NCBI GenBank assembly: GCA_965231015.1
Contig: OZ246408.1
Span: 396,488 to 460,487, forward strand
Direction: 5' to 3'
Source: an uncultured Gammaproteobacteria bacterium
GTDB lineage: Bacteria > Patescibacteriota > Patescibacteriia > UBA9934 > CAZDDW01
Length of the DNA stretch: 64,000 nucleotides
Shown here: positions 1-64,000 of the stretch, piece by piece
How the letters are laid out: each line of letters begins with the position of its first letter
Position numbering within the stretch: position 1 is the first letter of the stretch
Notes under the pieces: generated by a model
Databases searched by the model: none
What the model saw: only the letters and a program-made list of their open reading frames with translations
Told to the model about the DNA's origin: nothing
Position numbers and translations under genes: made by a program

Positions 1-162
1 TAATCCCTCCCTAGGGTTGGTGTTTTGTGCCTTATTTGGTCCACGTGGGTAAAATAACGCACAGTTATAACGAACTAAGGATAATAGCACAAAATCAGCC
101 TTTTGTCAAGAGGATTTAGGGCTGAATTTAACTTATTTTAGCTTTTTTTACTACTGTTCTGC

Positions 163-191
163 TTGACAAAAACACTGATTCATGATAGAGT
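163..191 (+). promoter_or_regulatory. sigma70-type promoter (TTGACA -17 nt- TAGAGT) driving the structured RNA below
   Basis: TTGACA at 163-168, 17-nt spacer, TAGAGT at 186-191; read directly. Confidence 0.5.
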
Positions 192-197
192 GTATTC

Positions 198-425
198 TCG
201 GTCTTGAATTCCGCCTGGATGCGGCCCGCCCGATAGGGTTGTCAAACCCGCTCCCGCCCCCTACTCGGGCGGGTCGTACTCCAGGCATCAATGTTCCTTC
301 CACCAAAACCAACATCGCTTCGGCGAGGACAAAGTCATAAAAGAGTGTTTTGGTGGCAATACGAACGTTGAGCGTCTCTGACGGGACTAAGTACAACCGC
401 AAGGTGTGGAACAGTCCCGTCTTTA
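198..425 (+). ncRNA. candidate structured non-coding RNA (~225 nt), family unknown
   Basis: GC-rich block in AT-rich flanks. 9-bp GC helix (CCCGCCCGA/TCGGGCGGG). Perfect 10-bp helix CCACCAAAAC/GTTTTGGTGG enclosing a C(UUCG)G tetraloop hairpin. GCAA tetraloop. Terminal hairpin GACGGGACU/AGUCCCGUC followed by UUU. The only ORF here (151-435, minus strand) is low-complexity and implausible. Confidence 0.55.
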
Positions 426-533
426 TAATTTTCAATTTTCAGTTTACAAATGAATGATCAATGACCAAATTTCCAGACTTGAACCTTGAAAATTGTAAAT
501 TCGTAAATTGAAAATTTCTGCTATAATGTAACC

Positions 534-1820
534 ATGTCAACTAAACATATCATCCAAAATTATCAAGAGCTGGCGACCACCAAACAGCGTCGTGATGCTT
601 TAGCGATTCTCGAAACCGGGTACAAAGCTGTTGATACTGGTGAAGCGGTACGTCGTTCAGTCAAGCTTAAGGGTTCTGTTCTAACCATCCAAAATCGACG
701 TTATGATTTAGATAAATATAAACGGGTGGTTTTGGTTGGAATTGGAAAGGCCGCCTATGAAGCCTCATACGCGCTGCAGAAAATCATGAAATCTCGTCTA
801 AAGGAAGGGATCGTGCTTGATGTAAAGTGTGACGGAAAGCTTAAAAATATCACTTGCTTTGACGGAACTCATCCCATGCCGAGCGAGAAAAATAGTCGAG
901 CTACTGCCAAGATTATGGATCTTGTTAACTCGCTCGATTCTCATGACCTTCTTTTAACAATTGTCTCTGGCGGAGGTTCAGCACTCCTTTGTCAGCCTTA
1001 TAAAATGCGCCGTGGTGAGCTCGTGATGATTACCAGGGCACTGATGAACGCCGGGGCAACCATAGAAGAGCTTAATACGGTACGCAAACATTTGTCCGTG
1101 ATTCAGGGCGGTCAGTTGGCACGCATGGCTCATCCGGCTACGGTAGCTAGTCTCGTTTTTTCCGATGTGCCCGGCAATGGGCTTACCATTGTTGCTTCAG
1201 GACCCACAGCCATGGACGATACTACTATTACTGACGCGGCCAAGGTTCTGACAAAGTACAAAATTATGAAGGCCTGTCCAATTCCGGGGTGTGATTTGAT
1301 CGAAACTCCAAAAGATCCGGTCTTTTTTAAAAAAGTCAGGAATTTTTTAGTGGTCACTAATCGAGTAGCAGTTAAGGCTATGCAAGAAGAAGCCCAAAAA
1401 CGTGGCTACAAGGCTCGGGTATACTCGGTTCGGCTCGTGGGCGAGGCTCGTGAGGTAGGGAAAGATTTGGCTAAAGCGGTCCGGGCGGGCGAAGCTTTGA
1501 TTGCGGCCGGAGAAACTACCGTGACCGTAAAAGGTGATGGCAAGGGCGGTCGAAACCAGGAACTTGCTCTTGGAGCGCTGGTCAATTTGCCGGATAACGT
1601 GCTGGTTAGTTCAGTGGCAAGTGATGGAATTGATTATACTCCGATTGCCGGGGGAATTGCTGATAAAAAAACTCTGGAAATTGTGGAAAAAAAGAAGTTG
1701 GATCCGCACGAAGCATTAAAAACCAACAATGCTTATCCTTTTTGGAAGAAAACCGGCAGTGCAATAAAAACCGGGGACACCGGAATCAATGTTTCAGACC
1801 TTATGCTTGCTCTTAAATAA
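534..1820 (+). CDS. glycerate kinase (MOFRL/GckA-TtuD family)
   Basis: 428 aa; family-typical N-terminal and C-terminal MOFRL-like regions by recall. -10-like TATAAT at 523-528 immediately before the ATG. Confidence 0.65.
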   Translation: MSTKHIIQNYQELATTKQRRDALAILETGYKAVDTGEAVRRSVKLKGSVLTIQNRRYDLDKYKRVVLVGIGKAAYEASYALQKIMKSRLKEGIVLDVKCDGKLKNITCFDGTHPMPSEKNSRATAKIMDLVNSLDSHDLLLTIVSGGGSALLCQPYKMRRGELVMITRALMNAGATIEELNTVRKHLSVIQGGQLARMAHPATVASLVFSDVPGNGLTIVASGPTAMDDTTITDAAKVLTKYKIMKACPIPGCDLIETPKDPVFFKKVRNFLVVTNRVAVKAMQEEAQKRGYKARVYSVRLVGEAREVGKDLAKAVRAGEALIAAGETTVTVKGDGKGGRNQELALGALVNLPDNVLVSSVASDGIDYTPIAGGIADKKTLEIVEKKKLDPHEALKTNNAYPFWKKTGSAIKTGDTGINVSDLMLALK

Positions 1821-1939
1821 CCCCATAAACACTGTGTATACTTGGCTTTCCACTTAAGGCTAAATAGGCTAGACTAAAAATAAGGGGTTTTTGCTTGTGG
1901 ATAAGCATAAGCCGGTCTAAGTCAATAATTTAGATAAAT

Positions 1940-2137
1940 ATGGCCGATGATGACCAGAAACAGGGCACAATCGGTTATTGCGTTAAGTGCAAGGCTAAGC
2001 AGGAAATGACCGATGAGGAGCAGGTCGAAATGCCTGCCAAAGGTGGTAAAACCCGCCCGGCACTTAAAGGCAAGTGCTCTCAATGTGGAACTGGCATGTT
2101 TAAAATTTTGCCAAGTTCTGCTAAAAAAGATGACTAA
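1940..2137 (+). CDS. small zinc-ribbon protein (DUF5679-like, CxxC...CxxC)
   Basis: 65 aa with CVKC...CSQC pairs. Confidence 0.5.
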   Translation: MADDDQKQGTIGYCVKCKAKQEMTDEEQVEMPAKGGKTRPALKGKCSQCGTGMFKILPSSAKKDD

Positions 2138-2235
2138 GTCATGCAAAATGGCTCGGAAAACTCCGGGTCTTTTGCGTTGACAAATATACAAAAATACGCT
2201 AAAATATAGGGGTTATATTTAATAATCTATTCATT

Positions 2236-2787
2236 ATGGGATTTTTAGGCGGATTATTCGGTCGCGAAGGTGGGTCAGATCCACGCGAGGCTGAAGCACG
2301 AAAAATGCAAGCAGAAAAAATCGTAGGCAACATCATGGAAAATATCGAAGTGCCGGGCGACAAACAGAAGGCCATTAAACAAAAATTGGAGGTAGCGGTT
2401 AATTCACAGCTTAGCATGGGGATGAACGAAGAAGCTGCAGCAGAACAAGCAACGCGAATTTTGGAAAAAGAACTCGGTGATGTAACAGCCGGAACAGAAC
2501 AGGCTGAGGGATCGCGTTTGCAGGAAAGTTCTCGAGAGGCCTTGCAGGAGCTGATTGCTGACTCTAAGAATGAAGGTGCCATGCAAAAGTTTATTCTCAA
2601 CCTTGCCCGAGAAGAGGGAATGGAATTGGGAGAGATAGAAGAAATGAAAGGTTTGGCCGCAGGATTCATAGAAAACTATTCACAGTATTTGCCACAGGAT
2701 CCAAATGATGAGGCCCAGTTAGATCGATTTATTGATGCGGTCAAGAAACAAATTCAGGTACGCCGTGGTCAAAAGAAGGCTGCATAA
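2236..2787 (+). CDS. hypothetical acidic protein
   Basis: 183-aa ORF, followed by a strong intrinsic terminator. Confidence 0.5.
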   Translation: MGFLGGLFGREGGSDPREAEARKMQAEKIVGNIMENIEVPGDKQKAIKQKLEVAVNSQLSMGMNEEAAAEQATRILEKELGDVTAGTEQAEGSRLQESSREALQELIADSKNEGAMQKFILNLAREEGMELGEIEEMKGLAAGFIENYSQYLPQDPNDEAQLDRFIDAVKKQIQVRRGQKKAA

Positions 2788-2803
2788 GAAAGAAAAAATA
2801 AAC

Positions 2804-2837
2804 ACACCCCAGAGCCGAGTTGGCCTGGGGTGTTTTA
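2804..2837. terminator. bidirectional intrinsic terminator
   Basis: CACCCCAG...CTGGGGTG hairpin with T-runs on both strands. Confidence 0.6.
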
Positions 2838-3230
2838 GTTGTAGGTGTTTGCCGCGCGGAAGATCCGCGAGAGCAGTTCCCGAACTCGCCGGCGTGCGTT
2901 GTCGTTGAAGTCCAAGATCAGAGTGACCCTGATCTCGAACTCGACCATGCCGCGCAGGCCTAGGTAGTCGGCAAACAAGGTCTTGGTTGCCGTACCCATG
3001 GGGCGGTTCAAGCTCGCCCGTGTCAACGCGGGAACGGTTGGCCAGTCCATGAACGAGATGCCGATCATCACAGCGACCATCTCGGCCTGGGTAAAGGCGC
3101 GTTCATCGGCCACGCGATCGATTAGTTTCACCAAGGGTTCCTGCCCCTGGTGTTCGAGAAAGTGGTACCACGCCTCGATGAACTCCTCCGGAGCCACCTT
3201 GTAGAGCTCCTTCATCGGCATGATAGCCAT
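2835..3230 (-). CDS. hypothetical protein in a GC-rich island
   Basis: ORF 2835-3296. Likely start at MAIMPMKEL, preceded by GGGAGAAAGG. Visibly GC-richer than its flanks. Confidence 0.45.
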   Translation of the reverse strand: MAIMPMKELYKVAPEEFIEAWYHFLEHQGQEPLVKLIDRVADERAFTQAEMVAVMIGISFMDWPTVPALTRASLNRPMGTATKTLFADYLGLRGMVEFEIRVTLILDFNDNARRRVRELLSRIFRAANTYN

Positions 3231-3429
3231 CCTTTCTCCCGCAGGAACAGTTCCTAGTGTCATTGTGTTTAGCCCTCCTCGGGCAGATTCGCCCATTTAT
3301 CGGGACCAGGCACCTTAACAGTATTTTACCTCCTTGTCAACCTTTAGGCCAAAATTAGCTAAAAAAAGGCCTATTTTTAGTCACAAAAAAATCTCGACAA
3401 AATAATGATTTTTAGCTATACTAAGCTTA

Positions 3430-5004
3430 ATGAATATGGATAAGAAATTAGAGCATTTAGAGAAAGTATTACGCAACGCTCATGCTGATGCCTCGGCTCC
3501 GGAAGGCGAGGTTATTTCGGTTTCAGATACGGTATCTAAGGCCGCTTCGGTTTACGAAGCTATTCGAAACACTTTGGAGTATGACGAAGAGCATCGTTTA
3601 CGCAGAAACGCTATCCGACGAATTTTAAAGCGACGGCTAGGGGCTCAGGAAGACCTGGATTTAATTGCCCAGGAGCTTTTGCATGAATTGATTTGGGCTC
3701 GTTATTTCCCGAATAAAGCTATTCCCGAATCCATGATCGGGGAAGTGTCTGATGTACTAAGAAAGTATCGGCCACTATTCGGGTCACTCGCCAAAATGCA
3801 GGACGTTAATAAGGTTCACGAGTGGTTGCTCGACATGGTAGCCAGTGAAATCGGGTATTTGTTAGTACCACCAGTCGAGGAAGATGCCATGGCAAACTTT
3901 GCTTACCACACCCTGAAAGAGCGAATTAAATGGGACTCCAAGGCTCTGGAAGAAAAGGATCGGGACATGCAGCTGTATCTGGCGGTTCACCGGGCGCTGT
4001 TGCGTTCAAATCCCGCAGTTTTGCGCTACCGGATTTTTATTTTGTTTTATCCAAACTGGCATAATACCTCACCTGAGTTGATTAAAGAGATAGCCGGGAA
4101 TTTGGATCGGGTTTATAATTCGATCGAACAGACAGTCAAACACCCGGCTTCAGAATCTTTGTATCGATTGGTGCGTCGTTACACCTTCATGTTTAATGTT
4201 TTACGGGACGTGATTGTTAAAAAACCAAAGGAAGCGTCCCGGTTGTTGTCTGATCCTGAAGCACTAGACAAGGCCATGGCAAATGCGGCTAAAGATCGGT
4301 ACAAGAGCTTCCATATCAAGTTACGCCGTTCAGTGGTTCGGGCAGTGGTATTTTTGTTTATTACCAAAATGTTTTTGGCTCTCATTATTGAGCTTCCTTA
4401 CGATCTGTTTATTCTTCAGACCTCCAATTTCGTACCCCTCGCCACAAACGTCTTGTTTTTTCCGTTATTACTTGGTTTTCTCGGTATGACCGTAACCCTT
4501 CCCAAAAAGAAAAATACTGCTTTACTAAAAAAATATTTGCGGACAATTGTATTCCAAGAAGGGGAGATTTCTATTGTTTACCGCACCAAAAAAGCCTGGC
4601 GTCGCTCAACGATAGGTAAAATTTTTGATTATTTGTATTTGGCCATGTTCCTAGTGTCCTACGGAGTGATCGCTTATTTTTTACACATGATCCATTTCAA
4701 CGCCTTGTCCATTGCTATTTTCCTGTTCTTCCTGTCGTTGGTTTTATTTTTTGGTGTCAGATTGCGTATGTCGCGACGGGATTTGTTAGTGGTGGAGCGG
4801 GCCGGAGGAATCATTTCGAGTTTATTCGACTTCTTTTTCTTGCCAATTATTCGCGCCGGACGTTGGATGGCTTTGCGAGCACCGCGAATTAATGTTTTCC
4901 TCTTCTTTTTAGACTACATTGTTGAAGCACCGTTTAAGATGGCTATTCAGCTCGTTGAGGGCTGGCTTGCATTTATGCGGGAGAAAAAGGAGGAAATAGA
5001 GTAG
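3430..5004 (+). CDS. hypothetical membrane protein (soluble N-terminal domain, multi-TM C-terminal half)
   Basis: 524-aa ORF; hydrophobic segments in the C-terminal 250 aa. Confidence 0.5.
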   Translation: MNMDKKLEHLEKVLRNAHADASAPEGEVISVSDTVSKAASVYEAIRNTLEYDEEHRLRRNAIRRILKRRLGAQEDLDLIAQELLHELIWARYFPNKAIPESMIGEVSDVLRKYRPLFGSLAKMQDVNKVHEWLLDMVASEIGYLLVPPVEEDAMANFAYHTLKERIKWDSKALEEKDRDMQLYLAVHRALLRSNPAVLRYRIFILFYPNWHNTSPELIKEIAGNLDRVYNSIEQTVKHPASESLYRLVRRYTFMFNVLRDVIVKKPKEASRLLSDPEALDKAMANAAKDRYKSFHIKLRRSVVRAVVFLFITKMFLALIIELPYDLFILQTSNFVPLATNVLFFPLLLGFLGMTVTLPKKKNTALLKKYLRTIVFQEGEISIVYRTKKAWRRSTIGKIFDYLYLAMFLVSYGVIAYFLHMIHFNALSIAIFLFFLSLVLFFGVRLRMSRRDLLVVERAGGIISSLFDFFFLPIIRAGRWMALRAPRINVFLFFLDYIVEAPFKMAIQLVEGWLAFMREKKEEIE

Positions 5005-5175
5005 GGGGCACGGCTGACCTGGTTTGATCACCGTTCGGCCTGGTTGTCTTTAAGAGTAAAATATTTCTGGCCTCACTCGGCGTCGGCCAAACAAGACCGA
5101 ATTGATTGAGAGAAGTTCGATTTGTCAGTTTGTCCTCCGATCGTGCTCAAACCAGGTCAGCCTCGCCTGATAGAG
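5003..5175 (+). ncRNA. conserved structured leader element, copy A (candidate cis-regulatory RNA)
   Basis: Perfect 16-bp closing helix (5012-5027 GGCTGACCTGGTTTGA with 5147-5162 TCAAACCAGGTCAGCC). Internal blocks shared with copy B at 11174-11352 (see findings). Confidence 0.5.
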
Positions 5176-5181
5176 GAGAAT

Positions 5182-6186
5182 ATGGAAAAGAAAAAAAGAA
5201 AAATTACCCTGTTTCGTATTGTGCTTTTTGGCACGGTCTTAGCGGCCGCTCTTTTAGTGGTGGCCTATTTAGTAGTTGAACAAGAGTTAAAAAAAATAGA
5301 GCCACAAAAACTGGGAGTGACTTACAGTCTGGTCTTTGCTGATCAGCTCGAGATTGATTCACAGGCTGCTTTTCTAGCTCTGATGGATGAGGTTCAAGTG
5401 AAACGTTTTAGAATTCCGGTTTACTGGTCCATGGTTGAAGTGGACGAGGGTGTTTATGACTGGTCGCGGTTTGACCGGTTGCTCAATGAAGCGAATCAAC
5501 GGGAAGGAGTGGAAGTAACTTTAGTGATTGGGCGCAAAGTTCCGCGCTGGCCTGAGTGTTTTATTCCCGGCTGGGTGTCGCTTTTAAGCAACGAAAAACA
5601 GGACCAAGCCCTTCTCAGATACATGGAAGAAGCGGTTTTGCATTTTCAAGGTCACGGCTCAATTACTCGCTGGCAGGTGGAAAATGAACCTTTTTTGGCT
5701 TTTGGCGAGTGCCCGCATCCGAGCCTTAATTTGTTCAGGGAAGAGTTAGATCTGGTACGATCTTTAGATGATCGACCAATTCAGGTCACTACGAGCGGTG
5801 AACAAGAACCATGGATTGATACTGCCATGAACGCTGATATTGTTGGGGTCTCGTTGTACCGTTTGGTGTGGAGTGATTTCTTTGGTTTTGCTTTTTATCC
5901 GTTTTCTCCCGTGTATTATGAGATCAAAGCAGTGGTGACCAGCGCTTTTGCCGATCAGGTGATTATATCCGAACTGCAGGCCGAACCTTGGTTTACAGAA
6001 CCGATTGAAGAAATATCGATTGATGATCAGTATAAAATTTTCGACGTTCAGGCACTTGAGGGTAATTTGGACTTTGCCCGACGAACTCGCCTTTCGGAAG
6101 TGTATCTTTGGGGGGCTGAGTGGTGGTACTATATGAAAGAGAACGGAGATAATCGTCATTGGGAGGCAGTAAAAGAGATTTTTTAG
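5182..6186 (+). CDS. glycoside hydrolase, clan GH-A TIM-barrel (GH5/GH42-like), N-terminal membrane anchor
   Basis: WQVENEP catalytic-acid motif; SD AGAGGAG before the ATG at 5182. The ORF track starts at 5122. Confidence 0.55.
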   Translation: MEKKKRKITLFRIVLFGTVLAAALLVVAYLVVEQELKKIEPQKLGVTYSLVFADQLEIDSQAAFLALMDEVQVKRFRIPVYWSMVEVDEGVYDWSRFDRLLNEANQREGVEVTLVIGRKVPRWPECFIPGWVSLLSNEKQDQALLRYMEEAVLHFQGHGSITRWQVENEPFLAFGECPHPSLNLFREELDLVRSLDDRPIQVTTSGEQEPWIDTAMNADIVGVSLYRLVWSDFFGFAFYPFSPVYYEIKAVVTSAFADQVIISELQAEPWFTEPIEEISIDDQYKIFDVQALEGNLDFARRTRLSEVYLWGAEWWYYMKENGDNRHWEAVKEIF

Positions 6187-6201
6187 TGGTATAATAAGCT
6201 C

Positions 6202-6606
6202 ATGTACGATCGAATAGTAAAAATGTTAACCACCTTTTTTGCCACCAGACCTATTTGGGGTCTTTTTCCTTTACGAATCGTGTTTGCGCTAGTGCTCATT
6301 TTCGAGACTGATGGACTTTTTTTTCCGCTCGCTATTTTTGTAGCCGTGTTTCTTATTATGGGTTTTCTGGGTCGGGCTATGGGTGGAATTTTACTTTTGG
6401 CTTCGCTGCCAATGTTTTTTACAGGCGCAATCGGGGCGGCTGATGCTTTGTTTTTTGTGACCAGTTTAACCTTGCTCATGAGTGGTCCGGGCCGGTTCTC
6501 GCTTGACCGTTACATTGCACGCAAAATCTTGGAACAGTTTCCAAATCACAAAAAAGAACTTTACGTCATAGCTGAAACCCCTTTCACAGATCGTTGGTAT
6601 GAATGA
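6202..6606 (+). CDS. DoxX family membrane protein
   Basis: 134 aa, 4 TM helices, GPGRFSLD motif. Confidence 0.6.
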   Translation: MYDRIVKMLTTFFATRPIWGLFPLRIVFALVLIFETDGLFFPLAIFVAVFLIMGFLGRAMGGILLLASLPMFFTGAIGAADALFFVTSLTLLMSGPGRFSLDRYIARKILEQFPNHKKELYVIAETPFTDRWYE

Positions 6607-7144
6607 GTTTGTTTTGGTAGCAATTGAATTGTTGATCTTGTTGGTTGTTTTGGCCGGGTTAGTTTTTGTTTTCTTTATGACCGGGTTGGCTTTTTTTGGT
6701 GTGCCCTGGGTGAGAACACCCAACAAGCTCGGCCGGAAGATGTTTGAATTGGCAGATCTAAAGCCAGGGGAAAAAGTAGCGGATTTTGGCTGCGGTGATG
6801 GTTCGCTTTTAATCACAGCGGCCAAGGAGTTCGGGGCAGAAGGGATCGGTTATGATTTCAATCCGGTTTTGGTAACCATTGGTCGCTTGCGAGCTCGCTT
6901 AGCCGGAGTGGGAGACAAGGTTGATCTCCGGGTGGCTAATTTTTACACTGTGGATTTACCTGAGGTTGACCTGGTGGCCAGTTATTTGCTAGAGCCGGTG
7001 CAAGATCGTTTGGCCAAGCGTTTTGTTGAGAAATACCCCTCGGGAATGCAGGTGGTTAGCAGGGCTTTCAAATACAAAAATTTTTACTTAATTAAGCAAG
7101 AAAAACAGGGCAGGGAAAACATCTTGTTGTACCGAATCCCCTAA
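6599..7144 (+). CDS. class I SAM-dependent methyltransferase with N-terminal TM helix
   Basis: DFGCGDGSL motif I. Confidence 0.7.
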   Translation: MNEFVLVAIELLILLVVLAGLVFVFFMTGLAFFGVPWVRTPNKLGRKMFELADLKPGEKVADFGCGDGSLLITAAKEFGAEGIGYDFNPVLVTIGRLRARLAGVGDKVDLRVANFYTVDLPEVDLVASYLLEPVQDRLAKRFVEKYPSGMQVVSRAFKYKNFYLIKQEKQGRENILLYRIP

Positions 7145-7227
7145 CTTGCTCCGCCGCTTGTTAAGTGTTAAAATAATGACCGGATCGACTAGTCATTTTT
7201 TTATTTATAGATCATGTCAGCCTGAAT

Positions 7228-7809
7228 ATGAGCAAAGAAGTCGTTTTTGATATTGAAACCCAGAATACCTTTGATGACGTAGGTGGTTATAAACCAAACT
7301 TATTAAAAATTTCTTTGATTGGGGTGTATTTTTATGAGACGGATGAGTACACGGCCTTTTTAGAAGATGAACTGCACAAACTCTGGCCGCGCTTGGAGCA
7401 CGCTGACCGAATAATCGGTTACAATAGTAAGCACTTTGATGTCCCGGTCATGAACCAGTATTATCCCGGGGATTTAAGTAAGTTGCCGCACCTCGACATT
7501 ATGGAAAAAGTGGAGCAATCTTTAGGTCATCGGCTCAAGCTGGACGTGATTGCGGCCTCAACTCTTGGGTACGGAAAGACCGGGACCGGTCTTCAAGCGG
7601 TTGAGTATTGGAAGCAGGGTAAGATAGAGGAGCTAAAGGATTACTGTTTGCAGGACGTTAAGGTGACCAAGGAGATTTATGAGTATGGGATAAAACATGG
7701 CGCACTTGCTTATGAAGATTACAACGGTGAGAGAAAGGGAATTAAGATAGATTTTGCTTTGACAGAGGAAGACGGGGGTGAAGATATTAATCTAACAATG
7801 CCGTTTTAA
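7228..7809 (+). CDS. DEDD-type 3'-5' exonuclease (RNase H-like fold)
   Basis: FDIET...YNSKHFD motifs. Confidence 0.55.
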   Translation: MSKEVVFDIETQNTFDDVGGYKPNLLKISLIGVYFYETDEYTAFLEDELHKLWPRLEHADRIIGYNSKHFDVPVMNQYYPGDLSKLPHLDIMEKVEQSLGHRLKLDVIAASTLGYGKTGTGLQAVEYWKQGKIEELKDYCLQDVKVTKEIYEYGIKHGALAYEDYNGERKGIKIDFALTEEDGGEDINLTMPF

Positions 7810-7864
7810 TAAATTTAGTCTTAAAATAGTCAAGTTTAAGGGTCGGAATTGTTATCCACATCAA

Positions 7865-7913
7865 ACACAATATGTTGTGGTATAATAGGTGTGTGAGACA
7901 CAAGATCTAGTGG
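7865..7913 (+). promoter_or_regulatory. two NrdR-box-like palindromes overlapping an extended -10 (TGGTATAAT) upstream of nrdJ
   Basis: aCACAATATGTTGTGg at 7865-7880 and aCACAAGATCTAGTGg at 7898-7913. Both resemble the 16-bp NrdR consensus acaCwAtATaTwGtgt. Centres are about 33 bp apart. Confidence 0.45.
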
Positions 7914-7985
7914 GTGAGGCCCACTTTTTGTTCTGTCAGATAATCACAAATAATCAAAGTTGAATCCATATTAATCGCCAAGTCT

Positions 7986-10900
7986 ATGGAACAAGCTAAA
8001 AAGGGCACAAAAGTCAATACAAAGGTCGCTGCCAACACTGCCGATGGTCCCGTCGGTGAAGTTTGGGCTTTTTTGACTTCACTGAAGTCTGTAGGTAAAC
8101 GCAACGGTGGGGAAGAATCTTTTGATGCGGAAAAACTCCACTGTTCTATATTTAAGAGTTTACACGAGGCTGGGATTAAGAACGAACAAAGAGCTTTAGA
8201 TATTACCAGTCAGGTTATTGAGAGGTTGAATCAGACCTATAATGGACACAAGGTGCCACAGACTATAGACATCCGTGAGGTTGTAAACGCTACGCTTGTG
8301 GACAATAACCTGGTTCACGTATCCAAGCTGTACATTGATCATCGTCAGCAGTTGAATGTGTCTTTGTCAGAAAAAGAACAGTTTGGTAATGGAATTGAGT
8401 TCAGTCGTTTCTTTACTGAAGATAGTAAACACCCATATGAGAAAATTGAATGGGAAAAACGAGATGCTCGCATTACTAATGAAAAAGGTGAGGTGGTATT
8501 TGAACAGACCGGCGTTGAGGTTCCCAAGACTTGGTCGCAAACCGCAACAAATATTGTGGTTTCCAAATATTTCCGAGGACAAATTGGTAAGGATGATCGT
8601 GAATACTCGGTTAAGCAGTTAATTGACCGCGTGGCAAAAACCATATCCGAATGGGGACGCCGCGGCGGTTATTTTCAATCAGAAAAGGATGCCGTGGTAT
8701 TTGAAGAAGAATTGACCCACATCTTGGTCAACCAAATGGCTGCTTTTAACTCCCCGGTCTGGTTTAATGTAGGGATCAACCCAAAGCCCCAGTGTTCAGC
8801 CTGTTTTATTAACTCGGTTTCTGATGACATGCGTTCAATCATGAATCTGGCCACCACTGAATCCATGATTTTTAAGGGTGGATCCGGTTCCGGGGTCAGT
8901 CTTTCCGGTTTACGATCCAGTCAAGAATATTTGGGTGGTTCAAACGGAAAGTCATCCGGTCCGGTTTCCTTTATGAAAGGACTTGATGCTTTTGCCGGAG
9001 TAATTAAGTCCGGTGGAAAAACCCGTCGGGCTGCAAAAATGGTTGTATTAAACGTGGATCATCCGGATATTGAGGAGTTTATTGAGTGTAAGGCCGAGGA
9101 AGAGAAAAAGGCCTGGGCGCTTATGGATTCCGGTTATGACGGTTCAATTGATGGCCCGGCTTACGCCAGTGTGTTTTTTCAAAATGCCAACAACTCGGTT
9201 CGGGTAACAGATGAGTTTATGGAGGCAGTGGAAAAGAAAGTAGATTGGGTAACCAAAGAGGTGACCACCGGGAATCCATCTGTGAAATATCCGGCCAAGG
9301 ATTTAATGGACAAAATTTGTGATGCTGCTTGGCAATGTGGAGATCCGGGAATGCAGTACGACACCACGGTTAATAAGTGGCACACTTGTAAAAATTCCGG
9401 ACGTATCAACGCGTCTAATCCGTGCAGTGAGTACATGTTTTTGGATGATTCAGCCTGCAATTTGTCTAGTTTGAATCTGATGAAATTCCGCAAAAAGGAT
9501 CCGGCTACCGGATTAATGGTGTTTGATGCCAAGGCGTTTAAAAAAGCGGCCGAGGTTATGATTACGGCCATGGAAATTGTGGTCGACCCATCAAGTTATC
9601 CAACTCCGGCCATTGAACGCAATTCTCATATTTTTCGACCGCTCGGAATTGGTTATGCCAACCTGGGAGCACTTCTGATGAGCATGGGCCTGCCGTATGA
9701 TTCGGATGAAGGACGCAATGTGGCCGGAGCCATCACGTCTCTTATGAGCGGTCACACATATTTACAATCTGCCCGAATTGCTAAGCGTAAGGGGCCGTTT
9801 GTTATGTATGAAAAAAACAAAGACCCAATGCTGGAAGTTTTACGGATGCACCGAGAAGCCACCAAAGATATGTCTCGCGAGGGTGTGCCTGAAGAATTAA
9901 TGCTTGAAGCACTCGCTGGCTGGGAAAAGGCAGTGGCTAAGGCTGAAGAACACGGCGTACGCAATGCTCAAATTAGCTTATTGGCACCAACCGGAACCAT
10001 TGGTTTTCTCATGGATTGTGATACCACGGGAATTGAGCCGGACATTGCTCTTGTAAAATATAAGTGGCTCGTGGGTGGTGGCATGGTGAAGATTGTGAAC
10101 AAAACTGTTCCTGAAGCACTGGATCGTATGGGGTATTCTAAGGAACAGATTGAAGATATTCAGGCCTATATTGAAAAGAAAGATACTATTGAAGGTGCAC
10201 CACACATTGAAGAAGAGCATTTGCCCGTGTTTGATTGTGCTTTTAAGGCACAAAATGGCAGCCGCTCGATTCACTACTTGGGGCATCTGCGCATGATGGG
10301 TGCGGTTCAGCCGTTTTTATCCGGAGCCATTTCAAAAACAGTTAATATGCCAAACGAGGCTACCCCGGATGATATTGCTGAAGTCTACCGCGAGGGTTGG
10401 AAGATTGGCTTGAAAGCTATTGCGATTTACCGTGATGGATCCAAGCGTCAGCAGGCTCTGACGACCAGTTTGGAAAAAGATAGTTCAAAAAAGGAAGTCA
10501 AAGAAGTGTACAAGCCGCGCCGTCGACGCTTGCCGGATGAACGCAAGGCTGTAACGCACAAATTCGCGGTGGGAAGTCATAAGGGCTATGTCACAGTCGG
10601 GCTCTATGATGATGGAAAACCGGGTGAAATTTTCATTACCATCAACAAGGAAGGTTCAGTCATTAGTGGTTTAATGGACTCTTTTGCAACCTCGGTTTCG
10701 ATTGGGTTGCAGTACGGAGTACCTTTGAATGTGCTGGTGAATAAGTTTGTGCACATGCGTTTTGAGCCGTCCGGATATACTAACAATCCAAATATCCGCA
10801 TCGCTAAATCAATCGTTGATTATATCTTCCGCTGGATGGCTATGAAGTTTTTGCCGCCAGACGAAGCCATTGCCGCCGGAGTGAATGTGAGTATTGAAGA

Positions 10901-11174
10901 CCAAGAAGCTTTGGCTGAAGTTGCAGTTAAAGAAGCGGTTGAAACCAAAGAGGTTGGCGATCAGGTTGAAGAGAAAGATGATGGGGAACAAGGAAAGCTG
11001 TTTGAAGCAAAAGAAAATAATGAAGAAAAGGCAGAAGTGGGAAACCATGAATTAGCCGCCACGTTTGAAAATAGTTCTGACGCACCGGTTTGTGATACTT
11101 GCGGGTCGGTTATGGTGCGCAACGGTGCTTGCTATAAGTGTCTCAATTGCGGAGCCAGTTCTGGCTGTAGCTAA
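7986..11174 (+). CDS. nrdJ: adenosylcobalamin-dependent (class II) ribonucleotide reductase
   Basis: N-terminal ATP-cone; NPCSEYMFLDDSACNLSSLNL active-site region; C-terminal CxxC...CxxC zinc ribbon; 1062 aa. Confidence 0.8.
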   Translation: MEQAKKGTKVNTKVAANTADGPVGEVWAFLTSLKSVGKRNGGEESFDAEKLHCSIFKSLHEAGIKNEQRALDITSQVIERLNQTYNGHKVPQTIDIREVVNATLVDNNLVHVSKLYIDHRQQLNVSLSEKEQFGNGIEFSRFFTEDSKHPYEKIEWEKRDARITNEKGEVVFEQTGVEVPKTWSQTATNIVVSKYFRGQIGKDDREYSVKQLIDRVAKTISEWGRRGGYFQSEKDAVVFEEELTHILVNQMAAFNSPVWFNVGINPKPQCSACFINSVSDDMRSIMNLATTESMIFKGGSGSGVSLSGLRSSQEYLGGSNGKSSGPVSFMKGLDAFAGVIKSGGKTRRAAKMVVLNVDHPDIEEFIECKAEEEKKAWALMDSGYDGSIDGPAYASVFFQNANNSVRVTDEFMEAVEKKVDWVTKEVTTGNPSVKYPAKDLMDKICDAAWQCGDPGMQYDTTVNKWHTCKNSGRINASNPCSEYMFLDDSACNLSSLNLMKFRKKDPATGLMVFDAKAFKKAAEVMITAMEIVVDPSSYPTPAIERNSHIFRPLGIGYANLGALLMSMGLPYDSDEGRNVAGAITSLMSGHTYLQSARIAKRKGPFVMYEKNKDPMLEVLRMHREATKDMSREGVPEELMLEALAGWEKAVAKAEEHGVRNAQISLLAPTGTIGFLMDCDTTGIEPDIALVKYKWLVGGGMVKIVNKTVPEALDRMGYSKEQIEDIQAYIEKKDTIEGAPHIEEEHLPVFDCAFKAQNGSRSIHYLGHLRMMGAVQPFLSGAISKTVNMPNEATPDDIAEVYREGWKIGLKAIAIYRDGSKRQQALTTSLEKDSSKKEVKEVYKPRRRRLPDERKAVTHKFAVGSHKGYVTVGLYDDGKPGEIFITINKEGSVISGLMDSFATSVSIGLQYGVPLNVLVNKFVHMRFEPSGYTNNPNIRIAKSIVDYIFRWMAMKFLPPDEAIAAGVNVSIEDQEALAEVAVKEAVETKEVGDQVEEKDDGEQGKLFEAKENNEEKAEVGNHELAATFENSSDAPVCDTCGSVMVRNGACYKCLNCGASSGCS

Positions 11175-11352
11175 CAGGGGGGGCTCGGAAATATAATATT
11201 GGCACCGTTCGGATCGGACGGTGCTTAATTTTATTGAAGGTGTCAGACCTCACTCATACGTCGACCAAACAAGACTGAATTGGTTAACCAACGTTCGATC
11301 TGGCGGTTTGGCCTCCGAACGTGCTGTGATATATTTCCTCGCTATAAGGGGG
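11174..11352 (+). ncRNA. conserved structured leader element, copy B
   Basis: Shares CACCGTTCGG, CTCACTC, CCAAACAAGACYGAATTG, GTTCGAT and CCTCCGANCGTGC blocks with copy A. Closing helix AAATATA (11189-11195) with TATATTT (11330-11336). Confidence 0.5.
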
Positions 11353-11373
11353 GTGGAGTGGTACAATGAATTT

Positions 11374-11952
11374 ATGAACTCGAATCAACAAATAACGGAT
11401 CTTCGAATCAAGGGGCGTGAGGGGTATGGTTTAATTCAAGTCTTTACCGGGGACGGCAAGGGTAAAACCACTGCCGCTCTTGGTGAAGTTTTGCGTTGTG
11501 TGGGCGCGGGCAAAAAATGTGGAGTAGTGTTTTTTGATAAGGGCGGCGAGCATTACTCGGAGCGTCGCGTTCTTGATCAGCTTGGGGTTGATTGGTGGAG
11601 TAGTGGTCGAGATCGAATTGATCCACAAACCGGTCGCTTTGATTTTTCTGTGACTGACCTAGATAAAACCGAAGCGATTGGTGCACTTAGCATTGCTTTG
11701 GAACTGTTTAAACAGGCCAGTCATGATCTGATTGTTTTAGACGAAATAAATGTGGCTATGGATAAGGGGATGATAGAAACCGAACAGGTTTTAGACTTAT
11801 TGAAAATCAAACCAGCCATGACCGAATTAGTTTTGACCGGTCGCGAAGCACCGGAGCCGATTCTAAAGGCCGCTCACCTGGTGACAGAAACTAAACTAAA
11901 AAAACACTACTTTTATAGTGGTGTTCCGGCGCGGGAAGGTCTGGATTATTAA
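11374..11952 (+). CDS. cobO: cob(I)yrinic acid a,c-diamide / corrinoid adenosyltransferase (CobO/BtuR family)
   Basis: GDGKGKTTAALG P-loop, VLDE motif. Start chosen at the first in-frame ATG after the leader element; the ORF track extends to 11221 across the element. Confidence 0.7.
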   Translation: MNSNQQITDLRIKGREGYGLIQVFTGDGKGKTTAALGEVLRCVGAGKKCGVVFFDKGGEHYSERRVLDQLGVDWWSSGRDRIDPQTGRFDFSVTDLDKTEAIGALSIALELFKQASHDLIVLDEINVAMDKGMIETEQVLDLLKIKPAMTELVLTGREAPEPILKAAHLVTETKLKKHYFYSGVPAREGLDY

Positions 11953-12938
11953 CCAAGGAAAAGGCTGGCAATGGAAAAGTAAACAAAAATAGAAAGCAAA
12001 TCCTGCAGGGTGGTAGTAAAGGGGCCTGACCCAAGAGCTGGGTCTTTTTTCATTTTGTAAAGTAAAAGCGGGACACCGATAGCAATGGCTCCGGATTTGA
12101 GAATATTGAGGAACATGGTGATACCTACTATGGCCGCGGCCACTGGAGAGTTGATCCAAAAGAGGATCAGAACCATAATGGCTAGCGCACAGATAATACC
12201 AAAAATAAAGTCCACGGCTAATTCTCGCAATAGATAATTCTTGGTGTTTAAATTGTCGCTGCCAAGTGAACGGATATAGATTAACTGTGTTTGGTGTCCA
12301 ACCGCGTCACCCATATAAACCACAACCGGGATGAAAAAGGCTAAAGCTAAAATTTCAGCCAAGGTCTGTTCAAAATAACCAATTACAAAGGTGGCCGCGA
12401 TTCCACCGGCTAACCCAAGCAACAACCATGGTGCGCGCAAGTGTACCAACCGAGAAACCCCAGCGTTAACTAGGGTCCGAAATTGCATCTGATCCGGCGG
12501 GGTCACCCCGGAAAAACGGAGGATATCTTCCACGTTTGCTTGGTGCAGGGTTTGCACCACCTGGTCTGAACCAAACACTCCGAGCAGACGTCCGGTCTTT
12601 GAGACAATTGGCACCTGTTTTAGGTTGCTTCTGATAGCCAACATCGAGGCTCGTTCTTTGTGGGTATAAGGACGGGCTGTTACCAGCTCCTTTGTAGCCA
12701 CACTTTTTAACTTTTTCCTTTTGGCAGCTTGAAACAGTTCCTTAATTGAAAGAACTCCCACCAGTTTGTGTTTATTGTTGGTTAAATAAATATAATTAAT
12801 GTTTTTCCACTCTTTGCTTTTTTCAACGAGCTCATTTTGAGCCTTGCTGACCGTAGTGTCCTGATTGAAAACAGGAATTTCGGTCAAAATATCATGACCG
12901 ACCAGATGGGTGGAAAAAAATTCCTCCTTTTTAGACAT
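11949..12938 (-). CDS. mgtE: magnesium transporter MgtE (CBS pair + MgtE TM domain; short N-terminus)
   Basis: CBS-like region followed by 5 TM helices and a conserved MgtE C-terminus. Confidence 0.7.
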   Translation of the reverse strand: MSKKEEFFSTHLVGHDILTEIPVFNQDTTVSKAQNELVEKSKEWKNINYIYLTNNKHKLVGVLSIKELFQAAKRKKLKSVATKELVTARPYTHKERASMLAIRSNLKQVPIVSKTGRLLGVFGSDQVVQTLHQANVEDILRFSGVTPPDQMQFRTLVNAGVSRLVHLRAPWLLLGLAGGIAATFVIGYFEQTLAEILALAFFIPVVVYMGDAVGHQTQLIYIRSLGSDNLNTKNYLLRELAVDFIFGIICALAIMVLILFWINSPVAAAIVGITMFLNILKSGAIAIGVPLLLYKMKKDPALGSGPFTTTLQDLLSIFVYFSIASLFLG

Positions 12939-13039
12939 AACAAGTTTATTTTAGCACAAAAATTATTTATCAGCACTAAGGATTGACTTAAACATAAAAA
13001 TTTGTTTAGATAGAGTACGGTTGAAAAGGAGGCGTCACT

Positions 13040-13390
13040 ATGGGGGACAAGGGTCAGGAAGTCCTGGACCTATCCGATGAGGCTTGGTCTGAGGCATACA
13101 AGACCTACGCCCGTGGTCTCAAGGCCGCCCCGATCGAAACGGTGCGTGAGGCCTGTATCACACATACGAAGCACGTGGTACACCTTCTAGACTGGATTCA
13201 CTCGCCTGGCAAGCAGGTCCCGCGACCGCTAGCCAAGCGTTCCTTTCTCCAGCTTTATCTGTTCTTTAACACCCTCCGATACGTTTTTGACAAGCGGCTT
13301 GGGTCTGGCTCTGTGATTTTTCAGGGCTTTGAGATCAACTACGACGAACTTCGGCCTTTGCTTACCAAGGCAGAACACAGGGCCAGCTGA
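13040..13390 (+). CDS. hypothetical protein in a GC-rich island
   Basis: 116 aa; SD AAAAGGAGG; followed by terminator CCGGG..CCCGG TTTTTT at 13391-13424. Confidence 0.45.
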   Translation: MGDKGQEVLDLSDEAWSEAYKTYARGLKAAPIETVREACITHTKHVVHLLDWIHSPGKQVPRPLAKRSFLQLYLFFNTLRYVFDKRLGSGSVIFQGFEINYDELRPLLTKAEHRAS

Positions 13391-13484
13391 CCGGGACAGT
13401 CGAACAACTGAACCCGGTTTTTTGTTGTGCACAAAAAAAGTTGATAAATGTGGTATATTAAAACAAAGAAGTAATTATTTTTTT

Positions 13485-15407
13485 ATGCCCATTAAGCTAA
13501 TAGTGGCTAGTTTATCTATTTTTGGATTGACTTTTCCATCTTTTTTATTCTTACAAGTAGCGAGCATTTATGCGGCAACCTTACAGGAAAACATTGAGAG
13601 CATAGTCTATATTGAGTGTGGTTATTACGATGAATGGAATGATAATGAGCCGGTTGTTTATGCGAGTGGATCCGGGGTTGCCCTGGATAATGGTCTGGTT
13701 TTAACCAATTCACACGTGGCCTTTGATGCATATATTTATGAAGATTATGATGGGTATTATGGTTCAGATTACGTTTGTATTGAGCCGGATGAAGGAACTA
13801 TTTCTTGCGGGCAAACTGTAAGTGGAGACAACACAAGTGGATCCTGGGAACTGGCTGATTATATTACCGGTAGCATTATGGACGGTCCGGAAGACGTTTA
13901 CAGTTTTGAGTTGTCTGACGAATCAGATGTCACTTTTACACTTGAGAATGTAAACAATGAGGCTGATCTGGGATTCATGGTTATGAGTGCCGATAGTGAA
14001 AATACCGGGCTGGCCTGTTCAGAACAAACAATTTTAGATGGTGACTGGGAGCTTGGTGGTGTTATTGAGGAACAAACAGCCACACTGGAAGCCGGGACAT
14101 ATTACATTGCCGTGGACGGTTGGTTTGAAGAAGATTATGGGGAGTATGAGTTGAGTGTGACCTGCTCTGATCCAACCGGAATTGAGACCCATGAAAGTTG
14201 GTATGGTGATGATTATGAAAGTGGATGGTCGGCTGATTGGGAGTATTATGATGACACAACATACTACGAAATTTACGAATATGATTTTTGTATTGGGGGG
14301 ATTGCTCCGAACGCATACACCACTCCGGAAATGGATATTGTGTTAGAGAACGATATTTGGAATCTGACCAACAATTATGATTATGCTTTTATGAATGCTT
14401 ATACCGAGGATGGTTATGAGTACGATTTTGATCGAGCGGTTACTTATGGAAATCCTGACTCTTTGGTTCACGGTGATGCCCTGGATTTGATCGGTTACCC
14501 TGGGGTATTAAATTCAAGTATCACCACAACAACCGGAACCGTTTCCGGTTTTGACGGAACTGACTGGATCATTTCAGACGCCATTGCTGAATTTGGTAAT
14601 TCTGGAGGCGGTGCTTTCGATGTCAACGGAAACTTGATCGGTATACCAACCGAAGTGGTATCCGGATATCTGAACTCATATTCATATATCCAAAATTTAA
14701 ACGCGATTTTAGAAGATGCTATTGGTACGGAAGTAGTAGATCGGGATTACGACACTCTTTACACCACGGAAAACGTTGTGTGTTTTGATAATGATGAGTG
14801 TTATCAGTACGGGGAAGGAGTAGATGATTTGGATTATGGCGAAGAATTGGGAGCGCAAGATTATAATCCCAACGTCAAGGGAGTGGATGAATATCAGTAT
14901 GAAAAAGAGTATTACCAAAATGGCAACGGGGACGATTTCATTGACGATGATCCGGGTTCATACAACGAAGCAAATTATGACGGTGACTTAGTTGATCGAT
15001 TAACCGGTTATGTTCTGTTGCAAACCGACGAGCATGGTGAAGCCTGGTATGTTAATCCGGATGACCTTTACCGATACTACATGGCTAACGGAAGCGTGGC
15101 TTATGAGATGATGCGCTCCTTTGGGCTTGGTATCACGGATGCGGATTTGGCTAAGATCCCATTAGTTGATGATGTCTTGGTAGTAGATGATCAGACCGGT
15201 ATTTGTGCGAGTAATGCTTCGGCCAGCCGTTTAGCCGGGCAGATATTGCTTCAGGTTGAACAACATGGAGAAGCTTGGTACGTTGACCCGGACACCTGTT
15301 ATCGGGTGTACATGGCCGACGGAGATGCGGCTTATGACATCATGCGCTACCTGAGCCTTGGAATTTCTAATAACGATCTAACTAAACTGCCAAGTAGCAG
15401 CTTATAA
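13485..15407 (+). CDS. secreted trypsin-like (S1) serine protease with PPC-like insert and two C-terminal ~60-aa tandem repeats
   Basis: LTNSHV (His) and GNSGGG (Ser) motifs; signal peptide from the ATG at 13485. The upstream part of ORF 13329 contains a terminator and is not coding. Confidence 0.6.
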   Translation: MPIKLIVASLSIFGLTFPSFLFLQVASIYAATLQENIESIVYIECGYYDEWNDNEPVVYASGSGVALDNGLVLTNSHVAFDAYIYEDYDGYYGSDYVCIEPDEGTISCGQTVSGDNTSGSWELADYITGSIMDGPEDVYSFELSDESDVTFTLENVNNEADLGFMVMSADSENTGLACSEQTILDGDWELGGVIEEQTATLEAGTYYIAVDGWFEEDYGEYELSVTCSDPTGIETHESWYGDDYESGWSADWEYYDDTTYYEIYEYDFCIGGIAPNAYTTPEMDIVLENDIWNLTNNYDYAFMNAYTEDGYEYDFDRAVTYGNPDSLVHGDALDLIGYPGVLNSSITTTTGTVSGFDGTDWIISDAIAEFGNSGGGAFDVNGNLIGIPTEVVSGYLNSYSYIQNLNAILEDAIGTEVVDRDYDTLYTTENVVCFDNDECYQYGEGVDDLDYGEELGAQDYNPNVKGVDEYQYEKEYYQNGNGDDFIDDDPGSYNEANYDGDLVDRLTGYVLLQTDEHGEAWYVNPDDLYRYYMANGSVAYEMMRSFGLGITDADLAKIPLVDDVLVVDDQTGICASNASASRLAGQILLQVEQHGEAWYVDPDTCYRVYMADGDAAYDIMRYLSLGISNNDLTKLPSSSL

Positions 15408-15413
15408 AAATAT

Positions 15414-15974
15414 ATGTATAAAAAATTATTATTTGGCTTTGTTGCCTTTTCGTTTCTAGTTTTTGCCGGTGCCGGTTGTGACTTTAGTGTTGGGGACACA
15501 GATTTTTTGGAAGATGATGACTTTATGTCTTTTAATGAACAGAGTGACGGGACAGATTTTACTGATGAAGATTTTGCAGAATTGGAAGCTCAGATTGCCG
15601 AGATTAATTCCTACACCGATGTCGAGATTGACGCACCAGTCAGTGTGAGCAAAGGAGATGATTTGACTTTTACGGTTACGGTCACGAATTCGGATTCAGA
15701 GTCTCACAGTCTGCGCAGTATTGACGTGGCTTATGATTTCCTTGATGGAATTTATGTCACTGACGTTACACCGGATCCGGATTTGGAATATGATGTTGAT
15801 GCTATTTCCCAGCATATTTTTGAGTTCAATTATGCTATTCCGGCTAACTCTTTCGTAGAGGTGGTTTTCAGTGCTTCTGCGGTTAAAACCGGAGACTTTG
15901 GAGGTGACTTTGATATTTGTATTGACGGTGATGCTTCTTGTATCTTTGACTTTATCCGCACGATTGTTGAATAA
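15414..15974 (+). CDS. acidic lipoprotein (lipobox AGAGC), CARDB/DUF11-like beta domain
   Basis: signal + Cys lipobox, 186 aa. Confidence 0.5.
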   Translation: MYKKLLFGFVAFSFLVFAGAGCDFSVGDTDFLEDDDFMSFNEQSDGTDFTDEDFAELEAQIAEINSYTDVEIDAPVSVSKGDDLTFTVTVTNSDSESHSLRSIDVAYDFLDGIYVTDVTPDPDLEYDVDAISQHIFEFNYAIPANSFVEVVFSASAVKTGDFGGDFDICIDGDASCIFDFIRTIVE

Positions 15975-15992
15975 AGATTAGTTAGAAACCGA

Positions 15993-16036
15993 AGACAGGG
16001 CCGAATCTCGTTTGAAGGGGTTGACCCTGTCTTTTA
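15993..16036 (+). terminator. intrinsic terminator
   Basis: GACAGGG...CCCTGTC + TTTT. Confidence 0.5.
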
Positions 16037-16077
16037 TTTGTGGTAGGTTGTCGTGTCGAAGACAAAGGGAGGTCACT

Positions 16078-16665
16078 GTGTCCAAATACCGTTATTTCGA
16101 TTTGACTCCAGAAGTGATCGGGGCCATGATCATTGCCGCCAAGGAACGAACCAGCTTGTTCCAGGTTGAGTGGATAACGGCCCGTCCTTTCACTCACCTG
16201 ATGGTTCTCTCGCGCCTTCAGGTCTCGGCCTTGGAACTCGAGGCCGCGGCTCTGGTGTATTCACTGGATTCAGACGGTGCTCTGCCACTGCTTCATGACA
16301 GCGAGGTTGGTAGAAAGGTCCGGGCTCCGGTGAGGCAATTGAGTCGTTTCAACCTGGAGGTCACCGGCAACCAGGCCTGGCGAACCGAGCAAGAAAAGAG
16401 AATCGATTATTTGCGGCAACAGTGGAATGACGAAGTGATGAGTTTTCTGATGGCTTTGTGGGTGACCGAACTGCTGGAATTTGTTTGGTTGCGTCACAAA
16501 GACTGGGATTATTGTCTTCATCAGCCGGACATTCACTGGCTCTACTTCACAGAGAATCTGTTCGATCTATACAACATGAAGTACCGTCTGGGCGCGGACG
16601 AGCGTCCCCCTCTTGATGAGTGGAAACGTCTGGTGCGCGACATTCTGAGCCTACATCTGCGATAA
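16078..16665 (+). CDS. RelA/SpoT-type HD-domain-like protein, paralogue 1 (HD replaced by YS), GC-rich
   Basis: GTG start after GGAGGT; ELEAAALVYSLDSDG aligns to the RSH AETLAAALLHDVVEDT region. Confidence 0.4.
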   Translation: MSKYRYFDLTPEVIGAMIIAAKERTSLFQVEWITARPFTHLMVLSRLQVSALELEAAALVYSLDSDGALPLLHDSEVGRKVRAPVRQLSRFNLEVTGNQAWRTEQEKRIDYLRQQWNDEVMSFLMALWVTELLEFVWLRHKDWDYCLHQPDIHWLYFTENLFDLYNMKYRLGADERPPLDEWKRLVRDILSLHLR

Positions 16666-16685
16666 AAACAGAAGGGAATTGTGAC

Positions 16686-17300
16686 ATGAGTATTCTTGAA
16701 GAGCGCTTCGATCTGGTTGAAGAGATGAGCAGTGTTACGTTCCAAGTCGAGCTGGCCAATCAGGCCGTCCGTCTGGCCAGGGACATTCTGGTGGAAAGCC
16801 CGGAGGACAGTCAGTACAATCCCTTGGCCCGACCCCAAGAGATTTACATGCTGGCCCACTTCTGGGAGGTTCCGGACGAGGTGGTAGCCGCTTGCCTGAT
16901 GTATGGGCTGGTCGGGCACAACCAGTCTATCGAGGCCGGTCTTGTGGCCGAGCACACGAATTCGCGTGTCGCCGAGATCCTGTCTCAAGTACGAAAGATC
17001 ACCATTCGTTTCAACAAGAAGCGGAGTCTGGCCAACCTGAGGCCCTTTGCCATGCTGGCCGCCGAGAACGATCCCGATGTTCTCTTCACGGTCGTGGCCG
17101 GACTGATCTTTGTCAATATGGCCCTGATAAGAAACCTGGAGGCCCTGGCCGGCAACGACTATGCGGCCAGAGAGCTGCTCCTTGATACGGCCATGGCGGT
17201 ATCACTCAACACTGCCCACCCTCACAATCAGGGCTTGATGAAGGCTCTGGAGGATTTCGATCATCCCATCAAGAAGCAGTGGCTGGCTCAACTGGTCTAG
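16686..17300 (+). CDS. RelA/SpoT-type HD-domain-like protein, paralogue 2 (HD replaced by YG), GC-rich
   Basis: Hand alignment over ~170 aa to the SpoT hydrolase domain (LARD.., DEVVAACLMYGLV, VAEIL.., ..NMALIRNL.., DYAARELLLD); the catalytic residues are not conserved. Confidence 0.45.
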   Translation: MSILEERFDLVEEMSSVTFQVELANQAVRLARDILVESPEDSQYNPLARPQEIYMLAHFWEVPDEVVAACLMYGLVGHNQSIEAGLVAEHTNSRVAEILSQVRKITIRFNKKRSLANLRPFAMLAAENDPDVLFTVVAGLIFVNMALIRNLEALAGNDYAARELLLDTAMAVSLNTAHPHNQGLMKALEDFDHPIKKQWLAQLV

Positions 17301-17349
17301 TCCACTTCTTGACCCCTCCTTCACCCGCTTGAATTGCGGGTGTTTCTTT

Positions 17350-17378
17350 TTGACAGCGTTCAGCTCGGGGTGTAAGTT
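17350..17378 (+). promoter_or_regulatory. promoter (TTGACA-17-TAAGTT) for paralogue 3, downstream of the terminator at 17322-17350
   Basis: read directly. Confidence 0.4.
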
Positions 17379-17407
17379 TAAAATAGGTTTATGTTAGGAG
17401 GTGGAAA

Positions 17408-18010
17408 GTGGAATCCGGACTGAATATCTGGTCCAAAGGTCTGCCTTACGGGGTGGCTAAAGTGGTAATACTCGCTGGTGACTATCAGCGAGTAACCGGT
17501 ACCCGTCTGGTTTGCAACCAAGCTCCATTTCTGCTCCTTTGCACTTTGGTGCAACTAGAGGTTCAAGATCCTGTGGCTTCGGCCGCGGCTTACCGAATTT
17601 TTTTCGGCATGGACTTTGTGCCTCATTCCACTACCGAGCTGACCGCTCGGCTTGGCGAGGAGGTGGTCGGTCTGATTCTTCGAGTCATTAATCCGTATAA
17701 CATGGGTCTTGAAAACGAAGAAGATGCGGCGCTTATGTTCTTTGATGACCTTGTGGAAATGAATGCCAACGAACAGACTGTGGCCGCGCTTATCGAGTTG
17801 GCTGAAATCATGAAATTGGTGCGCATGCTCACCAATTTTCCTGATCCGGACAAGAGCCGTTTCTGGGCTTTCACTCGACACAAGCCAGAGTTCATCAACT
17901 GGTATTATCAGGAGTTGATTCGATGGTTAGATCGAGCCGATGAACGTTTGATTCAGTTAATCCAAATCAACTACAAACATATCGAGCCAACTTTATTCAG
18001 CTCGAGCTAA
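17408..18010 (+). CDS. RelA/SpoT-type HD-domain-like protein, paralogue 3 (degenerate), GC-rich
   Basis: ELTARLGEEVVGLILRVIN / VAALIELAEIMKLVRML / PDPDK align to RSH EIEERFGPEVARLVDGVTK / RVILIKLADRLHNMRTL / RPDK. Confidence 0.45.
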   Translation: MESGLNIWSKGLPYGVAKVVILAGDYQRVTGTRLVCNQAPFLLLCTLVQLEVQDPVASAAAYRIFFGMDFVPHSTTELTARLGEEVVGLILRVINPYNMGLENEEDAALMFFDDLVEMNANEQTVAALIELAEIMKLVRMLTNFPDPDKSRFWAFTRHKPEFINWYYQELIRWLDRADERLIQLIQINYKHIEPTLFSSS

Positions 18011-18030
18011 CTCTCTTTGATGCCGCTGGC

Positions 18031-18639
18031 TTATGTCGCGGCTGATTTTTTTAATTGTTCTGTTAAGCGTTTATAGTCGGTCTCGGTTCCTTCCAACAGC
18101 CAATCAGTTTCATTCGTAAAGCGTTGGCAGAGCTTGTAATATTCTTTTCGCGTCTTTATCAGCTCTACTCCTAAGTCTTGAGCCAGGGCTTCAAGTTCAA
18201 TTTGAGTCTGTTTTAAGGTGTCCTCATCAGTCATTTTTTCGATTTCCAAATATGCGATGTTTCCGGCTCGAACCAGCGCCACCAGAACTCCGTTTCCAAA
18301 GTCAAGGTTATGCGTTTCGCGTTCACCAACTTTAGCTGAATCCCAATCAAACTGACGAAAAACTCGAGCCATACCCACCAATTCATCTGCGCTAATAGTT
18401 TGTTCGGTTTCAACCCTATCTGCGGCGTGATGATCGCCGCGTTTTAATACGACCTCATATTCGCCATTGGTGACTCGAACGCGCAAATCATAGTCACCGT
18501 TATTTGAGCGACGAAAAAACATGACCGAGAGGCGGTCAGTTCGGTTTAAGTATTGACCTTTTGATTTGAGAGTCTCGAGCAGGGAGTCAAAGTTTTTTGA
18601 TTCCACTACCGCCCGAATTTCACATTCAATGTTGTTCAT
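18031..18639 (-). CDS. CYTH-domain protein (CyaB/thiamine-triphosphatase-like)
   Basis: N-terminal ExExR and C-terminal ExExK motifs typical of CYTH; start at MNNIECEIRAV. Confidence 0.45.
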   Translation of the reverse strand: MNNIECEIRAVVESKNFDSLLETLKSKGQYLNRTDRLSVMFFRRSNNGDYDLRVRVTNGEYEVVLKRGDHHAADRVETEQTISADELVGMARVFRQFDWDSAKVGERETHNLDFGNGVLVALVRAGNIAYLEIEKMTDEDTLKQTQIELEALAQDLGVELIKTRKEYYKLCQRFTNETDWLLEGTETDYKRLTEQLKKSAAT

Positions 18640-18705
18640 ACTACGCACAATATAGCAAAAATATGATATAATACAAATCATTATAATATTAACTTTGGAG
18701 GAAGT

Positions 18706-19881
18706 ATGAAAAAAATTCTTATTGGCTTAGCGCTAACCGCGCTTATTATGCCCATTTTTGTGTTTGCGGCTACCGAACATGTCAACGAGGAAGGAGTCAT
18801 GATTGGTCCTGAGGAAACCCTGGAAGGCAATCAGTACATGGCTAGCTCCAATATAACGGTTTACGGAACTGTGACCGGGGATCTAAACGCCGCCGCTGGA
18901 ATGGTTAATCTGTTCGGAAACGTACAGGGAAATGTTTTGGTGGCCGGTGGTATGATGAACATCGGTGGTGTGGTAGATGGTGATTTACGGGCAGTGGGCG
19001 GACAGTTGATTTTAAGCGGAGAAGTGCATGGAGATGTTTTAATGGCCGGAGGAAATATTATTATGCAGCCCGGGACTGTGATTGATGGTGATTTGTATGC
19101 GGCCGGTGGTAGTGTGATTATGACTGGGGTAGCAAATACCGGAGTCAATGTTGCTGGCGGAGCAGTGCTGCTTGGCGGTGTGGTTAACGGTGATGTATCC
19201 TTAACATCCGAAGAGCTTCAGATTATGGAATCTAGCACTATTAATGGCGACTTTTGGTATCGTTCCATGCAAGCAGTTGATTTGCCTGACGGAGTGGTGA
19301 GCGGAATGACTACTTTCGCACCTTATCCTGAAGCAGTGAAGCCTGTAGTAAACAGGGCCGGACACCTGGCCAAGGGCGAGGCAAAAACCGCAGCCGGTGT
19401 GTTTGGAGCCATGTTTGTTTTGTTTAAGATTATAATTTTGTTGATTGCGGTTTTGGTGTTAGTACTGGCTTTTCCTAAAAACACTACCAAGATTGTGAAA
19501 CAAAGTTATAAAGGATTTTGGATGAACTTACTTGTTGGTTTGGCCTTTATTTTTGCCACTCCGATCATTGCCGGAATACTGCTTTTCACTATGCTTGGAG
19601 CGTATGTCGGAATCCTTATTTTGGCGATCTGGCTGTTTGCCTTGCTTTTGTCCGCTCCGTTGGCACATATTCATTTTGGTTCTTTGCTTTTCAAATGGGC
19701 TAAAAAGGAAAAGGTTTATGCTGTGACGGTTGGTTCAGCTGTGGTGGGTTCATTAGTGTTGCAATCCTTGGCTCTGTTTCCATTCTTCGGCATCCTGCTG
19801 TGCCTGGTCTTTACGGCACTTGCTCTTGGATCAGAAATTCGTTACTTTTACGAATCGGTAATGAAGGTGGAAAAAGCCTAG
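18706..19881 (+). CDS. bactofilin-like beta-helix repeat protein with signal peptide and C-terminal multi-TM domain
   Basis: Repeated G-x-V/I-x-G-D/N-V/L units; hydrophobic C-terminal third. Confidence 0.5.
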   Translation: MKKILIGLALTALIMPIFVFAATEHVNEEGVMIGPEETLEGNQYMASSNITVYGTVTGDLNAAAGMVNLFGNVQGNVLVAGGMMNIGGVVDGDLRAVGGQLILSGEVHGDVLMAGGNIIMQPGTVIDGDLYAAGGSVIMTGVANTGVNVAGGAVLLGGVVNGDVSLTSEELQIMESSTINGDFWYRSMQAVDLPDGVVSGMTTFAPYPEAVKPVVNRAGHLAKGEAKTAAGVFGAMFVLFKIIILLIAVLVLVLAFPKNTTKIVKQSYKGFWMNLLVGLAFIFATPIIAGILLFTMLGAYVGILILAIWLFALLLSAPLAHIHFGSLLFKWAKKEKVYAVTVGSAVVGSLVLQSLALFPFFGILLCLVFTALALGSEIRYFYESVMKVEKA

Positions 19882-19882
19882 T

Positions 19883-20432
19883 ATGGGTAAGCTAACGGAC
19901 GAAGAAAAGGCGGTTATTGAAGATAAGGGAACCGAAGCACCGTTTTCTGGTGAGCATGATGATCATTGGGAAGAGGGTGTGTACGTCTGTAAAAAATGTG
20001 ACTTCAGGTTATGCCGGAGTAGGAAGGGAGAGGCCAAATTATGAATTGGTCTCGCCCGGCAACACTGATTTTGCTGAAGTGGTTGAGGTGGAATATGATC
20101 CGTCCGAAATTGAAATCGGGAAATTGCTCGAAATTTTTTTTACCGCCCACGACCCAACTCAAATTAATGGTCAGGGGAATGATATTGGTCCGCAGTATCG
20201 GTCTGTGTTTTTCTATACAAGCGAGGGACAACGAAAATCGGCCGAGAATTTTATTGACTCGATTCGAATGAATTATTCAAAACCGGTCGTGACTTAGGTA
20301 GAACCGCTTGATACTTTTCATCCGGCTGAGGAGTATTACCAAGATTATTACGCTCGCAATCTCAAAGAGGTTTATAGCCGCAATGTCATTGCTCCAAAAT
20401 TAGAAAAAGTGAAAAAGAAATTGGGAAATTAA
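19883..20432 (+). pseudogene. remnant msrB-msrA fusion (peptide methionine sulfoxide reductase), disrupted
   Basis: 53-aa MsrB N-terminus (KGTEAPFSGEH..EGVYVCKKCD) runs out of frame into an MsrA core (GYAGVG..NYE..YDPSEI..FFTAHDPTQ..GNDIGPQYRS) that lacks the GCFWG active site. An in-frame TAG at 20295-20297 replaces the conserved Glu of the PVVTEI motif. The C-terminal MsrA piece (FHPAEEYYQDYY) continues to 20432. Confidence 0.6.
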
Positions 20433-20500
20433 GCTTATTTTACTGCCTTATCCACAAAGATGAGGGAGAAATAAGCTATAATTATATAAAGGTCGTTAAT

Positions 20501-20722
20501 TTGAATAAAAATACAAATATGAAAATGAATGCTCTTGACTGGATCGCTGTGGTTTTAGTTATCGTTGGCGGTCTTAACTGGGGTCTGGTCGGTCTTTTCG
20601 ACTTTGATCTGGTTGCCACTATTTTTGGTGATATGTCCACTATCTCACGTGTGGTCTATACTTTAGTTGGTTTGTCAGCAGTATGGATGCTTGTCACTGC
20701 TAGCAAGATGGCTAAAAAATAG
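20501..20722 (+). CDS. DUF378 family small membrane protein
   Basis: 73 aa, two TM helices, typical DUF378 pattern. Confidence 0.6.
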   Translation: MNKNTNMKMNALDWIAVVLVIVGGLNWGLVGLFDFDLVATIFGDMSTISRVVYTLVGLSAVWMLVTASKMAKK

Positions 20723-20737
20723 TTTGTTAATAAAACA

Positions 20738-20775
20738 AGCCGCTGTCGGTATGCCGACGGCGGCTTTGTGGTTTA
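20738..20775. terminator. bidirectional intrinsic terminator
   Basis: GCCGCTGTCGG tatg CCGACGGCGGC with T-runs on both strands. Confidence 0.6.
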
Positions 20776-20780
20776 AGAGG

Positions 20781-21866
20781 TTAGCGGATCTCACGGATTG
20801 ATGCATCCCAGTGGTGGAAGTAGATGATGCTGGCCAGGTCATCAACCCAACTGACCACATGCAACCGGTTAGCGTCGACCATCGGTTGCAACTCAACCCG
20901 GTTCTCCACACTGATGGTGTCCGTTATGTAGACCCGGTCCACTGGACAGTCAGGTGTGGCAAAACGCTGTGGGGCGTTTTTGCAGAGCACCCCGTGCGTG
21001 ACCGCGGCCCACACCTCAGCGGCGTGGAAGTCCCCCTTGAGGAGCTTAGCGTTGTTGATGTTGGTGCCGCCGGTGGCGATCTCGTCATCGATCGTGATGA
21101 CGATTGCATCTCGAATGGCATCAGTGTCGCCGAACTTGGCCTTGGCCTCGCTCTTGGCGCTTGAGCTCCGCCGTTTGGCACCGTAGGTAACAGGCAGTTT
21201 GATTCCAAGTGTTTCTTCGATTTTCTCGAAGTCTCCCTCGACCCGCTTGGCCGCGCCGTCGTCAGGGAAGTCTAGAACGACCTTGGGATTGATTTGGCGA
21301 GCGTCTTCAATGGATTGAGCCAGTAGGCGTCGCACGAGCGACACCTCGGTGATGTGGCCGGGGTCAGCCGCCATGACTACTTGAGGAGCATGCAGGTCCA
21401 CACTGACCAACCGATCAAGCTGGCGGTTGTTGGCCTTGCTAGCCGCCTGCATCAGTTTCATAATGATCGGTGGCATCGCGAATTCGATTGAGCCCTCGTC
21501 TTTATCGGACCTACCAAGTGGGAAGTATCCACACACCACAGTGATACGCCCGGCTCGGTGACCAGCCAAGTACGAGAGCAAGATGAACATACGCATTAGC
21601 ATCTCGTAGGTGCCCGGACCTGAGGTTAGAACCACGCAGTCATGGCCACCAATGTGGTCCTTACCGAGCTGTACATAGGGTTCGCCACTCGAACGTTCCT
21701 TGAACCTGGGAGTGGCGATGTCGACTGGGGTTTTATGTTTGTTCCCATGGCCGTTGTTGCGCTCGATACGCTCCTTGATATCCGCGGCCATGCGTTCGTA
21801 CCCGGGCATGGGAACGAGCGTCAGGCCACCATTAACGTTGAAGTCACCGTGGTGGGGATCAGTCAT
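20781..21866 (-). CDS. divergent ribose-phosphate pyrophosphokinase (PRPP synthetase)-family protein, GC-rich
   Basis: VDLHAPQV and DDEIATGGT (PRPP-binding) motifs. The region equivalent to YARQDRK is degenerate. Start at MTDPHH after GAGGAGAG. Confidence 0.55.
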   Translation of the reverse strand: MTDPHHGDFNVNGGLTLVPMPGYERMAADIKERIERNNGHGNKHKTPVDIATPRFKERSSGEPYVQLGKDHIGGHDCVVLTSGPGTYEMLMRMFILLSYLAGHRAGRITVVCGYFPLGRSDKDEGSIEFAMPPIIMKLMQAASKANNRQLDRLVSVDLHAPQVVMAADPGHITEVSLVRRLLAQSIEDARQINPKVVLDFPDDGAAKRVEGDFEKIEETLGIKLPVTYGAKRRSSSAKSEAKAKFGDTDAIRDAIVITIDDEIATGGTNINNAKLLKGDFHAAEVWAAVTHGVLCKNAPQRFATPDCPVDRVYITDTISVENRVELQPMVDANRLHVVSWVDDLASIIYFHHWDASIREIR

Positions 21867-21929
21867 GACACTCTCCTCTTTCACGCCTATCTTATGCACT
21901 CCTTCTAAGGCTGTCAAATCTGATATAAT

Positions 21930-22550
21930 ATGCTCATGATTAATAAGATTATTCGTTCCAAACGCAAAACCTTAGCCCTTGAAATCTCGCCCCGTGGCGA
22001 GGTTATTGTTCGTGTTCCTAAGAGAGTCTCAGAACGCCAGATCAGGCGGTTTATCAACAATTCCGAGGCTTGGATTATCAAGAATAGGGCACAAATCTTG
22101 GCTAAATATAAGGACTCACAGAAAATATACGCAAATGGCGAGAAATTTCTGTTTTTAGGGCAATGGCAGCCTTTTGAATGGTTTGCTCCAGAACCGGTTG
22201 ATGATATCAAGTCACATTTTGAGGCTTGGTATAAACAAAAAGCCAAGGATATTATTCCGTCTCGCGTGCAGGTTCTGTCCTCGCTTCTTGGGTATGAATA
22301 TGGTAAGGTAAAAATAACTTCGGCCCGCCGTCAGTGGGGGTCTTGTTCAGGGGTTAACAACCTGAGTTTTGCCTGGCGCCTTGTCATGGCTCCACCCGAA
22401 TGTATTGATTATGTGATTATCCATGAACTGGTTCACACTATGCACAAACACCATGGTATATGGTTTTGGAAACGAGTGGAGCGAGCCGTGCCGGATTATC
22501 AAGACCACAGAAAGTGGCTTCGTGATAACGAACATTTGATGAATGTATAA
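21930..22550 (+). CDS. YgjP-like metal-dependent hydrolase (M48/DUF45 family)
   Basis: WGSC...HELVH motifs. Confidence 0.7.
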   Translation: MLMINKIIRSKRKTLALEISPRGEVIVRVPKRVSERQIRRFINNSEAWIIKNRAQILAKYKDSQKIYANGEKFLFLGQWQPFEWFAPEPVDDIKSHFEAWYKQKAKDIIPSRVQVLSSLLGYEYGKVKITSARRQWGSCSGVNNLSFAWRLVMAPPECIDYVIIHELVHTMHKHHGIWFWKRVERAVPDYQDHRKWLRDNEHLMNV

Positions 22551-22629
22551 GCAAGTCTGATTTCAGGATTTCTGTATTTCAAGATTTTTCAGAAAATTAT
22601 CAAATAATAAATTTTGAAATTTATATTTT

Positions 22630-23379
22630 GTGAGTCAATACTACAGCGTTCCAAGAACAAAAAATTTGTACACCTCTGGTAAGCCGTTTAAAGTTTCGAG
22701 AAGCAAGGTCGATCTTTTCTTAGAATGTCCACGTTGTTTCTGGCTGGATCGGGTAAAAGGAATCGGTCGGCCACCCGGCTTTCCGTTTAACTTAAACTCA
22801 GCCGTGGATCATTTGCTAAAAAAGGAGTTTGATGCGCACAGGGTTAAACAAAAAGCTCATCCTTTAATGAAAGCGTATGGATTGGAAGCTGTGCCATTTG
22901 AGCATAAGAATATGGATCAATGGCGGGAGAATTTTGTGGGGGTGCAGCATGTACATGAAGAAACGGGCTTAACGATTTTCGGGGCCGTGGATGATGTTTG
23001 GATGGATGTGTCAGGGGAGCTCATCGTGGTCGATTACAAAGCGACGGCCAAGGATGGGGAAGTGAATTTGAATGCCCCTTGGCAGATTGGCTACAAACGC
23101 CAGATGGAAATTTATCAGTGGTTAATGAGAAAAAACGGTTTTGAAGTTTCAGATACCGGATATTTTGTATATTGCAATGGTAAGCGAGACGCCGAGGCTT
23201 TCGATGGCAAACTAGAGTTCGACGTTGTTCTGTTGCCCTACACCGGTAAAGACACTTGGATCGAGGAAGCGATTCAGAAACTCTACGCCTGTTTAAATCA
23301 AAATACCATCCCCCTTCCAGAACCAGATTGCGATTATTGCCGGTATCGGGAGGCGGTACAAAAAATAAATAAATCCTAA
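22630..23379 (+). CDS. PD-(D/E)xK nuclease superfamily protein, Cas4/RecB-like with Cys cluster
   Basis: N-terminal CPRC, VVDYKAT motif, C-terminal C...CDYC. Confidence 0.6.
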   Translation: MSQYYSVPRTKNLYTSGKPFKVSRSKVDLFLECPRCFWLDRVKGIGRPPGFPFNLNSAVDHLLKKEFDAHRVKQKAHPLMKAYGLEAVPFEHKNMDQWRENFVGVQHVHEETGLTIFGAVDDVWMDVSGELIVVDYKATAKDGEVNLNAPWQIGYKRQMEIYQWLMRKNGFEVSDTGYFVYCNGKRDAEAFDGKLEFDVVLLPYTGKDTWIEEAIQKLYACLNQNTIPLPEPDCDYCRYREAVQKINKS

Positions 23380-23388
23380 GGAGGAAGT

Positions 23389-23886
23389 ATGAAAAAATTT
23401 TTAGAACTTATTGCCGCGATTGCGGTGTGTCAGGTCGCCGGGGTGCTCGGTTCAGTTTTTACTTCACAAACGGTGATTACCTGGTATCCGGAACTAATTA
23501 AACCTTCTTTTACTCCACCAAGTTGGGTTTTTGGCCCGGTTTGGATTACGCTTTATACACTCATGGGGGTTGCTCTGTGGTTGGTTTGGCAAAAGCGTGA
23601 GGTAAAAAAATGGTGGTACTGGGGAAAACGTAACGTGGCCACAGACACAGCTTTGGTTTTGTTTTTCATTCAATTGCTCCTAAATGTTCTCTGGTCAATC
23701 ATGTTTTTTGGACTGGAAAATCCATGGGCCGGGTTTATTGTGATTATTGAGCTCTTGGTATTTATTGTGCTTACTATCATTTGGTTCTGGCGGATAAATA
23801 AATTTGCCTCAATTTTACTTTGGCCTTATCTAGCCTGGGTTAGTTTTGCAACCTTGTTAAATCTGATGCTTGCTCTTCTTAACTAA
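23389..23886 (+). CDS. tspO: TspO/MBR family tryptophan-rich sensory protein
   Basis: 5-TM pattern and Trp-rich loops. Confidence 0.7.
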   Translation: MKKFLELIAAIAVCQVAGVLGSVFTSQTVITWYPELIKPSFTPPSWVFGPVWITLYTLMGVALWLVWQKREVKKWWYWGKRNVATDTALVLFFIQLLLNVLWSIMFFGLENPWAGFIVIIELLVFIVLTIIWFWRINKFASILLWPYLAWVSFATLLNLMLALLN

Positions 23887-23934
23887 GCCCGCTAAAAGCG
23901 GTATAATTACCTCGAAAATAATAAGCATAAAAAT

Positions 23935-26004
23935 ATGCCTGAAGAAGAAAAAAAACCGGTTGACTCAAAAGAGGAGACCGAACACGGCAAAAGTAAAGCA
24001 ACCATGTTCATTGTTATTGTGCTCGTGGTTCTTTTGCTTGGTGCAGGTGCGCTTTATTTTTATTTAGCCAGTATAGGTAAATTGGATGTGCCAACCTTCG
24101 GAGAAGTGGTGACGGATGTGGTAGACACAGCCAAAGATACAGTTAGTGGTAAACCAACCGGGGTAGCAAAATTTGCCTCGGAAGAGGAGTTTCAAAAATA
24201 CTTAACAGAATCCGAATCCCAATATTATGGTATGGGGCTTGGTATGATCAGCACAACCCGTTCAATGGGGCCAGAGGTCGGTTTTGAAGAGTTTGTCATG
24301 GATGACGCTACTGCCATGGCAGAAATGGGTTCCCCGGCCGGAATGGGCGGAGCTATTGAGGTTGACCGGGTAAGTGAAACCAATGTTCAAGTACAAGGAA
24401 TTGATGAGCCGGATATTGTAAAGACTGACGGACAAGAATTATTCTACTCACGTGAGGATTACTACTATTGGTATTATGAGGAAGATTACGGAGAAGAAAA
24501 TGCCACCAAACTTATTAAAGCCTTCCCACCGGAAGACATGGAACTGGATGGTGAAATTGAAGCTAATGGAAATTTGTTGCTTAGTGATGATGTGTTGCTC
24601 GTAATTGATTGGTATCAGGTTCAGGCTTTTGATGTATCAGACCCAACTAATCCGAAAGAGTTGTGGGAGATTGAATATGAAGATGCCAGTTATGAGACGG
24701 CCCGTTTGTTAGATGGCAAGTTTTACCTCGTAACAAGTTCCTGGGTAGACAGTTATGACCCTTGTCCGATCACCCCGCTTCGGGTGGATGGTAATGCGGT
24801 TGAGGTCGCTTGTACCGATATTTACCGGCCAAACGCCACCGTTCCTGTGGATACCACATATGATATTTTCGTGATTGATCCGACCACCGGAGAAGTGGAA
24901 AAGCAGGTCGATTTTGTGGGTTCATACGGAGACACTGTGGTCTACATGTCTGCCAATAATATTTATCTGACCTATTCATACACTGAAAGCATGCTGGATT
25001 TAATGGCTGACTTTTTAGAAAGTGAAGCGTACGATCTTTTAGATTCAAACACTCTGCAAAGAATCCGCAATCTGAAGGCCTATGAAATATCAGATCAGGC
25101 AAAGATGGTTGAGTTTACTGTGATTATGGAAGAGTATATGGCCTCGCTTGATGATGACGAACAACTACGGATTGAAAATGAGATGGCAGATCGAGCCGAT
25201 GATTATATCGAGGAGCACAAACGCGAATTGATGACAACAGGAATTGTGAAGATCAACAACGATGATTTGTCTATTAAAGCAACCGGTGAGGTGCCGGGTT
25301 ATCCGTTGAACCAATTTTCTCTTGATGAATATGACAACCATTTGCGAATCGCTACTACGGTTGGTGGTGGATGGTTCGGTTTTAGTGGTTCTTCTGAGAG
25401 TATCAATGACTTGTATGTGTTGGATCGCAACCTGAATCAAACCGGATCTGTGTTGGATCTTGGCGAAGGTGAAACGATTTACTCTGCCCGCTTCATTAAA
25501 GATGAGGGTTACATTGTCACCTTCCGGCAGATTGATCCGTTCTATGTGTTTGATCTTTCAGACCACAATAATCCAGAAAGAACCGGAGAATTGAAAATCC
25601 CGGGGTATTCTTCTTACCTGCACCCACTTGAAGACGATTTGATTCTTGGTGTTGGTCAGGAAGATTCTGAAGTGAAATTGTCACTCTTTGACGTGTCAGA
25701 TCCAGCTGATCCACAAGAAGTTGATAAATACTTACTTGATGAATACTGGTCAGATGTCTTAAATACTCACCACGCTTTTTTGCATGATCCAGAATTCGGA
25801 ATCTTCTTCCTGCCAGGTGGTGCTGGGGGATATATTTTTGGTTATGAAGATAATGATTTGACCCTTGAAAAAGCTATTGCTAACGTCACTGCCGAAAGAG
25901 CAATTTTCATCAACGACTACATGTATGTGATTGGTTTGGAAGAGATTGTGGTATTGGATGAAAATACCTGGGAGCGGGTGACAGAATTTGACCTAGTTGA
26001 TTAA
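23935..26004 (+). CDS. membrane-anchored extracellular protein with predicted beta-propeller domain
   Basis: N-terminal TM, 689 aa, acidic; family by recall only. Confidence 0.45.
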   Translation: MPEEEKKPVDSKEETEHGKSKATMFIVIVLVVLLLGAGALYFYLASIGKLDVPTFGEVVTDVVDTAKDTVSGKPTGVAKFASEEEFQKYLTESESQYYGMGLGMISTTRSMGPEVGFEEFVMDDATAMAEMGSPAGMGGAIEVDRVSETNVQVQGIDEPDIVKTDGQELFYSREDYYYWYYEEDYGEENATKLIKAFPPEDMELDGEIEANGNLLLSDDVLLVIDWYQVQAFDVSDPTNPKELWEIEYEDASYETARLLDGKFYLVTSSWVDSYDPCPITPLRVDGNAVEVACTDIYRPNATVPVDTTYDIFVIDPTTGEVEKQVDFVGSYGDTVVYMSANNIYLTYSYTESMLDLMADFLESEAYDLLDSNTLQRIRNLKAYEISDQAKMVEFTVIMEEYMASLDDDEQLRIENEMADRADDYIEEHKRELMTTGIVKINNDDLSIKATGEVPGYPLNQFSLDEYDNHLRIATTVGGGWFGFSGSSESINDLYVLDRNLNQTGSVLDLGEGETIYSARFIKDEGYIVTFRQIDPFYVFDLSDHNNPERTGELKIPGYSSYLHPLEDDLILGVGQEDSEVKLSLFDVSDPADPQEVDKYLLDEYWSDVLNTHHAFLHDPEFGIFFLPGGAGGYIFGYEDNDLTLEKAIANVTAERAIFINDYMYVIGLEEIVVLDENTWERVTEFDLVD

Positions 26005-26702
26005 TGGAACCAGTTCGCATAAACAAGTATTTGGCTACGGCCGGTTACTGTTCTCGCCGCCAGGCAGACCGGATGATTGAGGCTGGCCAAGTCAAGATTA
26101 ACGGAAAGCGAGCCAAGCTTGGTGATCAAGTTAAAGAAGGAGACAGGGTTCAGGTGCCGGGTCAGACATTGGAATTAGAACAGGAAAAAATTTACCTTCT
26201 TTTTAACAAACCGGTCGGGGTGATTACGACCACGGATCCGACCGCCAAAAACAATATTATTAACGCAGTCAATTCGCCCGATCGGTTGTTTCCGGTCGGG
26301 CGGCTTGATGTGGCTTCGTCAGGACTCATTATTCTGACCAATGATGGTGAGCTCGTAAACAAAGTTTTGAAAGCAGAAAACAAGATTGAAAAAGAATATT
26401 TGGTGGCAGTAGATAAAAAGATCACACCAACTTTTCTCGAGACCATGGAACATGGAGTAAACATTGGTAGTAAAACCAAAACTTTGCCGGCCGAGATTAA
26501 AAAGATTAATGATCGTACGTTCACGATTACGATTGTGGAAGGACGCAAACGTCAGGTGCGTCGGATGTGTGAAAACTTGGGTTATGAAGTTGAGGGGTTG
26601 AGTCGAATCAGAATTGGGGGACTGAAACTTGGTAAGTTGGAACCTGGAAAAAGTAAGCGGATTGCCGAGAAAAAGATTAAACATCTGCTAACAATCAAAT
26701 GA
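26004..26702 (+). CDS. rRNA pseudouridine synthase (RsuA/RluB family), S4 domain + catalytic Asp
   Basis: S4 motif at the N-terminus; GRLDVASSGLIILTNDG. Confidence 0.8.
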   Translation: MEPVRINKYLATAGYCSRRQADRMIEAGQVKINGKRAKLGDQVKEGDRVQVPGQTLELEQEKIYLLFNKPVGVITTTDPTAKNNIINAVNSPDRLFPVGRLDVASSGLIILTNDGELVNKVLKAENKIEKEYLVAVDKKITPTFLETMEHGVNIGSKTKTLPAEIKKINDRTFTITIVEGRKRQVRRMCENLGYEVEGLSRIRIGGLKLGKLEPGKSKRIAEKKIKHLLTIK

Positions 26703-27451
26703 TTGAATTGATTATCCCATCTTTTATTGCCGGGGTTTTGATGTTCCTGGCACCGTGCACCCTGCCGCTTGTGCCAGGGTATTTGGCCATCATCAGCGGG
26801 GTTTCGTCTGAAGATTTGGCGCATCATGAGCGAGGGCGTCGAGCCTATTCAAAAATGCTTGTTAACGGCTTATTTTTTGTTTTTGGCTTTACCATAGTTT
26901 TTGTGCTCCTTGGTGTTTTAGCCGGAGGGTTAGGGCAGGTGTTAGTTGAATATCGAACTTGGATTTCTAGAATTGGAGGACTCATTATTATTTTGTTTGG
27001 ATTTATGATGATGGACGTGGTAGGAATTCCAGGTTTAAAACGTGAGCGACGATTTCGCTTTCCGCTCGGATTCCGGCATGGTAAGCCCGGCAACTCGCTA
27101 CTCGTTGGACTCATCTTCGGTTTTGGCTGGTCGCCTTGTATTGGACCGATTCTCGGCACGATCTTATTTTTAGCCTCAACCGCCGGAACCGTTTGGCAGG
27201 GCGGATTTCTGCTCGGCGTTTTTTCACTTGGTCTTACAATACCGTTCCTGCTGATCGCACTTGTCGCCGGATCAGCCACGCGGTACATTAAACAATTAGG
27301 AAAGTATTTGCATGTGATTCAGGTGGTAGGTGGAATATTTCTTATCTTCCTCGGTTTTCTGCTCTTGATTGATCGAATGGATTGGCTGATTGGGTTTGGA
27401 TATCAATTGTTTGATTTTTTTAATTACGAAGCTTTAATTAATCATTTATAG
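26699..27451 (+). CDS. ccdA: cytochrome c-type biogenesis / thiol-disulfide transporter CcdA (DsbD family)
   Basis: 6 TM helices; Cys in TM1 (APCTLP) and TM4 (WSPCIGP). Confidence 0.7.
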   Translation: MIELIIPSFIAGVLMFLAPCTLPLVPGYLAIISGVSSEDLAHHERGRRAYSKMLVNGLFFVFGFTIVFVLLGVLAGGLGQVLVEYRTWISRIGGLIIILFGFMMMDVVGIPGLKRERRFRFPLGFRHGKPGNSLLVGLIFGFGWSPCIGPILGTILFLASTAGTVWQGGFLLGVFSLGLTIPFLLIALVAGSATRYIKQLGKYLHVIQVVGGIFLIFLGFLLLIDRMDWLIGFGYQLFDFFNYEALINHL

Positions 27452-27452
27452 T

Positions 27453-27989
27453 ATGACCAAAGTGTTAAGTTTTTGTGGGAGTCTGCGTCAAGCTTCGGTT
27501 AACCGCAAGCTGTTAAACATAGCCGCAAAACTCACTAAAGAAGCAGGGCATGAATATGAAGAGTTTGATTTGCGGAAGCACGAATTACCGTTTTATAATC
27601 AGGATATTGAGAACGCTGGTTTACCCGAGGTGGTACAAAACCTGAAACAAAAAATAAAGGATGCTGATGTAGTTTTGTTAGCCAGCCCAGAGTATAATCA
27701 TTCAGTCACTGGAATACTAAAAAATATGATTGACTGGGCCTCACGACCGTATGGAGATAATTCTTTGGACGGAAAGAAGATTGTGATTATTGGAGCCAGC
27801 CCAAGTCGACATGGTACAGCCCGCGGGCAAAAACATTTACGTGAAATTTTGGAGCCACTGAGCATCACATTGGTGGGAAAACCGGATGAAGTTTGTATTG
27901 ACAACGCTTATGAAGCATTTGATGACAAGAATCAACTGATCGACCAAGCGAATTTTAATAAGGTTAAAGATTTGATAGGCCAAATTTAG
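27453..27989 (+). CDS. NADPH-dependent FMN reductase family oxidoreductase
   Basis: flavodoxin-like fold motifs. Confidence 0.7.
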   Translation: MTKVLSFCGSLRQASVNRKLLNIAAKLTKEAGHEYEEFDLRKHELPFYNQDIENAGLPEVVQNLKQKIKDADVVLLASPEYNHSVTGILKNMIDWASRPYGDNSLDGKKIVIIGASPSRHGTARGQKHLREILEPLSITLVGKPDEVCIDNAYEAFDDKNQLIDQANFNKVKDLIGQI

Positions 27990-27990
27990 T

Positions 27991-28740
27991 ATGTCCAAGC
28001 CGTTAATTGGAATTAGTGCGGATATCATGACCGATAAATTTGATCGGCATTTTGTGTACGAACACTATTTGGATGCTGTGGAGCGTGCCGGGGGTGTGCC
28101 TGTGATTTTGCCACCGCTTCTTCGACCGGAGCGGGTATACCGGCAGTTGGAAAATTTGGATGGGTTTTTAGGGATTGGGTCTGATGATTTTGATCCGTCG
28201 CTTTTTGGGCAGGAACGACACCCACACACAAGATTGATACCCCGCCGGCGCCAAGCACATGATTTGGTCTTGTTGAATTTGGTGTGGGAAATGCGGATCC
28301 CGGCTTTAATGATTTGTGGCAGTATGCAGGGAATCAATGTTGTATTGGGTGGTGACATGAATCAGCATCTTGAGTCTGCAATTCCACATAAACACATGCA
28401 CGGGCTTGAGTTGGCCCATAACATCAAAATACAAAAAAACAGCCGCTTGGCTGATATTATTGGTTCAACTGATTTAGAAGTGAATTCATTGCATCATCAG
28501 GCCGTAGAAAATGTTCCGAATAGTTTGATTGTGGTGGCTAAAGCAGAAGATGGGGTGATTGAGGCTTTAGAGCCAGCCGATGAGACACGTCCCTTACTTG
28601 CTGTGCAATGGCACCCGGAACGTATAGGACACCATGATGAATCCAAGGCGATTTTCGAGTGGTTAATGGATCAGTCTTTGCGAATAAGATCACGCCCGTT
28701 GGAGGAGAAACAAGTGTTTCAAATATCACCATTTGTATAG
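27991..28740 (+). CDS. class I glutamine amidotransferase-like hydrolase (peptidase C26 / PuuD family)
   Basis: catalytic Cys (MICGSMQG) and His (WHPE). Confidence 0.7.
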   Translation: MSKPLIGISADIMTDKFDRHFVYEHYLDAVERAGGVPVILPPLLRPERVYRQLENLDGFLGIGSDDFDPSLFGQERHPHTRLIPRRRQAHDLVLLNLVWEMRIPALMICGSMQGINVVLGGDMNQHLESAIPHKHMHGLELAHNIKIQKNSRLADIIGSTDLEVNSLHHQAVENVPNSLIVVAKAEDGVIEALEPADETRPLLAVQWHPERIGHHDESKAIFEWLMDQSLRIRSRPLEEKQVFQISPFV

Positions 28741-28750
28741 AAAAAGTGAA

Positions 28751-28784
28751 CGACCCGTCGGGAATAACCGGCGGGTCGTTTTAG
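28751..28784. terminator. bidirectional intrinsic terminator
   Basis: CGACCCG..CGGGTCG + TTTT. Confidence 0.5.
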
Positions 28785-28804
28785 ATTGGAGGGGTCGCCA
28801 CGTG

Positions 28805-29470
28805 TTAGGCGGCGGTGTGGCGGCGCATCAGCTCGGTCAGCTGATGCGCCTCGATGGGTGCCACGCTGATCGGGCTCGAGAGCCGTGTGGCCTCGATCCC
28901 GTGGTCGCTGACCGTGACATCGAACTTCTGTTCGAGGTACAGCGTGTCCTCTGTTAGGCGTAGCACGGTCAGCCCTGGAACCGGGGCTGACAGATCAGCG
29001 CCGTCGAGCTGGATGGTGACCACTCCGTTTGGATTGGACCATCCGTAGGCGGCGTTAAAGGTGAGCGGATGCTTGTCCTCCAGCTCACCGAACAGGGTGG
29101 AAACCCCCTCGAACTCAGGGTCGTAGAGGTCGACCGGGTCACCCTCGGTGCGGAACACGAGCGTGATCGCGCCCTTGTTCTCAATGGTGATCCCATGGTT
29201 GTCCTCGCGCAGGGCACCGTAGGCGTGCACGAGGTTGAATCCGATCTTCTCGAGGTCTTCCTCAAGATCCGGGACGGCCACCTGCACCTGCGGAAGGTGC
29301 ATGATGGTTCGCCCGTCCGCGTCCTTGGGCTTGCGGATGCGGCGTTCGCCGCAGTGCGTCCGCACCCAGTTGAGTGCGGACGGGTGGGTTTCCTTTTCGA
29401 CCCAGACCTGCACCATGATGGCGCTAGCCTCGGTCATCTCACACGGATCTATGAACCGATGCGTCTGCAT
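28805..29470 (-). CDS. hypothetical protein in a GC-rich island
   Basis: 221-aa ORF; SD AGGAAGG. Confidence 0.5.
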   Translation of the reverse strand: MQTHRFIDPCEMTEASAIMVQVWVEKETHPSALNWVRTHCGERRIRKPKDADGRTIMHLPQVQVAVPDLEEDLEKIGFNLVHAYGALREDNHGITIENKGAITLVFRTEGDPVDLYDPEFEGVSTLFGELEDKHPLTFNAAYGWSNPNGVVTIQLDGADLSAPVPGLTVLRLTEDTLYLEQKFDVTVSDHGIEATRLSSPISVAPIEAHQLTELMRRHTAA

Positions 29471-29492
29471 TCGTTTTCCTTCCTGCGCGAAC

Positions 29493-29876
29493 TTAGGTGC
29501 GCTTGTGGTTTTCTTCGGGCATGATGATCCGAATCCCGTCGAACCAGAAGGTCACAGTGGCGTTGATGGGCTGGTGTGCCCACTCATCGCACAGCTGTCC
29601 TTCCGGTTTTTTGTCGTCCGGAACCCGAGCGATGGCGTAGATCTCGGTGATCCTGGCCACCACCTCGGTGCTGGCGGGCGGCACGTTCTCGGGCAGGGAA
29701 ACGAGCAGGTTCTCCTCGAGCCGGGCAAACGGCTGAAGGTATTTGGGTACCCGCCGCAAGAGCGCGATGGCGATCCTACCGTCCATGAGGCCGTGCAAGT
29801 ACGCACTGGCCTGGGGCGAGAAGCGGATTCCGCCCGGACCCGAGACAGTGACTCTTTTACTCACACGGTTCTTCAT
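29493..29876 (-). CDS. hypothetical protein in a GC-rich island
   Basis: 127-aa ORF; SD AGGGGG. Confidence 0.45.
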   Translation of the reverse strand: MKNRVSKRVTVSGPGGIRFSPQASAYLHGLMDGRIAIALLRRVPKYLQPFARLEENLLVSLPENVPPASTEVVARITEIYAIARVPDDKKPEGQLCDEWAHQPINATVTFWFDGIRIIMPEENHKRT

Positions 29877-30036
29877 GTTTACCCCCTGGTCAATGGAGAC
29901 AGGATTGAATCCAAGAGGCGTAGCTTAGCGAAAAAAACGACTTTTGTCAAGTCGTCTTTGTTCTTTTTAGGCTGAACTTAGCCAAAAAACAATAACGAGA
30001 GCATATTGTATGCTCTCGAAAAAGAGTAGAGTTGAC

Positions 30037-30396
30037 CTAAGGAAGGCCGTATCGGCCGTTGCCCAGGTGTTTGAGTTCGATCGGGCCAGCCTCATCGGAG
30101 GGGTCCGAATAAAACTCGGGATTGTGGGTTGGTTGATCGGGGTCGTCGGCTCGAGCCGCAAATGACCAGTAGGGAATCATGATCCTCTGGTTTGGTCCCG
30201 GATGATCCTGGATCACGAAACTGACGGCCAGTTGGATGATTTCCGGATCACGGTCAAAACTACGCCGGAAGTTACGGATGACCTTCTTGACCGCCCGCTC
30301 GGCTTCCGGACAATCGAGAAGCCCGGTCAGCCGCGTGGTCACGCCGTTCGTGATGCTGTTCGCTCCGCGGGCCAGAACAGTTTTCTCGATCTTCAT
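30037..30396 (-). CDS. hypothetical protein in a GC-rich island
   Basis: start at MKIEKT after AAAGGGG. Confidence 0.45.
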   Translation of the reverse strand: MKIEKTVLARGANSITNGVTTRLTGLLDCPEAERAVKKVIRNFRRSFDRDPEIIQLAVSFVIQDHPGPNQRIMIPYWSFAARADDPDQPTHNPEFYSDPSDEAGPIELKHLGNGRYGLP

Positions 30397-30473
30397 CAGA
30401 AATACCCCTTTCAATCACCTTTTTACATGATAACATATCATCTACAAAGGAAATCGCCTGAGTACTCACGCAC

Positions 30474-30845
30474 TCAGGCAGGGTTGTCGCAAATGGATTC
30501 GCGACCCTCGAAGGATTCCTCGAAGGCCGGATTCAGGCGAGTTACGCTCATGGGGAGGCGGGTGTTGTGCGCTTGGTTGGCTTCGGGCCATTGGTAGTTG
30601 ATCCGGTTGGCCTGGGCTTCATTGATTCGATCGTTCGCTTGGTAGTAAACGAACGATCCAGCACCGAAGGCCATCACGGCCAAGATCAGGAACCATGAGC
30701 TCCCGAACGTGCCAACGGCGAACAGAACTACCCCGATCAGGATCATGATCGCCCCGAGGCACCACTGGCCATAGGCCGTGATTACCCGCGAGAACCACAT
30801 GTTCGCCTTGTTGATTCTGGGCTGGTAAATCTTCTCCATCTGCAT
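30474..30845 (-). CDS. hypothetical 2-TM membrane protein in a GC-rich island
   Basis: SD AGGAGG immediately upstream. Confidence 0.5.
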   Translation of the reverse strand: MQMEKIYQPRINKANMWFSRVITAYGQWCLGAIMILIGVVLFAVGTFGSSWFLILAVMAFGAGSFVYYQANDRINEAQANRINYQWPEANQAHNTRLPMSVTRLNPAFEESFEGRESICDNPA

Positions 30846-30966
30846 CCTCCTGGTTCAGCAAGTAAAGGTTCTACTTCCGCTATCCTCCGCTACGGATCTC
30901 TTTCTTATCACAAAATCAGCAAAATGTCAACTGTTTGATAATAGTTGAACAAAATTGGGTTAGGAA

Positions 30967-31004
30967 TAGGGGGGTACGGTGTTTGTTCGTAGGTACGAAA
31001 AAGT
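30967..31004 (+). repeat. 38-bp direct repeat, copy 1 (TAGGGGGGTACGGTGTTTGTTCGTAGGTACGAAAAAGT)
   Basis: Identical to 31543-31580; contains an internal GGTACG...GGTACG direct repeat and TACG-N9-CGTA. Confidence 0.8.
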
Positions 31005-31020
31005 GGTATATTGATAAAGT

Positions 31021-31545
31021 ATGAAAAAAGAATCTAAACAAATTAATAACTATACTCAAAATGTCTTTGTGACATTGGTGGACATGTGGGACGTGTTGAG
31101 TACCTCGAGACAATACAGAAGCCTAGAGGATCGAAATATTGCTCATGATTATGCAAGACACAAAGATTATTTTGATAAACAAAAAAGGAATCGGGCGATT
31201 GCAAATTTAAAAAAGAAAAAGTGGATCGAATCTCGCAAAAAAGGAGAATCGATCGAATACAAGTTGACAGAGGAGGGGTTGAAAGCTGCAATAAAACTCG
31301 ATGCCTACTACACAACCAAGCTTTTAAAAGATGGTAAAAAATGTTTTGTATTTTTTGATTTTCCTGTGGCTGCAAATAAAGCTCGTGATGAGTTTCGGTA
31401 CACATTAAAACAATGTGGCTTTAAATTGTGTCAGCAGAGTATCTGGGTTTCGAATAAAAACATAGGTCCACAAATCGCATACTTAGCAAAAGCACTTGAT
31501 GCCTCCGAATGGGTTCGTGTTGTAGTAGGGAAAGAAATTGATTAG
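31021..31545 (+). CDS. winged-helix DNA-binding protein with uncharacterized C-terminal domain (weak Cas2/VapD-like pattern)
   Basis: KKWIESRKKGESIEYKLTEEGL resembles a PadR/MarR-type wing; the C-terminal VFFDFP...FRYTLKQCGFKLCQQSIWV pattern is a low-confidence call. Confidence 0.5.
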   Translation: MKKESKQINNYTQNVFVTLVDMWDVLSTSRQYRSLEDRNIAHDYARHKDYFDKQKRNRAIANLKKKKWIESRKKGESIEYKLTEEGLKAAIKLDAYYTTKLLKDGKKCFVFFDFPVAANKARDEFRYTLKQCGFKLCQQSIWVSNKNIGPQIAYLAKALDASEWVRVVVGKEID

Positions 31546-31580
31546 GGGGGTACGGTGTTTGTTCGTAGGTACGAAAAAGT
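31543..31580 (+). repeat. 38-bp direct repeat, copy 2 (overlaps the stop codon of 31021-31545, sits upstream of rarA)
   Basis: perfect match to copy 1. Confidence 0.8.
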
Positions 31581-31637
31581 TGTCATCTGATCTTGCGTTG
31601 ACTAGGTTCAGTACATTCTGTACCTTGTACCTACACT

Positions 31638-32915
31638 ATGAACGATCTCTTTTCCTCCCAAAATGAACAAAACCAGAAAAAGAACGCACCGCTCGCTGAA
31701 CGGATGCGGCCGTTTGATTTGGACGGGTTTGTGGGTCAGGTGCAGCTCGTGGGATCTAATGCCATGCTGCGAAAGCTACTCGAGGCTGACCGGGTACCGA
31801 GCATGGTTTTTTGGGGGCCTCCAGGAACCGGAAAAACCACGTTAGCCAGAATCGTGGCTCGTTTAACCAAATCAAACTTTGTCCAACTCTCAGCTGTGGC
31901 TTCAGGTCTCAAAGAAGTTCGTGAAGTCATCAAAGAGGCAGAGGAACAACAAAAGTTTTTCAACAAACGAACCATTCTTTTTATTGATGAGATTCACAGG
32001 TTTAACAAATTACAACAGGACGCGTTTTTACCGCACGTAGAATCAGGAACCATCACTTTGATCGGAGCAACCACGGAAAATCCAAGCTTTGAGGTTAATT
32101 CAGCTTTGCTTTCTCGCTGTCGAGTCATGCTTCTTGAAAAGCTTTCAACCTCAGATATTCTCGAACTTATAAAACGGGCTTTAAAAGACGAACAAACAGG
32201 ACTGGGACGGTTCAAAATCAAGGCGGATGACGCTACGCTGGAAGTGCTGGCCGCTATGGCTGACGGGGATGCTCGAGTGGCTTTGAATGCTCTTGAGTAC
32301 GCTGTGGATTCTTCGCTCTCGGAATCTAACACTGATATGGTAGAATTGTCCCGAGAGAAGATTAAAGAGGCTTTTTTAAAGTCACACCTTTTATATGACC
32401 GCGCCGGTGAGGAGCACTATAATATAATAAGCGCGCTCCATAAATCCATGCGCGGCTCTGACATTGATGCATCGCTTTACTGGCTTGGCCGAATGCTCGA
32501 GGCCGGGGAAGACCCGCTTTACGTGGCTCGGCGGTTGATCCGATTTGCGTCAGAAGATATTGGTTTGGCTGACCCAGAAGCCTTGAACCAGGCAACAGCC
32601 GCTTACACCGCAGCACATTACCTTGGTATGCCTGAGTGTAACGTGGTGCTCGCTCAAGCAGTGGCGTACTCAGCAAAATCCCCAAAATCCAATGCTTTGT
32701 ACCGGGCGTACAACAAAGTGCAGGTCACCATATCTCAGCGTCCGGCCGACCCGGTGCCACTTCATCTACGCAATGCACCAACCAAGCTTATGAAAGACAT
32801 TGGTTGCAGTAAGGGGTACAAATATAATCCAAATTACGAAGGTCCGGTGGAGCAAGATTATTTGCCAGAAGGACTTAAAAATAAAAAGTTTTATGAATCT
32901 GAAGGAAATAAATAA
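31638..32915 (+). CDS. rarA: replication-associated recombination protein A (AAA+ ATPase)
   Basis: GPPGTGKTT Walker A; full-length MgsA/RarA architecture. Confidence 0.85.
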   Translation: MNDLFSSQNEQNQKKNAPLAERMRPFDLDGFVGQVQLVGSNAMLRKLLEADRVPSMVFWGPPGTGKTTLARIVARLTKSNFVQLSAVASGLKEVREVIKEAEEQQKFFNKRTILFIDEIHRFNKLQQDAFLPHVESGTITLIGATTENPSFEVNSALLSRCRVMLLEKLSTSDILELIKRALKDEQTGLGRFKIKADDATLEVLAAMADGDARVALNALEYAVDSSLSESNTDMVELSREKIKEAFLKSHLLYDRAGEEHYNIISALHKSMRGSDIDASLYWLGRMLEAGEDPLYVARRLIRFASEDIGLADPEALNQATAAYTAAHYLGMPECNVVLAQAVAYSAKSPKSNALYRAYNKVQVTISQRPADPVPLHLRNAPTKLMKDIGCSKGYKYNPNYEGPVEQDYLPEGLKNKKFYESEGNK

Positions 32916-33360
32916 TTATGGTGAACCAGGCCATGAACTACTGGTGCAAAATAGCCCGTTTGAAATTTCCGGGCGTTTAACCATAACTTTAGAGGGAGGA
33001 GAATATAATTATTGGTTGTTGGCACATGATGGACGCATGATGTCACTTAATCCTGATGCTGACGAAGTAATAATTTTTTCTCCGGTTTCCGATGATTTAA
33101 ACGGGGACGAAGAAACACCAACCGGAGATGAAGAAACGGTGGTCATACAGGGAAAAGAATACGAGTTTACTTATGAGGATGGAGGAACTATTTCAGATCT
33201 TGAAGGAGAAACAGTTTTAGACTTAGAAGATGAGATTAGCTTTCGGGATTTTGAGGCTGAAGACGGTGAAAAAGTACGTTCAGCTGTCATAATGCCTAGC
33301 GGTGACGTGTATAACTATGTTGGCCAGGTGGCCCTTGAAGAGGATATAATGAAGGGATAG
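32894..33360 (+). CDS. hypothetical acidic protein
   Basis: Internal ATG of ORF 32800-33360 that overlaps the end of rarA; start uncertain. Confidence 0.4.
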
Positions 33361-33390
33361 GGTAAATTTTAACAATTATCAATTTTCAGT

Positions 33391-34629
33391 ATGAAGAAGA
33401 TAATTTCGATAATAGTTGCGGTAGCGCTCGTTATTGGTGGCGGAGCTGCGGCAGCATATTATGTTTATCAAAATTATTTTAATCCGCAGGCTGAACTCGT
33501 GCGCATGATGGAGGCAATGCAAAATGTACAAAGTGTGCGGTTTGATGGGGCCGCTCAAGCAACAGATGTCGTGGTTGAAAAGACAGATGACCTGTACGCG
33601 GAACAGTACGGCATGTTTTTAGGAGATGGTGAACAAGACGTAACCCTGGAAGCTGAAGGAGTTTTGGTGGCTAGTGGTGAAGAGGAATTTGATCTTGATG
33701 TCGAGTTCAGTATTAGTTCAGAGGCCGACGAAGGAACTCTGTCCGCTGAAATTCGTAAGATAAACAAAACTGTGTATCTAAAGGTGGGGGAAATCGGAGA
33801 ACTGGAAGAACTGCTTGGTTCTGAAGTGGGCGGCCAGTGGATTATATTTGATGAGGATCAGTTTAGCGGTTTAACCGAACAGGTGGCCGAAACTGAATCC
33901 GATGAGCTAACCCCGGAGCAAGAAGCAGAACTTGAGGAGTTACTCATGTCAACCAAATTGGTCACCGTGGTTGGTGCAACCCTGACCGAGATAGTAAATA
34001 GCCATTCCACACGAGTTTTTGAAGTGGTGCCGAATCCGGACGGAATTAGGGTATATTCCTTGGAGTCAATTCGTATCATCGAAGAGCGTGAACCAACTTC
34101 GGATGAACGAGAAGAAATTGAAGAAATGATTGATGCTATTGAGGACTTAACCGGCAAACTGTGGATTGAAAACAGAACCCATCTTTTGCATCGGGCTAGT
34201 GTGAACGGTGAAGTAGAGACTCCGGATGGAAGCAGTTTTAATTTAACCGCCACGGTTGAGTTGACTGACCATAATGCAAATATCGAGATTACCAAACCAG
34301 AAGATGCTTTATCTTTTGCGGAAATTATCGGGGCGGCTTTTGGAGATATGTTTGGCGGATTACCTTCAGCCAGCGAGGGTTTTTCCGGTACTACAGTTGA
34401 TCCTTCTGCCGAGGCTGAAGATTTGTATGATTATGATGATTTTGAAGACTATACCACTGATACGGATGGAGATGGTCTACCGGACATAACAGAAAGTTTT
34501 TATGGCTCAGATATAAATAATCCGGACACTGATGGAGATGGGATAAATGATGGTGATGAAGTGGCCAACGGAGATAATCCTGCCGGGGACGGCGGACTGT
34601 TTAACTTCGGCTTACCACCGGAACTATAA
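33391..34629 (+). CDS. membrane-anchored acidic protein with C-terminal thrombospondin-type-3-like Ca-binding repeats
   Basis: N-terminal TM; DTDGDGLPD / DTDGDGINDGDE repeats. Confidence 0.5.
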   Translation: MKKIISIIVAVALVIGGGAAAAYYVYQNYFNPQAELVRMMEAMQNVQSVRFDGAAQATDVVVEKTDDLYAEQYGMFLGDGEQDVTLEAEGVLVASGEEEFDLDVEFSISSEADEGTLSAEIRKINKTVYLKVGEIGELEELLGSEVGGQWIIFDEDQFSGLTEQVAETESDELTPEQEAELEELLMSTKLVTVVGATLTEIVNSHSTRVFEVVPNPDGIRVYSLESIRIIEEREPTSDEREEIEEMIDAIEDLTGKLWIENRTHLLHRASVNGEVETPDGSSFNLTATVELTDHNANIEITKPEDALSFAEIIGAAFGDMFGGLPSASEGFSGTTVDPSAEAEDLYDYDDFEDYTTDTDGDGLPDITESFYGSDINNPDTDGDGINDGDEVANGDNPAGDGGLFNFGLPPEL

Positions 34630-34638
34630 AAATAATTC

Positions 34639-36531
34639 ATGCCAAAACCAAAACGTGATTGGAAAAAAATAGCTGGAGCTGACTCGGAAGCACGCGAACC
34701 AACCAGGATCCGTGTCTTTCGTGTTTTTATGGTTGTAATTGTAGTCGTAATTGTGTTGCGATTATTCACTCTTCAGGTTCTCCAACACGGGTTTTATGAG
34801 GCTTTAGCATCAGGTCAACATGAGATTTTTCAAGAATTGTTCCCAAAACGCGGCAGTATCATTGTTCAGGATTATCAATTGGATGAGACGGAATATAACG
34901 TGGCTTCAAATCATTTGACCGGTTTTGTGTATGCTGACCCAAGACGAATTGAGAAACCGGAAGAAACAGCTAAGCAGCTGGCTTGGATTTTGGGAATTGA
35001 AGTTCGGACGTGTGGGGAAGAGGAAGAAGGTCTAGAAGGTGGAGAAGGCCAAGAAGGTTCTGGCGATGTAGGGGTCAATGGCATTGACCCTCTCGATGAT
35101 GAAGAGAAAGAATGTCCAAGTGAGTACGACATAATTTTGGAGCGGCTAAGCAAGTCTGATGATCCGTATGAGCCGATCATGCGAGGCGTAGAGGACGACA
35201 AATTGAGTATGATTGATGAGTCGGGCATGGAAGGTATTTATTATGTTCGAGAAGAATCGCGTCATTACCCAGAAGATGGACTTGGTGGGCACGTGTTTGG
35301 TTTTGTGGGGGCAGATGAAGAAGGATTTATGTCCGGCCGTTATGGGATCGAGGGACATTTTAATGAAGAACTAAGCGGAACTACCGGGTTTTTACGCAGT
35401 GAGCGAGATATCGCCGGGCGTTTGATTGCAGTGGGAGACAGGTCGTATGAGCCCGCGGTTGATGGAGCCGATGTGGTATTAACGATTGATCGAACCATTC
35501 AGTATATGGCCTGTAGTAAATTAGTTGAGACCGTCCAAAAGCATGGAGCTGATGGGGGATCAGTGATTATTATGAATCCGGCAGACGGGACAATTATGGC
35601 TATGTGTGCTTATCCGGATTATGACCCGGCCGCCTACAACGAAGTGGAAAGCATTAATGTCTTTAATAACCCAGCTATTTTTGAAGCATATGAACCCGGT
35701 TCAATTTTCAAGGCCATTACCATGGCTGCGGCACTTGATTCCGGGGCAGTTACACCGGCCACTACATATAAAGACACCGGCGAAGTCAAAATTGATGTTT
35801 ACACTATTAAAAATTCAGACGAACAGGCTCATGGAGTGCAGACAATGACCGAGGTTTTAGAAAAGTCATTAAACACGGGGGTAATTTTTGCCATGCGAGA
35901 AACCGGGCGGGATATGTTTCAGGAATATGTTAATGAGTTTGGATTCGGGGATTACACCGGAGTTGAACTTGATTCCGAAGCGCCCGGCGATGTTTCAACG
36001 CTTGATGAACCAAGTGAGGTTTATCCAGCCACGGCGTCGTTCGGGCAAGGTATCACCGCCACCCCACTCCAAATGGTCACAGCGTTTGCGGCGATTGCCA
36101 ATGGCGGCACCTTATACGAGCCACACATTGTCGATGCGATTCGCTACGAAGACGGTACCATTGAAGAAACCCAACCCGTTCAAGTTAGGCGGGTGATTTC
36201 TGAAAAGTCAGCCCAATTGTTGTCAGCTATGCTTGTTTCCGTAGTTGAACACGGGCACGGCACCCCGGCCGCGGTAGATGGTTATTATGTGGCCGGAAAA
36301 ACAGGAACCGCACAGGTGGCCAAAACGGACGGCCCGGGTTATGCTGAGGATGAAACTATTGGTTCGTTTGCCGGATTTGCCCCGGCTAATGATCCGCAAT
36401 TTGCCATGATTGTGCGGATTAATCGGCCGCGCACCACACAATGGGCCGCCGGTACTGCCGGACCACTTTTTGGTGAATTAGCTCAATTCTTGCTACAGTA
36501 TTTAGAGATCCCGCCAGAACGGGCACAATGA
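34639..36531 (+). CDS. penicillin-binding protein (class B transpeptidase, FtsI/PBP2-like) with acidic insertion
   Basis: SIFK (SxxK), SxN, KTGTA motifs; N-terminal TM anchor. Confidence 0.8.
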   Translation: MPKPKRDWKKIAGADSEAREPTRIRVFRVFMVVIVVVIVLRLFTLQVLQHGFYEALASGQHEIFQELFPKRGSIIVQDYQLDETEYNVASNHLTGFVYADPRRIEKPEETAKQLAWILGIEVRTCGEEEEGLEGGEGQEGSGDVGVNGIDPLDDEEKECPSEYDIILERLSKSDDPYEPIMRGVEDDKLSMIDESGMEGIYYVREESRHYPEDGLGGHVFGFVGADEEGFMSGRYGIEGHFNEELSGTTGFLRSERDIAGRLIAVGDRSYEPAVDGADVVLTIDRTIQYMACSKLVETVQKHGADGGSVIIMNPADGTIMAMCAYPDYDPAAYNEVESINVFNNPAIFEAYEPGSIFKAITMAAALDSGAVTPATTYKDTGEVKIDVYTIKNSDEQAHGVQTMTEVLEKSLNTGVIFAMRETGRDMFQEYVNEFGFGDYTGVELDSEAPGDVSTLDEPSEVYPATASFGQGITATPLQMVTAFAAIANGGTLYEPHIVDAIRYEDGTIEETQPVQVRRVISEKSAQLLSAMLVSVVEHGHGTPAAVDGYYVAGKTGTAQVAKTDGPGYAEDETIGSFAGFAPANDPQFAMIVRINRPRTTQWAAGTAGPLFGELAQFLLQYLEIPPERAQ

Positions 36532-36633
36532 GTCATAAATCATAATTTCTGTATTTAATGATTTCAAGATTTCAGTATTTATCGAAAAATTCTGAAACTC
36601 ATAAATATTGAAACAATGAAATGATCACTTCTT

Positions 36634-37938
36634 ATGAAGTCCTTCATTCAAAATCTCATCGGTCGGTTATCAAAAAAAATACTTTCCCGATACCAACCCC
36701 GTGTCATTGCTATCACCGGTTCGGTCGGTAAAACATCGACTAAAAATGCTATTGCGGCAGTGCTGGGAGAAAAATTCAAGCTTCGAGTAAGCGAGGGTAA
36801 TTATAATACTGAATTTGGGGTTCCCTTGACGGTAATTAATGCCAGATCCCCGGGTCGATCACCGTCCGGGTGGTTTGTAGTATTGGCCAAGGCTTACCGA
36901 CTGGCTTATGGAAAAAAAATCGACTTTCCAGAGGTGTTGGTGCTTGAGTATGGAGCAGAAAAACCAGGGGATATTAAATATTTGTGCCAACTGGCTCCAC
37001 CGGATGTTGGTGTGGTGACCAGGGTTTCACCTGTGCATGCGGCGAATTTTGACTCAGTGGAAAAGCTAACAGAAGAAAAGGGGAGCATGGCTGAGTTCAC
37101 AAAAGAAGATGGGGTGGTGGTTTTAAACATTGATGATGAACGGGTGGCAGGCATGAAGAGTCGTGCCCAAGCCGGGGTGGTCACTTATGGATTTTATAAT
37201 TCAGCTGACGTGAGGGCAGAGAATTTCAGTTTTTCAACCAAAGCTGATTCATTGTTTGAACCCGGAGAGATTATTGCTCAGACTATGTTTACTCTTGAGA
37301 TGGATAAGGCTGAGCATGAAGTGGTACTTGATAATTTGATCGGTCTACCGGCTGTGTTTTCGTCATTGGCAGCGATCGCTGTTGGGTTGCAATTAGGGCT
37401 TGATATGGATCAGATAATGGCAGGGCTTACTAAGTTCAAACCAATGAACGGGCGATTAAATATCCTACCCGGGATTAAAGGTTCAATTTTGATTGATGAT
37501 TCGTATAACGCGGCTCCGGCCGCTGTAATTGCCGCACTGGACATTGTGCGTGAATTTCCGCTTTTGAATGATGCTCGTCGGATCGCCTGTTTAGGGGAAA
37601 TGTTGGAACTTGGTCAGTACACTGAAGCCGAGCACCAACGGGTAGGCAAGCACGTGATGGAGCGCGGTTTTGATGTTTTAGTGGCGGTTGGGGAGCGAGC
37701 GAGGGATTATGCTCGTGGAGCCATTGAAGCCGGTATGCGAACGGATAATATTCATACGTTTAAAAATTCCGAGGAAGCCGGGCGATTTATGGACGGGTTT
37801 GTTCGCTCCGGAGACGTGGTGCTCATTAAAGGTTCTCAAGGATCGCGTATGGAGAAAGTGACCAAGGATATTATGGCCGAACCGACTCGAGTCAAAGAGT
37901 TGCTGGTGCGTCAGTTTCCTCCTTGGATTGAAGACTGA
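36634..37938 (+). CDS. murF: UDP-N-acetylmuramoyl-tripeptide--D-alanyl-D-alanine ligase
   Basis: ITGSVGKTSTK P-loop; Mur ligase C-terminal region. Confidence 0.8.
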   Translation: MKSFIQNLIGRLSKKILSRYQPRVIAITGSVGKTSTKNAIAAVLGEKFKLRVSEGNYNTEFGVPLTVINARSPGRSPSGWFVVLAKAYRLAYGKKIDFPEVLVLEYGAEKPGDIKYLCQLAPPDVGVVTRVSPVHAANFDSVEKLTEEKGSMAEFTKEDGVVVLNIDDERVAGMKSRAQAGVVTYGFYNSADVRAENFSFSTKADSLFEPGEIIAQTMFTLEMDKAEHEVVLDNLIGLPAVFSSLAAIAVGLQLGLDMDQIMAGLTKFKPMNGRLNILPGIKGSILIDDSYNAAPAAVIAALDIVREFPLLNDARRIACLGEMLELGQYTEAEHQRVGKHVMERGFDVLVAVGERARDYARGAIEAGMRTDNIHTFKNSEEAGRFMDGFVRSGDVVLIKGSQGSRMEKVTKDIMAEPTRVKELLVRQFPPWIED

Positions 37939-37951
37939 TTTATCCACACCA

Positions 37952-37976
37952 ACCCCCTCCAAAATAGGGGGTTTTA
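37952..37976 (+). terminator. intrinsic terminator
   Basis: CCCCCT..AGGGGG + TTTT. Confidence 0.5.
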
Positions 37977-38001
37977 TGATATAATTTTTTTACTTAATTA
38001 A

Positions 38002-39330
38002 ATGAAATATAAAAAATTTACGCATATGCAATTTTGTAAGTTTGCTGGGCGTACTTGGTTTAGAACGACCGCAGTGTCAGTTCTTGCTTTGTTTACGCTC
38101 GTGGTTGGGGCGCAGGCCGCAACCATCCTTGGGGATTACCTTGAGGTAACCGATGGGGCTGATGGATATTCCTATGTTCACACCGGTGATCAAGGTCTTG
38201 AGGGTGCTGCCGCCGGATGGAGTCCTGATCCAAGCGGTTACGCCGGTATTTGGCTCGAAGGTTATGACGATGACGACGGTGAAGCCGGAGGTTTCTTTGC
38301 TAACACTGAAACCGCTGCTATTTGGAGTCCTGGTGATACTGATTGGATCCTCGGAGTTTATGACGAGGACGATTTGCCAACCACTCATCCAGTGTTTGGT
38401 GTAACTGATTCAGGTGGAATCTGGGTAGGCGATCAAAGTACTTCACCAGATTACGTAAGTGACCCAATGGATCTTGGTGAGGCGTTTTTTGAAGCTGATA
38501 TAGAAGTTGATGGAGTAGCTTACTTTGATGATGATATTGAAGTAGAAGGTAATGCTTATTTCGTCGATATTGATACTGATGGCACTGTCAATGTAGCCAG
38601 CGCAACTGCTACTTATGTTGATGAGTCAGATGACTTGTTGGTAGCTGATGATTTAGAGATTGATGGCAATACTTACCTTGAAGGAAACGTATACACTTAC
38701 GGACCAACCAGTATTGGTGATAGTGCGTTTGAGTCTCATGTAATAACCGGTATTTTGACCCTTAATCAAAATATTATAGTGAACGGAGACGCAACTTTGG
38801 GAAACGGTGGAGGTACTATGACTATCGGTGCTGATAACACCGATTCAGTTGTTGTAAACGGTGATACCGATTTCACTGATGATATTACTGTTTCTGACGG
38901 AGGTGCTAACGCTTACTTCATCCTTGATCAAGGTAGTAGCTACATTGAATTAGGAGATATTGTTGGCGGATCAGGTTTACTCGGCGTTGACTGGAGCTCT
39001 AGCGAGGTCTACGTAGAAGATGCTGATTTCTTTGTAGATAACATCGAAATTAACAGCGGTACTGCAATTGACGGTCATGTCTCAAATACGGCCACTCTTG
39101 ACTTTGGTAGCACAGCTTCTGGGGCTTGTTCTGAATTAACTATTGCTGTTTCCGGTGCCGCTGCTAATGATACTGTTACACTAGGTGCTCCAGCTGCAAT
39201 TGAAGCGGGTCTTACCTGGAGCGGTTTTGTTTCTGCAGCAGATACTGTAACTGTTAGGGTATGTAACCCAACCGGAGGAGCTATTGATCCTGCTTCTGCC
39301 ACCTGGCGAGCTGATATCTGGTCACACTAA
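38002..39330 (+). CDS. secreted acidic protein of unknown function
   Basis: Signal peptide (possible start at the ATG at 38026); D/E-rich. Confidence 0.5.
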   Translation: MKYKKFTHMQFCKFAGRTWFRTTAVSVLALFTLVVGAQAATILGDYLEVTDGADGYSYVHTGDQGLEGAAAGWSPDPSGYAGIWLEGYDDDDGEAGGFFANTETAAIWSPGDTDWILGVYDEDDLPTTHPVFGVTDSGGIWVGDQSTSPDYVSDPMDLGEAFFEADIEVDGVAYFDDDIEVEGNAYFVDIDTDGTVNVASATATYVDESDDLLVADDLEIDGNTYLEGNVYTYGPTSIGDSAFESHVITGILTLNQNIIVNGDATLGNGGGTMTIGADNTDSVVVNGDTDFTDDITVSDGGANAYFILDQGSSYIELGDIVGGSGLLGVDWSSSEVYVEDADFFVDNIEINSGTAIDGHVSNTATLDFGSTASGACSELTIAVSGAAANDTVTLGAPAAIEAGLTWSGFVSAADTVTVRVCNPTGGAIDPASATWRADIWSH

Positions 39331-39360
39331 AGAAACCCTAATAATTAGCCGAAAAAACGT

Positions 39361-40695
39361 ATGAAGAAAGCAAAATGGTTCGGTTGGGGTTTTAAAGCTG
39401 TATCTTTACTGGCCACGGCTGGAATGTTTGCAGCTATGCTGCCAGCCACAGCACTTGCAGCTGACACGGTAACATTCAATGAAGACACCGAAGTCAACCT
39501 AAGTGGAAGTGGAATCGAACTGTTAATTGTGTCCGGGTCAGAGGCAGACGAAGTGATTATTGATGAAACCACTGTGTATGTTGATGTTGATGCCGGAGAT
39601 GAGTTTGTCCTTCGAGCACCAAATCGGAATGAATTGGTCAACGATGGTGGTTTCGACGAATGTACTAAAGATGCCGGCTACTGGCAAATCACTGTGAGCG
39701 GACCGGACACGGTAACCTTCACTCCGGCTACCGATAGATGTTCAAGTGGTGGCGGTGGTGGTGGGGTTCCTGTTACACCTACTGTCTCAACTACCCCCGA
39801 AGTTGAAATAACCTATCCGGAAGGAGGGGAGACATATGTTGCCGGTTCAGATGTCAGTATTAGTTGGACCACCAGTGGCTCTGCCTTGGATACTGTTAAG
39901 CTTGAGTACTCAATTGATGAAGGTATAAGTTATGCTCAGATTGTAGATAATGTGGATTACGATGAAAGCCCTTATGTCTGGACACTGCCGGATATAGATG
40001 AAGAAAAAGTAAAAATTAAGATCACTGTTCAAGATGGTGGAAAGTCCTATCTTGATACTGACTATAGCGGATACTTTGAAATAACCAGTGATGAAGAAGA
40101 GGAAGCGGATGAGGGCGATGACGAAACCTCTGAGAATCAGCCAAGTAATATGGGGGATTTTCCAGATGGTGCGAATGTGGCACCAACTACCGGAGAGACT
40201 GGGCCATCACCATTTGACGGAACAACAGAGGATATTTCTCAGGTTGAAGCCGGTCAGTTTATTCGTAGCCCGTCTTTCAACACAGTTTATTACGTGACTG
40301 CTGATCTAACTCGTCGACCATTTTGGGACGGCGTGGCCTTCTTCACCTGGTCAGATTCTTGGGACGAGGTGATCTGGGTGACTGACGCTACTATGCAGAC
40401 TCTTCCTTCCGGAGATCCAATGTTGCCAAAACCGGAAGTGGTGACAGTCAAGGTTCAGTCTGTTCCGGATGTGTTCTGGGTTGAGATGAATGAGGAGGGT
40501 GATTACGAATTACGCTGGATTACGAGTGAGGATGTGGCTATTGCCATGATGGGAGAAACATGGGCAGATTATGTGATTGATGTTGAGCCAACATTAATGA
40601 ATTGGTACGTTGAAGGAGAAAATGTTGATTATGCCTTCGAGGTGGATATGTCGATTATGAAGACTCGAGCCGAGATTGCCGCTCTGTTGCAGTAG
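39361..40695 (+). CDS. secreted acidic protein of unknown function (Gly-rich linker, Ig-like middle domain)
   Basis: signal peptide; SSGGGGGG linker. Confidence 0.5.
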   Translation: MKKAKWFGWGFKAVSLLATAGMFAAMLPATALAADTVTFNEDTEVNLSGSGIELLIVSGSEADEVIIDETTVYVDVDAGDEFVLRAPNRNELVNDGGFDECTKDAGYWQITVSGPDTVTFTPATDRCSSGGGGGGVPVTPTVSTTPEVEITYPEGGETYVAGSDVSISWTTSGSALDTVKLEYSIDEGISYAQIVDNVDYDESPYVWTLPDIDEEKVKIKITVQDGGKSYLDTDYSGYFEITSDEEEEADEGDDETSENQPSNMGDFPDGANVAPTTGETGPSPFDGTTEDISQVEAGQFIRSPSFNTVYYVTADLTRRPFWDGVAFFTWSDSWDEVIWVTDATMQTLPSGDPMLPKPEVVTVKVQSVPDVFWVEMNEEGDYELRWITSEDVAIAMMGETWADYVIDVEPTLMNWYVEGENVDYAFEVDMSIMKTRAEIAALLQ

Positions 40696-40704
40696 GAAAA
40701 ATCA

Positions 40705-40741
40705 AAACGACTCCGTTCTTGTGAGCGGAGTCGTTTTTGTT
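40705..40741. terminator. bidirectional intrinsic terminator
   Basis: AACGACTCCG..CGGAGTCGTT + T-runs on both strands. Confidence 0.6.
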
Positions 40742-40752
40742 TGTCGAGTCTA

Positions 40753-40947
40753 TTAGGCTCGGGCTACATTGATGGCTCGAGGACCCTTGTCAGAATCTTC
40801 AGTCTCAAAGGTGACAGCGTCGTCCTCTTTAAGATCGTCATATTCAACGTCCTGAAGAGATGAGCTGTGGAAGAAGATATCATCTCCACCTTCTTCAGGC
40901 ACGATGAAACCAAATCCATTCTTCAAAGTCTTGATTTTACCAGTCAT
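40753..40947 (-). CDS. cspA: cold-shock protein (CspA family)
   Basis: MTGKIKTLKNGFGFI...; 64 aa. The longer ORF to 41169 is a 5'-UTR artefact. Confidence 0.8.
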   Translation of the reverse strand: MTGKIKTLKNGFGFIVPEEGGDDIFFHSSSLQDVEYDDLKEDDAVTFETEDSDKGPRAINVARA

Positions 40948-41140
40948 AGTAAAAATATATGAGTTAATCTGCAAAACGTGGCTTAGGCTGCAGAAACTCG
41001 ACTTATTTCTACTTAACTTAAGGCAAACTTTTTGCACCGCAATTATAACATGAATAAGTTCGTATGTCAATGGGGTGGGTTTTACTAAAGATTCTAAACT
41101 AAAAGTAACACTTATTTGATAGTAGTAATAATAAAGTAAT

Positions 41141-42081
41141 AAAGGGGTCAAGTCTTGTAAAGGGGTCAAGTCTTGTTAACGACTTTTTTATTATACTTCC
41201 CTCTACTAATCCTTCCAATAACTGATGGGTCAAGTTTCACATATTTTGCAATTTCTGTGGCGGGATACCCACATCGAATACGTGCGAATTGAATCATTTT
41301 GTTTCTTTCTTCTTTTGTTGAAATACTATCAAACAACTCTTCGAGGCTTGGTCTACCCACAATCCTCTGTTCTCTTGGACAATCTTTAATCTGCCCCGAT
41401 CCCCTTGTCTGATTTTCCCGGATCCAATCAATGAATTGTGGACTACCAAGAAGAAATCCGTTCTTTACATCTTTATGAGGATCTCTTGAATTTATTCCGT
41501 CAATTACAAATTGTTCATACATCTTTTGGGCATCACCTTTCTTGTCTGCAAAACACCCCAGAATCGAATCAGAATATAGCCATTTTGGTGACTCAATATC
41601 TTTAACTGAAGATTGAAAACCGCTCCATTTCCAATGACCGGGGTGATTAACAAGGTTCGCCCTAACGGGATTTAATGATATGTATCGAGCCACTTCGAGA
41701 AGGTAGGTTTCTTTTTCTATCACAAATGATTTATACCGCCCTTGAAACAGGTGTCCCACGGTTTTGTGCTTTGCATTAAACCACTGTGTATAATTACCAT
41801 TTATGTCACGCATGGATTTAGACAGATTTGCGTCAGGTGTTTCCAGAAGCAAATGATAGTGGTTATCCATCAGACAATATGCGTGACAAATTATATTATG
41901 CATTTTTACTGCGTCACCAATCCAATCTAAAAACTTCAGACGGTCATCGTCATCATGGTAAATGTTTTGATAACCGTTACCGCGGGCGATTACGTGGTAA
42001 AGCGCGAAGGGATATTCTATTCTAAGCGGTCTTGCCATACAACATTATTATACCAGATAGTCGGTAGCAAGACCTGACCCC
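41141..42081 (-). mobile_element. IS200/IS605-family-like (RAYT-like) single-gene element bounded by 14-bp inverted repeats
   Basis: Left GGGGTCAAGTCTTG (tandem 18-bp copies at 41141-41158 and 41159-41176). Right CAAGACCTGACCCC at 42068-42081; its reverse complement GGGGTCAGGTCTTG matches at 13 of 14 positions. Confidence 0.5.
41166..42038 (-). CDS. HUH Y1 transposase (IS200-like / REP-associated tyrosine transposase family) with C-terminal DnaA-like HTH
   Basis: HYHLLLE HUH motif, catalytic RYI, C-terminal IRCGYPATEIAKYV HTH. Confidence 0.55.
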   Translation of the reverse strand: MARPLRIEYPFALYHVIARGNGYQNIYHDDDDRLKFLDWIGDAVKMHNIICHAYCLMDNHYHLLLETPDANLSKSMRDINGNYTQWFNAKHKTVGHLFQGRYKSFVIEKETYLLEVARYISLNPVRANLVNHPGHWKWSGFQSSVKDIESPKWLYSDSILGCFADKKGDAQKMYEQFVIDGINSRDPHKDVKNGFLLGSPQFIDWIRENQTRGSGQIKDCPREQRIVGRPSLEELFDSISTKEERNKMIQFARIRCGYPATEIAKYVKLDPSVIGRISRGKYNKKVVNKT

Positions 42082-42207
42082 ATTTCCCCATTTCCTTGAA
42101 TTGCAGGGTTGGGCTAATTTTCAGCAAGTATGTCTTACAATGACACAACACTTGACCCATTGCTCCTATCTTGATATAAATGCAAATAGTTTGCAATTAA
42201 TATTATT

Positions 42208-43206
42208 ATGAAGATCGCCTTTGTGGGTAAAGGTGGAAGTGGCAAGACGACTTTGACCGCTTTGTTTACCCATTACCTAAAATACAACCATCCAGAGCGA
42301 CCAGTTCTAGTCATTGACGCAGATCTGAATTTACATTTAGCTGAAGCTTTAAATATCCCCAAAGACCACCGCCCTACTGCACTCTCGGAGCCCAACGCAA
42401 CCAAACAGCTCAAACAGTACATCTGGAACCAAAACGATCGTATCAAAAAAATTGGTGAGATAAAAAAGACCACCCCACCTACGGCCAGCTCAGGTTTTTT
42501 TTGGCTAACCGACCCATATAACCTATTATTCCAAAAATATTGTGTTCAAAATGACTTACACTATTTTGCTCAGGTGGGAACATACCAAAGCGAGGGTATC
42601 GGTCGCAGTTGTTATCACAACAACTTGGCCATTCTTGAAAACGTTCTAACACATACAATTAGCGAAGATGGGTGTGTGGTTGTAGATATGGTTGCTGGAA
42701 CGGATGCATTCGCGAGTTCAATGCACATACAATTTGACTTATTAGTGTTTGTGATTGAACCAACTGTCAAATCAATCAATGTTTTCTCAGACTACGCTAG
42801 ACTTGCAAAATCAGCAGGAATTGCTGACAAGTTGGTAGTTATCGGCAACAAGATACTAAATGATGCTGACGAAAGATTTCTCCGCTCGCATTTGAGTGAA
42901 GATCAACTGTTGTCCATACTCACTTTTTCTGATCACTTGCGTGCAGTTGAACGAGGAGAGACTGATTTTGCATTCACTAAAGTTGAACCAGTAATCCACC
43001 AGGCTATGGATTTGGTCTTTTTGACTCTAGAAAGAAAGAGATCATCTTACAACGACCGACTGAGCCACTTGCAGAAATTACATCAAATCTATGTAGAACA
43101 AGATTATGTGTTTGATCGATTTGGAGATTTGACAGGACAGATTGATCCGGATTTCGATTACAACGAATTTGTGGCTCAGAATAAACACCGTTATGAGCAA
43201 ATCTGA
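42208..43206 (+). CDS. P-loop ATPase of the MinD/ParA/CooC superfamily
   Basis: KGGSGKTT Walker A, DADLNLHL. Confidence 0.55.
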   Translation: MKIAFVGKGGSGKTTLTALFTHYLKYNHPERPVLVIDADLNLHLAEALNIPKDHRPTALSEPNATKQLKQYIWNQNDRIKKIGEIKKTTPPTASSGFFWLTDPYNLLFQKYCVQNDLHYFAQVGTYQSEGIGRSCYHNNLAILENVLTHTISEDGCVVVDMVAGTDAFASSMHIQFDLLVFVIEPTVKSINVFSDYARLAKSAGIADKLVVIGNKILNDADERFLRSHLSEDQLLSILTFSDHLRAVERGETDFAFTKVEPVIHQAMDLVFLTLERKRSSYNDRLSHLQKLHQIYVEQDYVFDRFGDLTGQIDPDFDYNEFVAQNKHRYEQI

Positions 43207-44665
43207 TAACATTTTTACTGGACCGAATTCCTTGGTGAACTATCTTGATCCGGAAAACCATCCGGCAACACCACTAGTGGAACTACCAGATGGGCTAAAT
43301 CCGTTTCGAACGAAGGGTGTCAGGATCATGGCTAAGTTGATGAGTGCAACACCATTACTGAACGTGAAGTCGGTTCCGGCATATAACATGCTAAAACAAG
43401 CTCAATCATTGGGCCGGCTAGATGGTAAAACACATTTGATTGAAAACTCTTCTGGAAACACTGTCTATTCGCTGTCCGTGATCGGAAAAGTAATGTCGGG
43501 CCTTGAAACCTGTGCTTATGTCTCAAATGAGATTACTGAAGGCAAGTTGAAACTTCTTCGTTTTTTCGGCGTTTCTCCTATCGTAAACGAAGAGCCGATC
43601 TGCCCTGACCCGGCCGATAAAACTAGCGGTATTTACAAAGCTCAACAAAGAGCCAAAGATGATGAGCAATGGTTCAATCCTGGACAATACGATAACCCAG
43701 ACAATCCGGCTGCCCATCAAAAGATCACGGGTAAACAAATCTGGGAACAAACTGAGGGTCAAATCGGCCTTTTTTGTGCTGGTTTGGGTACCACCGGAAC
43801 CATGACCGGAACAGCCGAGTATCTTAAAAACAATAATCCTGATCTGGCGACTTTGGGTGTTATTCGGGCTCCCAACAACAGTATCCCTGGACCACGCACC
43901 AGAAATTTATTGTCACAAATAGCGTTCAACTGGGAAGGGGTAGTTGATAACACCGTCGAGATCGGATCCTTTGATGCTTATGCAACCAGCTTGAAACTCT
44001 GTCGACATGGTTTGCTAGTTGGGCCAAGCTCAGGATTTGCTTTAGCTGGCCTATTAAATTTTCTTAAAGAACACTTGACTGATATTCCAGGTGGTTCACG
44101 AGATGAAAATGGAGATTTGATCTGCGTGTTTATTTGTTGCGATACCCCACTGCCGTATTTGGATGACTATTTTTCTGTGCTCGATGAAGAATATTTTCCT
44201 AAGATTGAAAATCAAGAATTATTATTATTCAACAAAGCAGATGTACTTGCTCCGTCCACCCCATCATACGACCTCAAACCACAAGATGCATGGCAGCGGA
44301 TTTATACAATTGATCAAAAACAAGCTTGGCAACAACTAGAGCGAGGCCAAGATGTGAACCCAAAAGATGAGTGGGTAATCGTTGATTTGCGTAGAAAAGA
44401 TCAATTTGAACATGCTCATCTGCCTGGCAGCATCAATATCTTGTACAATGAATTCAATTCTGAAGCTTTTTTTGAAAGGAATAACGACAAGAAAGTTTTG
44501 TTGGTGTGTTCCTGGGGTCTCAAATCTCGGCAACTATGTTCACAACTACGTTTTCTTGATATTGAAGCCCACTCTCTCGAGGGTGGTATTTCCATTTGGT
44601 CAGCTGAACAGTTGCCTCGTTGGCGACCACAAGTTTGTCATTTGAATCATCCAACCCACATTTAA
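43193..44665 (+). CDS. PLP-dependent cysteine synthase-like enzyme fused to a C-terminal rhodanese domain
   Basis: Trp-synthase-beta-fold motifs (GNT, GTTGT); rhodanese Cys loop CSWGLKSRQ. Confidence 0.6.
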   Translation: MSKSDNIFTGPNSLVNYLDPENHPATPLVELPDGLNPFRTKGVRIMAKLMSATPLLNVKSVPAYNMLKQAQSLGRLDGKTHLIENSSGNTVYSLSVIGKVMSGLETCAYVSNEITEGKLKLLRFFGVSPIVNEEPICPDPADKTSGIYKAQQRAKDDEQWFNPGQYDNPDNPAAHQKITGKQIWEQTEGQIGLFCAGLGTTGTMTGTAEYLKNNNPDLATLGVIRAPNNSIPGPRTRNLLSQIAFNWEGVVDNTVEIGSFDAYATSLKLCRHGLLVGPSSGFALAGLLNFLKEHLTDIPGGSRDENGDLICVFICCDTPLPYLDDYFSVLDEEYFPKIENQELLLFNKADVLAPSTPSYDLKPQDAWQRIYTIDQKQAWQQLERGQDVNPKDEWVIVDLRRKDQFEHAHLPGSINILYNEFNSEAFFERNNDKKVLLVCSWGLKSRQLCSQLRFLDIEAHSLEGGISIWSAEQLPRWRPQVCHLNHPTHI

Positions 44666-44797
44666 GGTGATATTGTTGGTTCCAAAAATGCGTCTTGAAA
44701 GGCAATAATTTTGTCTTCTGTTTTTCGACTTTTGAAACCATAAGAATGTCGCTAAACCTAGAAACAAAAAAGACCTCTAGTAATAAGAAGTCCCTTT

Positions 44798-44872
44798 TGG
44801 TGACCCCACGGGGAGTCGAACCCCGGTTACCAGGATGAGAACCTGGCGTCCTAACCACTAGACGATGGGGCC
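44798..44872 (-). tRNA. tRNA-Glu (anticodon CUC), CCA encoded
   Basis: Hand-folded cloverleaf: 7-bp acceptor (one G-U), D stem GUCU/GGAC, anticodon stem CCAGG/CCUGG, loop UUCUCAU, T arm CGGGG-UUCGACU-CCCCG. Terminator hairpin just downstream at 44771-44797. Confidence 0.75.
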
Positions 44873-44984
44873 CGGTGGTTTATTTGTGGGCATAAGATAA
44901 CACAGATTTTTATATTTGTCTAGGGTTAGATAAAAAATACGACCGGGTTCCGCGAGGGGAATCCGGTCGACGATTGTGACATGA

Positions 44985-45512
44985 CTATAGATAGCCGATT
45001 TCGGCCAGCTTGTGCTTGGTTGCCGATGTGAGGTTCTCGGTGTGATCACAGTTTGGCCAGCGCGGACAACCCCAAAACGGATGACCATCACGACGACGGG
45101 TGCGGAGCTTCATCTTGGCTCCACACGAACAGGTCGGGCGCAGTTGTTCGAACGCCTGTTGGTTGGCCGCGGCCACTTTCTGCTGGTGGCGCCGCTCGAA
45201 TTCCTCTTCCTGCTTCTTGCGGTGATACTCTGGCGTGTCCTGCACTCCACCGAACTGTGCCAGAAGAGAGTTGTACTCGGCCGGGCTGATGTTCTTGCGG
45301 TCTACGACCGTCTTTTCCATACCCCCACTGCGCGGACCGAACTTTTCAATCACACTGATTTGCAGGTACCAGTATTGGCCGCTCTTGAACCCCACAAACT
45401 CGAATTCAGTGATCTCATCATCATAGGTTCCAACCTCTCGCCAGTTGAGCTGATGACAAGCCACTCCGGTGTAGCCCATGCCAAGAACCATGTCCACCAT
45501 TTCAAAAGCCAT
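44985..45512 (-). CDS. hypothetical protein with C-terminal topoisomerase-type C4 zinc ribbon, GC-rich, adjacent to the tRNA
   Basis: CSCGAKMKLRTRRRDGHPFWGCPRWPNC. Confidence 0.5.
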   Translation of the reverse strand: MAFEMVDMVLGMGYTGVACHQLNWREVGTYDDEITEFEFVGFKSGQYWYLQISVIEKFGPRSGGMEKTVVDRKNISPAEYNSLLAQFGGVQDTPEYHRKKQEEEFERRHQQKVAAANQQAFEQLRPTCSCGAKMKLRTRRRDGHPFWGCPRWPNCDHTENLTSATKHKLAEIGYL

Positions 45513-45656
45513 GTTGCCTCACTAATCAGGATAGCCCCGATATTCCAAAGATCTGAACATAATATAACCTATTTAGGTCTAAAAAAGCAACAGTTTGAGG
45601 CTAAACCACTTACACACAGGTGACTGACTCTTCTCTGTGATATAATTAAGCTTAAT

Positions 45657-47528
45657 ATGCAAATATTTTCACGTGCGTGGTTTTGGATTGCGATGGTAGT
45701 TATGCTCGGAATAATCGGAACTGTTTTTTATTTTTCCACTCGTCAACCAGGTCAGGAAATTGTCAGTTCTCTCGTAAAACTTGATACCTTGGTTCAGAGT
45801 GTGGAGGCCACCGGGCACATTGAATCTGACCGTGAGATTAGTATTGATTTTGAAACCTCGGGGACAATTGCCGAGATTTATTATCGGGAAGGGGACGAGG
45901 TTAAAGCCGGGGATGTGATTTTGGCTTTGGAAGGAGCCGAAGAATTCTTACAGCTTTCACAGGCTCAGGCCGGATTAGATGCCGCTCTGGGAAATTTGAA
46001 TTTACAAATTGCTGGGAACTCGGACGAGTCTTTGGCTGTGACCGAGGCTCAGCTTGGTGAAGCCGAAGCGTTGCTGGCCAAATATGAGTCAGACTTGGGA
46101 AACGCTGAAACAGATCTGACCAATACCAAAACAACTTACGCGGCCAAGGTGGCCACAGCCGAAGCTAATTTGCTTTCAGCTGAAGACACTTTGGAAAATA
46201 CTGAAGCCGACAACGAAGAAGATCTGGACGCGGTTTATGAAGACGCCATTACAGTCATGAAGGGTGCGGCTATTACTGCGGCCGGTTCGCTCACCGAAGC
46301 CGACAAAGTGCTTGGAATCGAAAATACCAATATCAATGATGAGTTTGATGGTCTGTTAGCTTCCACTAATGAGCAGGCACTACTGGATGCAAAAAAATCA
46401 TTCCCAACCGCCCGGACTGCCTTGTTGAATGTAGAAGATCTTTTGGAAACCATTACGGTTGACTCGACTTCAGAAGAAATCACGGCCGCCATGAAAGAAA
46501 CCAGGGACATGCTGGATCTTGTTACCGTTGCTTTAAACGATACCCGTCACGTGTTAGATGCCACCCCAAGCGGCTCGTATGATCTGTCCACTTCGGAATT
46601 GAACACCATGAAATCAACTATTGATACCGAACGCACGGCTGTGAACACGGATTTATCCAGCCTTATTAATCACGAACAAACTATTCGGGCCACTGAAATC
46701 GCGGCAGAAACAGCTTATGATAGTGCATATCATGCTTACGAAGCCGCTTTGAGTACCTACAACGAAGCTGTGGCAACACAAGAAATGCAGGTGGCGCTGG
46801 CCGAAGCTTCGCTTGAAACCGCAGAGGCACAGGTTGCGGTTCAGTCTGCCTCGGTTAACACGGCCAATGCCAATTTGACCTATCAAGAAGCTGATCCGCG
46901 CGCTGTTGATCTGGCCGCTCTTCAGGCCGCAGTCAACGAGGCCAACGCGGCACTGGCTTTGGCAGAGGAACAATACGAAAAAATAAAAATTGTGGCACCT
47001 TTTGACGGACAGGTGACAAACGTTGCCTATGAAATCGGCGAGACTGTGAGCCTTGGCGAACCGGCCGCAGAAATGCTGGCCCTGGGTGAATTTCAGATTG
47101 TGGCTGACGTAGACGAGGCCGACGTCACCAAGTTGGCTCTTGATGATTGGGTTGAAGTTACTTTTGATGCGCTTGGCGAAGATCAGATTTTCACCGGCCG
47201 ACTGAACAAAATTAACCCGGCGAAAAAATCAATTGACGGGGTGGTGTATTACGAAGTCACGGTTTATCTTGATGAAGTCTCACCATTGTTGCGTTCAGGA
47301 ATGTCAGCTGATATTACGGTTTTCACAGAAGAGCTGGAAAAGGCTTTGATTGTACCAAGTCGTTCAATTTTGACCGAGAACATGGTGAAATATGTTCGAG
47401 TCGTAGAAAACGGACAGGTACGCCAGCGGGAAGTCGAGGTTGGAGTTCGAGGAGATGGTGGAGAAACCCAAATTTTAAACGGAGTTCAGGAGGGGGAGGA
47501 AGTTGTGATTACAATTCGCGAAGATTAG
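45657..47528 (+). CDS. efflux pump periplasmic adaptor (HlyD/MacA family) with long coiled coil
   Basis: N-terminal TM, lipoyl-like motif, long Ala-rich coiled coil, C-terminal beta domain. Confidence 0.75.
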   Translation: MQIFSRAWFWIAMVVMLGIIGTVFYFSTRQPGQEIVSSLVKLDTLVQSVEATGHIESDREISIDFETSGTIAEIYYREGDEVKAGDVILALEGAEEFLQLSQAQAGLDAALGNLNLQIAGNSDESLAVTEAQLGEAEALLAKYESDLGNAETDLTNTKTTYAAKVATAEANLLSAEDTLENTEADNEEDLDAVYEDAITVMKGAAITAAGSLTEADKVLGIENTNINDEFDGLLASTNEQALLDAKKSFPTARTALLNVEDLLETITVDSTSEEITAAMKETRDMLDLVTVALNDTRHVLDATPSGSYDLSTSELNTMKSTIDTERTAVNTDLSSLINHEQTIRATEIAAETAYDSAYHAYEAALSTYNEAVATQEMQVALAEASLETAEAQVAVQSASVNTANANLTYQEADPRAVDLAALQAAVNEANAALALAEEQYEKIKIVAPFDGQVTNVAYEIGETVSLGEPAAEMLALGEFQIVADVDEADVTKLALDDWVEVTFDALGEDQIFTGRLNKINPAKKSIDGVVYYEVTVYLDEVSPLLRSGMSADITVFTEELEKALIVPSRSILTENMVKYVRVVENGQVRQREVEVGVRGDGGETQILNGVQEGEEVVITIRED

Positions 47529-47529
47529 T

Positions 47530-48297
47530 ATGCCCAAACGCGATTGTCTCTTGGATATAAAAAATTTGTACAAGGAGTACGTGAATGACGAGGTCGTAAC
47601 CAAAGTGTTGTTCGACCTCAATTTTAAAATTGAGTGTGGTGAATTTGTGTCGCTGATGGGTCCGTCCGGCTCCGGAAAGTCAACTCTCATGCATATTTTG
47701 GGTTTTTTAGACCGTTTAACTAGCGGTCAATATTTTTTTCAAGGCGAAGACGTGAGTAAAAAAAGTGAAGATGCTTTGGCGCGTTTGCGCGGTCTTGAGG
47801 TGGGATTTGTGTTTCAGTCGTTTAATCTGTTGGCCAAGACATCTGTCCTTGATAACGTGTTGTTACCCACTATTTACACCACAACCCCCCAGTCCAAGCG
47901 GATTCAGGACGCTAAGCGGGTACTAGATCAAGTTGGTCTATCTCACCGGCTTAACCACTTGTCCAACCAACTTTCTGGTGGTGAAAAGCAAAGAGTCTCG
48001 ATAGCTCGAGCCCTTATTAATGACCCGGCCGTAGTTTTTGCTGATGAGCCAACCGGAAACTTAGACAGTAAATCTACGATTCAGATTCTTGAGATTCTTC
48101 AGGATCTTAACCGCGAAGGCCGAACCATTATCATGGTGACCCATGAGCCAGAGTTGACCCCTTACACAACCAGGGTTCTGAAATTGTTTGATGGTCGTTT
48201 GCAAACTGACCGGGCGGCCGAGTTTAAAGACGTGCGCAAGGAGCCACCTGCCGCGTATGTTCGTAACATAGCTGAACAAGAAAGTCATGAAGGTTAA
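47530..48297 (+). CDS. ABC transporter ATP-binding protein (MacB/LolD type)
   Basis: GPSGSGKST, LSGGEKQR, Walker B. Confidence 0.85.
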   Translation: MPKRDCLLDIKNLYKEYVNDEVVTKVLFDLNFKIECGEFVSLMGPSGSGKSTLMHILGFLDRLTSGQYFFQGEDVSKKSEDALARLRGLEVGFVFQSFNLLAKTSVLDNVLLPTIYTTTPQSKRIQDAKRVLDQVGLSHRLNHLSNQLSGGEKQRVSIARALINDPAVVFADEPTGNLDSKSTIQILEILQDLNREGRTIIMVTHEPELTPYTTRVLKLFDGRLQTDRAAEFKDVRKEPPAAYVRNIAEQESHEG

Positions 48298-49522
48298 AGA
48301 TTTAATCAAATTATCTTTTCAGGGCTTGACTCGCAATAAATCGCGGTCGGTTTTGACCATGCTGGGAATTATTATTGGAATCGGATCCGTAATTTTAATG
48401 CTTTCTATTGGAAAAGGAGCCGAAGGTATAATTATTTCTCAAGTGGCTGAATTTGGTTCAGATTTGGTGTACGTTGAGCCGGGAGCCGGGGACGCTGATC
48501 AGGGCGGACCGCCAAGTATTTTTGTGGAGCAAACCCTGGATTTGGATGATGTAGAGGCAATTCGAAAGCATGAAGGTTTTTCTGAAGTGGGCGCTTTCAT
48601 TTATACCGATTTTGTCGCTGAACGGGGAAGTGTGCAGGATAGGTATCAGGTGGTGGGTACCACACCGGAAAATATTAGTATTTTTCCCGCAGACATGGCA
48701 GCTGGTCGATTTATCGATGAATCTGACGTAGACAGTTCTGCGACCGTGGCAGTGCTTGGTTTGGCAGTAAAAAATGATCTGTTCGGTGATCAGGACCCGA
48801 TAGGTTTAAAAATCAAAATCAAGAATGTTAGTTTCCGAGTAGTTGGTTGGGTCGAGGAACAAGGGACCAGATTTTTCCAAAATTTGGACGAACAAATATA
48901 TATTCCGGTGACCACCTCACAAAGACGGTTGGTTGGGGACGACTATATTAACTTTTTGGCCGCTCGAACAATTTTGCCGGTTGAATTAGCCAAAGAAGAA
49001 ATTCGTTACATTTTACGGGATAAACACAACCTGGATAACCCGGAGGGTGATTTAAGTAAGGATGATTTCTTTGTGTCTACGCAAGAGGACGCGGTCGAGA
49101 TTGTGGGTACGGTTACAGGTGTTTTGACTCTGCTTTTATCATCTATTGCAGCTATTTCGTTACTGGTTGGTGGAATCGGTATCATGAACATTATGCTGGT
49201 TTCTGTTTCAGAACGAACTCGTGAGATTGGGTTGCGAAAAGCGGTCGGAGCCACACGACAAAACATTTTGCGTCAGTTTTTGGCCGAAGCTGTGATGTTA
49301 ACTTTGTTTGGAGGGTCGGTGGGAATTTTGTTCGGTCTTATAACGTCGTACGTAGCCGCGATTATTATCAAACAGTTTGAAGAAAATTGGAGCTTTGTAT
49401 TTCCAGTGGACGCCATGGTGCTCGCCTTTGTGGTGGCGGCCGTTGTAGGACTCATTTTTGGAATTTATCCGGCCCGCCGTGCTGCGCGTCTTGACCCAAT
49501 CGAAGCCTTAAGATACGAATAA
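48287..49522 (+). CDS. ABC transporter permease (FtsX/MacB-like)
   Basis: N-terminal TM, large periplasmic domain, 3 C-terminal TM helices. Confidence 0.8.
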   Translation: MKVKDLIKLSFQGLTRNKSRSVLTMLGIIIGIGSVILMLSIGKGAEGIIISQVAEFGSDLVYVEPGAGDADQGGPPSIFVEQTLDLDDVEAIRKHEGFSEVGAFIYTDFVAERGSVQDRYQVVGTTPENISIFPADMAAGRFIDESDVDSSATVAVLGLAVKNDLFGDQDPIGLKIKIKNVSFRVVGWVEEQGTRFFQNLDEQIYIPVTTSQRRLVGDDYINFLAARTILPVELAKEEIRYILRDKHNLDNPEGDLSKDDFFVSTQEDAVEIVGTVTGVLTLLLSSIAAISLLVGGIGIMNIMLVSVSERTREIGLRKAVGATRQNILRQFLAEAVMLTLFGGSVGILFGLITSYVAAIIIKQFEENWSFVFPVDAMVLAFVVAAVVGLIFGIYPARRAARLDPIEALRYE

Positions 49523-49544
49523 AATATGATATAATAATGTTGAT

Positions 49545-51197
49545 GTGTTAGACCAATTATTTTTTCAAATCGGTTTGGTTTTAATAGTGGCGGCCGTTAC
49601 GGCAATGCTCATGTTTAAATTTCGCCAGCCGATCATCATGGGTTATTTACTGGCCGGTATAGTGGTCGGTTCCACGGTATTCACTTTTGATCGGTCCACT
49701 GAGACTTTTGAAGTGATGTCTAAAATCGGCATTGCCTTCTTGTTATTCACTGTGGGCCTTAATTTGAACTGGCGAAAAATAAAAGAGGTCGGAACCGTGG
49801 CTGTGGCGAGTGGTGTCGGCCAGGTTGTATTTACCACCCTTATTGGTTATTTGATCGGTTTATTGCTTGGTTTGAATCAACTGACCAGTTTCTATGTGGC
49901 TTTGGCTTTCGCGTTTTCGAGTACCATTATTGTAGTGAAGACGCTTGCGGATCGGGACGAACTCGACCACTTGTACGGTCGAATCGCCATTGGTTTTATG
50001 ATCGTTCAAGACGTGATTGCCATGTTGGTGTTGTTGGTTTTAGGGGCTTTGGCCGGCGGTATGAACGTGCAAAACATCATCACGCTTTCACTTGGGAAGG
50101 GAATCATCGCCATTTTTATCATTTGGTTGTTGGCCACGCGATTGGTGCCACACTTGGTGGCGTACGCAGCCCGGTCGCTTGAGTTGTTGTTTTTGTTTTC
50201 CATTGCCTGGTGTTTTGCCATCGCCGGATTGTTACATTATCTTGGTTTTGGCATTGAAGTCGGTGCCTTACTAGCCGGTATTTCTCTTTCCGGCACTATT
50301 TATCACAATGAAATCGAAGCACGCATTCGGCCGTTGCGTGACTTTTTCTTGATCATTTTTTTCATTATCCTCGGTGCACAGCTTGATTTTAGCAATCCCG
50401 GCGAATTGATCATTCCTATTCTTGTGTTTGCCTTGTTTATTTTAATCGGCAATCCTTTGGCAGTAGTTATTATTCTAAGAATTTTAAAATTTCATCCGCG
50501 CATCGGATTTCTGGCCGGCAATACGGTCGGACAAATCAGCGAGTTTTCTTTTATTGTTCTGGCCGCCGGTATCAGCCTAGGACATATTAGTCCGAAAATT
50601 AATACGCTGGCGGTCTTTGTGGCTCTAATAACCATTGCTGGTTCGGCATATTTGATGAAGTATGGTGAATATCTATACGATCGTTTCAATTTTTTGTACC
50701 TTTGGCTGGAGCCTTCGGCCACGGAAATTAAGGGTGTGGAAAAAAGTCGCGGTAGTTCGGCTCACACTACCTTGATTGGTTTTCATCACATTGGTCAGCA
50801 TATTCTACCGGAACTAATAAAAATTAATAAAAATTATCGTGTGGTTGATATTAATCCGGTAGTTATAGACGGATTGCGTCAGAATGGGGTGGTTGCTCAA
50901 TATGGCGATGCTGGAGATGAACGTTTTCTAAAAGATATCCGTATAGAAAAATCAAAAATGATTGTGTCCACGGTTCCAAACGGGGTGATTAGTATCGATT
51001 TGTTGACTTACTTGAAACGACGACGCTATAAAGGTACAGTGATTGTGACCTGTCGGACACCGGAAGAGGCACACGAGTGCTATGAGGCTGGAGCCAGTTT
51101 TGTGATCGTACCGAATATTTTAGGAGCAGAAAGGTTTAAGGGTTTATTAAAACGGAAAAAAGCCAGCCGAAAGGCTTGGATGCAAGCAGTAAATTAG
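49545..51197 (+). CDS. monovalent cation:proton antiporter (CPA2/Kef type) with C-terminal TrkA-N (RCK) domain
   Basis: multi-TM plus a Rossmann-like region VDINPV...GDAGD. Confidence 0.8.
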   Translation: MLDQLFFQIGLVLIVAAVTAMLMFKFRQPIIMGYLLAGIVVGSTVFTFDRSTETFEVMSKIGIAFLLFTVGLNLNWRKIKEVGTVAVASGVGQVVFTTLIGYLIGLLLGLNQLTSFYVALAFAFSSTIIVVKTLADRDELDHLYGRIAIGFMIVQDVIAMLVLLVLGALAGGMNVQNIITLSLGKGIIAIFIIWLLATRLVPHLVAYAARSLELLFLFSIAWCFAIAGLLHYLGFGIEVGALLAGISLSGTIYHNEIEARIRPLRDFFLIIFFIILGAQLDFSNPGELIIPILVFALFILIGNPLAVVIILRILKFHPRIGFLAGNTVGQISEFSFIVLAAGISLGHISPKINTLAVFVALITIAGSAYLMKYGEYLYDRFNFLYLWLEPSATEIKGVEKSRGSSAHTTLIGFHHIGQHILPELIKINKNYRVVDINPVVIDGLRQNGVVAQYGDAGDERFLKDIRIEKSKMIVSTVPNGVISIDLLTYLKRRRYKGTVIVTCRTPEEAHECYEAGASFVIVPNILGAERFKGLLKRKKASRKAWMQAVN

Positions 51198-51264
51198 TTA
51201 ATAGATAATAGTTAATGGTCAATAGATCTCGGTCTATTCACTATTATCCATAAACCATTATTCT

Positions 51265-51525
51265 ATGCAAAACATTTGTCAGTCATGTGGTATGCCCTTG
51301 ACCACGGAGGAACAGTATGGCACCAACGAAGATGGAACACCAAGCTATGATTATTGTGTGCACTGTTTTCAAAAGGGGGAGTTTACTAACCAGACAGAGA
51401 ACTTGGACGAGTTTGTAGATGCTATGCTCGAAGCCATGGAAGCTAATCCGCACGCGCCAAAGATAGGTAAGGAAGAGGCCAAGGATATGCTTGAGAATTT
51501 AGGGCGGTGGAAAAAGGAAGGATAG
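51265..51525 (+). CDS. zinc-ribbon domain protein
   Basis: CQSCGMPL...YCVHC. Confidence 0.55.
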   Translation: MQNICQSCGMPLTTEEQYGTNEDGTPSYDYCVHCFQKGEFTNQTENLDEFVDAMLEAMEANPHAPKIGKEEAKDMLENLGRWKKEG

Positions 51526-51541
51526 GGATTAATTCAATTAA

Positions 51542-51602
51542 TCTGATGAGGGGGCACCCTTGCCTGTCCGCCGTAGCCTTGGCGGAGGTGGGTGGGTGCC
51601 CA
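51542..51602 (+). terminator. long hairpin terminator (GGGCACCC...GGGTGCCC + ATTTTGTTTT)
   Basis: read directly. Confidence 0.55.
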
Positions 51603-52030
51603 TTTTGTTTTAAAATTAAAGAGCCCTCGCAGCGCGTCCGTGACTTCGTACTTAGTCACTTCTGCGTCGCGAGGGCCTTTGGTCGTTCTTTTGCCGTCGT
51701 GCTCGGTTTATCCTCATACCCGGTCAGTCCGCGTGTTGCGTCTGGGGTGGGCCGAAGCCCTTGGGAATGCCGAACAACGATCTAGCGGTAGCGCATACCT
51801 GCACCACCATTGGTCAACAACTGTATTGTTGACGTTTTGCGAAAATATAACTGAGAAGTTCTTCGGTTCGAAAACGGGTTCGAGACCGTTAGGTGAATCC
51901 GCTGAGGTTCATTCCCCTATTTCTCCCTTCATGGATTCGATACAAACAATCTAATACAATTCATTCAACCCCTAGCTTAACTTTACAGATATATTATTCA
52001 TTATATTTTAGCCAAAAAAAGTCTTATCCC

Positions 52031-52071
52031 TTGCATAAAAATAATTAGCACTCTATAATATGGAGTGCTAA
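52031..52071 (+). promoter_or_regulatory. sigma70 promoter (TTGCAT-17-TATAAT) with a perfect CIRCE operator TTAGCACTC-N9-GAGTGCTAA
   Basis: CIRCE at 52045-52071 overlapping the -10. Confidence 0.85.
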
Positions 52072-52199
52072 GTAAGAATTTTCAATTTTCCAATTTACTA
52101 ATTTTCAATGTTGGAGGCTGTTTGGTATTTTACAGTCAAATGAACCTTGGATTTTTGAAAATTCAATGAAAATTGGATATTGAAAACTGTAAATATTTT

Positions 52200-52898
52200 A
52201 TGAACGTGCGTCAGGAAGCGATTCTTAAAGCGATCGTGGAATACTACATCAAAACAGCTGAACCGGTAGGGTCAAAATTCTTGGCTGAGTCTTGTGGTTT
52301 TGGGGTATCTCCTGCCACTATTCGCAACGACATGGTGATCCTTGAAGCCGAAGGGTTCATTCGCCAACCTCATACATCAGCCGGTCGAGTGCCGACCGAA
52401 GCCGGGTATGAGTTTTATCTTTCGCATCTCAAGGGATTACGAAATAGAAAAGCCCGGGACCGTTTTGCTGGGGCAACCGAAGGTAGTCAGAGTACTGAAC
52501 AAGCCGTGAAGCAGGTCGCAAAACGGCTTGTGGATTTGTCCGGCGAAATGGCACTTGTGGCCTTTGATCCTGATTGGAGTTTTTATACCGGAGTTTCGAA
52601 CTTGATGACCAAACCGGATTTTCGAGACCTTGGACTAGCTCACGAGCTTTCTGAAATGATCGATCGATTCGATGAAGTGATCGGATCAATTTTTGAACAC
52701 CTACCAGACGCTCCACAGGTCATGATCGGTTCGCAAAATCCGTTTGGGGAGTGTATGAGTTCGATTGTGGTGAAATATCGTTTGCCTGACGACGCCCAGC
52801 TCGTGCTCGGATTAGTCGGGCCACTGCGAATGGACTATCAAAAAAATATAAAATTAATCGAAGAGGCTTTAGAGTCTCTGGATGAGTATGGACGATAA
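52200..52898 (+). CDS. hrcA: heat-inducible transcription repressor HrcA
   Basis: wHTH at the N-terminus; position downstream of CIRCE and upstream of grpE. Confidence 0.8.
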   Translation: MNVRQEAILKAIVEYYIKTAEPVGSKFLAESCGFGVSPATIRNDMVILEAEGFIRQPHTSAGRVPTEAGYEFYLSHLKGLRNRKARDRFAGATEGSQSTEQAVKQVAKRLVDLSGEMALVAFDPDWSFYTGVSNLMTKPDFRDLGLAHELSEMIDRFDEVIGSIFEHLPDAPQVMIGSQNPFGECMSSIVVKYRLPDDAQLVLGLVGPLRMDYQKNIKLIEEALESLDEYGR

Positions 52899-53370
52899 AA
52901 AAGAAAAAAGTTTAAAGGATAAAGGACAAGGTTGCGAGCAATGTGAAGAGTATTTGGCTGGATGGAAACGAGCTTTGGCAGATTACGACAATTTGCAAAA
53001 AGATCTGGCACGGGAAAAAACCGAGATGAGGGAATATGTGATTGAATCGTTTTTTGAGAAACTAATTCCCGTCATTGATCACTTTGATCAAGCCATGAAG
53101 AATGTGCCGGAAGCGGCTGGTGAGCTCGAATCGTGGATCCAAGGTGTCGGACACATTAAAAAAAGCCTGATCGATATCGCAAATGAATTTAGTTGTGAAC
53201 CGATTGAGCCACTGAATCTCGAATTTGATCCAAACGAACATGAGGCTATCTCGACCGAAACTCGAGAAGACGAGGATGACGACAAGATAATCGAAGTTGT
53301 CGAGCGCGGCTGGAAGCTCGGGGACAAAGTAATAAGACCAGCCAAAGTAATTGTAAATAAGATAAGTTAA
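52882..53370 (+). CDS. grpE: nucleotide exchange factor GrpE
   Basis: coiled coil plus a conserved C-terminal beta domain. Confidence 0.8.
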
Positions 53371-53375
53371 AAACT

Positions 53376-55286
53376 ATGCCAAAGATTTTAGGAATTGATC
53401 TCGGAACTACAAACTCTTGTATGGCCGTGATCGAGGGAGGACAGCCGAAAGTGCTGGAAAACAAAGAAGGAAACCGAACCACACCATCAATGGTGGCGGT
53501 AAATAAGAATGGAGAACGACTTGTTGGTGCACCTGCTAAACGTCAGGCAGTAACGAATCCAGAAAATACTCTGTTCTCAATTAAACGTCTGATTGGACGT
53601 CGATTTGATGACCCAGAAGTTAAGCGTGATATTGATTTGATGCCTTTTAGTATTATTCAGGCTGGTGAAGGCGTGAAGGTGAAGATGGGAGAAAAAGAAC
53701 TGACTCCGCGTGAGATTTCAGCCATGGTGCTACAAAAGCTCAAAGCTGATGCTGAAGAACGGATTGGAGAGAAAATCGAGGAAGCCGTGATTACTGTTCC
53801 GGCTTACTTTGATGACGCTCAACGTCAGGCTACAAAAGACGCTGGTGAAATCGCAGGACTTAAAGTTAAACGAATTATTAACGAGCCAACCGCAGCGGCA
53901 CTCGCTTACGGATTCGACAAAAAAGCCGGACAGCAGGTTGTTGTATACGACCTTGGTGGTGGAACTTTTGATGTTTCAGTGCTTGACGTAACTGAGGATA
54001 CAGTCGAGGTTAAGGCAACCAATGGGGACACGCACCTTGGTGGAGACGACTTTGATCAGGTAATTATTTCCTGGATAATTGAAGAGTTTAACAAAGATCA
54101 GGGAATTGATCTATCTAAAGATCCTCTGGCTTTGCAGCGAATCAAGGAAGCGGCTGAAAAAGCTAAGATTGAGCTCTCAACTGCCGAACAAACTGAAATC
54201 AACCAACCGTTTATTACCCAGGGTGAAGACGGTCCCAAGCACCTGGTTATGACCATGAATCGAGCCAAGCTCGAAGAACTCGTAGGTGAGCTCGTGGACA
54301 AGACTCTTGAGCCAGTCAAGAAAGCGATTGAAGACGCCAAGATGAGTAAGGGTGACATTGAAGAAATCATCATGGTGGGTGGAATGACTCGCATGCCACT
54401 CGTGCAAAAGAAAGTAGAAGAGTTTTTTGGAAAGAAACCGAACGTGAGTGTGAACCCGGACGAAGTGGTGGCTACTGGTGCAGCTGTGCAAGCCGGTGTG
54501 CTTCAAGGTGAGGTTAAAGACGTGCTTTTGCTCGACGTTACCCCGCTCTCACTTGGAATCGAAACTCTTGGAGGCGTTATGACTCCGCTTATTGAACGCA
54601 ACACCACTATTCCTGCCTCAAAGTCTCAAATTTTCTCTACTGCGGCTGATAACCAGTCCACAGTGGAAATTCATGTGCTTCAAGGAGAGCGATCAGTGGT
54701 CAGTGGAAATAAAACGCTTGGTCGATTTATCCTTTCAGGAATTGCTCCAGCTCCACGAGGAGTGCCACAGATCGAGGTTAAGTTCGATATTGACGCTAAC
54801 GGAATCGTGAATGTTTCAGCAACAGATAAGGGAACCGGACAATCTCAACAGATCACCATTACCGGCTCAACCGGGGTAAGTGAAGATGAGATTGAAAAGA
54901 TGAAGAAAGATGCTGAAGCTCATGCTGAAGAAGACGCTAAAGCCAAAGAGCGAATTGAGCACCAGAATTTGGCTGACACCATGATTTATACTTCAGAGAA
55001 AATGCTCAAAGACGCCGGTGACAAAATCACTGACGAAGAAAAGAAAGAAGTTGAAGATAAAATCGAAGCTCTCAAAAAGGTTAAGGACACCGACGACCAC
55101 GAGGCCATCAAAAAAGCCGCAGACGAGCTCACTGAAGTAGCTCAAAAAGTCGGTGCGAAGTTGTATCAGCAAGAGCAAGCCGAGCAGACTAATCAGCCCG
55201 AGGGTGCTCCGGCCGGATCGGGTGAAGCTAAACCAGAAGCCGACGGCCCGGTTGATGCCGAGTTTGAAGAGAAAAAAGATGAATAA
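53376..55286 (+). CDS. dnaK: molecular chaperone DnaK (Hsp70)
   Basis: [16 protein letters not shown] and other motifs throughout. Confidence 0.95.
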
Positions 55287-55650
55287 ACCAGTCTCCAAAA
55301 CCAAGTCATACGTTCTGATCGCGCTGATCATTTTGCTCAGCGTGACCAGTGTTTATATGGCCACGTTATACATGGCTGCTGGTTCGAGTCCGCAGCCGGA
55401 ATTCGGATCAATCTGGGTGCAAATTATGTTTTTCATCTATTTGGCGGCCATCTTTCCTGGTTACAGTCTGATGCAAGCTTTTGAACCACTCTTTCAGATC
55501 GGAGATCTGGAATTTGCGATCGGTGCCGGGGTGATCAGTATTCTATTTTGGTCGGGACTACTCCATGGTACCATCGTGGTGGTTCGTCGTTACTTAATCA
55601 ACTATGTCAAAAGATTACTACAATATTTTAGGAGTCGAACGGGGCGCTAG
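55279..55650 (+). CDS. small hypothetical membrane protein overlapping the end of dnaK and the start of dnaJ
   Basis: ATG inside the last codons of dnaK; 3 predicted TM helices. Confidence 0.35.
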
Positions 55651-56659
55651 TCAGGAGGAGATCAAGAAGGCCTTTAGAAAAAAGGCCCATCAGTATCACC
55701 CGGATAAAGCCGGTGGAGATGAGGCTAAATTTAAGGAAGCCAATGAAGCGTACCAGATTCTTGGTGACGAAAAGAAACGTCAGACCTACGACCAGTTTGG
55801 TTCAGCCGCGTTTGAAAACGGGGGAGCTGGAACTGGTGGATTCGGAGGTGGATTCGGAGGCTTTGGCGGTGCGCAAGGAATCAACATGGATGACCTCGGA
55901 GACATCTTCGGCGATATGTTTGGCTTTGGTGGAACTCGAACGCAGAGTAAGCGCCAGCGTCGTGGTCCAGATATTCAGGTCGATGTTGAGCTCACGTTTG
56001 AAGAAGCTGTTTTTGGAACCGAACGCGATATAACTTTGAATCGAACTTTGCGTTGTGAACGTTGTGCCGGACTTGGGGCAGAACCCGGAACTAAGATGAA
56101 TGAGTGTGAGACGTGTAAAGGTTCGGGTGTGATCGATAGGGTGCAACGCACCATGCTTGGAAATGTTAGGACTCGCGCCGCGTGTGATGCTTGTGGGGGA
56201 GACGGAAAAGTGCCGGAGCAAAAGTGTAGCGAATGTAACGGGATTGGAGTACAGAAAAAGCAAAAGACTTTAAGTGTGTCGATTCCAGCCGGAGTGGATG
56301 ATGGAAACATTATTCGATTGCGTGGTGAAGGGGAGGCCGGTTCACACGGCGGCCCAGAAGGTGATTTGTACTTGCGGGCTCATGTTAAACGAAGCAAAGA
56401 ATTTGAACGAATCGGGAATACCATTCGTTTGACTAAAGAAATTGGTTTCACTCAGGCCGCGCTTGGAGACACGATTGATGTTCCAACCGTGCACGGCGAC
56501 GTAAGTTTAAAGATTCCAGCCGGGACACAGGCCGGAACCGAGTTTATGTTACGTGGTAAAGGAGTAGCCGGAGGTGACCAGATTGTAACCGTTCACGTTA
56601 AAACTCCAACCAAGCTTAATCGAGAGCAGAAAAAACAGCTCAAGGGACTTGATATTTAA
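55604..56659 (+). CDS. dnaJ: molecular chaperone DnaJ
   Basis: J domain HPD, Gly-rich linker, four CxxCxGxG repeats. Confidence 0.95.
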   Translation: MSKDYYNILGVERGASQEEIKKAFRKKAHQYHPDKAGGDEAKFKEANEAYQILGDEKKRQTYDQFGSAAFENGGAGTGGFGGGFGGFGGAQGINMDDLGDIFGDMFGFGGTRTQSKRQRRGPDIQVDVELTFEEAVFGTERDITLNRTLRCERCAGLGAEPGTKMNECETCKGSGVIDRVQRTMLGNVRTRAACDACGGDGKVPEQKCSECNGIGVQKKQKTLSVSIPAGVDDGNIIRLRGEGEAGSHGGPEGDLYLRAHVKRSKEFERIGNTIRLTKEIGFTQAALGDTIDVPTVHGDVSLKIPAGTQAGTEFMLRGKGVAGGDQIVTVHVKTPTKLNREQKKQLKGLDI

Positions 56660-56669
56660 CCGTTTTTAT

Positions 56670-58151
56670 ATGAGAAGAGTAACGCTACTTATTATAATAA
56701 CTGTTTTTTTGGTTGGTGCTGGTTGTTCGAGTGGCAAGGAAAATGTTTATGTTTCTGAGACTGTAAATTATGCCCCACGGATCTGTGAAGGGAATGTAGA
56801 AAATTTTAGTCAATGGAGAGTTGCTCATGGGGAAGCTATGGGTCAATCAGTTCAGTTAAAAGAGAACGTAACAGTTGATCCCGAAATTGCGATTGATGTA
56901 AAGAAAAAATCAGATGGATATTCCGGAGGGACTGTTGAATCTGAATCTACAAGTTATCAGTATGGTTCATATCGGACAGTATTGAAGGCTTCCGGGGAAC
57001 CAGGAACAGTCACTGGTTTTTTTACATACGCTGTTGATGGTACGGATGTTCATGAAATTGATGTTGAAATTTACGGAGATGATCCAACCAGGGTTAATTT
57101 TGTCTCTCGCGTTGGGGTTAAACCAAACGGAGACGTTGATCCGGCGTATCAAGATGACTTTTGGCATGACCTCGGACGTGACGCAAGTCAAGAATTTATT
57201 GAATATGGATTTGATTGGTACCCGGACAAGGTCGTGTTTTTTGTTGATGGAGAGCATGTAGGAACACTGGACGTGAATGATTATGGTAATAATGTAGTGC
57301 CAAATAAACCAAGCCAGGTTATTATAAACGGTTGGGTTAAAAAAGAAGGGGACAGTGATTATGAGGCTAAGGTTGAGGTTGAATCAGTTTGTTATACCCC
57401 AATGAACAGTAATGATGAATTTGCCATGGAATGTGGGGCGCATTATAACCCTGCTCTGCTGTTTATTAGAAATATCGATGCTTTAGAGGAGGAACCTGAT
57501 ATTTTTGATGACCCAAGGTTTGCTGATAATTTGTTGAACGGACAAGGGTTGTACCCGATCAGTTTTATAAGGTATGGGGAATATAAAGTTAAAATCAAAA
57601 CAGATTCAGGAGGGGATTATAATTGGCAGAGCTTTGGTCTATTTGGCGACACACCTGAATCTTATCCAGTCTGTTCACCGTTGAACGATTCATTTTATAA
57701 TTCATCTTCAATCGTGATGCAAATTTCATCGGTTGATACCAAGCTGACCGTTTCTTCAAATTTCTTAGATGATACGGATATTAAATATACAGAAATAGAT
57801 TTGGGATTTAATCCTGACAACGATTATCACGTTTATGGATTTAATTGGCAATCAGACAGGATTGAATATTTTGTTGATGATAAGGTTGTGTATACAGAAA
57901 AGGATGTTGTGCCCCAAGAAGCAGCGTACTTTAATATTTTCGGAGAGGTAACAGATGGTCCTTGGGATAACATAACCTTTGAATCTGAGGTCTGTGAAGA
58001 TGGTGTAGTTCGACACCATACTGTTAACGGGGAGGTTTATGAGACAAATCAATATTCAGATATGTTGATTAAAGGTATTTGCATTGATCCACTAGAGAAG
58101 CACGAATATATTTATTACGATGCTGAAGGAAATTTATTGGATATCAATTAA
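56670..58151 (+). CDS. lipoprotein with tandem GH16-like (beta-glucanase) domains
   Basis: Lipobox GAGCS; ExDxE motif (EIDVEI); a second, more degenerate GH16-like half. Confidence 0.6.
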   Translation: MRRVTLLIIITVFLVGAGCSSGKENVYVSETVNYAPRICEGNVENFSQWRVAHGEAMGQSVQLKENVTVDPEIAIDVKKKSDGYSGGTVESESTSYQYGSYRTVLKASGEPGTVTGFFTYAVDGTDVHEIDVEIYGDDPTRVNFVSRVGVKPNGDVDPAYQDDFWHDLGRDASQEFIEYGFDWYPDKVVFFVDGEHVGTLDVNDYGNNVVPNKPSQVIINGWVKKEGDSDYEAKVEVESVCYTPMNSNDEFAMECGAHYNPALLFIRNIDALEEEPDIFDDPRFADNLLNGQGLYPISFIRYGEYKVKIKTDSGGDYNWQSFGLFGDTPESYPVCSPLNDSFYNSSSIVMQISSVDTKLTVSSNFLDDTDIKYTEIDLGFNPDNDYHVYGFNWQSDRIEYFVDDKVVYTEKDVVPQEAAYFNIFGEVTDGPWDNITFESEVCEDGVVRHHTVNGEVYETNQYSDMLIKGICIDPLEKHEYIYYDAEGNLLDIN

Positions 58152-58195
58152 CTTCCTTTCCCACTAAATAAACTTTGTGCTATAATTAGCTCATT

Positions 58196-58741
58196 ATGGA
58201 GGATATTACCGCCATGATTGGAGACTTTATGAATTCCATTAACTGGGCACAGCCTAGTTGGGATCTTTTTATTGTTCTCATCTTTGTTATTGCTGCGCTC
58301 ATTTATGGTGTCTCGCTCGGCCGCGACCGTATCATCGTCATCCTGGTTTCAATCTATATGGCGCTCGCAGTAATCAGTTTTGCCCCGGTCATTAACGAGT
58401 TCACAACCACTATTAATATTAACGATTCATTCGCAATTCAGATTACTGCTTTTCTTGGAATATTTATCGCATTATTTTTCTTCTTAAGCCAAAGCGCACT
58501 CATGCGCACAATCGGCTCTAACGCCGCACAGGGACCATGGTGGCAGATTATGATCTTCTCGATTTTACAAGCCGGTCTGTTGGTTTCGGTCACCCTGTCT
58601 TTTTTGCCAGAGGAATCAATCAATACCTTCAACCCCATGACCGTTCAAGTCTTTGCATCTGACACCGCCAGAAGTGCCTGGATCATTGTGCCGATTCTTG
58701 CTATGGCCTTTTTGCCAGGGTTGCGGTATGAGGATGAGTAG
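58196..58741 (+). CDS. hypothetical 4-TM membrane protein (CvpA-like?)
   Basis: hydrophobicity pattern only. Confidence 0.4.
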   Translation: MEDITAMIGDFMNSINWAQPSWDLFIVLIFVIAALIYGVSLGRDRIIVILVSIYMALAVISFAPVINEFTTTININDSFAIQITAFLGIFIALFFFLSQSALMRTIGSNAAQGPWWQIMIFSILQAGLLVSVTLSFLPEESINTFNPMTVQVFASDTARSAWIIVPILAMAFLPGLRYEDE

Positions 58742-58815
58742 TACTCGAGTTTGAACTCGATAAGATGTTACCTTCGCCAAAAGCGGGGGTATTTGTTATC
58801 ATACGATCAACAAAT

Positions 58816-59322
58816 ATGATCGATCGAAAGCGAGAATTTGAGCAATTTTACAGCAAAAATGTGGATCGGATTTACCGATTCGTGTTTTTTCGTGTTCAAA
58901 ATGCCTCGGTTGCTGAAGACCTGACTAGTGAGATTTTTATGAAGGCTTTAAAGGCTTTTGAGAGGTATGATGAAAAAGTTTCAAAGTCGGCCTGGATCTA
59001 CACTATTGCTCGGAATCATTTGGCAAACTACTACCGTGATCAAAAACCAGCTGTCGACATCGAGGAAGTGGCTTACGGACTTGTGGGAGAACGTGGGGAA
59101 GAGACCATGGAAAAAAAGTCGGATCAGATCTTGTTGGGTAAAGCACTCGACGAACTTTCACTCGAAGAACGGCGGCTTGTTACCATGAAGCACTTAGAGG
59201 GGTATTCGTACAAAGAGATGGCAGAAATTTTGGAACGCGGTGACCAAGCCTTGAAGGTGGCCACTCACCGAGCCATGAAAAAACTGCGCGGGGTTATGAA
59301 AACTATTACCGCGACTAACTAG
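58816..59322 (+). CDS. ECF-type RNA polymerase sigma factor
   Basis: sigma-70 regions 2 and 4 motifs. Confidence 0.8.
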   Translation: MIDRKREFEQFYSKNVDRIYRFVFFRVQNASVAEDLTSEIFMKALKAFERYDEKVSKSAWIYTIARNHLANYYRDQKPAVDIEEVAYGLVGERGEETMEKKSDQILLGKALDELSLEERRLVTMKHLEGYSYKEMAEILERGDQALKVATHRAMKKLRGVMKTITATN

Positions 59323-59324
59323 AT

Positions 59325-60041
59325 ATGTTTGGATTAAATCGACAATTGAAAAAGTTGAAACAACGCACTTCGCCAAAAGCCGAGTTCAAGCGTGAACTTT
59401 GGGCTGAGCTCGAGAAGGAGTATGACGAAGCTTATGGACCGCTGCCGTCAACTCGGCCGGCTCGATTGGTGTACCGTTTCGCTGCCGTCGGAGTAGCAGT
59501 TATGGTTTTGTTTGTGACCACCGGAACCGGAGTTTACGCCTATAACTCGCCCGAGGTCAGTGCGGGCCATGCTTTGTTTTTGCTCAAGCAAGGAATCGAA
59601 GGCTTTGAGTGCGGAGTATTTCGTGCACCAGAACGTAAAGCGGCTTGTCATGCTCGCATGATGCAACGTCGTCTGGACGAAGCAGAAATTGAAACCGACC
59701 CCACATTACGAGAGCGTATTCTTGAGCACGCCGCTGATGAGCTTGGAATAAGTGTGGAACAGTTGAGAAAGGAATGGGCTAATCCGGAAAACCGAGATGG
59801 TATAATTGAAGAGCTTTCTGATGAAAACAACCGTTTCATCAAGCTCATGAATCAGCTTCGCCGGCCGGATCCAAAATTTGAAGGCCTAGAGGAGCGTTTC
59901 AACAATATTCGCCAGCAAATTCTTGATTCAGATTTATCACCGGAGCAAAAACAGGAGATATTTCAGGATCAAATTAAACCAATTATGCAAAACCTGAACC
60001 GACCCAGGCCTGCGGTTCAAAAGATAATAAATCAAAACTAA
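59325..60041 (+). CDS. putative membrane-anchored anti-sigma factor (DUF5667-like)
   Basis: single TM after a ~50-aa cytoplasmic segment; position after the ECF sigma factor. Confidence 0.45.
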   Translation: MFGLNRQLKKLKQRTSPKAEFKRELWAELEKEYDEAYGPLPSTRPARLVYRFAAVGVAVMVLFVTTGTGVYAYNSPEVSAGHALFLLKQGIEGFECGVFRAPERKAACHARMMQRRLDEAEIETDPTLRERILEHAADELGISVEQLRKEWANPENRDGIIEELSDENNRFIKLMNQLRRPDPKFEGLEERFNNIRQQILDSDLSPEQKQEIFQDQIKPIMQNLNRPRPAVQKIINQN

Positions 60042-60051
60042 TCTAAAGACT

Positions 60052-61269
60052 ATGCGATCACTTATGATCAAATTACCTCTCTTTACCATGATGGCTATGT
60101 TGGTGGCTACGAGTTTCGCAGCTCCAGTGCAAGCGGCTGAGGGTGAAGACGAGACTACTTATACTGAAGTGAGCTTTGCGGGTATGCTCCGTGAACTTAG
60201 TTCAACCGAAGTTCCAACCACGATTGTGGTCCAGGAAAACGAAACCGAAGAAAATTATACAGTTGATATTGACGAGGAGACTCTCTTTGGGTACGGACTA
60301 TCTGACATTACGAAAATGGAAGATTGGATTACCGGGGACCAGATTCGTGTGATTGGTCTTCAGGACGATAACACCGGTGTGATCAACGCCACAGTGGTGA
60401 TTAATCTATCCATGAAACCGTACCTTTATCGCGGTTTGAATGGTTGGATTACTGACATTGACGAAGATGATTCCACTATGACTATTCAGTGGAACAATAT
60501 CGAACATACCGTTGACGTTACCGAGGATACTCATATGGTAGCCGGCGATTTGAATCCGGCCGCGCTTAGTGACTATGAAATCGAAGACCGAGTTCGTATT
60601 CGAGTTGAACGTGACAGTGACGGCGGAGATGACGCAACCATCATTGTTTTGTTGCGCCGTGGTGACGAAATTTATCTTAAGGCTCGCACCCGTGGTTTCC
60701 AGGCCGAACTTACTGGCATTTCAGGCGAGGAAGGTGATGCAACCTTGACACTCACTTTGCTGGCTAACCCACACCTTCAAGAGGGGGATGTGAATAACCT
60801 GGTTGGAGTTGAAGGTGATACGGTAACTGTGGTAATCGATGAAAACACTAAGTATGTTCGTCGTTTTATGGGGGAGAGTGATTTTGAAGACTTGGCCGTT
60901 GGTGATGAACTTCACATTGTTGGTCGAGTAAACGATGATGAGACCATTACCGCTTGGGTGGTTCGCAACAAAAACTTGTGGACCGCTGTGCCAGTATTTC
61001 ATGTTGGACTTGTCACTGATGTAACAAGCGATAGTGTGTATGTTGACGCCTACAATAACCAATGTGAATTGGCAGCCGAGGGAGTTGTGATCGAGATTGA
61101 TGAAGCAACAACCGTGCTCGACGGAGCCTGGTCTGCCGAACTTGAAGATATCGAAGTCGGTGATTATATCCGTTTACGTGGAACTGTTCACCAAGAACCA
61201 GATTCAATCGATGCTGACGTGGTTATGATCGTCCCGGGTTGGGTTTGCACCGCAGCTCAAGCTGAATAA
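60052..61269 (+). CDS. secreted acidic protein (DUF5666-like), third member of the sigma/anti-sigma triad
   Basis: signal peptide; position. Confidence 0.45.
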   Translation: MRSLMIKLPLFTMMAMLVATSFAAPVQAAEGEDETTYTEVSFAGMLRELSSTEVPTTIVVQENETEENYTVDIDEETLFGYGLSDITKMEDWITGDQIRVIGLQDDNTGVINATVVINLSMKPYLYRGLNGWITDIDEDDSTMTIQWNNIEHTVDVTEDTHMVAGDLNPAALSDYEIEDRVRIRVERDSDGGDDATIIVLLRRGDEIYLKARTRGFQAELTGISGEEGDATLTLTLLANPHLQEGDVNNLVGVEGDTVTVVIDENTKYVRRFMGESDFEDLAVGDELHIVGRVNDDETITAWVVRNKNLWTAVPVFHVGLVTDVTSDSVYVDAYNNQCELAAEGVVIEIDEATTVLDGAWSAELEDIEVGDYIRLRGTVHQEPDSIDADVVMIVPGWVCTAAQAE

Positions 61270-61282
61270 GACGAAATATTGC

Positions 61283-61316
61283 GTAGGGACAAGGCATGCC
61301 TTGTCCCTACTTTTGG
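61283..61316 (+). terminator. intrinsic terminator
   Basis: GTAGGGACAAGG catg CCTTGTCCCTAC + TTTT. Confidence 0.6.
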
Positions 61317-61358
61317 TTCTGGTTTATAGACAAAAAACATGCTAAAATAAGCTTATCT

Positions 61359-62756
61359 ATGAAAGTTTTGCTTTATAACACTCTCACTCACAAAAAAGAG
61401 GAATTTTTACCTATAAAAAAAGGCAAAGTTGGAATTTACACCTGTGGTCCAACGGTTTACTATTTTGCCCACATTGGCAACTTTGTTTCTTTTGTGTTTG
61501 CCGATTTTTTACATCGAATTTTAGAACACGCCGGCTACAAAGTAAAACACGTCATGAATATTACGGATGTGGGACATTTGACGTCAGATGCAGACGAGGG
61601 AGAGGACAAAATGATTCTGGCTATGAAACGGGAAGGGAAGAGTGCTTGGGATATTGCTAAGTTTTATACTAACGCCTTTTTAAAAGATTCAAATCGACTT
61701 AATATTATTCGACCCAAAATTGTAAAAGCCACGGACCACATCAAGGAACAAATCAAGCTCGTAAAAGACCTTGAAGCCAAAGGTTTCACCTACAAAACGT
61801 CTGATGGGGTTTATTTTGATACTTCAAAACTTGATTCTTACGGTCAACTTTCAGGACAAAAGACAGAAGAGAAACAAGCCGGAGCTCGAGTTGAACTTGG
61901 GGAGAAAAAACACGTTACTGATTTTGCCCTGTGGAAATTTTCTCCCAAAAGGGAGCAACGTGATATGGAATGGCAAGCCCCATGGGGCAAAGGTTTTCCA
62001 GGCTGGCATTTAGAGTGTTCGGCCATGTCCGTGAAATACCTCGGCATTCCGTTTGATATTCATACCGGCGGGATTGATCACATCCCGGTGCACCACGAAA
62101 ACGAGTTGGCACAATCTGAAGGTGCGTATGAAGAACTCCAGGCTAACGTGTGGATGCACAATGCTTTTATCACCGTGGATGGACAAAAGATGAGTAAGTC
62201 GCTCGGTAACATTTATACGCTCGATGACATAATCGAAAAAGGGTTCGATCCATTGGCGTACCGGTATCTTTTGTTAAACGCTCACTATCGGAAGGGACTG
62301 AACTTCACTTGGGAAGCGCTTGAGGGAGCGCAAAATGCACTTGATAATTTGCGTGACTTGGCTCGGGACATGGACAAGCCGTCCAAGGTCTCGAGCGAGT
62401 ATGAAGAACGTTTCCACGAAGCGATTTTCAATGACCTTGAAATGCCAAATGCTCTGGCTGTGACCTGGGAAATGGTTAATGATTCAGGTCTTGAGAGCTC
62501 AGTTAAAGCCGCGACCTTGCTCGAGTTCGATAGGGTTTTTGGGCTAAAATTAGCAGAATATGTAGCTAAGCCGCTCAAGGTATCAAAACAGGTTCAGAAG
62601 CTGCTCGATGAAAGGGCAGAAGCTCGCGCCAATAAAGATTGGGCTCGGTCAGATGAACTGCGCGAGGCAATCGTTGAGCTCGGCTACACAGTTGAGGATT
62701 CATCCACTGGGCAGCGCCTGCGTGAGGCAAGAAAATATGCTAAAATAAGAGTATAG
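61359..62756 (+). CDS. cysS: cysteine--tRNA ligase
   Basis: HIGH (FAHIGN) and KMSKS motifs. Confidence 0.9.
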   Translation: MKVLLYNTLTHKKEEFLPIKKGKVGIYTCGPTVYYFAHIGNFVSFVFADFLHRILEHAGYKVKHVMNITDVGHLTSDADEGEDKMILAMKREGKSAWDIAKFYTNAFLKDSNRLNIIRPKIVKATDHIKEQIKLVKDLEAKGFTYKTSDGVYFDTSKLDSYGQLSGQKTEEKQAGARVELGEKKHVTDFALWKFSPKREQRDMEWQAPWGKGFPGWHLECSAMSVKYLGIPFDIHTGGIDHIPVHHENELAQSEGAYEELQANVWMHNAFITVDGQKMSKSLGNIYTLDDIIEKGFDPLAYRYLLLNAHYRKGLNFTWEALEGAQNALDNLRDLARDMDKPSKVSSEYEERFHEAIFNDLEMPNALAVTWEMVNDSGLESSVKAATLLEFDRVFGLKLAEYVAKPLKVSKQVQKLLDERAEARANKDWARSDELREAIVELGYTVEDSSTGQRLREARKYAKIRV

Positions 62757-62757
62757 T

Positions 62758-63261
62758 ATGTCCGAGGAGATTAGGTTGAATGGTGAAAAAGAATTAGGCT
62801 CGCCGGTGGAGACCGGAGAGATTGTTGAGGTTGGAAAAGAAGAGCAGACTCGGAAGGCCAAGGAGGCCAGGAAATCTCGGGAGACTCAGGAAGCACAGGA
62901 GGTATCTCGAAAAACCGCGGTGGCAGCAGACCAAACTCAAGTTGTCGAGCCGGTTAAAGATCCGATTACAACAGAAATCGAAAATATTTTGGCTGGTGAT
63001 TTAACGGACATGTTTTTGAAAATGCCGGCTGACAAACAAACTGCTTTTAAGCGAGCCGGAGAAGAAACCGCTTCAAAAATTAAAGACATAATGGATCAGG
63101 GAAAATTTAAGGCCAGAAAGGTGGTTGATTTAATAAAAAATTGGTTACGTATGATTCCCGGGGTTAATAAATTCTTCTTAGAGCAAGAAGCAAAAATAAA
63201 AACCGATAAAATTATGTTAATGGCGGAACAGAAAAAGAACCGTCAGGACATGGAGGTGTAA
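62758..63261 (+). CDS. hypothetical Lys/Glu-rich protein
   Basis: 167-aa ORF. Confidence 0.45.
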   Translation: MSEEIRLNGEKELGSPVETGEIVEVGKEEQTRKAKEARKSRETQEAQEVSRKTAVAADQTQVVEPVKDPITTEIENILAGDLTDMFLKMPADKQTAFKRAGEETASKIKDIMDQGKFKARKVVDLIKNWLRMIPGVNKFFLEQEAKIKTDKIMLMAEQKKNRQDMEV

Positions 63262-63263
63262 GA

Positions 63264-64000
63264 TGATTCTTTGGCAAGGACAATTTGGTGTTCCTGAGGA
63301 CGAAATAGGACTTGGGGTAGAATTTGACCCAGCCGCAACTGGAGTTGATTTTGTGACTCTCGGGATCGCAGCGCTTTTGGTTGTTTTGGTGGTCGTGGCG
63401 CTTGTTTTTGGCTTGCGAGCGTTTTTACGTTGGCGAAATCGGACCAGTTTTGACCGAGTGGTGGTAATGGTGATGCTGCCGAAGTACCGGAGTGAGGAAG
63501 AAACCAAAAAGACCAGCACCCAAGAAATTCAGGAACAGATTGCTGACGCGGAAACCTTTTTCAGTTCAATCGGCGGGTTAAAGTCACAAAAAGGAATTAT
63601 GCCTTGGTTTACCGGACGCAGTGACGAGATCAGTTTTGAAATTGTTTATACCGATGGGGTGATCAAGTTCTATTATTCAGTTCCGAAACGTCTTCAGAAC
63701 TTCCTGGAGGAACAGCTGTTCAGTCAATACCCGGACGCACATATTGAGATGGCTGAGGATTATAACATCTTTTCACCTACCGGGGTGATTATGGGGTCAT
63801 ATCTAAAGTTTAAGCGTCCCAATGTTTTCCCAATTAAGACCTACAAGAAACTTGAAAACGATCCGTTAAATGCCATTACAAACGCGCTTTCTAAAATTCC
63901 AGAGGATGCCGGAGTGGCAATTCAGTACGTAGTGCGTTCGGCACGCCCTGGTTGGCGCAGTCGAGGCTTATCTATTGCAAAGAACATGCAACAAGGGCTA
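63264..64000 (+). CDS. hypothetical membrane protein (3'-partial, runs off the window)
   Basis: ATG after GGAGGTG; open to the end of the window; not in the ORF track because it is unterminated. Confidence 0.4.

Follow-up and report, generated by a model that had tools for sequence, protein, structure and literature searches.

A predicted structured RNA gene upstream of the glycerate kinase gene in a Candidatus Uhrbacteria genome

Generic trans-encoded small RNA (sRNA) genes such as LhrC1-5, Qrr1-5, PrrF1/2 and RsmX/Y/Z resemble the RNA gene described here in their sigma-70 promoter, intrinsic terminator, length of a few hundred nucleotides, non-coding nature, lineage restriction and fast evolution. 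Tandem multicopy sRNA genes are known, among them LhrC, Qrr and PrrF, and tandem duplication is likewise seen at the corresponding locus of related genomes, with three units at one locus (L089) and at least three copies at another (L091). In comparison with most seed-pairing sRNAs, however, the present RNA is far more helical and stable, and its conserved part is a three-way junction. It has no repeated loop motif of the GGA or UCCC kind, and the units of its relatives reach 470–750 nt.

6S RNA (SsrS, RF00013) is similar in its length of approximately 200 nt, its promoter and terminator anatomy, its presumed abundance, stability and housekeeping-like character and its poor sequence conservation across phyla, although the present RNA possesses neither the rod with a central bubble nor the stem closing the 5’ and 3’ ends, and its copy number and length vary wildly among related genomes. 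The OLE, GOLLD, ROOL, raiA and HEARO/omega RNAs are also GC-rich, intricately folded islands running from promoter to terminator in AT-richer genomes. RNAs of the OLE/GOLLD type were found by the same GC-rich intergenic signature, and in size and complexity the 470–750-nt units of the relatives, built of conserved blocks and swapped variable hairpins, come close to this class. However, the present RNA is only ~230 nt long, gave no covariance-model match to OLE, GOLLD, ROOL, raiA or HEARO, and has no tRNA arrays, prophages or IscB/TnpB genes alongside. Two further kinds of element share parts of this anatomy. Riboswitch and attenuator leaders also consist of a structured RNA that ends in an intrinsic terminator and immediately precedes a metabolic gene, and REP/BIME, BOX, Correia and RUP elements also form long stable intergenic hairpins of modular build and strain-variable length.

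The RNA gene lies within a stretch of 64,000 nucleotides of DNA, the whole of which was analysed and is referred to as the window. Relatives of its glycerate kinase are annotated as Candidatus Uhrbacteria or Patescibacteria, and the host genome is that of a member of Candidatus Uhrbacteria, within the candidate phyla radiation (CPR). Full-text searches of the literature turned up no report for CPR/Patescibacteria of regulatory or structural RNAs other than rRNA, tRNA and introns, and nothing about non-coding RNAs of CPR bacteria or Uhrbacteria or about motifs associated with the kinase. CPR genomes of ~1 Mb have little space for dispensable sequence. Because these genomes are small and no report of such RNAs in them was found, an orphan RNA of high stability with a strong promoter is a concrete candidate for RNA biology that is new in this group, and its locus offers a defined target for metatranscriptomics and pull-downs. 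Should it prove to be an ordinary species-level sRNA, the gain would be smaller, consisting of an annotation and the clearing away of spurious ORF calls, the 193-aa ‘gene’ of L091 among them.

The predicted RNA gene occupies positions 198–432 of the plus strand (~230 nt) and sits upstream of the glycerate kinase gene (Table 1). A preliminary description of this DNA had reported a TTGACA-17-TAGAGT promoter followed by a GC-rich block, and both are present within approximately one base of the positions given there. The promoter at 163–191 is near consensus (TTGACA-17-TGaTAGAGT) with matches at 10 of 12 positions, and the TG at 183–184 creates an extended −10 element. Promoter-like sites are not generally enriched in this region, with four found in 1–2300 against 3.6 expected, and the match at 163–191 taken alone is suggestive, a pointer toward an RNA gene that stops short of proof. 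From the spacing to the −10 box, transcription would start at approximately 197–200. The GC content of the RNA block is 0.56–0.59, compared to 0.45 for the window and ~0.35 for the flanks. No second copy of the element was found in the 64-kb window, and blastn searches of phage and plasmid collections gave no match.

Table 1. Predicted features of the RNA gene and its surroundings, in window coordinates.
Feature	Position	Strand	Details
Divergent promoter	81–109	−	TTGACA-17-TATTAT with TG; serves a minus-strand gene whose start lies just beyond the left edge of the window
Sigma-70-type promoter of the RNA	163–191	+	TTGACA 163–168, 17-nt spacer, TG 183–184, TAGAGT 186–191
Predicted 5’ end and single-stranded 5’ tail	198–212	+	UCGGUCUUGAAUUCC; unpaired probability >0.7 for 202–210
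Domain H1	213–286	+	GC-rich rod of 26 bp, interrupted by two bulged C; apical loop of 20 nt; pair probability 0.99 for 213–233/265–286
Domain H2	288–371	+	Basal helix P0 of 9 bp (288–296/363–371), bearing the three-way junction; pair probability 0.98–0.99
Conserved three-way-junction module	300–356	+	Pa 300–309/347–356; Pb 315–318/323–326 with UUCG loop; Pc 328–330/334–336; purine-rich junction strand AUAAAAGAGU 337–346
Single-stranded linker	372–379	+	GCGUCUCU; from the pair-probability calculation
Domain H3, intrinsic terminator	380–432	+	9-bp GC-rich stem 380–388/413–421 with inner CC-GCAA-GG hairpin; U-tract UUUAUAAUUUU 422–432; pair probability 0.99
AT-rich spacer	433–518		26–34% GC, imperfect inverted repeats; between the RNA and the kinase promoter, outside the RNA
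Extended −10 box of the kinase gene	519–527	+	TGcTATAAT; ends 6 nt before the ATG at 534
Glycerate 2-kinase gene	534–1820	+	DUF4147 + MOFRL; conserved downstream neighbour

Folded as a plus-strand RNA, 198–432 has a minimum free energy (MFE) of −100.5 kcal/mol and consists of three domains, with pair probabilities of 0.96–0.99 for the main helices and 0.70–0.78 for the short inner helices. The 9-bp GC helix, 10-bp helix, UUCG loop, GCAA tetraloop and terminal hairpin with its U-tract that had been noted previously were all recovered in the MFE fold. The GC helix, GGCCCGCCCGA/UCGGGCGGGUC, belongs to H1. The 10-bp helix, Pa (CCACCAAAAC/GUUUUGGUGG), is indeed perfect and encloses a three-way junction that contains the UUCG hairpin (UCGC-UUCG-GCGA), a mini-hairpin (GAC-AAA-GUC) and a purine strand. 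H3 did not appear in the list returned by a simple terminator scan. Relative to dinucleotide shuffles, the stability of the plus strand corresponds to z = −6.9 and −8.3 in two runs, with none of 200 shuffles equally stable, while the minus strand reaches z = −3.3. Asymmetry of the fold in favour of the plus strand is what would be seen if G-U pairs matter, which would mean selection at the level of RNA.

Coding potential appears to be absent. The 94-aa minus-strand ORF at 151–435, which had been considered unconvincing from the outset, is present, and a collection of 5.8 billion proteins contained no homologue of it, nor the ORF itself. The sole internal ORF of the plus strand begins at AUG 291 and encodes, by manual translation, a basic peptide of 26 aa; this ORF lacks conservation and is not preceded by a Shine-Dalgarno sequence. 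A manual reading of the short plus-strand ORFs of the window RNA and of its counterpart in the nearest available relative, L005, placed them in different frames across the conserved module, again with no Shine-Dalgarno sequence. With no conserved or credible ORF, the RNA at 198–432 is predicted to be non-coding. A type I toxin mRNA, which would call for a short hydrophobic ORF with a ribosome-binding site and for an antisense RNA, was considered and dropped because the only internal ORF is basic and has neither a Shine-Dalgarno sequence nor conservation.

Rfam 15 was searched, as had been proposed, and for positions 100–560 returned nothing at gathering thresholds and only noise at E ≤ 10, in agreement with the original view of an unrecognised family; over the whole window it identified one tRNA only. 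Covariance models for 6S, SRP, RNase P, tmRNA, riboswitches and large non-coding RNAs did not match the window RNA. A housekeeping RNA of the 6S, SRP, RNase P or tmRNA type could nonetheless have diverged in CPR bacteria beyond the reach of the Rfam models; its size, strong promoter and stability would suit an abundant RNA of this kind, and the sequences of 6S RNAs are known for their fast divergence. This is very improbable given that, even with permissive filters and E ≤ 10, none of these models matched the 461-nt query. Moreover, the fold resolves into three separate hairpin domains preceded by an unpaired 5’ tail, and shows no rod, no 5’/3’ closing stem and no central bubble, which speaks against the earlier suggestion of a 6S-like RNA. 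It shows neither P4 nor the other conserved-region motifs of RNase P, no tRNA-like end or tag ORF of tmRNA, and no domain IV motif of SRP RNA. Families of this kind, unlike the present RNA, do not become unalignable at 56–69% kinase identity or vary from zero to at least three copies. As judged from sequence comparison, 198–432 is a real, previously undescribed and lineage-restricted orphan structured RNA gene, constituting a new family of a known kind of element.

Several other identities were tried and rejected. By-eye resemblances to helices h27, h44 and h45 of 16S rRNA were dropped as the SSU models gave no match. A protein sponge of the CsrB/RsmZ type, with A/GGA loop repeats, was not supported by the loops of the window RNA and eight related units, which contain no recurrent motif. 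A replication origin was also discarded, with no DnaA box in 1–533; the window as a whole contains 27 against 17.7 expected, a number reached by 4 of 100 shuffles.

Upstream of the kinase gene, wherever the synteny of kinase and DUF5679 holds, related genomes contain GC-rich gene-free units, each with a TTGACA...TAnnnT promoter and a terminator that share one strand. The promoters of these units have a common TTGACAAAA...TG.TAnnnT shape. At L005, whose kinase is 69% identical to that of the window, there is one unit of ~470 nt (z = −9.8). L002 (kinase 56% identical) has one unit of ~690 nt (z = −9), and L095 (55%) a homologue of it. At L089 (60%) three units, measuring about 230, 350 and 470 nt, lie in tandem, and L091 (57%) has at least three tandem paralogous units of ~700 nt, inside one of which a ‘gene’ has been miscalled. 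The P0008 locus (56%) has a 1.07-kb gene-free gap. In the more distant relatives the units thus range from 230 to 750 nt, some in tandem arrays, and up to ~2 kb of the kinase locus is spent on tandem structured RNAs of up to ~750 nt each. Across L005, L002, L095, L089 and L091 the z-scores lie between −3.3 and −10.7 with the plus strand favoured throughout, and Rfam searches of the relatives’ regions at gathering thresholds and at E ≤ 10 gave no relevant match for any unit. A Bestrophin-like gene lies between the RNA and the kinase gene in L091 and L095, and kinase genes in other genomic contexts (L090, L093 and L097) have no such RNA.

The L002 and L095 units are 74% identical and consist of conserved blocks together with swapped variable hairpins. 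Between them, 27 of 124 pairs are compensatory compared to 0–5 with slid partners, a contrast that is inflated because the structure was taken from the same alignment; about 14 of the 27 fall in well-aligned helices.

Comparison by sequence alone did not connect the window RNA to any of the syntenic RNAs, as blastn, Smith-Waterman alignment with shuffles, shared k-mers and chained anchors all remained at null level, and nhmmer profiles gave non-significant E-values of 0.05–0.17. Collinear anchors to L005 picked by eye (UCGGUC, CUGGA.G.CG, GGUUGUCAA and AACGU...UCUC) were discarded, being no better than shuffles (z = 0.7). Against the L002/L095, L091 and L089 units, Smith-Waterman z-scores did not exceed 0.9, k-mers were null and covariance models R1 and R3 found no match. 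As far as comparison of sequence and structure can tell, the window RNA and these units have in common only their locus and orientation, a promoter and a terminator at their ends, and a GC-rich, structured make-up, a relation of position and kind. Further searches using the kinase found one locus among genome contigs and mostly distant kinases of 35–50% identity in a metagenome scan, while protein and pattern scans of viral contigs gave nothing useful.

Homology was found with a covariance model built from window positions 288–425 alone, using the MFE structure of the window RNA itself. In 102.8 kb of related loci this model gave exactly one match, at L005 4823–4879 on the plus strand (28.2 bits, E = 3.2e-5), which falls inside the syntenic RNA of that relative and corresponds to a 58-nt module. 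In a further 297 kb it returned the self-match only. When the two modules are aligned, all 15 pairs are kept, with seven of the 15 compensatory and none broken; six of the eight pairs compared in Pa are compensatory. Controls in which the alignment was slid gave 0–1 compensatory pairs. In the Pb stem and in the junction strand, AU.AAAGA..GU, the sequence itself is conserved between the two RNAs. The reciprocal model, built from L005 alone, ranked window positions 299–357 first in 141 kb, albeit weakly (13.9 bits, E = 1.4), and a model built from both sequences found no further copy in L002, L089, L091 or L095.

Taken at the level of sequence and predicted structure, the window RNA has at least one true homologue with covariation, which extends over only about a quarter of its length and comes from one relative. 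The conservation with covariation that had been looked for is thus borne out for 300–356, but does not extend to H1 or H3, which can be aligned to no relative. The module at 300–356 was treated as the putative functional core because nothing else in the window RNA is conserved in its syntenic counterpart from the nearest relative available, and the rest of the window RNA appears to turn over quickly. The 58-nt module provides a searchable signature with 24 specified bases, UCGC-N4-GCGAGGA-N2-AA-N-UCAU-N-AAAGA-N2-GU.

The RNA at 198–432 is probably the product of an independent gene, a stable non-coding structured RNA that would act in trans as a protein-binding or scaffold RNA with the three-way junction as its core. 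In the proposed mechanism, it would be transcribed from its own strong sigma-70-type promoter, end at its own intrinsic terminator and fold into a GC rod, a three-way-junction stem and a compound terminator hairpin. The RNA, which may well be abundant, would then act in trans as part of an RNA-protein complex, with a recognition surface made up of the purine-rich strand of the junction and the invariant stem Pb. A protein-binding role was favoured because what is conserved is no single-stranded seed but a structured junction, in which a stem and nucleotides of the purine strand are invariant, and because the molecule is mostly helical with accessible strands that are short. Against this reading, the homology comes from a single relative with a kinase protein 69% identical, and near-perfect helices as long as H1 are unusual for RNA-protein scaffolds and could be RNase III substrates. 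The neighbouring genes, mostly of unknown function, contain no RNA-related domains and indicate no partner protein.

The main rival to a protein-binding RNA is a trans-acting base-pairing sRNA, in which the 5’ tail at 198–212, the C-rich apical loop of H1 or the linker at 372–379 would pair with mRNAs, for example at ribosome-binding sites, and control their translation or stability. The free 5’ tail and C-rich loop (UCCC, CCCGCC) offer possible seeds, the gene has the typical sRNA anatomy of its own promoter and intrinsic terminator, its lineage restriction and fast evolution are those of most base-pairing sRNAs, and the tandem units of the relatives recall tandem multicopy sRNA genes. However, the candidate seeds are not conserved, it is the structured junction that is kept in L005, and no target complementarity above null was found within the window; this also counted in favour of protein binding. 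Specifically, when ~60 translation-initiation regions were taken from the window, which represents ~6% of the genome, the strongest duplexes with them were no better than those of shuffled controls, and no extended antisense match was present in the window. A base-pairing sRNA was regarded as rather unlikely.

The position of the RNA directly upstream of the kinase gene, which is kept in several Uhrbacteria, and the terminator at its 3’ end invite the reading that it acts in cis on the glycerate kinase gene, as a leader, attenuator or riboswitch whose termination at H3 is relieved by a ligand or protein; an attenuating leader had already been raised in the preliminary description. H1 also has two alternative C-rich partners, GCCCGCCCGA and UCCCGCCCCC, for GGGCGGG. 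This reading is improbable on several counts. The terminator has a pair probability of 0.99 and no competing anti-terminator exists in the ensemble. It is followed by an AT-rich spacer of ~100 nt and then by a separate promoter element of the kinase gene, whose TATAAT had been recognised before and is here placed at 522–527, one base off the 523–528 given originally. As this extended −10 box ends six bases before the ATG and the kinase mRNA is probably leaderless, the RNA is taken to be an independent transcript and not a leader. The ATG at 534 is not preceded by a Shine-Dalgarno sequence, so a read-through transcript should be poorly translated. The same arrangement of a −10 box near the ATG is found for the kinase genes of L005, L002 and L089. 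In the relatives, a leader is further contradicted by the three units of L089, each with its own promoter and terminator, by the intervening Bestrophin-like gene in L091 and L095, and by the kinase genes that occur in other contexts with no RNA. Finally, no known aptamer class was matched in Rfam.

That there is no functional RNA at all, and that the locus instead represents a palindromic or selfish element acting at the level of DNA (REP/BOX/MITE-like) or a decaying remnant that by chance is flanked by a promoter-like site and a terminator, was given a similarly small chance. The locus has inverted repeats of great length and near-perfect pairing (26 bp in H1, 10 bp in Pa), the content and length of the locus differ greatly among genomes, a near-perfect hairpin of ~220 nt lies nearby in L088, and three Logan assemblies break near the kinase gene, as assemblies do at repeats or strain-variable sites. 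On the other side, the window RNA occurs once in the 64-kb window, which covers ~6% of the genome, and was not found in ~400 kb of related loci save for the syntenic module. Its fold stability is strongly strand-asymmetric, the helices of the module are kept by compensatory changes while the sequence shifts, and all units, whatever the genome, come with a consensus promoter and a same-strand terminator.

At the level of the locus, the picture that is more plausible than otherwise is one of a fast-evolving RNA-gene locus upstream of the Candidatus Uhrbacteria glycerate kinase gene, with copy number varying among genomes and the window RNA as its small local representative. A bolder proposal, put forward only tentatively, is that the window RNA is the smallest of a set of Uhrbacteria-specific, locus-bound modular structured RNAs of ~230 to ~750 nt in one to at least three tandem copies. 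Each would have its own strong promoter and terminator and keep a small junction core, with peripheral hairpins swapped or expanded faster than the neighbouring proteins diverge. If true, the reduced CPR genomes would harbour in this set a new class of large ornate bacterial RNAs, and its members might form RNA-protein complexes or take part in evolutionary conflict.

An identical kinase and an 87% relative (P0002) were found only on Logan contigs that begin 30–35 nt upstream of the gene, and three independent Logan assemblies break at this same distance. It may be speculated that the fast turnover, the copy-number variation and the shared break point hint at weak constraint outside the small core or at diversifying selection.

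Beyond the RNA, a sequence related to the AT-rich spacer occurs at 52077–52104 in the window, and an analogous AT-rich palindromic spacer is present in L002 and L095. On the other side, the gene served by the divergent promoter has a GGAGGG ribosome-binding site at approximately 5–10 of the minus strand.

GC-rich structured RNA genes of 230–750 nt occupy the locus of the window RNA, upstream of the glycerate 2-kinase gene, in the relatives L089, L091, L002, L095 and L005. Every RNA unit in these relatives possesses its own promoter and its own terminator, and tandem units are present in L089 (three) and L091 (at least three). Searches of the relatives' units against Rfam returned no matches. 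Among the RNA copies of L091 the 5' half is nearly identical from copy to copy and the 3' halves differ, suggesting from sequence comparison a modular build. Two ORFs, one of 193 aa in L091, which the record annotates as a gene, and one of 150 aa in L002, each lie wholly within a GC-rich RNA unit on the opposite strand and are probably spurious. Three independent Logan assemblies (L001, L003 and L004), derived from the window species and its 87% relative, all end 30–35 nt 5' of the kinase ATG, with position 1 of each corresponding to window position ~499–504. This common break point hints at a repeat, or at strain-level variability, in the RNA locus.

The region between the terminator of the window RNA and the next promoter contains imperfect, AT-rich inverted repeats, a related AT-rich copy of which is found elsewhere in the window. 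An analogous palindromic spacer is present in L002 and L095, where it is followed by the DnaA-box-like sequences TTTTCCACA and GGGGATAAC; a DnaA box was sought within window positions 1–533 and none was found. In the window, L005, L002 and L089, an extended −10 box (TGnTAnAAT) ends 5–8 nt 5' of the kinase ATG and no Shine-Dalgarno sequence precedes this start codon. Together, these sequence features suggest that leaderless mRNAs are used in these Uhrbacteria.

Coordinates of RNA units, spacers, promoters and repeats in the window and in related loci
Feature	Locus	Position (strand)	Remarks
RNA region	L089	1773–2925
RNA region	L091	1–2100
RNA region	L002	3123–3855
RNA region	L095	1–565
RNA region	L005	4466–4975
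Antisense ORF	L091	627–1208 (−)	193 aa
Antisense ORF	L002	3112–3564 (−)	150 aa
AT-rich spacer	window	433–520
Spacer-related copy	window	52077–52104
Palindromic spacer	L002	3845–3925
Palindromic spacer	L095	555–640
Extended −10 to kinase start	window	519–536
Extended −10 to kinase start	L005	4985–5003
Extended −10 to kinase start	L002	3985–4003
Extended −10 to kinase start	L089	2918–2937
~125-nt element, copy 1	window	5033–5160	upstream of glycosyl-hydrolase-like ORF starting near 5190
Inverted repeat bracketing copy 1	window	5007–5031/5143–5167	88%
~125-nt element, copy 2	window	11203–11330	at 5' end of BtuR/CobA-like ORF 11221–11952
Rod-like hairpin	L088	546–780 (−)	~220 nt
Direct repeat	window	30964–31007; 31540–31583	44 nt

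The window also contains two copies, about 76–81% identical, of a ~125-nt element, the first bracketed by an inverted repeat. A hairpin common to both copies is predicted from these two sequences only, and the element had no Rfam match even at E ≤ 1. It may represent a second unrecognised cis-regulatory RNA.

At L088, another related locus, a near-perfect, rod-like hairpin (fold z-scores of −9.2 for the minus strand and −4.1 for the plus strand) is located 5' of the kinase gene, with rpmG/tRNA on one side and a lipoprotein-like ORF on the other. This hairpin matches no Rfam family and lacks a clear promoter. Elsewhere in the window, a direct repeat with 95% identity flanks the ORF at 31021–31545 on both sides.

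Follow-up and report, generated by a model that had tools for sequence, protein, structure and literature searches.

The leader of a gene for a GH-like membrane protein and the leader of cobO, both lying in the 64-kb stretch of DNA analysed here (the window, part of a 1.0-Mb genome), had been read from sequence as two copies of one structured element, and they raise the question of whether this element regulates the genes that follow it or is present for another reason. Alignment of the two leaders recovered the ordered exact blocks reported to be common to both, over about 170 nt in each (5005-5169 in copy A and approximately 11176-11353 in copy B). In the 64 kb, CCAAACAAGACYGAATTGRTT was matched twice against a chance expectation of 0.01, and GTTTGKCCTCCGANCGTGC twice against 0.08, always on the plus strand, and no third copy was found in the window by nhmmer or by a covariance-model search. 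The ORF upstream of copy A encodes 524 aa, and the gene caller had extended the cobO ORF through copy B. The features of both copies are listed below.

4996-5004, plus strand: left direct repeat ATAGAGTAG, made of the last codons and stop of the upstream ORF, at the hairpin foot.
5005-5169, plus strand: copy A, the whole element between the direct repeats.
5006-5027, plus strand: 5' arm of the closing stem, with P0 (GGGC, 5006-5009), a 2-nt internal loop and outer P1 (5012-5027).
5029-5036, plus strand: CAC(C)GTTC, the conserved 5' block, which pairs with 5139-5145 as inner P1 (P1a).
5037-5072, plus strand: H1, with GGCC 5037-5040 and GGCC 5069-5072 around a variable AT-rich interior; 96% paired.
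5071-5078, plus strand: conserved block CCTCACTC, largely unpaired in the model; the first two of its bases also belong to the 3' strand of H1 (5069-5072).
5085-5135, plus strand: P3-P4 arm.
5085-5092 with 5128-5135, plus strand: P3, GGCCAAAC with GTTTGTCC; covaries.
5094-5102 with 5115-5123, plus strand: P4, AGACCGAAT with GTTCGATTT.
5139-5168, plus strand: 3' arm of the closing stem (P1a 5139-5145, outer P1 5147-5162, P0 5165-5168), containing the conserved CCTCGCC.
5170-5178, plus strand: right direct repeat ATAGAGGAG, also the Shine-Dalgarno region of the GH-like gene (ATG 5182).
11176-11353, plus strand: copy B, whole element, between the nrdJ stop (11172-11174) and cobO (ATG 11374).
11187-11195, plus strand: 5' arm of the copy B closing helix, GGAAATATA.
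11194-11332, plus strand: copy B core, the covariance-model match (125.5 bits).
11330-11338, plus strand: 3' arm of the copy B closing helix, TATATTTCC.

The loci sampled were the surroundings of the GH-like and cobO genes, and within them five homologues were found: copies A and B, L002:3848-3983, L012:9808-9949 and L142:5378-5519 (minus strand), the last three all in related Candidatus Uhrbacteria contigs. A covariance model built from the three window-type copies only retrieved the L012 copy with 52.7 bits (E = 1e-10) and the L142 copy with 24.5 bits (E = 7e-4). Another hairpin-closed intergenic element, L135:3211-3362, was rejected as a member, its homology being unsupported (7.9 bits, E = 6.5). 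As far as sampled, the family is restricted to a few lineages of Candidatus Uhrbacteria (Patescibacteria). In a collection of genome contigs, the strict pattern CCAAACAAGACNGAATTGNTT had no match, and CCAAACAAGAC..GTTCGAT..GTTTG had two, in Gordonia and Roseobacter, which were judged to be due to chance. A degenerate three-block pattern, which was too loose, gave at least 120 matches in metagenome contigs, all of them chance matches in GC-rich genomes according to nhmmer, and three patterns gave none, or only chance matches, in viral contigs. The statement that the element belongs to no known family agreed with the Rfam check. The whole window contained a single tRNA when compared with Rfam 15 at gathering thresholds, and copies A, B, L012 and L142 gave only chance-level matches at E<=10, such as a miRNA-precursor hairpin with 17.7 bits against a threshold of 70. 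A T-box, a B12 element and any other known riboswitch or ribozyme were rejected, as there was no Rfam match even at E<=10.

The elements are about 165-220 nt in size (the composite gap in L142 is about 320 nt), with no ORF conserved in any frame of either strand. Each has a long closing stem, whose sequence is specific to the copy and whose pairing is kept, and a conserved branched core consisting of the 5' block CG(Y)TCGG, a variable hairpin, a single-stranded CCTC(A/G)CTC and a GC-rich arm; the 3' edge is G-rich and Shine-Dalgarno-like. At its 5' end copy B has a G-run (11177-11183), and its last nucleotides are AAGGGGGG (11346-11353). The block at 5071-5078 reads CCTCGCTC in the L012 and L142 copies, and P3 appears as GTCCAAAC/GTTTGGAC in L002, as GGCCGCG/CGCGGCC in L012 and as GCCGGCC/GGCCGGC in L142.

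Copy A has a minimum free energy of -65.7 kcal/mol (z = -3.2), and its closing helix is the strongest inverted repeat of the window (25 nt, 88% complementary). The proposal that each copy is closed by a helix of unrelated sequence was confirmed: in copy A, 5012-5027 and 5147-5162 pair perfectly, and the AAATATA/TATATTT helix of copy B extends to 9 bp between its two listed arms. The 5' arm of copy A is unrelated in sequence to those of copy B and of the L012 copy, with pairing kept; the inverted arms of these three copies are mutually unrelated sequences, and the L012 and L142 copies have their outer arms in common. Between 7 and 9 pairs of outer P1 carry changes on both sides. Pairing of the 5' block with the 3' block was also found in both copies, through C5029-A5030 and 5032-5036 with 5139-5145 in copy A (one bulge and one U.U mismatch) and through 10 bp with one bulge in copy B. 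The third helix proposed, a hairpin closing a CTCACTC loop, is a possible structure and not an established one. As first written, its registers differ between copies A and B; in a common register it is 83% paired, a value matched by shuffled controls, and it competes with the 96% paired helix between GGCC 5037-5040 and GGCC 5069-5072.

Across four copies, 90.3% of the cells pair, compared to 21-51% in slid controls, and 11 pairs are changed on both sides, compared to 4.3 ± 1.5 in shuffles. With five copies, about 90% of the modelled pairs form and 15 are changed on both sides (6.6 ± 1.7 in shuffles). G.U pairs outnumber A.C pairs by 15 to 3; therefore, one strand is the folding strand. The two leaders thus belong, as had been proposed, to a structured family of non-coding sequences whose helices covary.

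Purifying selection acts on copy A and maintains the base pairing of its sense strand. Four-fold sites of the window differ at 55% from those of L002, its closest relative (Jukes-Cantor distance of about 1.0), whereas copy A and its L002 orthologue are 88% identical (d = 0.13). All five changed pairs between them keep or restore pairing, and 12 changes are found in unpaired columns.

The presence of the element was then compared among related lineages. nrdJ and cobO abut or overlap, and copy B is absent, in L002, L012 and L137-141, that is, in all the syntenic relatives examined. The site of copy A is filled in four of nine sampled lineages and without the element in five, with an unrelated AT-rich hairpin at this position in L135; the empty junction between the 522-aa ORF and the GH-like gene measures 2-25 nt in L009, L010, L137-141 and L143, and the filled sites are scattered on the protein tree. 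These sites show that the element has been gained or lost in very short spacers between co-directional genes, and that at least one gain, that of copy B, took place after the nearest sampled relative had branched off. Copy B has the core blocks of copy A and none of its variable stem and hairpin sequence, although copy A and its L002 orthologue are 88% identical there; therefore, copy B derives from another copy. This shows that it is no recent direct copy of A, and its source is likely a further, unsampled copy.

In the L142 gap, a full copy lies in antisense to the genes on both sides and adjoins a sense copy of the 5' part. Direct repeats were found at the junctions of copy A, where 4996-5004 and 5170-5178 match at 8 of 9 positions (p = 0.006 against shuffles), and of the L012 copy (9 of 10, p = 0.005). 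The repeat flanking the L142 copy is weak (6 of 7, p = 0.18), and copy B has no flanking repeat (p = 0.96). There was no terminal inverted repeat conserved between copies, an autonomous partner element was not found, and no DDE transposase, reverse transcriptase or integrase was present among the approximately 60 window ORFs scanned.

The element thus behaves like an insertion element and not like a riboswitch, with a fold that is kept by selection, and it is unlikely to be a ligand-sensing leader dedicated to either the GH-like gene or cobO. Of the sequence-only reading, the structured non-coding family stands, and the riboswitch-like leader of the downstream gene is not supported, in view of gain and loss, the antisense copy and the unrelated downstream genes; the dispersed, MITE-like behaviour that it had named as evidence against itself is largely what was seen. 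As to the distance from the start codon, given there as 20-40 nt, the closing stem of copy A ends about 14 nt before ATG 5182, and copy B ends about 21-31 nt before ATG 11374. We hold with moderate confidence that this structured element is lineage-restricted and non-autonomous, is or once was mobile, is co-transcribed at operon junctions and is selected for its single-strand fold. Such a mobile or once-mobile insertion would be read through within the operon transcript, and its closing hairpin would set the upstream stop beside the downstream Shine-Dalgarno sequence and start codon, despite the insert of about 170 nt, with a Shine-Dalgarno-like motif that the element itself would bring. This juxtaposition at the hairpin foot, together with the element's own motif, would allow residence in a translationally coupled junction with downstream expression unbroken. 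The conserved core may be required for the element to be mobilised in folded, single-stranded form, or for a role at the RNA level such as protein binding or processing.

Some observations point in another direction. The family consists of five copies, a single junction accounts for three of the four occupied sites in the loci sampled, and copy B is the one copy that speaks for dispersal. The shared junction, and the outer arms common to the copies in L012 and L142, are explained equally well by repeated insertion and by a single ancient insertion that was precisely lost several times; the latter course of events would also agree with a cis-acting RNA that has long resided at this junction. 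Besides, the conserved, branched and partly single-stranded core resembles a ligand- or protein-binding RNA and would be superfluous for a merely tolerated hairpin.

A cis-regulatory leader, either a riboswitch or a protein-binding RNA, is rather unlikely. In such a leader, the ligand of the conserved three-way core would be a metabolite or a protein, and whether the CCUC-rich 3' strand is available for pairing with the downstream Shine-Dalgarno sequence would depend on formation of the closing stem. The conserved core, the covarying stems, the invariant unpaired blocks and the purifying selection on copy A are all consistent with this role, as is the sense position directly upstream of a start codon in four of the five full copies; three conserved CCUC motifs are candidate anti-Shine-Dalgarno sequences, and the lack of any Rfam match could mean a new class. 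However, the pairing of these motifs with the Shine-Dalgarno sequence amounts to 4 bp only, a closing stem of about 26 bp is too stable for a switching P1 helix, and no conserved expression platform was recognised in copies A and B. The terminator- and promoter-like sites of copy B have no conserved counterpart in copy A and occur at chance frequency (a terminator-like hairpin is found in copy B only, and the region has 16 such sites compared to 10.0 ± 3.1 in shuffles), and a promoter or terminator function was rejected on these grounds. The downstream genes encode a GH-like membrane protein and CobO, which have no obvious common function; the element is missing before the same genes in close relatives, namely before the GH-like gene in L009, L010, L137-141 and L143 and before cobO in L002, L012 and L137-141; and the full antisense copy in L142 and the junction duplications at two sites are further points against a leader. 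A structured domain supported by covariation, as expected of a riboswitch, was found, and a recurrent sense association with functionally related genes was not, among the sampled lineages; a conserved leader with covarying helices is insufficient for calling a riboswitch. That the element instead encodes a trans-acting small RNA or a stable, processed RNA, and comes and goes between genes as small genes do, we regard as very improbable. A long stem joins its two ends, as it does in numerous stable RNAs, its core is conserved without an ORF, and an antisense copy is tolerated in L142; but no promoter or terminator is conserved around the copies, which begin right after a stop codon and finish at a Shine-Dalgarno sequence, there is no Rfam match, and two diverged copies in 64 kb with junction duplications would be unusual for a housekeeping small RNA. 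A small ORF or type I toxin was rejected, as no peptide is conserved in any frame of both strands, and so was a tRNA-like T-loop, whose motif (GTTCGAT) is not kept in L012 and L142.

Mobilisation by a known type of enzyme was also considered. The element could be REPIN-like, with the RAYT-like Y1 (HUH) transposase encoded at 41166-42038 (minus strand) of the window moving it in the form of folded single-stranded DNA, so that conservation of the fold would reflect hairpin recognition by the enzyme and not an RNA function; we regard this as distinctly unlikely. The gene matches PF01797 (6e-13), its HYH motif is visible in the translation, and its best NCBIfam match is the REP-associated tyrosine transposase NF047646, although the score of 70.1 bits is below the family cut-off of 80 bits. 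The absence of other transposase types from the scanned ORFs, the strand-specific fold that tolerates G.T pairs and the copies in both orientations are consistent with this proposal, as is the fact that REPINs are hairpin-forming, long-persisting sequences whose hairpin is kept despite sequence change (PMC3337134). However, REPINs carry two conserved, inverted REPs at their ends around a variable spacer (PMC3337134). The layout of the present element is the opposite, with a conserved, non-palindromic interior and a variable outer stem and ends. The RAYT-like gene lies about 30 kb from the element and has no copies alongside it: none was found near 40.7-42.2 kb by the covariance model with filters off, nor in the flanks read directly. 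HUH Y1 transposition is not known to produce a target duplication, yet repeats of 8-9 nt flank two sites, and REPINs reach tens to hundreds of copies per genome, whereas the number here looks low (two in 64 kb). A bolder proposal, which we consider very unlikely, is a new kind of self-propagating structured nucleic acid of the CPR whose fold works at gene junctions, or a new ligand- or protein-binding RNA module riding on an insertion. In that case the hairpin foot would put the upstream stop next to the duplicated junction, the Shine-Dalgarno-like motif and the downstream start, and termination-reinitiation or a hop-like transfer would carry ribosomes over the insert of 170-220 nt; such a transfer would explain the apparent co-variation, by lineage, of the repeats on the two sides of the junction.

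The genomes of Patescibacteria (CPR) are very small and densely packed. To our knowledge, almost nothing is known of their non-coding RNAs and small mobile elements, and a literature search on both found nothing relevant. The element is a structured sequence inside translationally coupled operon junctions, selected for and yet gained or lost between close relatives. If the fold serves mobilisation, it would represent an undescribed mobilisation route in the CPR; if it serves the host transcript, it would be an insertion with its own solution to operon polarity.

Compared to known systems, the element resembles riboswitches and structured 5' leaders in its junction of several stems, closed by a helix whose sequence is free, its position just before a Shine-Dalgarno sequence and start codon, and its invariant unpaired nucleotides; it differs from riboswitches in having no coherent regulon, in its absence from orthologous leaders in close relatives, in one full antisense copy, in a very long and stable stem and in the lack of a recognised conserved platform. 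With REPIN-RAYT systems it shares an extragenic, hairpin-forming nature, stems paired despite change, long persistence and a RAYT-like Y1 gene in the same window, whereas the conserved and variable parts are reversed, that gene is unflanked and scores below the cut-off, the copy number is apparently low, and direct repeats are present. Integron attC sites have conserved core sites; here it is the interior that is conserved, and this identity was rejected. A DGR template/variable repeat pair was also rejected, as no reverse transcriptase was found among the scanned window ORFs and, from the alignment, the copy differences are not confined to adenines.

T4 gene 60 and the mitochondrial byp elements are hairpin insertions in coding sequence that are crossed by translational bypass. 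Like them, the element has a hairpin between matched short direct repeats, a stop at the hairpin foot and a Shine-Dalgarno-like motif 5' of the second repeat, but it is intergenic and three to four times longer, and its predicted hop products are inconsistent. A ribosome hop was rejected because the predicted product is an in-frame fusion in the window and in L002 and meets an immediate stop in L012. The MITE-type hairpin repeats (Correia/NEMIS, ERIC and RUP) are small and non-coding, lie in operons between genes and are co-transcribed as a long hairpin. The present element differs from these families in that it has neither a common, conserved terminal inverted repeat nor a matching autonomous partner among the sequences searched, its outer stem is variable while its interior is conserved and branched, its internal helices covary, and one copy is clearly under purifying selection. 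As in these families, it is a short non-coding sequence in several copies, with presence/absence polymorphism at orthologous sites and short direct repeats of the junction at some of them.

When both leaders were read and aligned, the ordered blocks described in the sequence-only reading were borne out: copy A (5005-5169) and copy B (about 11176-11353) have CACCGTTCGG, CCTCACTC, CGTCGRCCAAACAAGACYGAATTGRTT, GTTCGATYTG and GTTTGKCCTCCGAWCGTGC in common, in identical order and with unrelated spacers. The 64 kb contain exactly two occurrences of each of the two longest blocks, all on the plus strand, against chance expectations of 0.01 and 0.08. Copy A separates a 524-aa ORF without a Pfam match from the gene of a membrane-anchored glycoside hydrolase (GH)-like protein, and copy B separates nrdJ (class II ribonucleotide reductase) from cobO. 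No third copy was found in the window by profile search or by covariance-model search with filters off. In agreement with the view that the family is not a known one, the whole window gave one tRNA and nothing else with Rfam 15 at gathering thresholds, and neither copy had a meaningful match at E<=10.

The public CobO gene call (243 aa, GTG start at 11221; 11221-11952, plus strand) reads through copy B. In relatives CobO measures about 190 aa, and a start at ATG 11374, preceded by a G-rich SD, is a better fit; the annotated start site is probably wrong. Two further features were seen in copy B only (11201-11225 and 11308-11335, plus strand), namely an 11-bp terminator-like hairpin, made up of the 5' block together with copy-specific sequence and preceding TAATTTTATT, and a promoter-like TTGGCC-16-TATATT pointing toward cobO; they are not conserved in copy A, and their regional frequency is roughly that of chance.

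By its flanking proteins, the window belongs to Candidatus Uhrbacteria (Patescibacteria). Syntenic contigs of relatives were obtained via their CobO and GH-like proteins, which biased the sampling to those loci. L002, the contig of the closest relative, showed complete synteny and a CobO 86% identical. At the junction of copy A, the relatives carried the following homologues, the last two within a 320-nt gap (L142:5264-5583):

L002:3829-4016, orthologue of copy A (L002A)
L012:9774-9989, diverged homologue (L012A)
L142:5378-5519/5522, minus strand, full copy, antisense
L142:5275-5360, plus strand, 5'-partial copy, sense

A model built only from copies A and B and L002A still found L012 (52.7 bits, E 1e-10) and the minus strand of L142 (24.5 bits, E 7e-4), with the next match at 14.6 bits; the homology of both is thus independent of their own inclusion in the model. 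The L142 copies form a head-to-head pair whose outer ends resemble those of L012A, and which could have arisen by nested insertion or by inversion between the arms. Pattern scans of genome and metagenome contigs yielded no true family members, the metagenome pattern being too loose, and literature searches on CPR structured RNAs and MITEs turned up nothing relevant. An intergenic element of about 150 nt after the GH-like gene of another relative (L135:3211-3362), with a closing stem of 12+8 bp (MFE z = -6.1), loosely resembles the family (CACTC ... AACAAG), but its covariance-model score of 7.9 bits is not significant.

All copies fit a common fold, which contains no conserved ORF in any frame:

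closing stem: P0, a 2x2 internal loop, outer P1 and inner P1
H1: hairpin with GGCC/GGCC closure and variable interior
CCUC(A/G)CUC: unpaired block
P3-P4: GC-rich arm

The perfect 16-bp helix proposed to close copy A (5012-5027 with 5147-5162) is real and belongs to the strongest inverted repeat of the window; its copy B equivalent is GGAAATATA/TATATTTCC (11187-11195 with 11330-11338), and L012A again has a different closing sequence plus an extra outer stem layer. The suggested pairing of the 5' and 3' blocks is present as inner P1. The hairpin drawn around a CTCACTC loop is possible, but it was indistinguishable from shuffled controls and competes with H1. An extension of H1 in turn competes with inner P1, both alternatives being compensated in L012, and five sequences are too few to choose between them. 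In a four-copy MAFFT alignment, 90.3% of cells were paired (24-51% in slid controls), and both sides had changed in 11 of 36 pairs versus 4.3+-1.5 in shuffles. With five copies the numbers were 15 versus 6.6+-1.7, in an alignment that was fitted to the model and so favoured the structure. The excess of G.U over A.C pairs (15 versus 3, in helices chosen while G.U counted as a pair) points to a single folding strand.

In the comparison of the window with L002, seven flanking genes differed at 55% of their four-fold degenerate sites (JC distance about 1.0) and two ordinary spacers were 66% identical, whereas copy A was 88% identical to its orthologue (d = 0.13). Pairing was kept or restored in all five core pairs that differ, two of them by full compensation (G-C to A-U and G-C to U-A), and the remaining 12 core differences fell in unpaired columns. 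Therefore, copy A is constrained, and the constraint is on the sense-strand fold.

In L002, L012 and L137-141, nrdJ and cobO adjoin or overlap without copy B; therefore, copy B is an insertion in the window's lineage. It has the core blocks in common with copy A but none of the variable stem and hairpin sequence, although these parts are still 88% identical between copy A and L002A. Copy B is therefore no recent copy of A, and the lineage must hold, or once have held, at least one further copy. The copy A junction (522-aa/GH in relatives) is empty (2-25 nt) in L009, L010/L011, L137-141 and L143, and in the tree of the upstream protein, filled and empty sites are intermingled. At some filled sites, the final 7-9 nt of the gene upstream, stop codon included, reappear directly before the downstream start codon:

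window, copy A: ATAGAGTAG and ATAGAGGAG, p=0.006
L012: (A/G)TTGAATAA twice, p=0.005
L142: TTGAGT, p=0.18

The flanks of copy B had no such repeat. The repeats track lineage-specific synonymous variants of their left copy, which fits independent insertions but would imply repeated hits on one junction. A single ancient insertion, with later losses exactly from repeat to repeat, fits the common site and the common outer arms of L012A and L142, but leaves the co-variation of left and right repeats unexplained.

The spacer upstream of nrdJ (7810-7985), 87% identical to L002 versus 66% for other spacers, has an NrdR-box-like palindrome ACACAATATGTTGTG adjoining TATAAT; this is probably ordinary regulation of nrdJ by NrdR. 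Upstream of hrcA-grpE-dnaK (52046-52164), a CIRCE operator, TTAGCACTC-N9-GAGTGCTAA, is adjoined by an AT-rich inverted repeat (52076-52093 with 52147-52164), whose arm GAATTTTCAATTTT recurs in a 99-nt AT-rich palindrome, unrelated to the element, that occupies the L135 counterpart of the copy A junction (L135:2116-2214). These two may represent a second family of hairpin insertions.

The element had been proposed as a riboswitch-like or protein-binding leader. The riboswitch-like reading was not upheld, and a structured, non-autonomous insertion that is or once was mobile fits better, because the genes downstream of the copies are unrelated, orthologous leaders of close relatives lack the element, one full copy (L142) is antisense, junctions are duplicated at two sites, the stability of the closing stem far exceeds what switching would allow and no expression platform is conserved. 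Such an insertion would probably be read through within the operon transcript, its closing hairpin setting the upstream stop codon beside the downstream SD and start codon. An SD-like G-run lies at the 3' edge (AAGGAGGG in L002A, AAGGGGGG in copy B, AAGCGGG in L012A), and together with this proximity would let the insertion occupy a coupled junction without polar effects, which would account for the selection on the stem. For the conserved core, candidate roles are mobilisation in the form of a folded single strand, protein binding and processing.

The only transposase-like gene among about 60 window ORFs scanned encodes a RAYT-like Y1 (HUH) protein of 290 aa (41166-42038, minus strand), in which an HYH motif and the IS200-like Y1 transposase domain PF01797 (6e-13) were recognised; the gene overlaps a 138-aa cold-shock-domain ORF (40753-41169, minus strand) by 4 nt. 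As a mobiliser of the element it is only a lead, because its top NCBIfam match, REP-associated tyrosine transposase, scored 70.1 bits, below the cut-off of 80, no copies flank it (covariance model on the window with filters off, and reading of the flanks), and enzymes of this class are not known to duplicate their target sites. Unlike a textbook MITE or REPIN, the copies have no common terminal inverted repeat; their conserved part is instead the branched interior, and their internal helices covary.

Follow-up and report, generated by a model that had tools for sequence, protein, structure and literature searches.

PaaX of E. coli binds the palindrome TGATTC-N27-GAATCA and represses its own promoter (PMC9493321). 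The PaaX proteins of E. coli and Pseudomonas (PDB 8a39 and 3l09) are about 305-316 aa long and combine an N-terminal winged helix with a central Cas2-like dimerisation domain and a C-terminal effector (phenylacetyl-CoA) domain. Our search of the literature on PaaX in conjunction with Cas2, or on regulators of the Patescibacteria (CPR), returned nothing relevant. Cas2, the CRISPR adaptation protein to which VapD is related, forms dimers lying along duplex DNA. Other described systems are comparable in layout: insertion sequences (IS) and REP-associated Y1 transposases (RAYTs) consist of a single small ORF tightly bracketed by cognate, lineage-specific repeats and show signs of horizontal movement. 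Compact insertion sequences, as Mahillon and Chandler reportedly set out in 1998, carry their promoter in the left end and their stop codon in or at the right end. Finally, the looping repressors LacI (O1/O2), GalR and DeoR use auxiliary operators in a similar layout: a pair of identical operators, the first at the promoter and the second a few hundred bp downstream.

The locus described here belongs to a tiny-genome bacterium of the Patescibacteria and sits in the window, by which we mean the whole 64-kb stretch of DNA that was analysed. Two exact copies of a 38-mer bracket a gene for a 174-aa protein that we call mini-PaaX: it is a winged helix joined to a Cas2-like dimerisation domain, without the PaaX effector domain. 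Its C-terminal part, called uncharacterised in the preliminary description of this DNA, is in fact the Cas2-like PaaX_M domain (PF20803; E = 5e-12, 46.2 bits vs a gathering cut-off of 24, aa 104-171) and retains the conserved beta-1 Asp in 'FDxP', the Arg residues and the 'QxSV' of genuine Cas2. Structure prediction, which that description had proposed as a check, gave an AF2 model with pLDDT 85.9, for which the best Foldseek match in the PDB is E. coli PaaX 8a39 (119 columns), followed by Cas2 structures. Residues 36-97 of the model form a helix-helix-beta-hairpin with pLDDT > 90. The 'PadR/MarR-like wing' of the preliminary description was roughly right, the N-terminal half resembling ArsR/SmtB/CzrA winged helices in a profile comparison with the PDB (E ~6e-4), which also matched the Cas2 motifs.

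Mini-PaaX also differs from both PaaX and Cas2. The PaaX equivalog model TIGR02277 scores 27.9 bits vs a cut-off of 264.55, with a match confined to profile positions 39-142 of 279, and mini-PaaX, which stops at aa 174, lacks the C-terminal effector-binding helical domain. Unlike Cas2, the Cas2-like domain is fused to a winged helix, scores below the cut-off of the Cas2 model (16.2 vs 24.5 bits) and is accompanied by neither cas1 nor an array. The neighbours of the gene in the window (rarA, a DUF4178 gene, a C26 peptidase and hypothetical genes) include no paa genes, and in a further departure from PaaX the sites bracket the regulator's own ORF. The family to which mini-PaaX belongs is large (969 representatives at 50% identity).

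The 38-mer TAGGGGGGTACGGTGTTTGTTCGTAGGTACGAAAAAGT occurs exactly twice in the window, on the + strand (Table 1), vs a chance expectation of 0 (100 shuffles). The match stretches to 44 nt with 2 mismatches (30964-31007 vs 31540-31583), and the 538 bp between the two 38-mers are filled by the gene. Sixteen nt separate copy 1 from the ATG at 31021, and 57 nt separate copy 2 from the rarA ATG at 31638; the first three bases of copy 2 (31543-31545) are the gene's TAG stop codon. The perfect repeats, their positions around the gene and the overlap with the stop codon agree with the preliminary description, as do the two GGTACG motifs and the TACG-N9-CGTA dyad within the 38-mer; a 20-nt imperfect palindrome is, however, the stronger symmetry element. 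The search for further copies that it had recommended found none in the 64-kb window, with up to 3 mismatches allowed, and an exact search of GTDB species genomes gave 0 matches. Other sequencing runs of the same strain yielded two k=31 assemblies, both of which stop exactly 30 nt inside copy 2; an exact repeat of at least 31 nt has this effect in a de Bruijn graph, and the duplication has therefore been seen independently.

Table 1. Coordinates of the sites, promoter elements and genes at the mini-PaaX locus
Feature	Position in window	Strand	Remarks
Conserved 5' leader of divergent gene (ATG at 30845)	30859..30907	-	Near-identical stretch in L023 947-1000
TGTCAA (- strand TTGACA), -35 box of divergent gene	30925..30930	-	Last clear homology to the L023 empty site
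AT-rich 36-nt stretch between flank and copy 1	30931..30966	+	Without counterpart in L023
Repeat copy 1	30967..31004	+	38 nt, exact; proposed operator O1, overlaps the gene's own promoter
Imperfect palindrome, copy 1	30983..31002	.	TTgTTCGTA-GG-TACGAAaAA, 20 nt; proposed core site for a dimer
Extended -10-like box TGgTATATT	31004..31012	+	Read from sequence; ends 8 nt before ATG
mini-PaaX gene, 174 aa	31021..31545	+	Winged helix ~aa 36-97 and Cas2-like domain aa 104-171; GC 36%
Repeat copy 2	31543..31580	+	38 nt, exact; begins with the TAG stop; proposed operator O2
Imperfect palindrome, copy 2	31559..31578	.	Identical 20-nt element
Candidate rarA promoter TTGACT-N17-TACCTT	31598..31626	+	Weak -10; kept in L011 as TTGACC-N17-TACCTT
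rarA/mgsA, AAA+ ATPase	31638..32915	+	Pfam MgsA_C 1e-60; co-directional downstream neighbour

Several known classes of repeat can be set aside on anatomy. With only two repeats in 64 kb, where an array takes at least 3 at regular spacing, there is no CRISPR array in the window, and no cas gene occurs among the neighbours scanned; the preliminary description had likewise decided against CRISPR. Integron attC sites (57-141 nt, R''-L''/L'-R', GTTRRRY core) differ from the 38-nt repeat, which folds weakly (-7.7 kcal/mol, z = -2.1) and has no GTTRRRY core, and no intI integrase is found among the neighbours of the mini-PaaX gene. A function at the RNA level was also considered and rejected: the region has no Rfam match, folding of the 111-nt rarA leader does not exceed that of shuffled sequences (z = -0.05), and transcription probably starts downstream of copy 1. 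The idea of an intrinsic terminator at copy 2 was likewise discarded, since none is predicted on the + strand from the mini-PaaX gene to rarA. Nor did we retain a role as a defence or phage protein: PADLOC returns only weak LmuC-like winged-helix and Cas2 matches, and PHROGs none.

The two copies stand in different relations to transcription signals. The extended -10-like box begins at the last base of copy 1 and was missed by the consensus promoter scan because it has no -35 box; its position suggests that the mini-PaaX mRNA would be leaderless or nearly so. We dropped the missing Shine-Dalgarno sequence as a sign of a leaderless mRNA because only 9 of the 53 genes in the window have one. The candidate rarA promoter, which scores below the scan threshold, has its -35 box 17 nt beyond the end of copy 2, without overlap. 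The -10 motif GTTAGTATCA, present upstream of rarA in the relatives L023, L024 and L026, is absent from that position in the window. Since copy 2 stands off the candidate promoter and no -10 box follows it, simple promoter occlusion at rarA appears unlikely. On the other side of the cassette, a TTGACA-type motif recurs before the (-) genes in L023, L024 and L026. On sequence grounds, the leader of the divergent gene marks chromosomal DNA common to the window and the cassette-free L023, and the AT-rich stretch that follows would be either part of the inserted unit or a diverged spacer.

We asked how general the bracketing is by scoring, for nine independent homologue loci (the window, L001, L013, L014, L019, L020, L026, L027 and L028), the best ungapped match between the start region (-130 to +6) and the stop region (-30 to +130) of the gene. 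A word-index search had found few family members, and the loci were therefore gathered one at a time. A search for the family in GTDB species genomes found none, and a metagenome scan recovered only four loci from two distinct lineages. Pair scores are 39 in the window, 21 in L001, 17.5 in L014, 26 in L019, 29 in L020, 24.5 in L027 and 25 in L028, with shuffle maxima of at most 13.5; L013 is borderline (11.5), and in the family member L026 no site pair was found. A lineage-specific site of 20-40 nt thus lies 0-26 nt before the ATG in seven of nine loci. Its partner is within a few nt of the stop codon in six of the seven paired loci (54 nt past it in the remaining one), and in most loci falls at -9 to +5 nt of that codon. 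Among 100 other genes from the same DNA, two reached the threshold of 15: a NUDIX gene that shares the sites of L001, which was set aside, and an IS200-like transposase. The flanking pair is accordingly present in 1/99 control genes vs 7/9 family loci (Fisher p about 1e-8), which establishes the site pair bracketing the gene, at the level of sequence, as a family-wide trait.

The sites differ wholly in sequence between lineages, and most are palindromes of 30-40 nt (for example, TGTACATTATTTTCC-CATATG-AGAAAATAATGTACA and GTAGAATTACGTCGATCGACGTAATTCTAC) that share the geometry of PaaX's widely spaced half-sites. Such lineage-specific palindromes are as expected for a dimeric protein co-evolving with its own site. 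The upstream site, never more than 26 nt from the ATG, must overlap the core promoter. The placement of the 3' site at the stop codon goes beyond what ordinary local regulation explains, and here the family departs from the looping repressors, in that its distal site is consistently found where the ORF of the regulator itself ends. Downstream genes vary by lineage (rarA, an epimerase, secA, a small membrane protein). We no longer use the convergent neighbour in L014 as an argument against a downstream target because a plausible 51-aa co-directional ORF with a ribosome-binding site lies in the gap; the strain comparison at L001 is uninformative because the contigs are identical.

Orientation within the pairs is mixed: direct in the window and L020, inverted in L027 and L013. 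Such a mixture would be expected if the sites are operators of a symmetric dimer and speaks against duplication of a target or att site. An origin of the 38-bp direct repeats by att or target-site duplication, when a circular or linear cassette integrated at a pre-existing 38-bp site upstream of rarA through a site-specific recombinase or a staggered cut, is in our view extremely unlikely. The repeats are perfect and direct and surround a compositionally foreign gene, and several relatives show a 13-6-13 geometry with a CATATG centre, which we take to recall the core sites of tyrosine recombinases. However, the site is missing from the cassette-free L023, genes for an integrase, Cas1 or a recombinase are absent within about 8 kb of the cassette, and the arms of the sites change along with the encoded protein, not with a conserved host recombinase.

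Comparison with relatives bears on the age of the unit. The window and the sister lineage L011 are 93-98% identical in DNA over the segment spanning both copies and 75-85% identical beyond about 31590, with the break at the 3' (outer) edge of copy 2. Synonymous divergence (dS) between window and sister lineage is 0.139 for the mini-PaaX gene, 1.32 for rarA and 2.15 for the DUF4178 gene, so that the repeat-gene-repeat segment is about 10-fold younger than its flanks (dS 0.14 vs 1.3-2.1), a contrast built on the short metagenomic contigs L011 and L012 (two runs, mutually consistent) behind which a cross-strain chimera joined at the repeat could conceivably lie. Contigs of the L011 lineage begin inside copy 1. 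The 20-nt palindrome is identical in all four copies from the window and L011, and the three L011 differences fall outside it. As dated by dS, then, the module is younger than its flanks, and the site-gene-site unit seems to have been swapped between lineages.

For synteny, the preliminary description had proposed looking for rarA with and without the inserted gene, and both states occur: a PaaX_M gene stands directly upstream of rarA in four of the six relatives examined, very divergent alleles included, and the next relative, L023, whose rarA is 86% identical, lacks the cassette. The empty site with a single repeat that had been envisaged did not materialise, since L023, the nearest cassette-free relative, has no 38-mer at all. 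Relative to L023 there are also ~36 nt of extra non-homologous DNA outside copy 1, and no target-site duplication is seen. GC content is 36% in the mini-PaaX gene vs 45% in the window, and family genes lie below their flanks in GC at almost every locus. The earlier suggestion of an att-like cassette divides in two: the att duplication is not supported, given L023 and the mixed orientation, and a movable cassette is supported by dS, GC content and presence or absence among relatives.

These observations also feed a different reading, in which the repeats form the functional termini of a small mobile element, mini-PaaX binds and possibly cleaves those ends as in an IS or a homing gene, the sites serve chiefly for movement, and autoregulation is a by-product, as when a transposase binds the left inverted repeat of an IS. 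The anatomy is that of a compact IS: the mini-PaaX promoter falls in the left repeat, and the right repeat sits at the stop codon; the unit is AT-rich, younger than its flanks, present or absent among close relatives and cut off from the diverged flank at the outer edge of copy 2; family genes lie upstream of unrelated genes; the Cas2-like domain keeps the conserved Asp and FDxP...QxSV; and flanking repeats were otherwise seen in a single control gene, the Y1 transposase of the window itself, which is bracketed in similar fashion. We nevertheless judge this reading unlikely. Pfam and NCBIfam find in the protein only PaaX_M and winged-helix matches and no transposase or recombinase catalytic domain, be it DDE, HUH, Ser or Tyr, and Pfam finds no Y1_Tnp domain. 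Cas2 nuclease activity is dispensable even in CRISPR adaptation. One copy of the gene was seen per locus, neither the 64-kb window nor any of the fetched loci containing a paralogue, and, unlike in REP/RAYT systems, no dispersed copies of the site are present in this material. The family had no matches in IMG/VR scans or in tblastn searches of plasmids and phages. Finally, that four relatives carry the gene at the same place before rarA has the look of vertical persistence accompanied by allele replacement. A more far-reaching version, in which mini-PaaX and its flanking palindromes are unrecognised minimal selfish cassettes of Patescibacteria, with the Cas2-like dimer nicking, cleaving or bridging the sites so that the ~600-bp unit drives its own transfer or homing, strikes us as decidedly unlikely; its targets could be intergenic regions upstream of housekeeping genes, and it could be related in evolution to the Cas2 module that CRISPR adaptation took up.

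The exactness of the window's own repeat calls for a comment. It is identical over all 38 nt, a non-palindromic G-run included, which is more than an operator requires, and it is less palindromic than the sites of other lineages. Such exactness suggests recent copying over selection and could mean that copy 1 alone is a working operator/promoter element and copy 2 a functionless scar or hotspot of homologous recombination or gene conversion that arose as alleles were replaced at a variable locus. The identity break vs L011 at copy 2 and the variable DsbD-to-rarA interval among relatives fit this, and a recombination hotspot at the repeat is possible. As an account of copy 2, however, a scar is highly unlikely: the 3' partner site is kept in 7/9 lineages, with palindromic cores intact despite the 2-8 mismatches by which the family pairs have diverged, and a scar would erode with time, not turn up again and again at the stop codon in unrelated surroundings.

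We therefore return to the operators. That the 38-mers are the cognate operators of the mini-PaaX encoded between them, and that the unit is a horizontally exchanged, self-contained autoregulatory cassette, is on balance the probable reading. The family-wide pairs and the PaaX-like fold speak for it, and the position of copy 2, upstream of the candidate rarA promoter without overlap, is the point that fits less well. Mini-PaaX most likely binds the two 38-mers, and the position of copy 1 suggests autorepression: a dimer sitting there, against its own extended -10, would repress its own synthesis as PaaX does at Px. Copy 2 would offer this protein a second place to bind and might pair with copy 1 through a ~576-bp loop or, as the other option, gate transcription that leaves the cassette, or starts beside it, towards rarA. 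Site, gene and site would together form a self-contained module, in this lineage exchanged horizontally far more recently than the surrounding chromosome diverged. Of the operator shared by the gene and rarA in the preliminary description, the autoregulatory half is thus the best supported, and control of rarA is a possibility.

Transcription control in Patescibacteria (CPR) is almost unstudied, and the predicted pairing of mini-PaaX with its repeats offers a concrete protein-to-site assignment. The family is widespread, and for each lineage examined the predicted operator can be read from the two ends of the gene. A truncated PaaX without the effector domain exists as a stand-alone module. 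Were it merely a local repressor with two operators, the result would be a useful but ordinary annotation. If the site-gene-site unit truly travels as a cassette, it would be an unusually small self-regulating mobile unit and may provide a view of a Cas2-like DNA-binding dimer outside CRISPR.

The 38-mer TAGGGGGGTACGGTGTTTGTTCGTAGGTACGAAAAAGT lies where the preliminary description had placed it, at 30967-31004 and 31543-31580: copy 1 stands just ahead of the ATG of a 174-aa ORF (31021-31545), and copy 2 opens with the TAG stop of that ORF and ends 57 nt before rarA (31638), which encodes an AAA+ ATPase. Beyond these two positions we find no copy in the 64-kb window with up to three mismatches allowed, the chance expectation being likewise none. 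With two mismatches allowed, the copies match over 44 nt. For the same strain, two k=31 assemblies from other sequencing runs both end exactly 30 nt into copy 2, the break characteristic of exact repeats that exceed k, and the duplication is therefore not an artefact of a single assembly. Of the symmetry elements within the 38-mer, an imperfect palindrome of 20 nt (TTgTTCGTA-GG-TACGAAaAA) is the best, surpassing the TACG-N9-CGTA dyad initially singled out.

The C-terminal domain of the encoded protein, initially called uncharacterised, is PaaX_M, the Cas2-like central domain of PaaX (residues 104-171; Pfam, E = 5e-12), and a family profile matches the N-terminal half to winged-helix repressors of the ArsR/SmtB/CzrA type. 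The AlphaFold model built from 47 family members (mean pLDDT 85.9, confident from residue 40 on) has a PaaX-like fold: E. coli PaaX (8a39, 119 aligned columns) ranks first among its matches in the PDB, ahead of many Cas2 structures. The family profile also matches genuine Cas2 sequences via the common motifs vFDxP...R..FR..L...GF...Q.SV. Since its scores fall far short of both the PaaX-proper cut-off (27.9 against 264.6 bits) and the Cas2 one (16.2 against 24.5 bits), the protein is a two-domain 'mini-PaaX' without the effector-binding C-terminal domain. It resembles PaaX in fold and logic, but the missing effector domain, the lack of paa genes around it and the failed equivalog cut-off set it apart from PaaX proper; similarly, it holds a Cas2-like domain yet is no part of a CRISPR system, in keeping with the earlier remark that the repeats are not a CRISPR array. 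An exhaustive HMMER search yields 969 family representatives at 50% identity, nearly all of 160-200 aa, and D113, P115, R122, R126 and S140 are invariant in the 47-sequence alignment. In the literature searched, the coverage of which is incomplete, neither this two-domain family nor its site bracket is described.

Each family locus was scored by comparing its start region (-130 to +6) with its stop region (-30 to +130): the score is that of the best ungapped match in either orientation, and it was set against 200 shuffles, the maxima of which did not exceed 13.5.

Site pairs at the start and stop of mini-PaaX genes (L numbers, fetched homologue loci; positions of the two sites relative to the gene)
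Locus	Score	Pair	Position
Window	39	38/44-nt direct repeat	16 nt before ATG; copy 2 starts with stop codon
L001	21	TGTACATTATTTTCC-CATATG-AGAAAATAATGTACA	1 nt before ATG; overlapping stop
L014/L015	17.5	palindrome, CGATCG centre	before ATG; directly after stop
L019	26	AACATAAACTTCT-CATATG-AGAAGTTTATGTT	overlapping ATG; 4 nt after stop
L020	29	direct pair	flanking gene
L027	24.5	inverted pair	flanking gene
L028	25	30-40-nt perfect palindrome	ends at ATG; 54 nt after stop
L013	11.5 (borderline)	weak inverted pair	flanking gene
L026	8	none	

Among 100 ordinary control genes from the same DNA the mean score is 8.4 and only two reach 15: a NUDIX gene that shares the sites of L001, and was left out for this reason, and an IS200-like Y1 transposase gene in the window. 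A site pair is thus present in seven of the nine family loci as against one of 99 controls (Fisher p ~1e-8), and the start/stop bracket is a trait of the mini-PaaX family. No site sequence is common to different lineages, save for the CATATG centre within one subfamily. In the fetched family loci there are no extra site copies apart from one in L001 (P0039 lineage), where the gene before mini-PaaX, a NUDIX gene, has a third copy of the palindrome (5426-5461) 26 nt upstream of it; bracketed in this way, the NUDIX gene could belong to a two-gene regulon or a two-cassette array.

The Y1 transposase (290 aa, 41166-42038, minus strand; Pfam Y1_Tnp, 6e-13) is the sole control gene of the window with a flanking repeat pair, and serves as a natural positive control for a gene bracketed by its own repeats. 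Its 26-nt inverted repeats lie at ~41159-41184 and 42059-42084, with an 18-nt tandem repeat (TAAAGGGGTCAAGTCTTG, 2.1 copies) at 41140-41176, and the segment (41140-42084) may be a RAYT/REP-like unit.

The paired sites are most likely the cognate binding sites of mini-PaaX. This prediction rests on their being long palindromes, specific for each lineage of a dimeric winged-helix protein, on their position over the promoter of the protein's own gene, and on their being kept in pairs otherwise diverged by 2-8 mismatches. A direct precedent is PaaX itself, which shuts off its own Px promoter through steric hindrance; its recognition sequence, TGATTC-N27-GAATCA, is likewise long and widely spaced (PMC9493321). 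The window has a putative extended -10 box (TGgTATATT, 31004-31012) whose first base is the final one of copy 1 and whose end is 8 nt from the ATG; a consensus promoter scan, which needs a -35 box, lists nothing here. Since this box adjoins copy 1, protein bound there would cover the spacer and the -35 region of a gene that is presumably leaderless or almost so. The 20-nt palindrome is identical in all four copies from the window and its sister lineage, all three differences falling outside it. Pair orientation is mixed: the window and L020 have direct pairs, L027 and L013 inverted ones, and for perfect palindromes it is undecidable. Such a mixture is irrelevant for a symmetric dimer and hard to square with target-site duplication or directional recombination as a general origin.

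The preliminary description had offered an autoregulatory operator shared with rarA. The autoregulatory part is supported by site pairs found family-wide, the 5' site lying over the gene's own promoter; at rarA, mere occlusion of a promoter is improbable, as no -10 box follows copy 2, where the hexamer TCATCT takes its place. A weak promoter candidate (TTGACT-N17-TACCTT) lies 17 nt downstream of the end of copy 2 and is conserved in L011, a sister-lineage contig. No terminator is predicted between the two genes, making read-through into rarA plausible. Copy 2 may be a distal operator looping with copy 1 across 576 bp, a roadblock against read-through or an upstream modulator of rarA. A PaaX_M gene directly precedes rarA in the window and L011, and likewise in two Uhrbacteria-like relatives at an rarA identity of only 72%, a neighbourhood that suggests a functional tie; by its nearest named rarA homologues, the organism, whose contig is ~1.0 Mb long, belongs to Patescibacteria near Candidatus Uhrbacteria. 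Elsewhere in the family, an epimerase/dehydratase gene, secA or a gene for a small membrane protein lies downstream, and given this variety the 3' site is better regarded as belonging to the regulator's module than as evolved target by target. The motif GTTAGTATCA, a likely -10 region 9-13 nt ahead of the rarA ATG, is conserved in three relatives (L023, 1040-1069; L024, 5970-5986; L026, 5985-6000). In the window (31598-31637) and L011 it is replaced by unrelated GTAC-rich sequence (GTACATTCTGTACCTTGTACC), and the rarA promoter region has thus been remodelled in the lineages with this cassette.

Aligned with its sister lineage (contigs L011 and L012, obtained in two runs), the window shows 93-98% DNA identity from one copy of the repeat to the other, and identity drops to 75-85% from ~31590 onward; the comparison runs rightward from within copy 1, where these short metagenomic contigs start, and chimera remains a caveat, although a chimera would itself need the repeat beside the other organism's rarA. 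Nei-Gojobori estimates for the same pair are dS 0.139 and dN 0.014 for the mini-PaaX gene, as against 1.32 and 0.065 for rarA and 2.15 and 0.091 for a DUF4178 gene. The mini-PaaX gene has 36% GC (GC3 0.34) in a window of 45%, and at almost every locus the family gene has a lower GC content than its surroundings. As for the proposed synteny comparison, relatives with rarA and no inserted gene do exist (L023, rarA 86% identical; L024, 73%), but the single repeat copy looked for does not appear in L023, the next relative. L023 retains the left flank (30859-30930, which comprises the divergent gene's leader and -35 box) and after ~50 nt runs into rarA with no trace of the 38-mer. Homology resumes at TTGTC, at the end of copy 2, in a manual alignment that is suggestive only, the automatic one being ambiguous. 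Low dS and high identity, together with absence from L023, mark the site-gene-site unit as a recent gain, loss or replacement. There is no gene for a recombinase, Cas1 or a transposase within ~8 kb, the window contains no mini-PaaX paralogue, and searches of plasmid, phage and IMG/VR collections turned up no family member. Both Logan contigs, L011 and L012, start at the same base inside copy 1 (GGTACGG...), and copy 2 of the sister lineage differs within its first 30 nt; these samples therefore contain another sequence with this 30-mer, from a co-occurring strain or a further copy.

GC3 is 0.67-0.81 in four consecutive hypothetical genes at 28805-30845 (minus strand; 221, 127, 125 and 123 aa) and ~0.45 in the rest of the window. 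The four genes are without a Pfam, NCBIfam, PADLOC or PHROG match, and their homologues in L023 are likewise GC-rich. The DsbD-rarA interval is variable among relatives, with only one gene there in L024. A 25-nt motif, TAkCACAAAATCAGCnnnnTGTCAA, recurs at 85-109, 29926-29950 and 30906-30930 and reads on the opposite strand as TTGACA plus spacer. It looks like a promoter architecture common to minus-strand genes; similar motifs stand before such genes in L023, L024 and L026.

An integron cassette was rejected: the site is too short, shows no attC-like folding and has no integrase. The main rival takes the sites to be, first and foremost, the termini of a small selfish element that the encoded protein serves. 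In its anatomy the unit does recall a minimal insertion sequence or a RAYT/REP unit, as the promoter lies within the left repeat and the right one coincides with the stop codon, but it has no known catalytic domain, no further copy in the 64-kb window and no target duplication in the comparison with L023, and we regard this explanation as unlikely. We favour, as the probable though by no means certain reading, a self-contained autoregulatory module in which a mini-PaaX repressor is bracketed by two copies of its own putative operator and horizontally exchanged as a unit. The repeat bracket is more general than is apparent from the window sequence alone, and its interest would rise sharply if the Cas2-like domain acted on the flanking sites.
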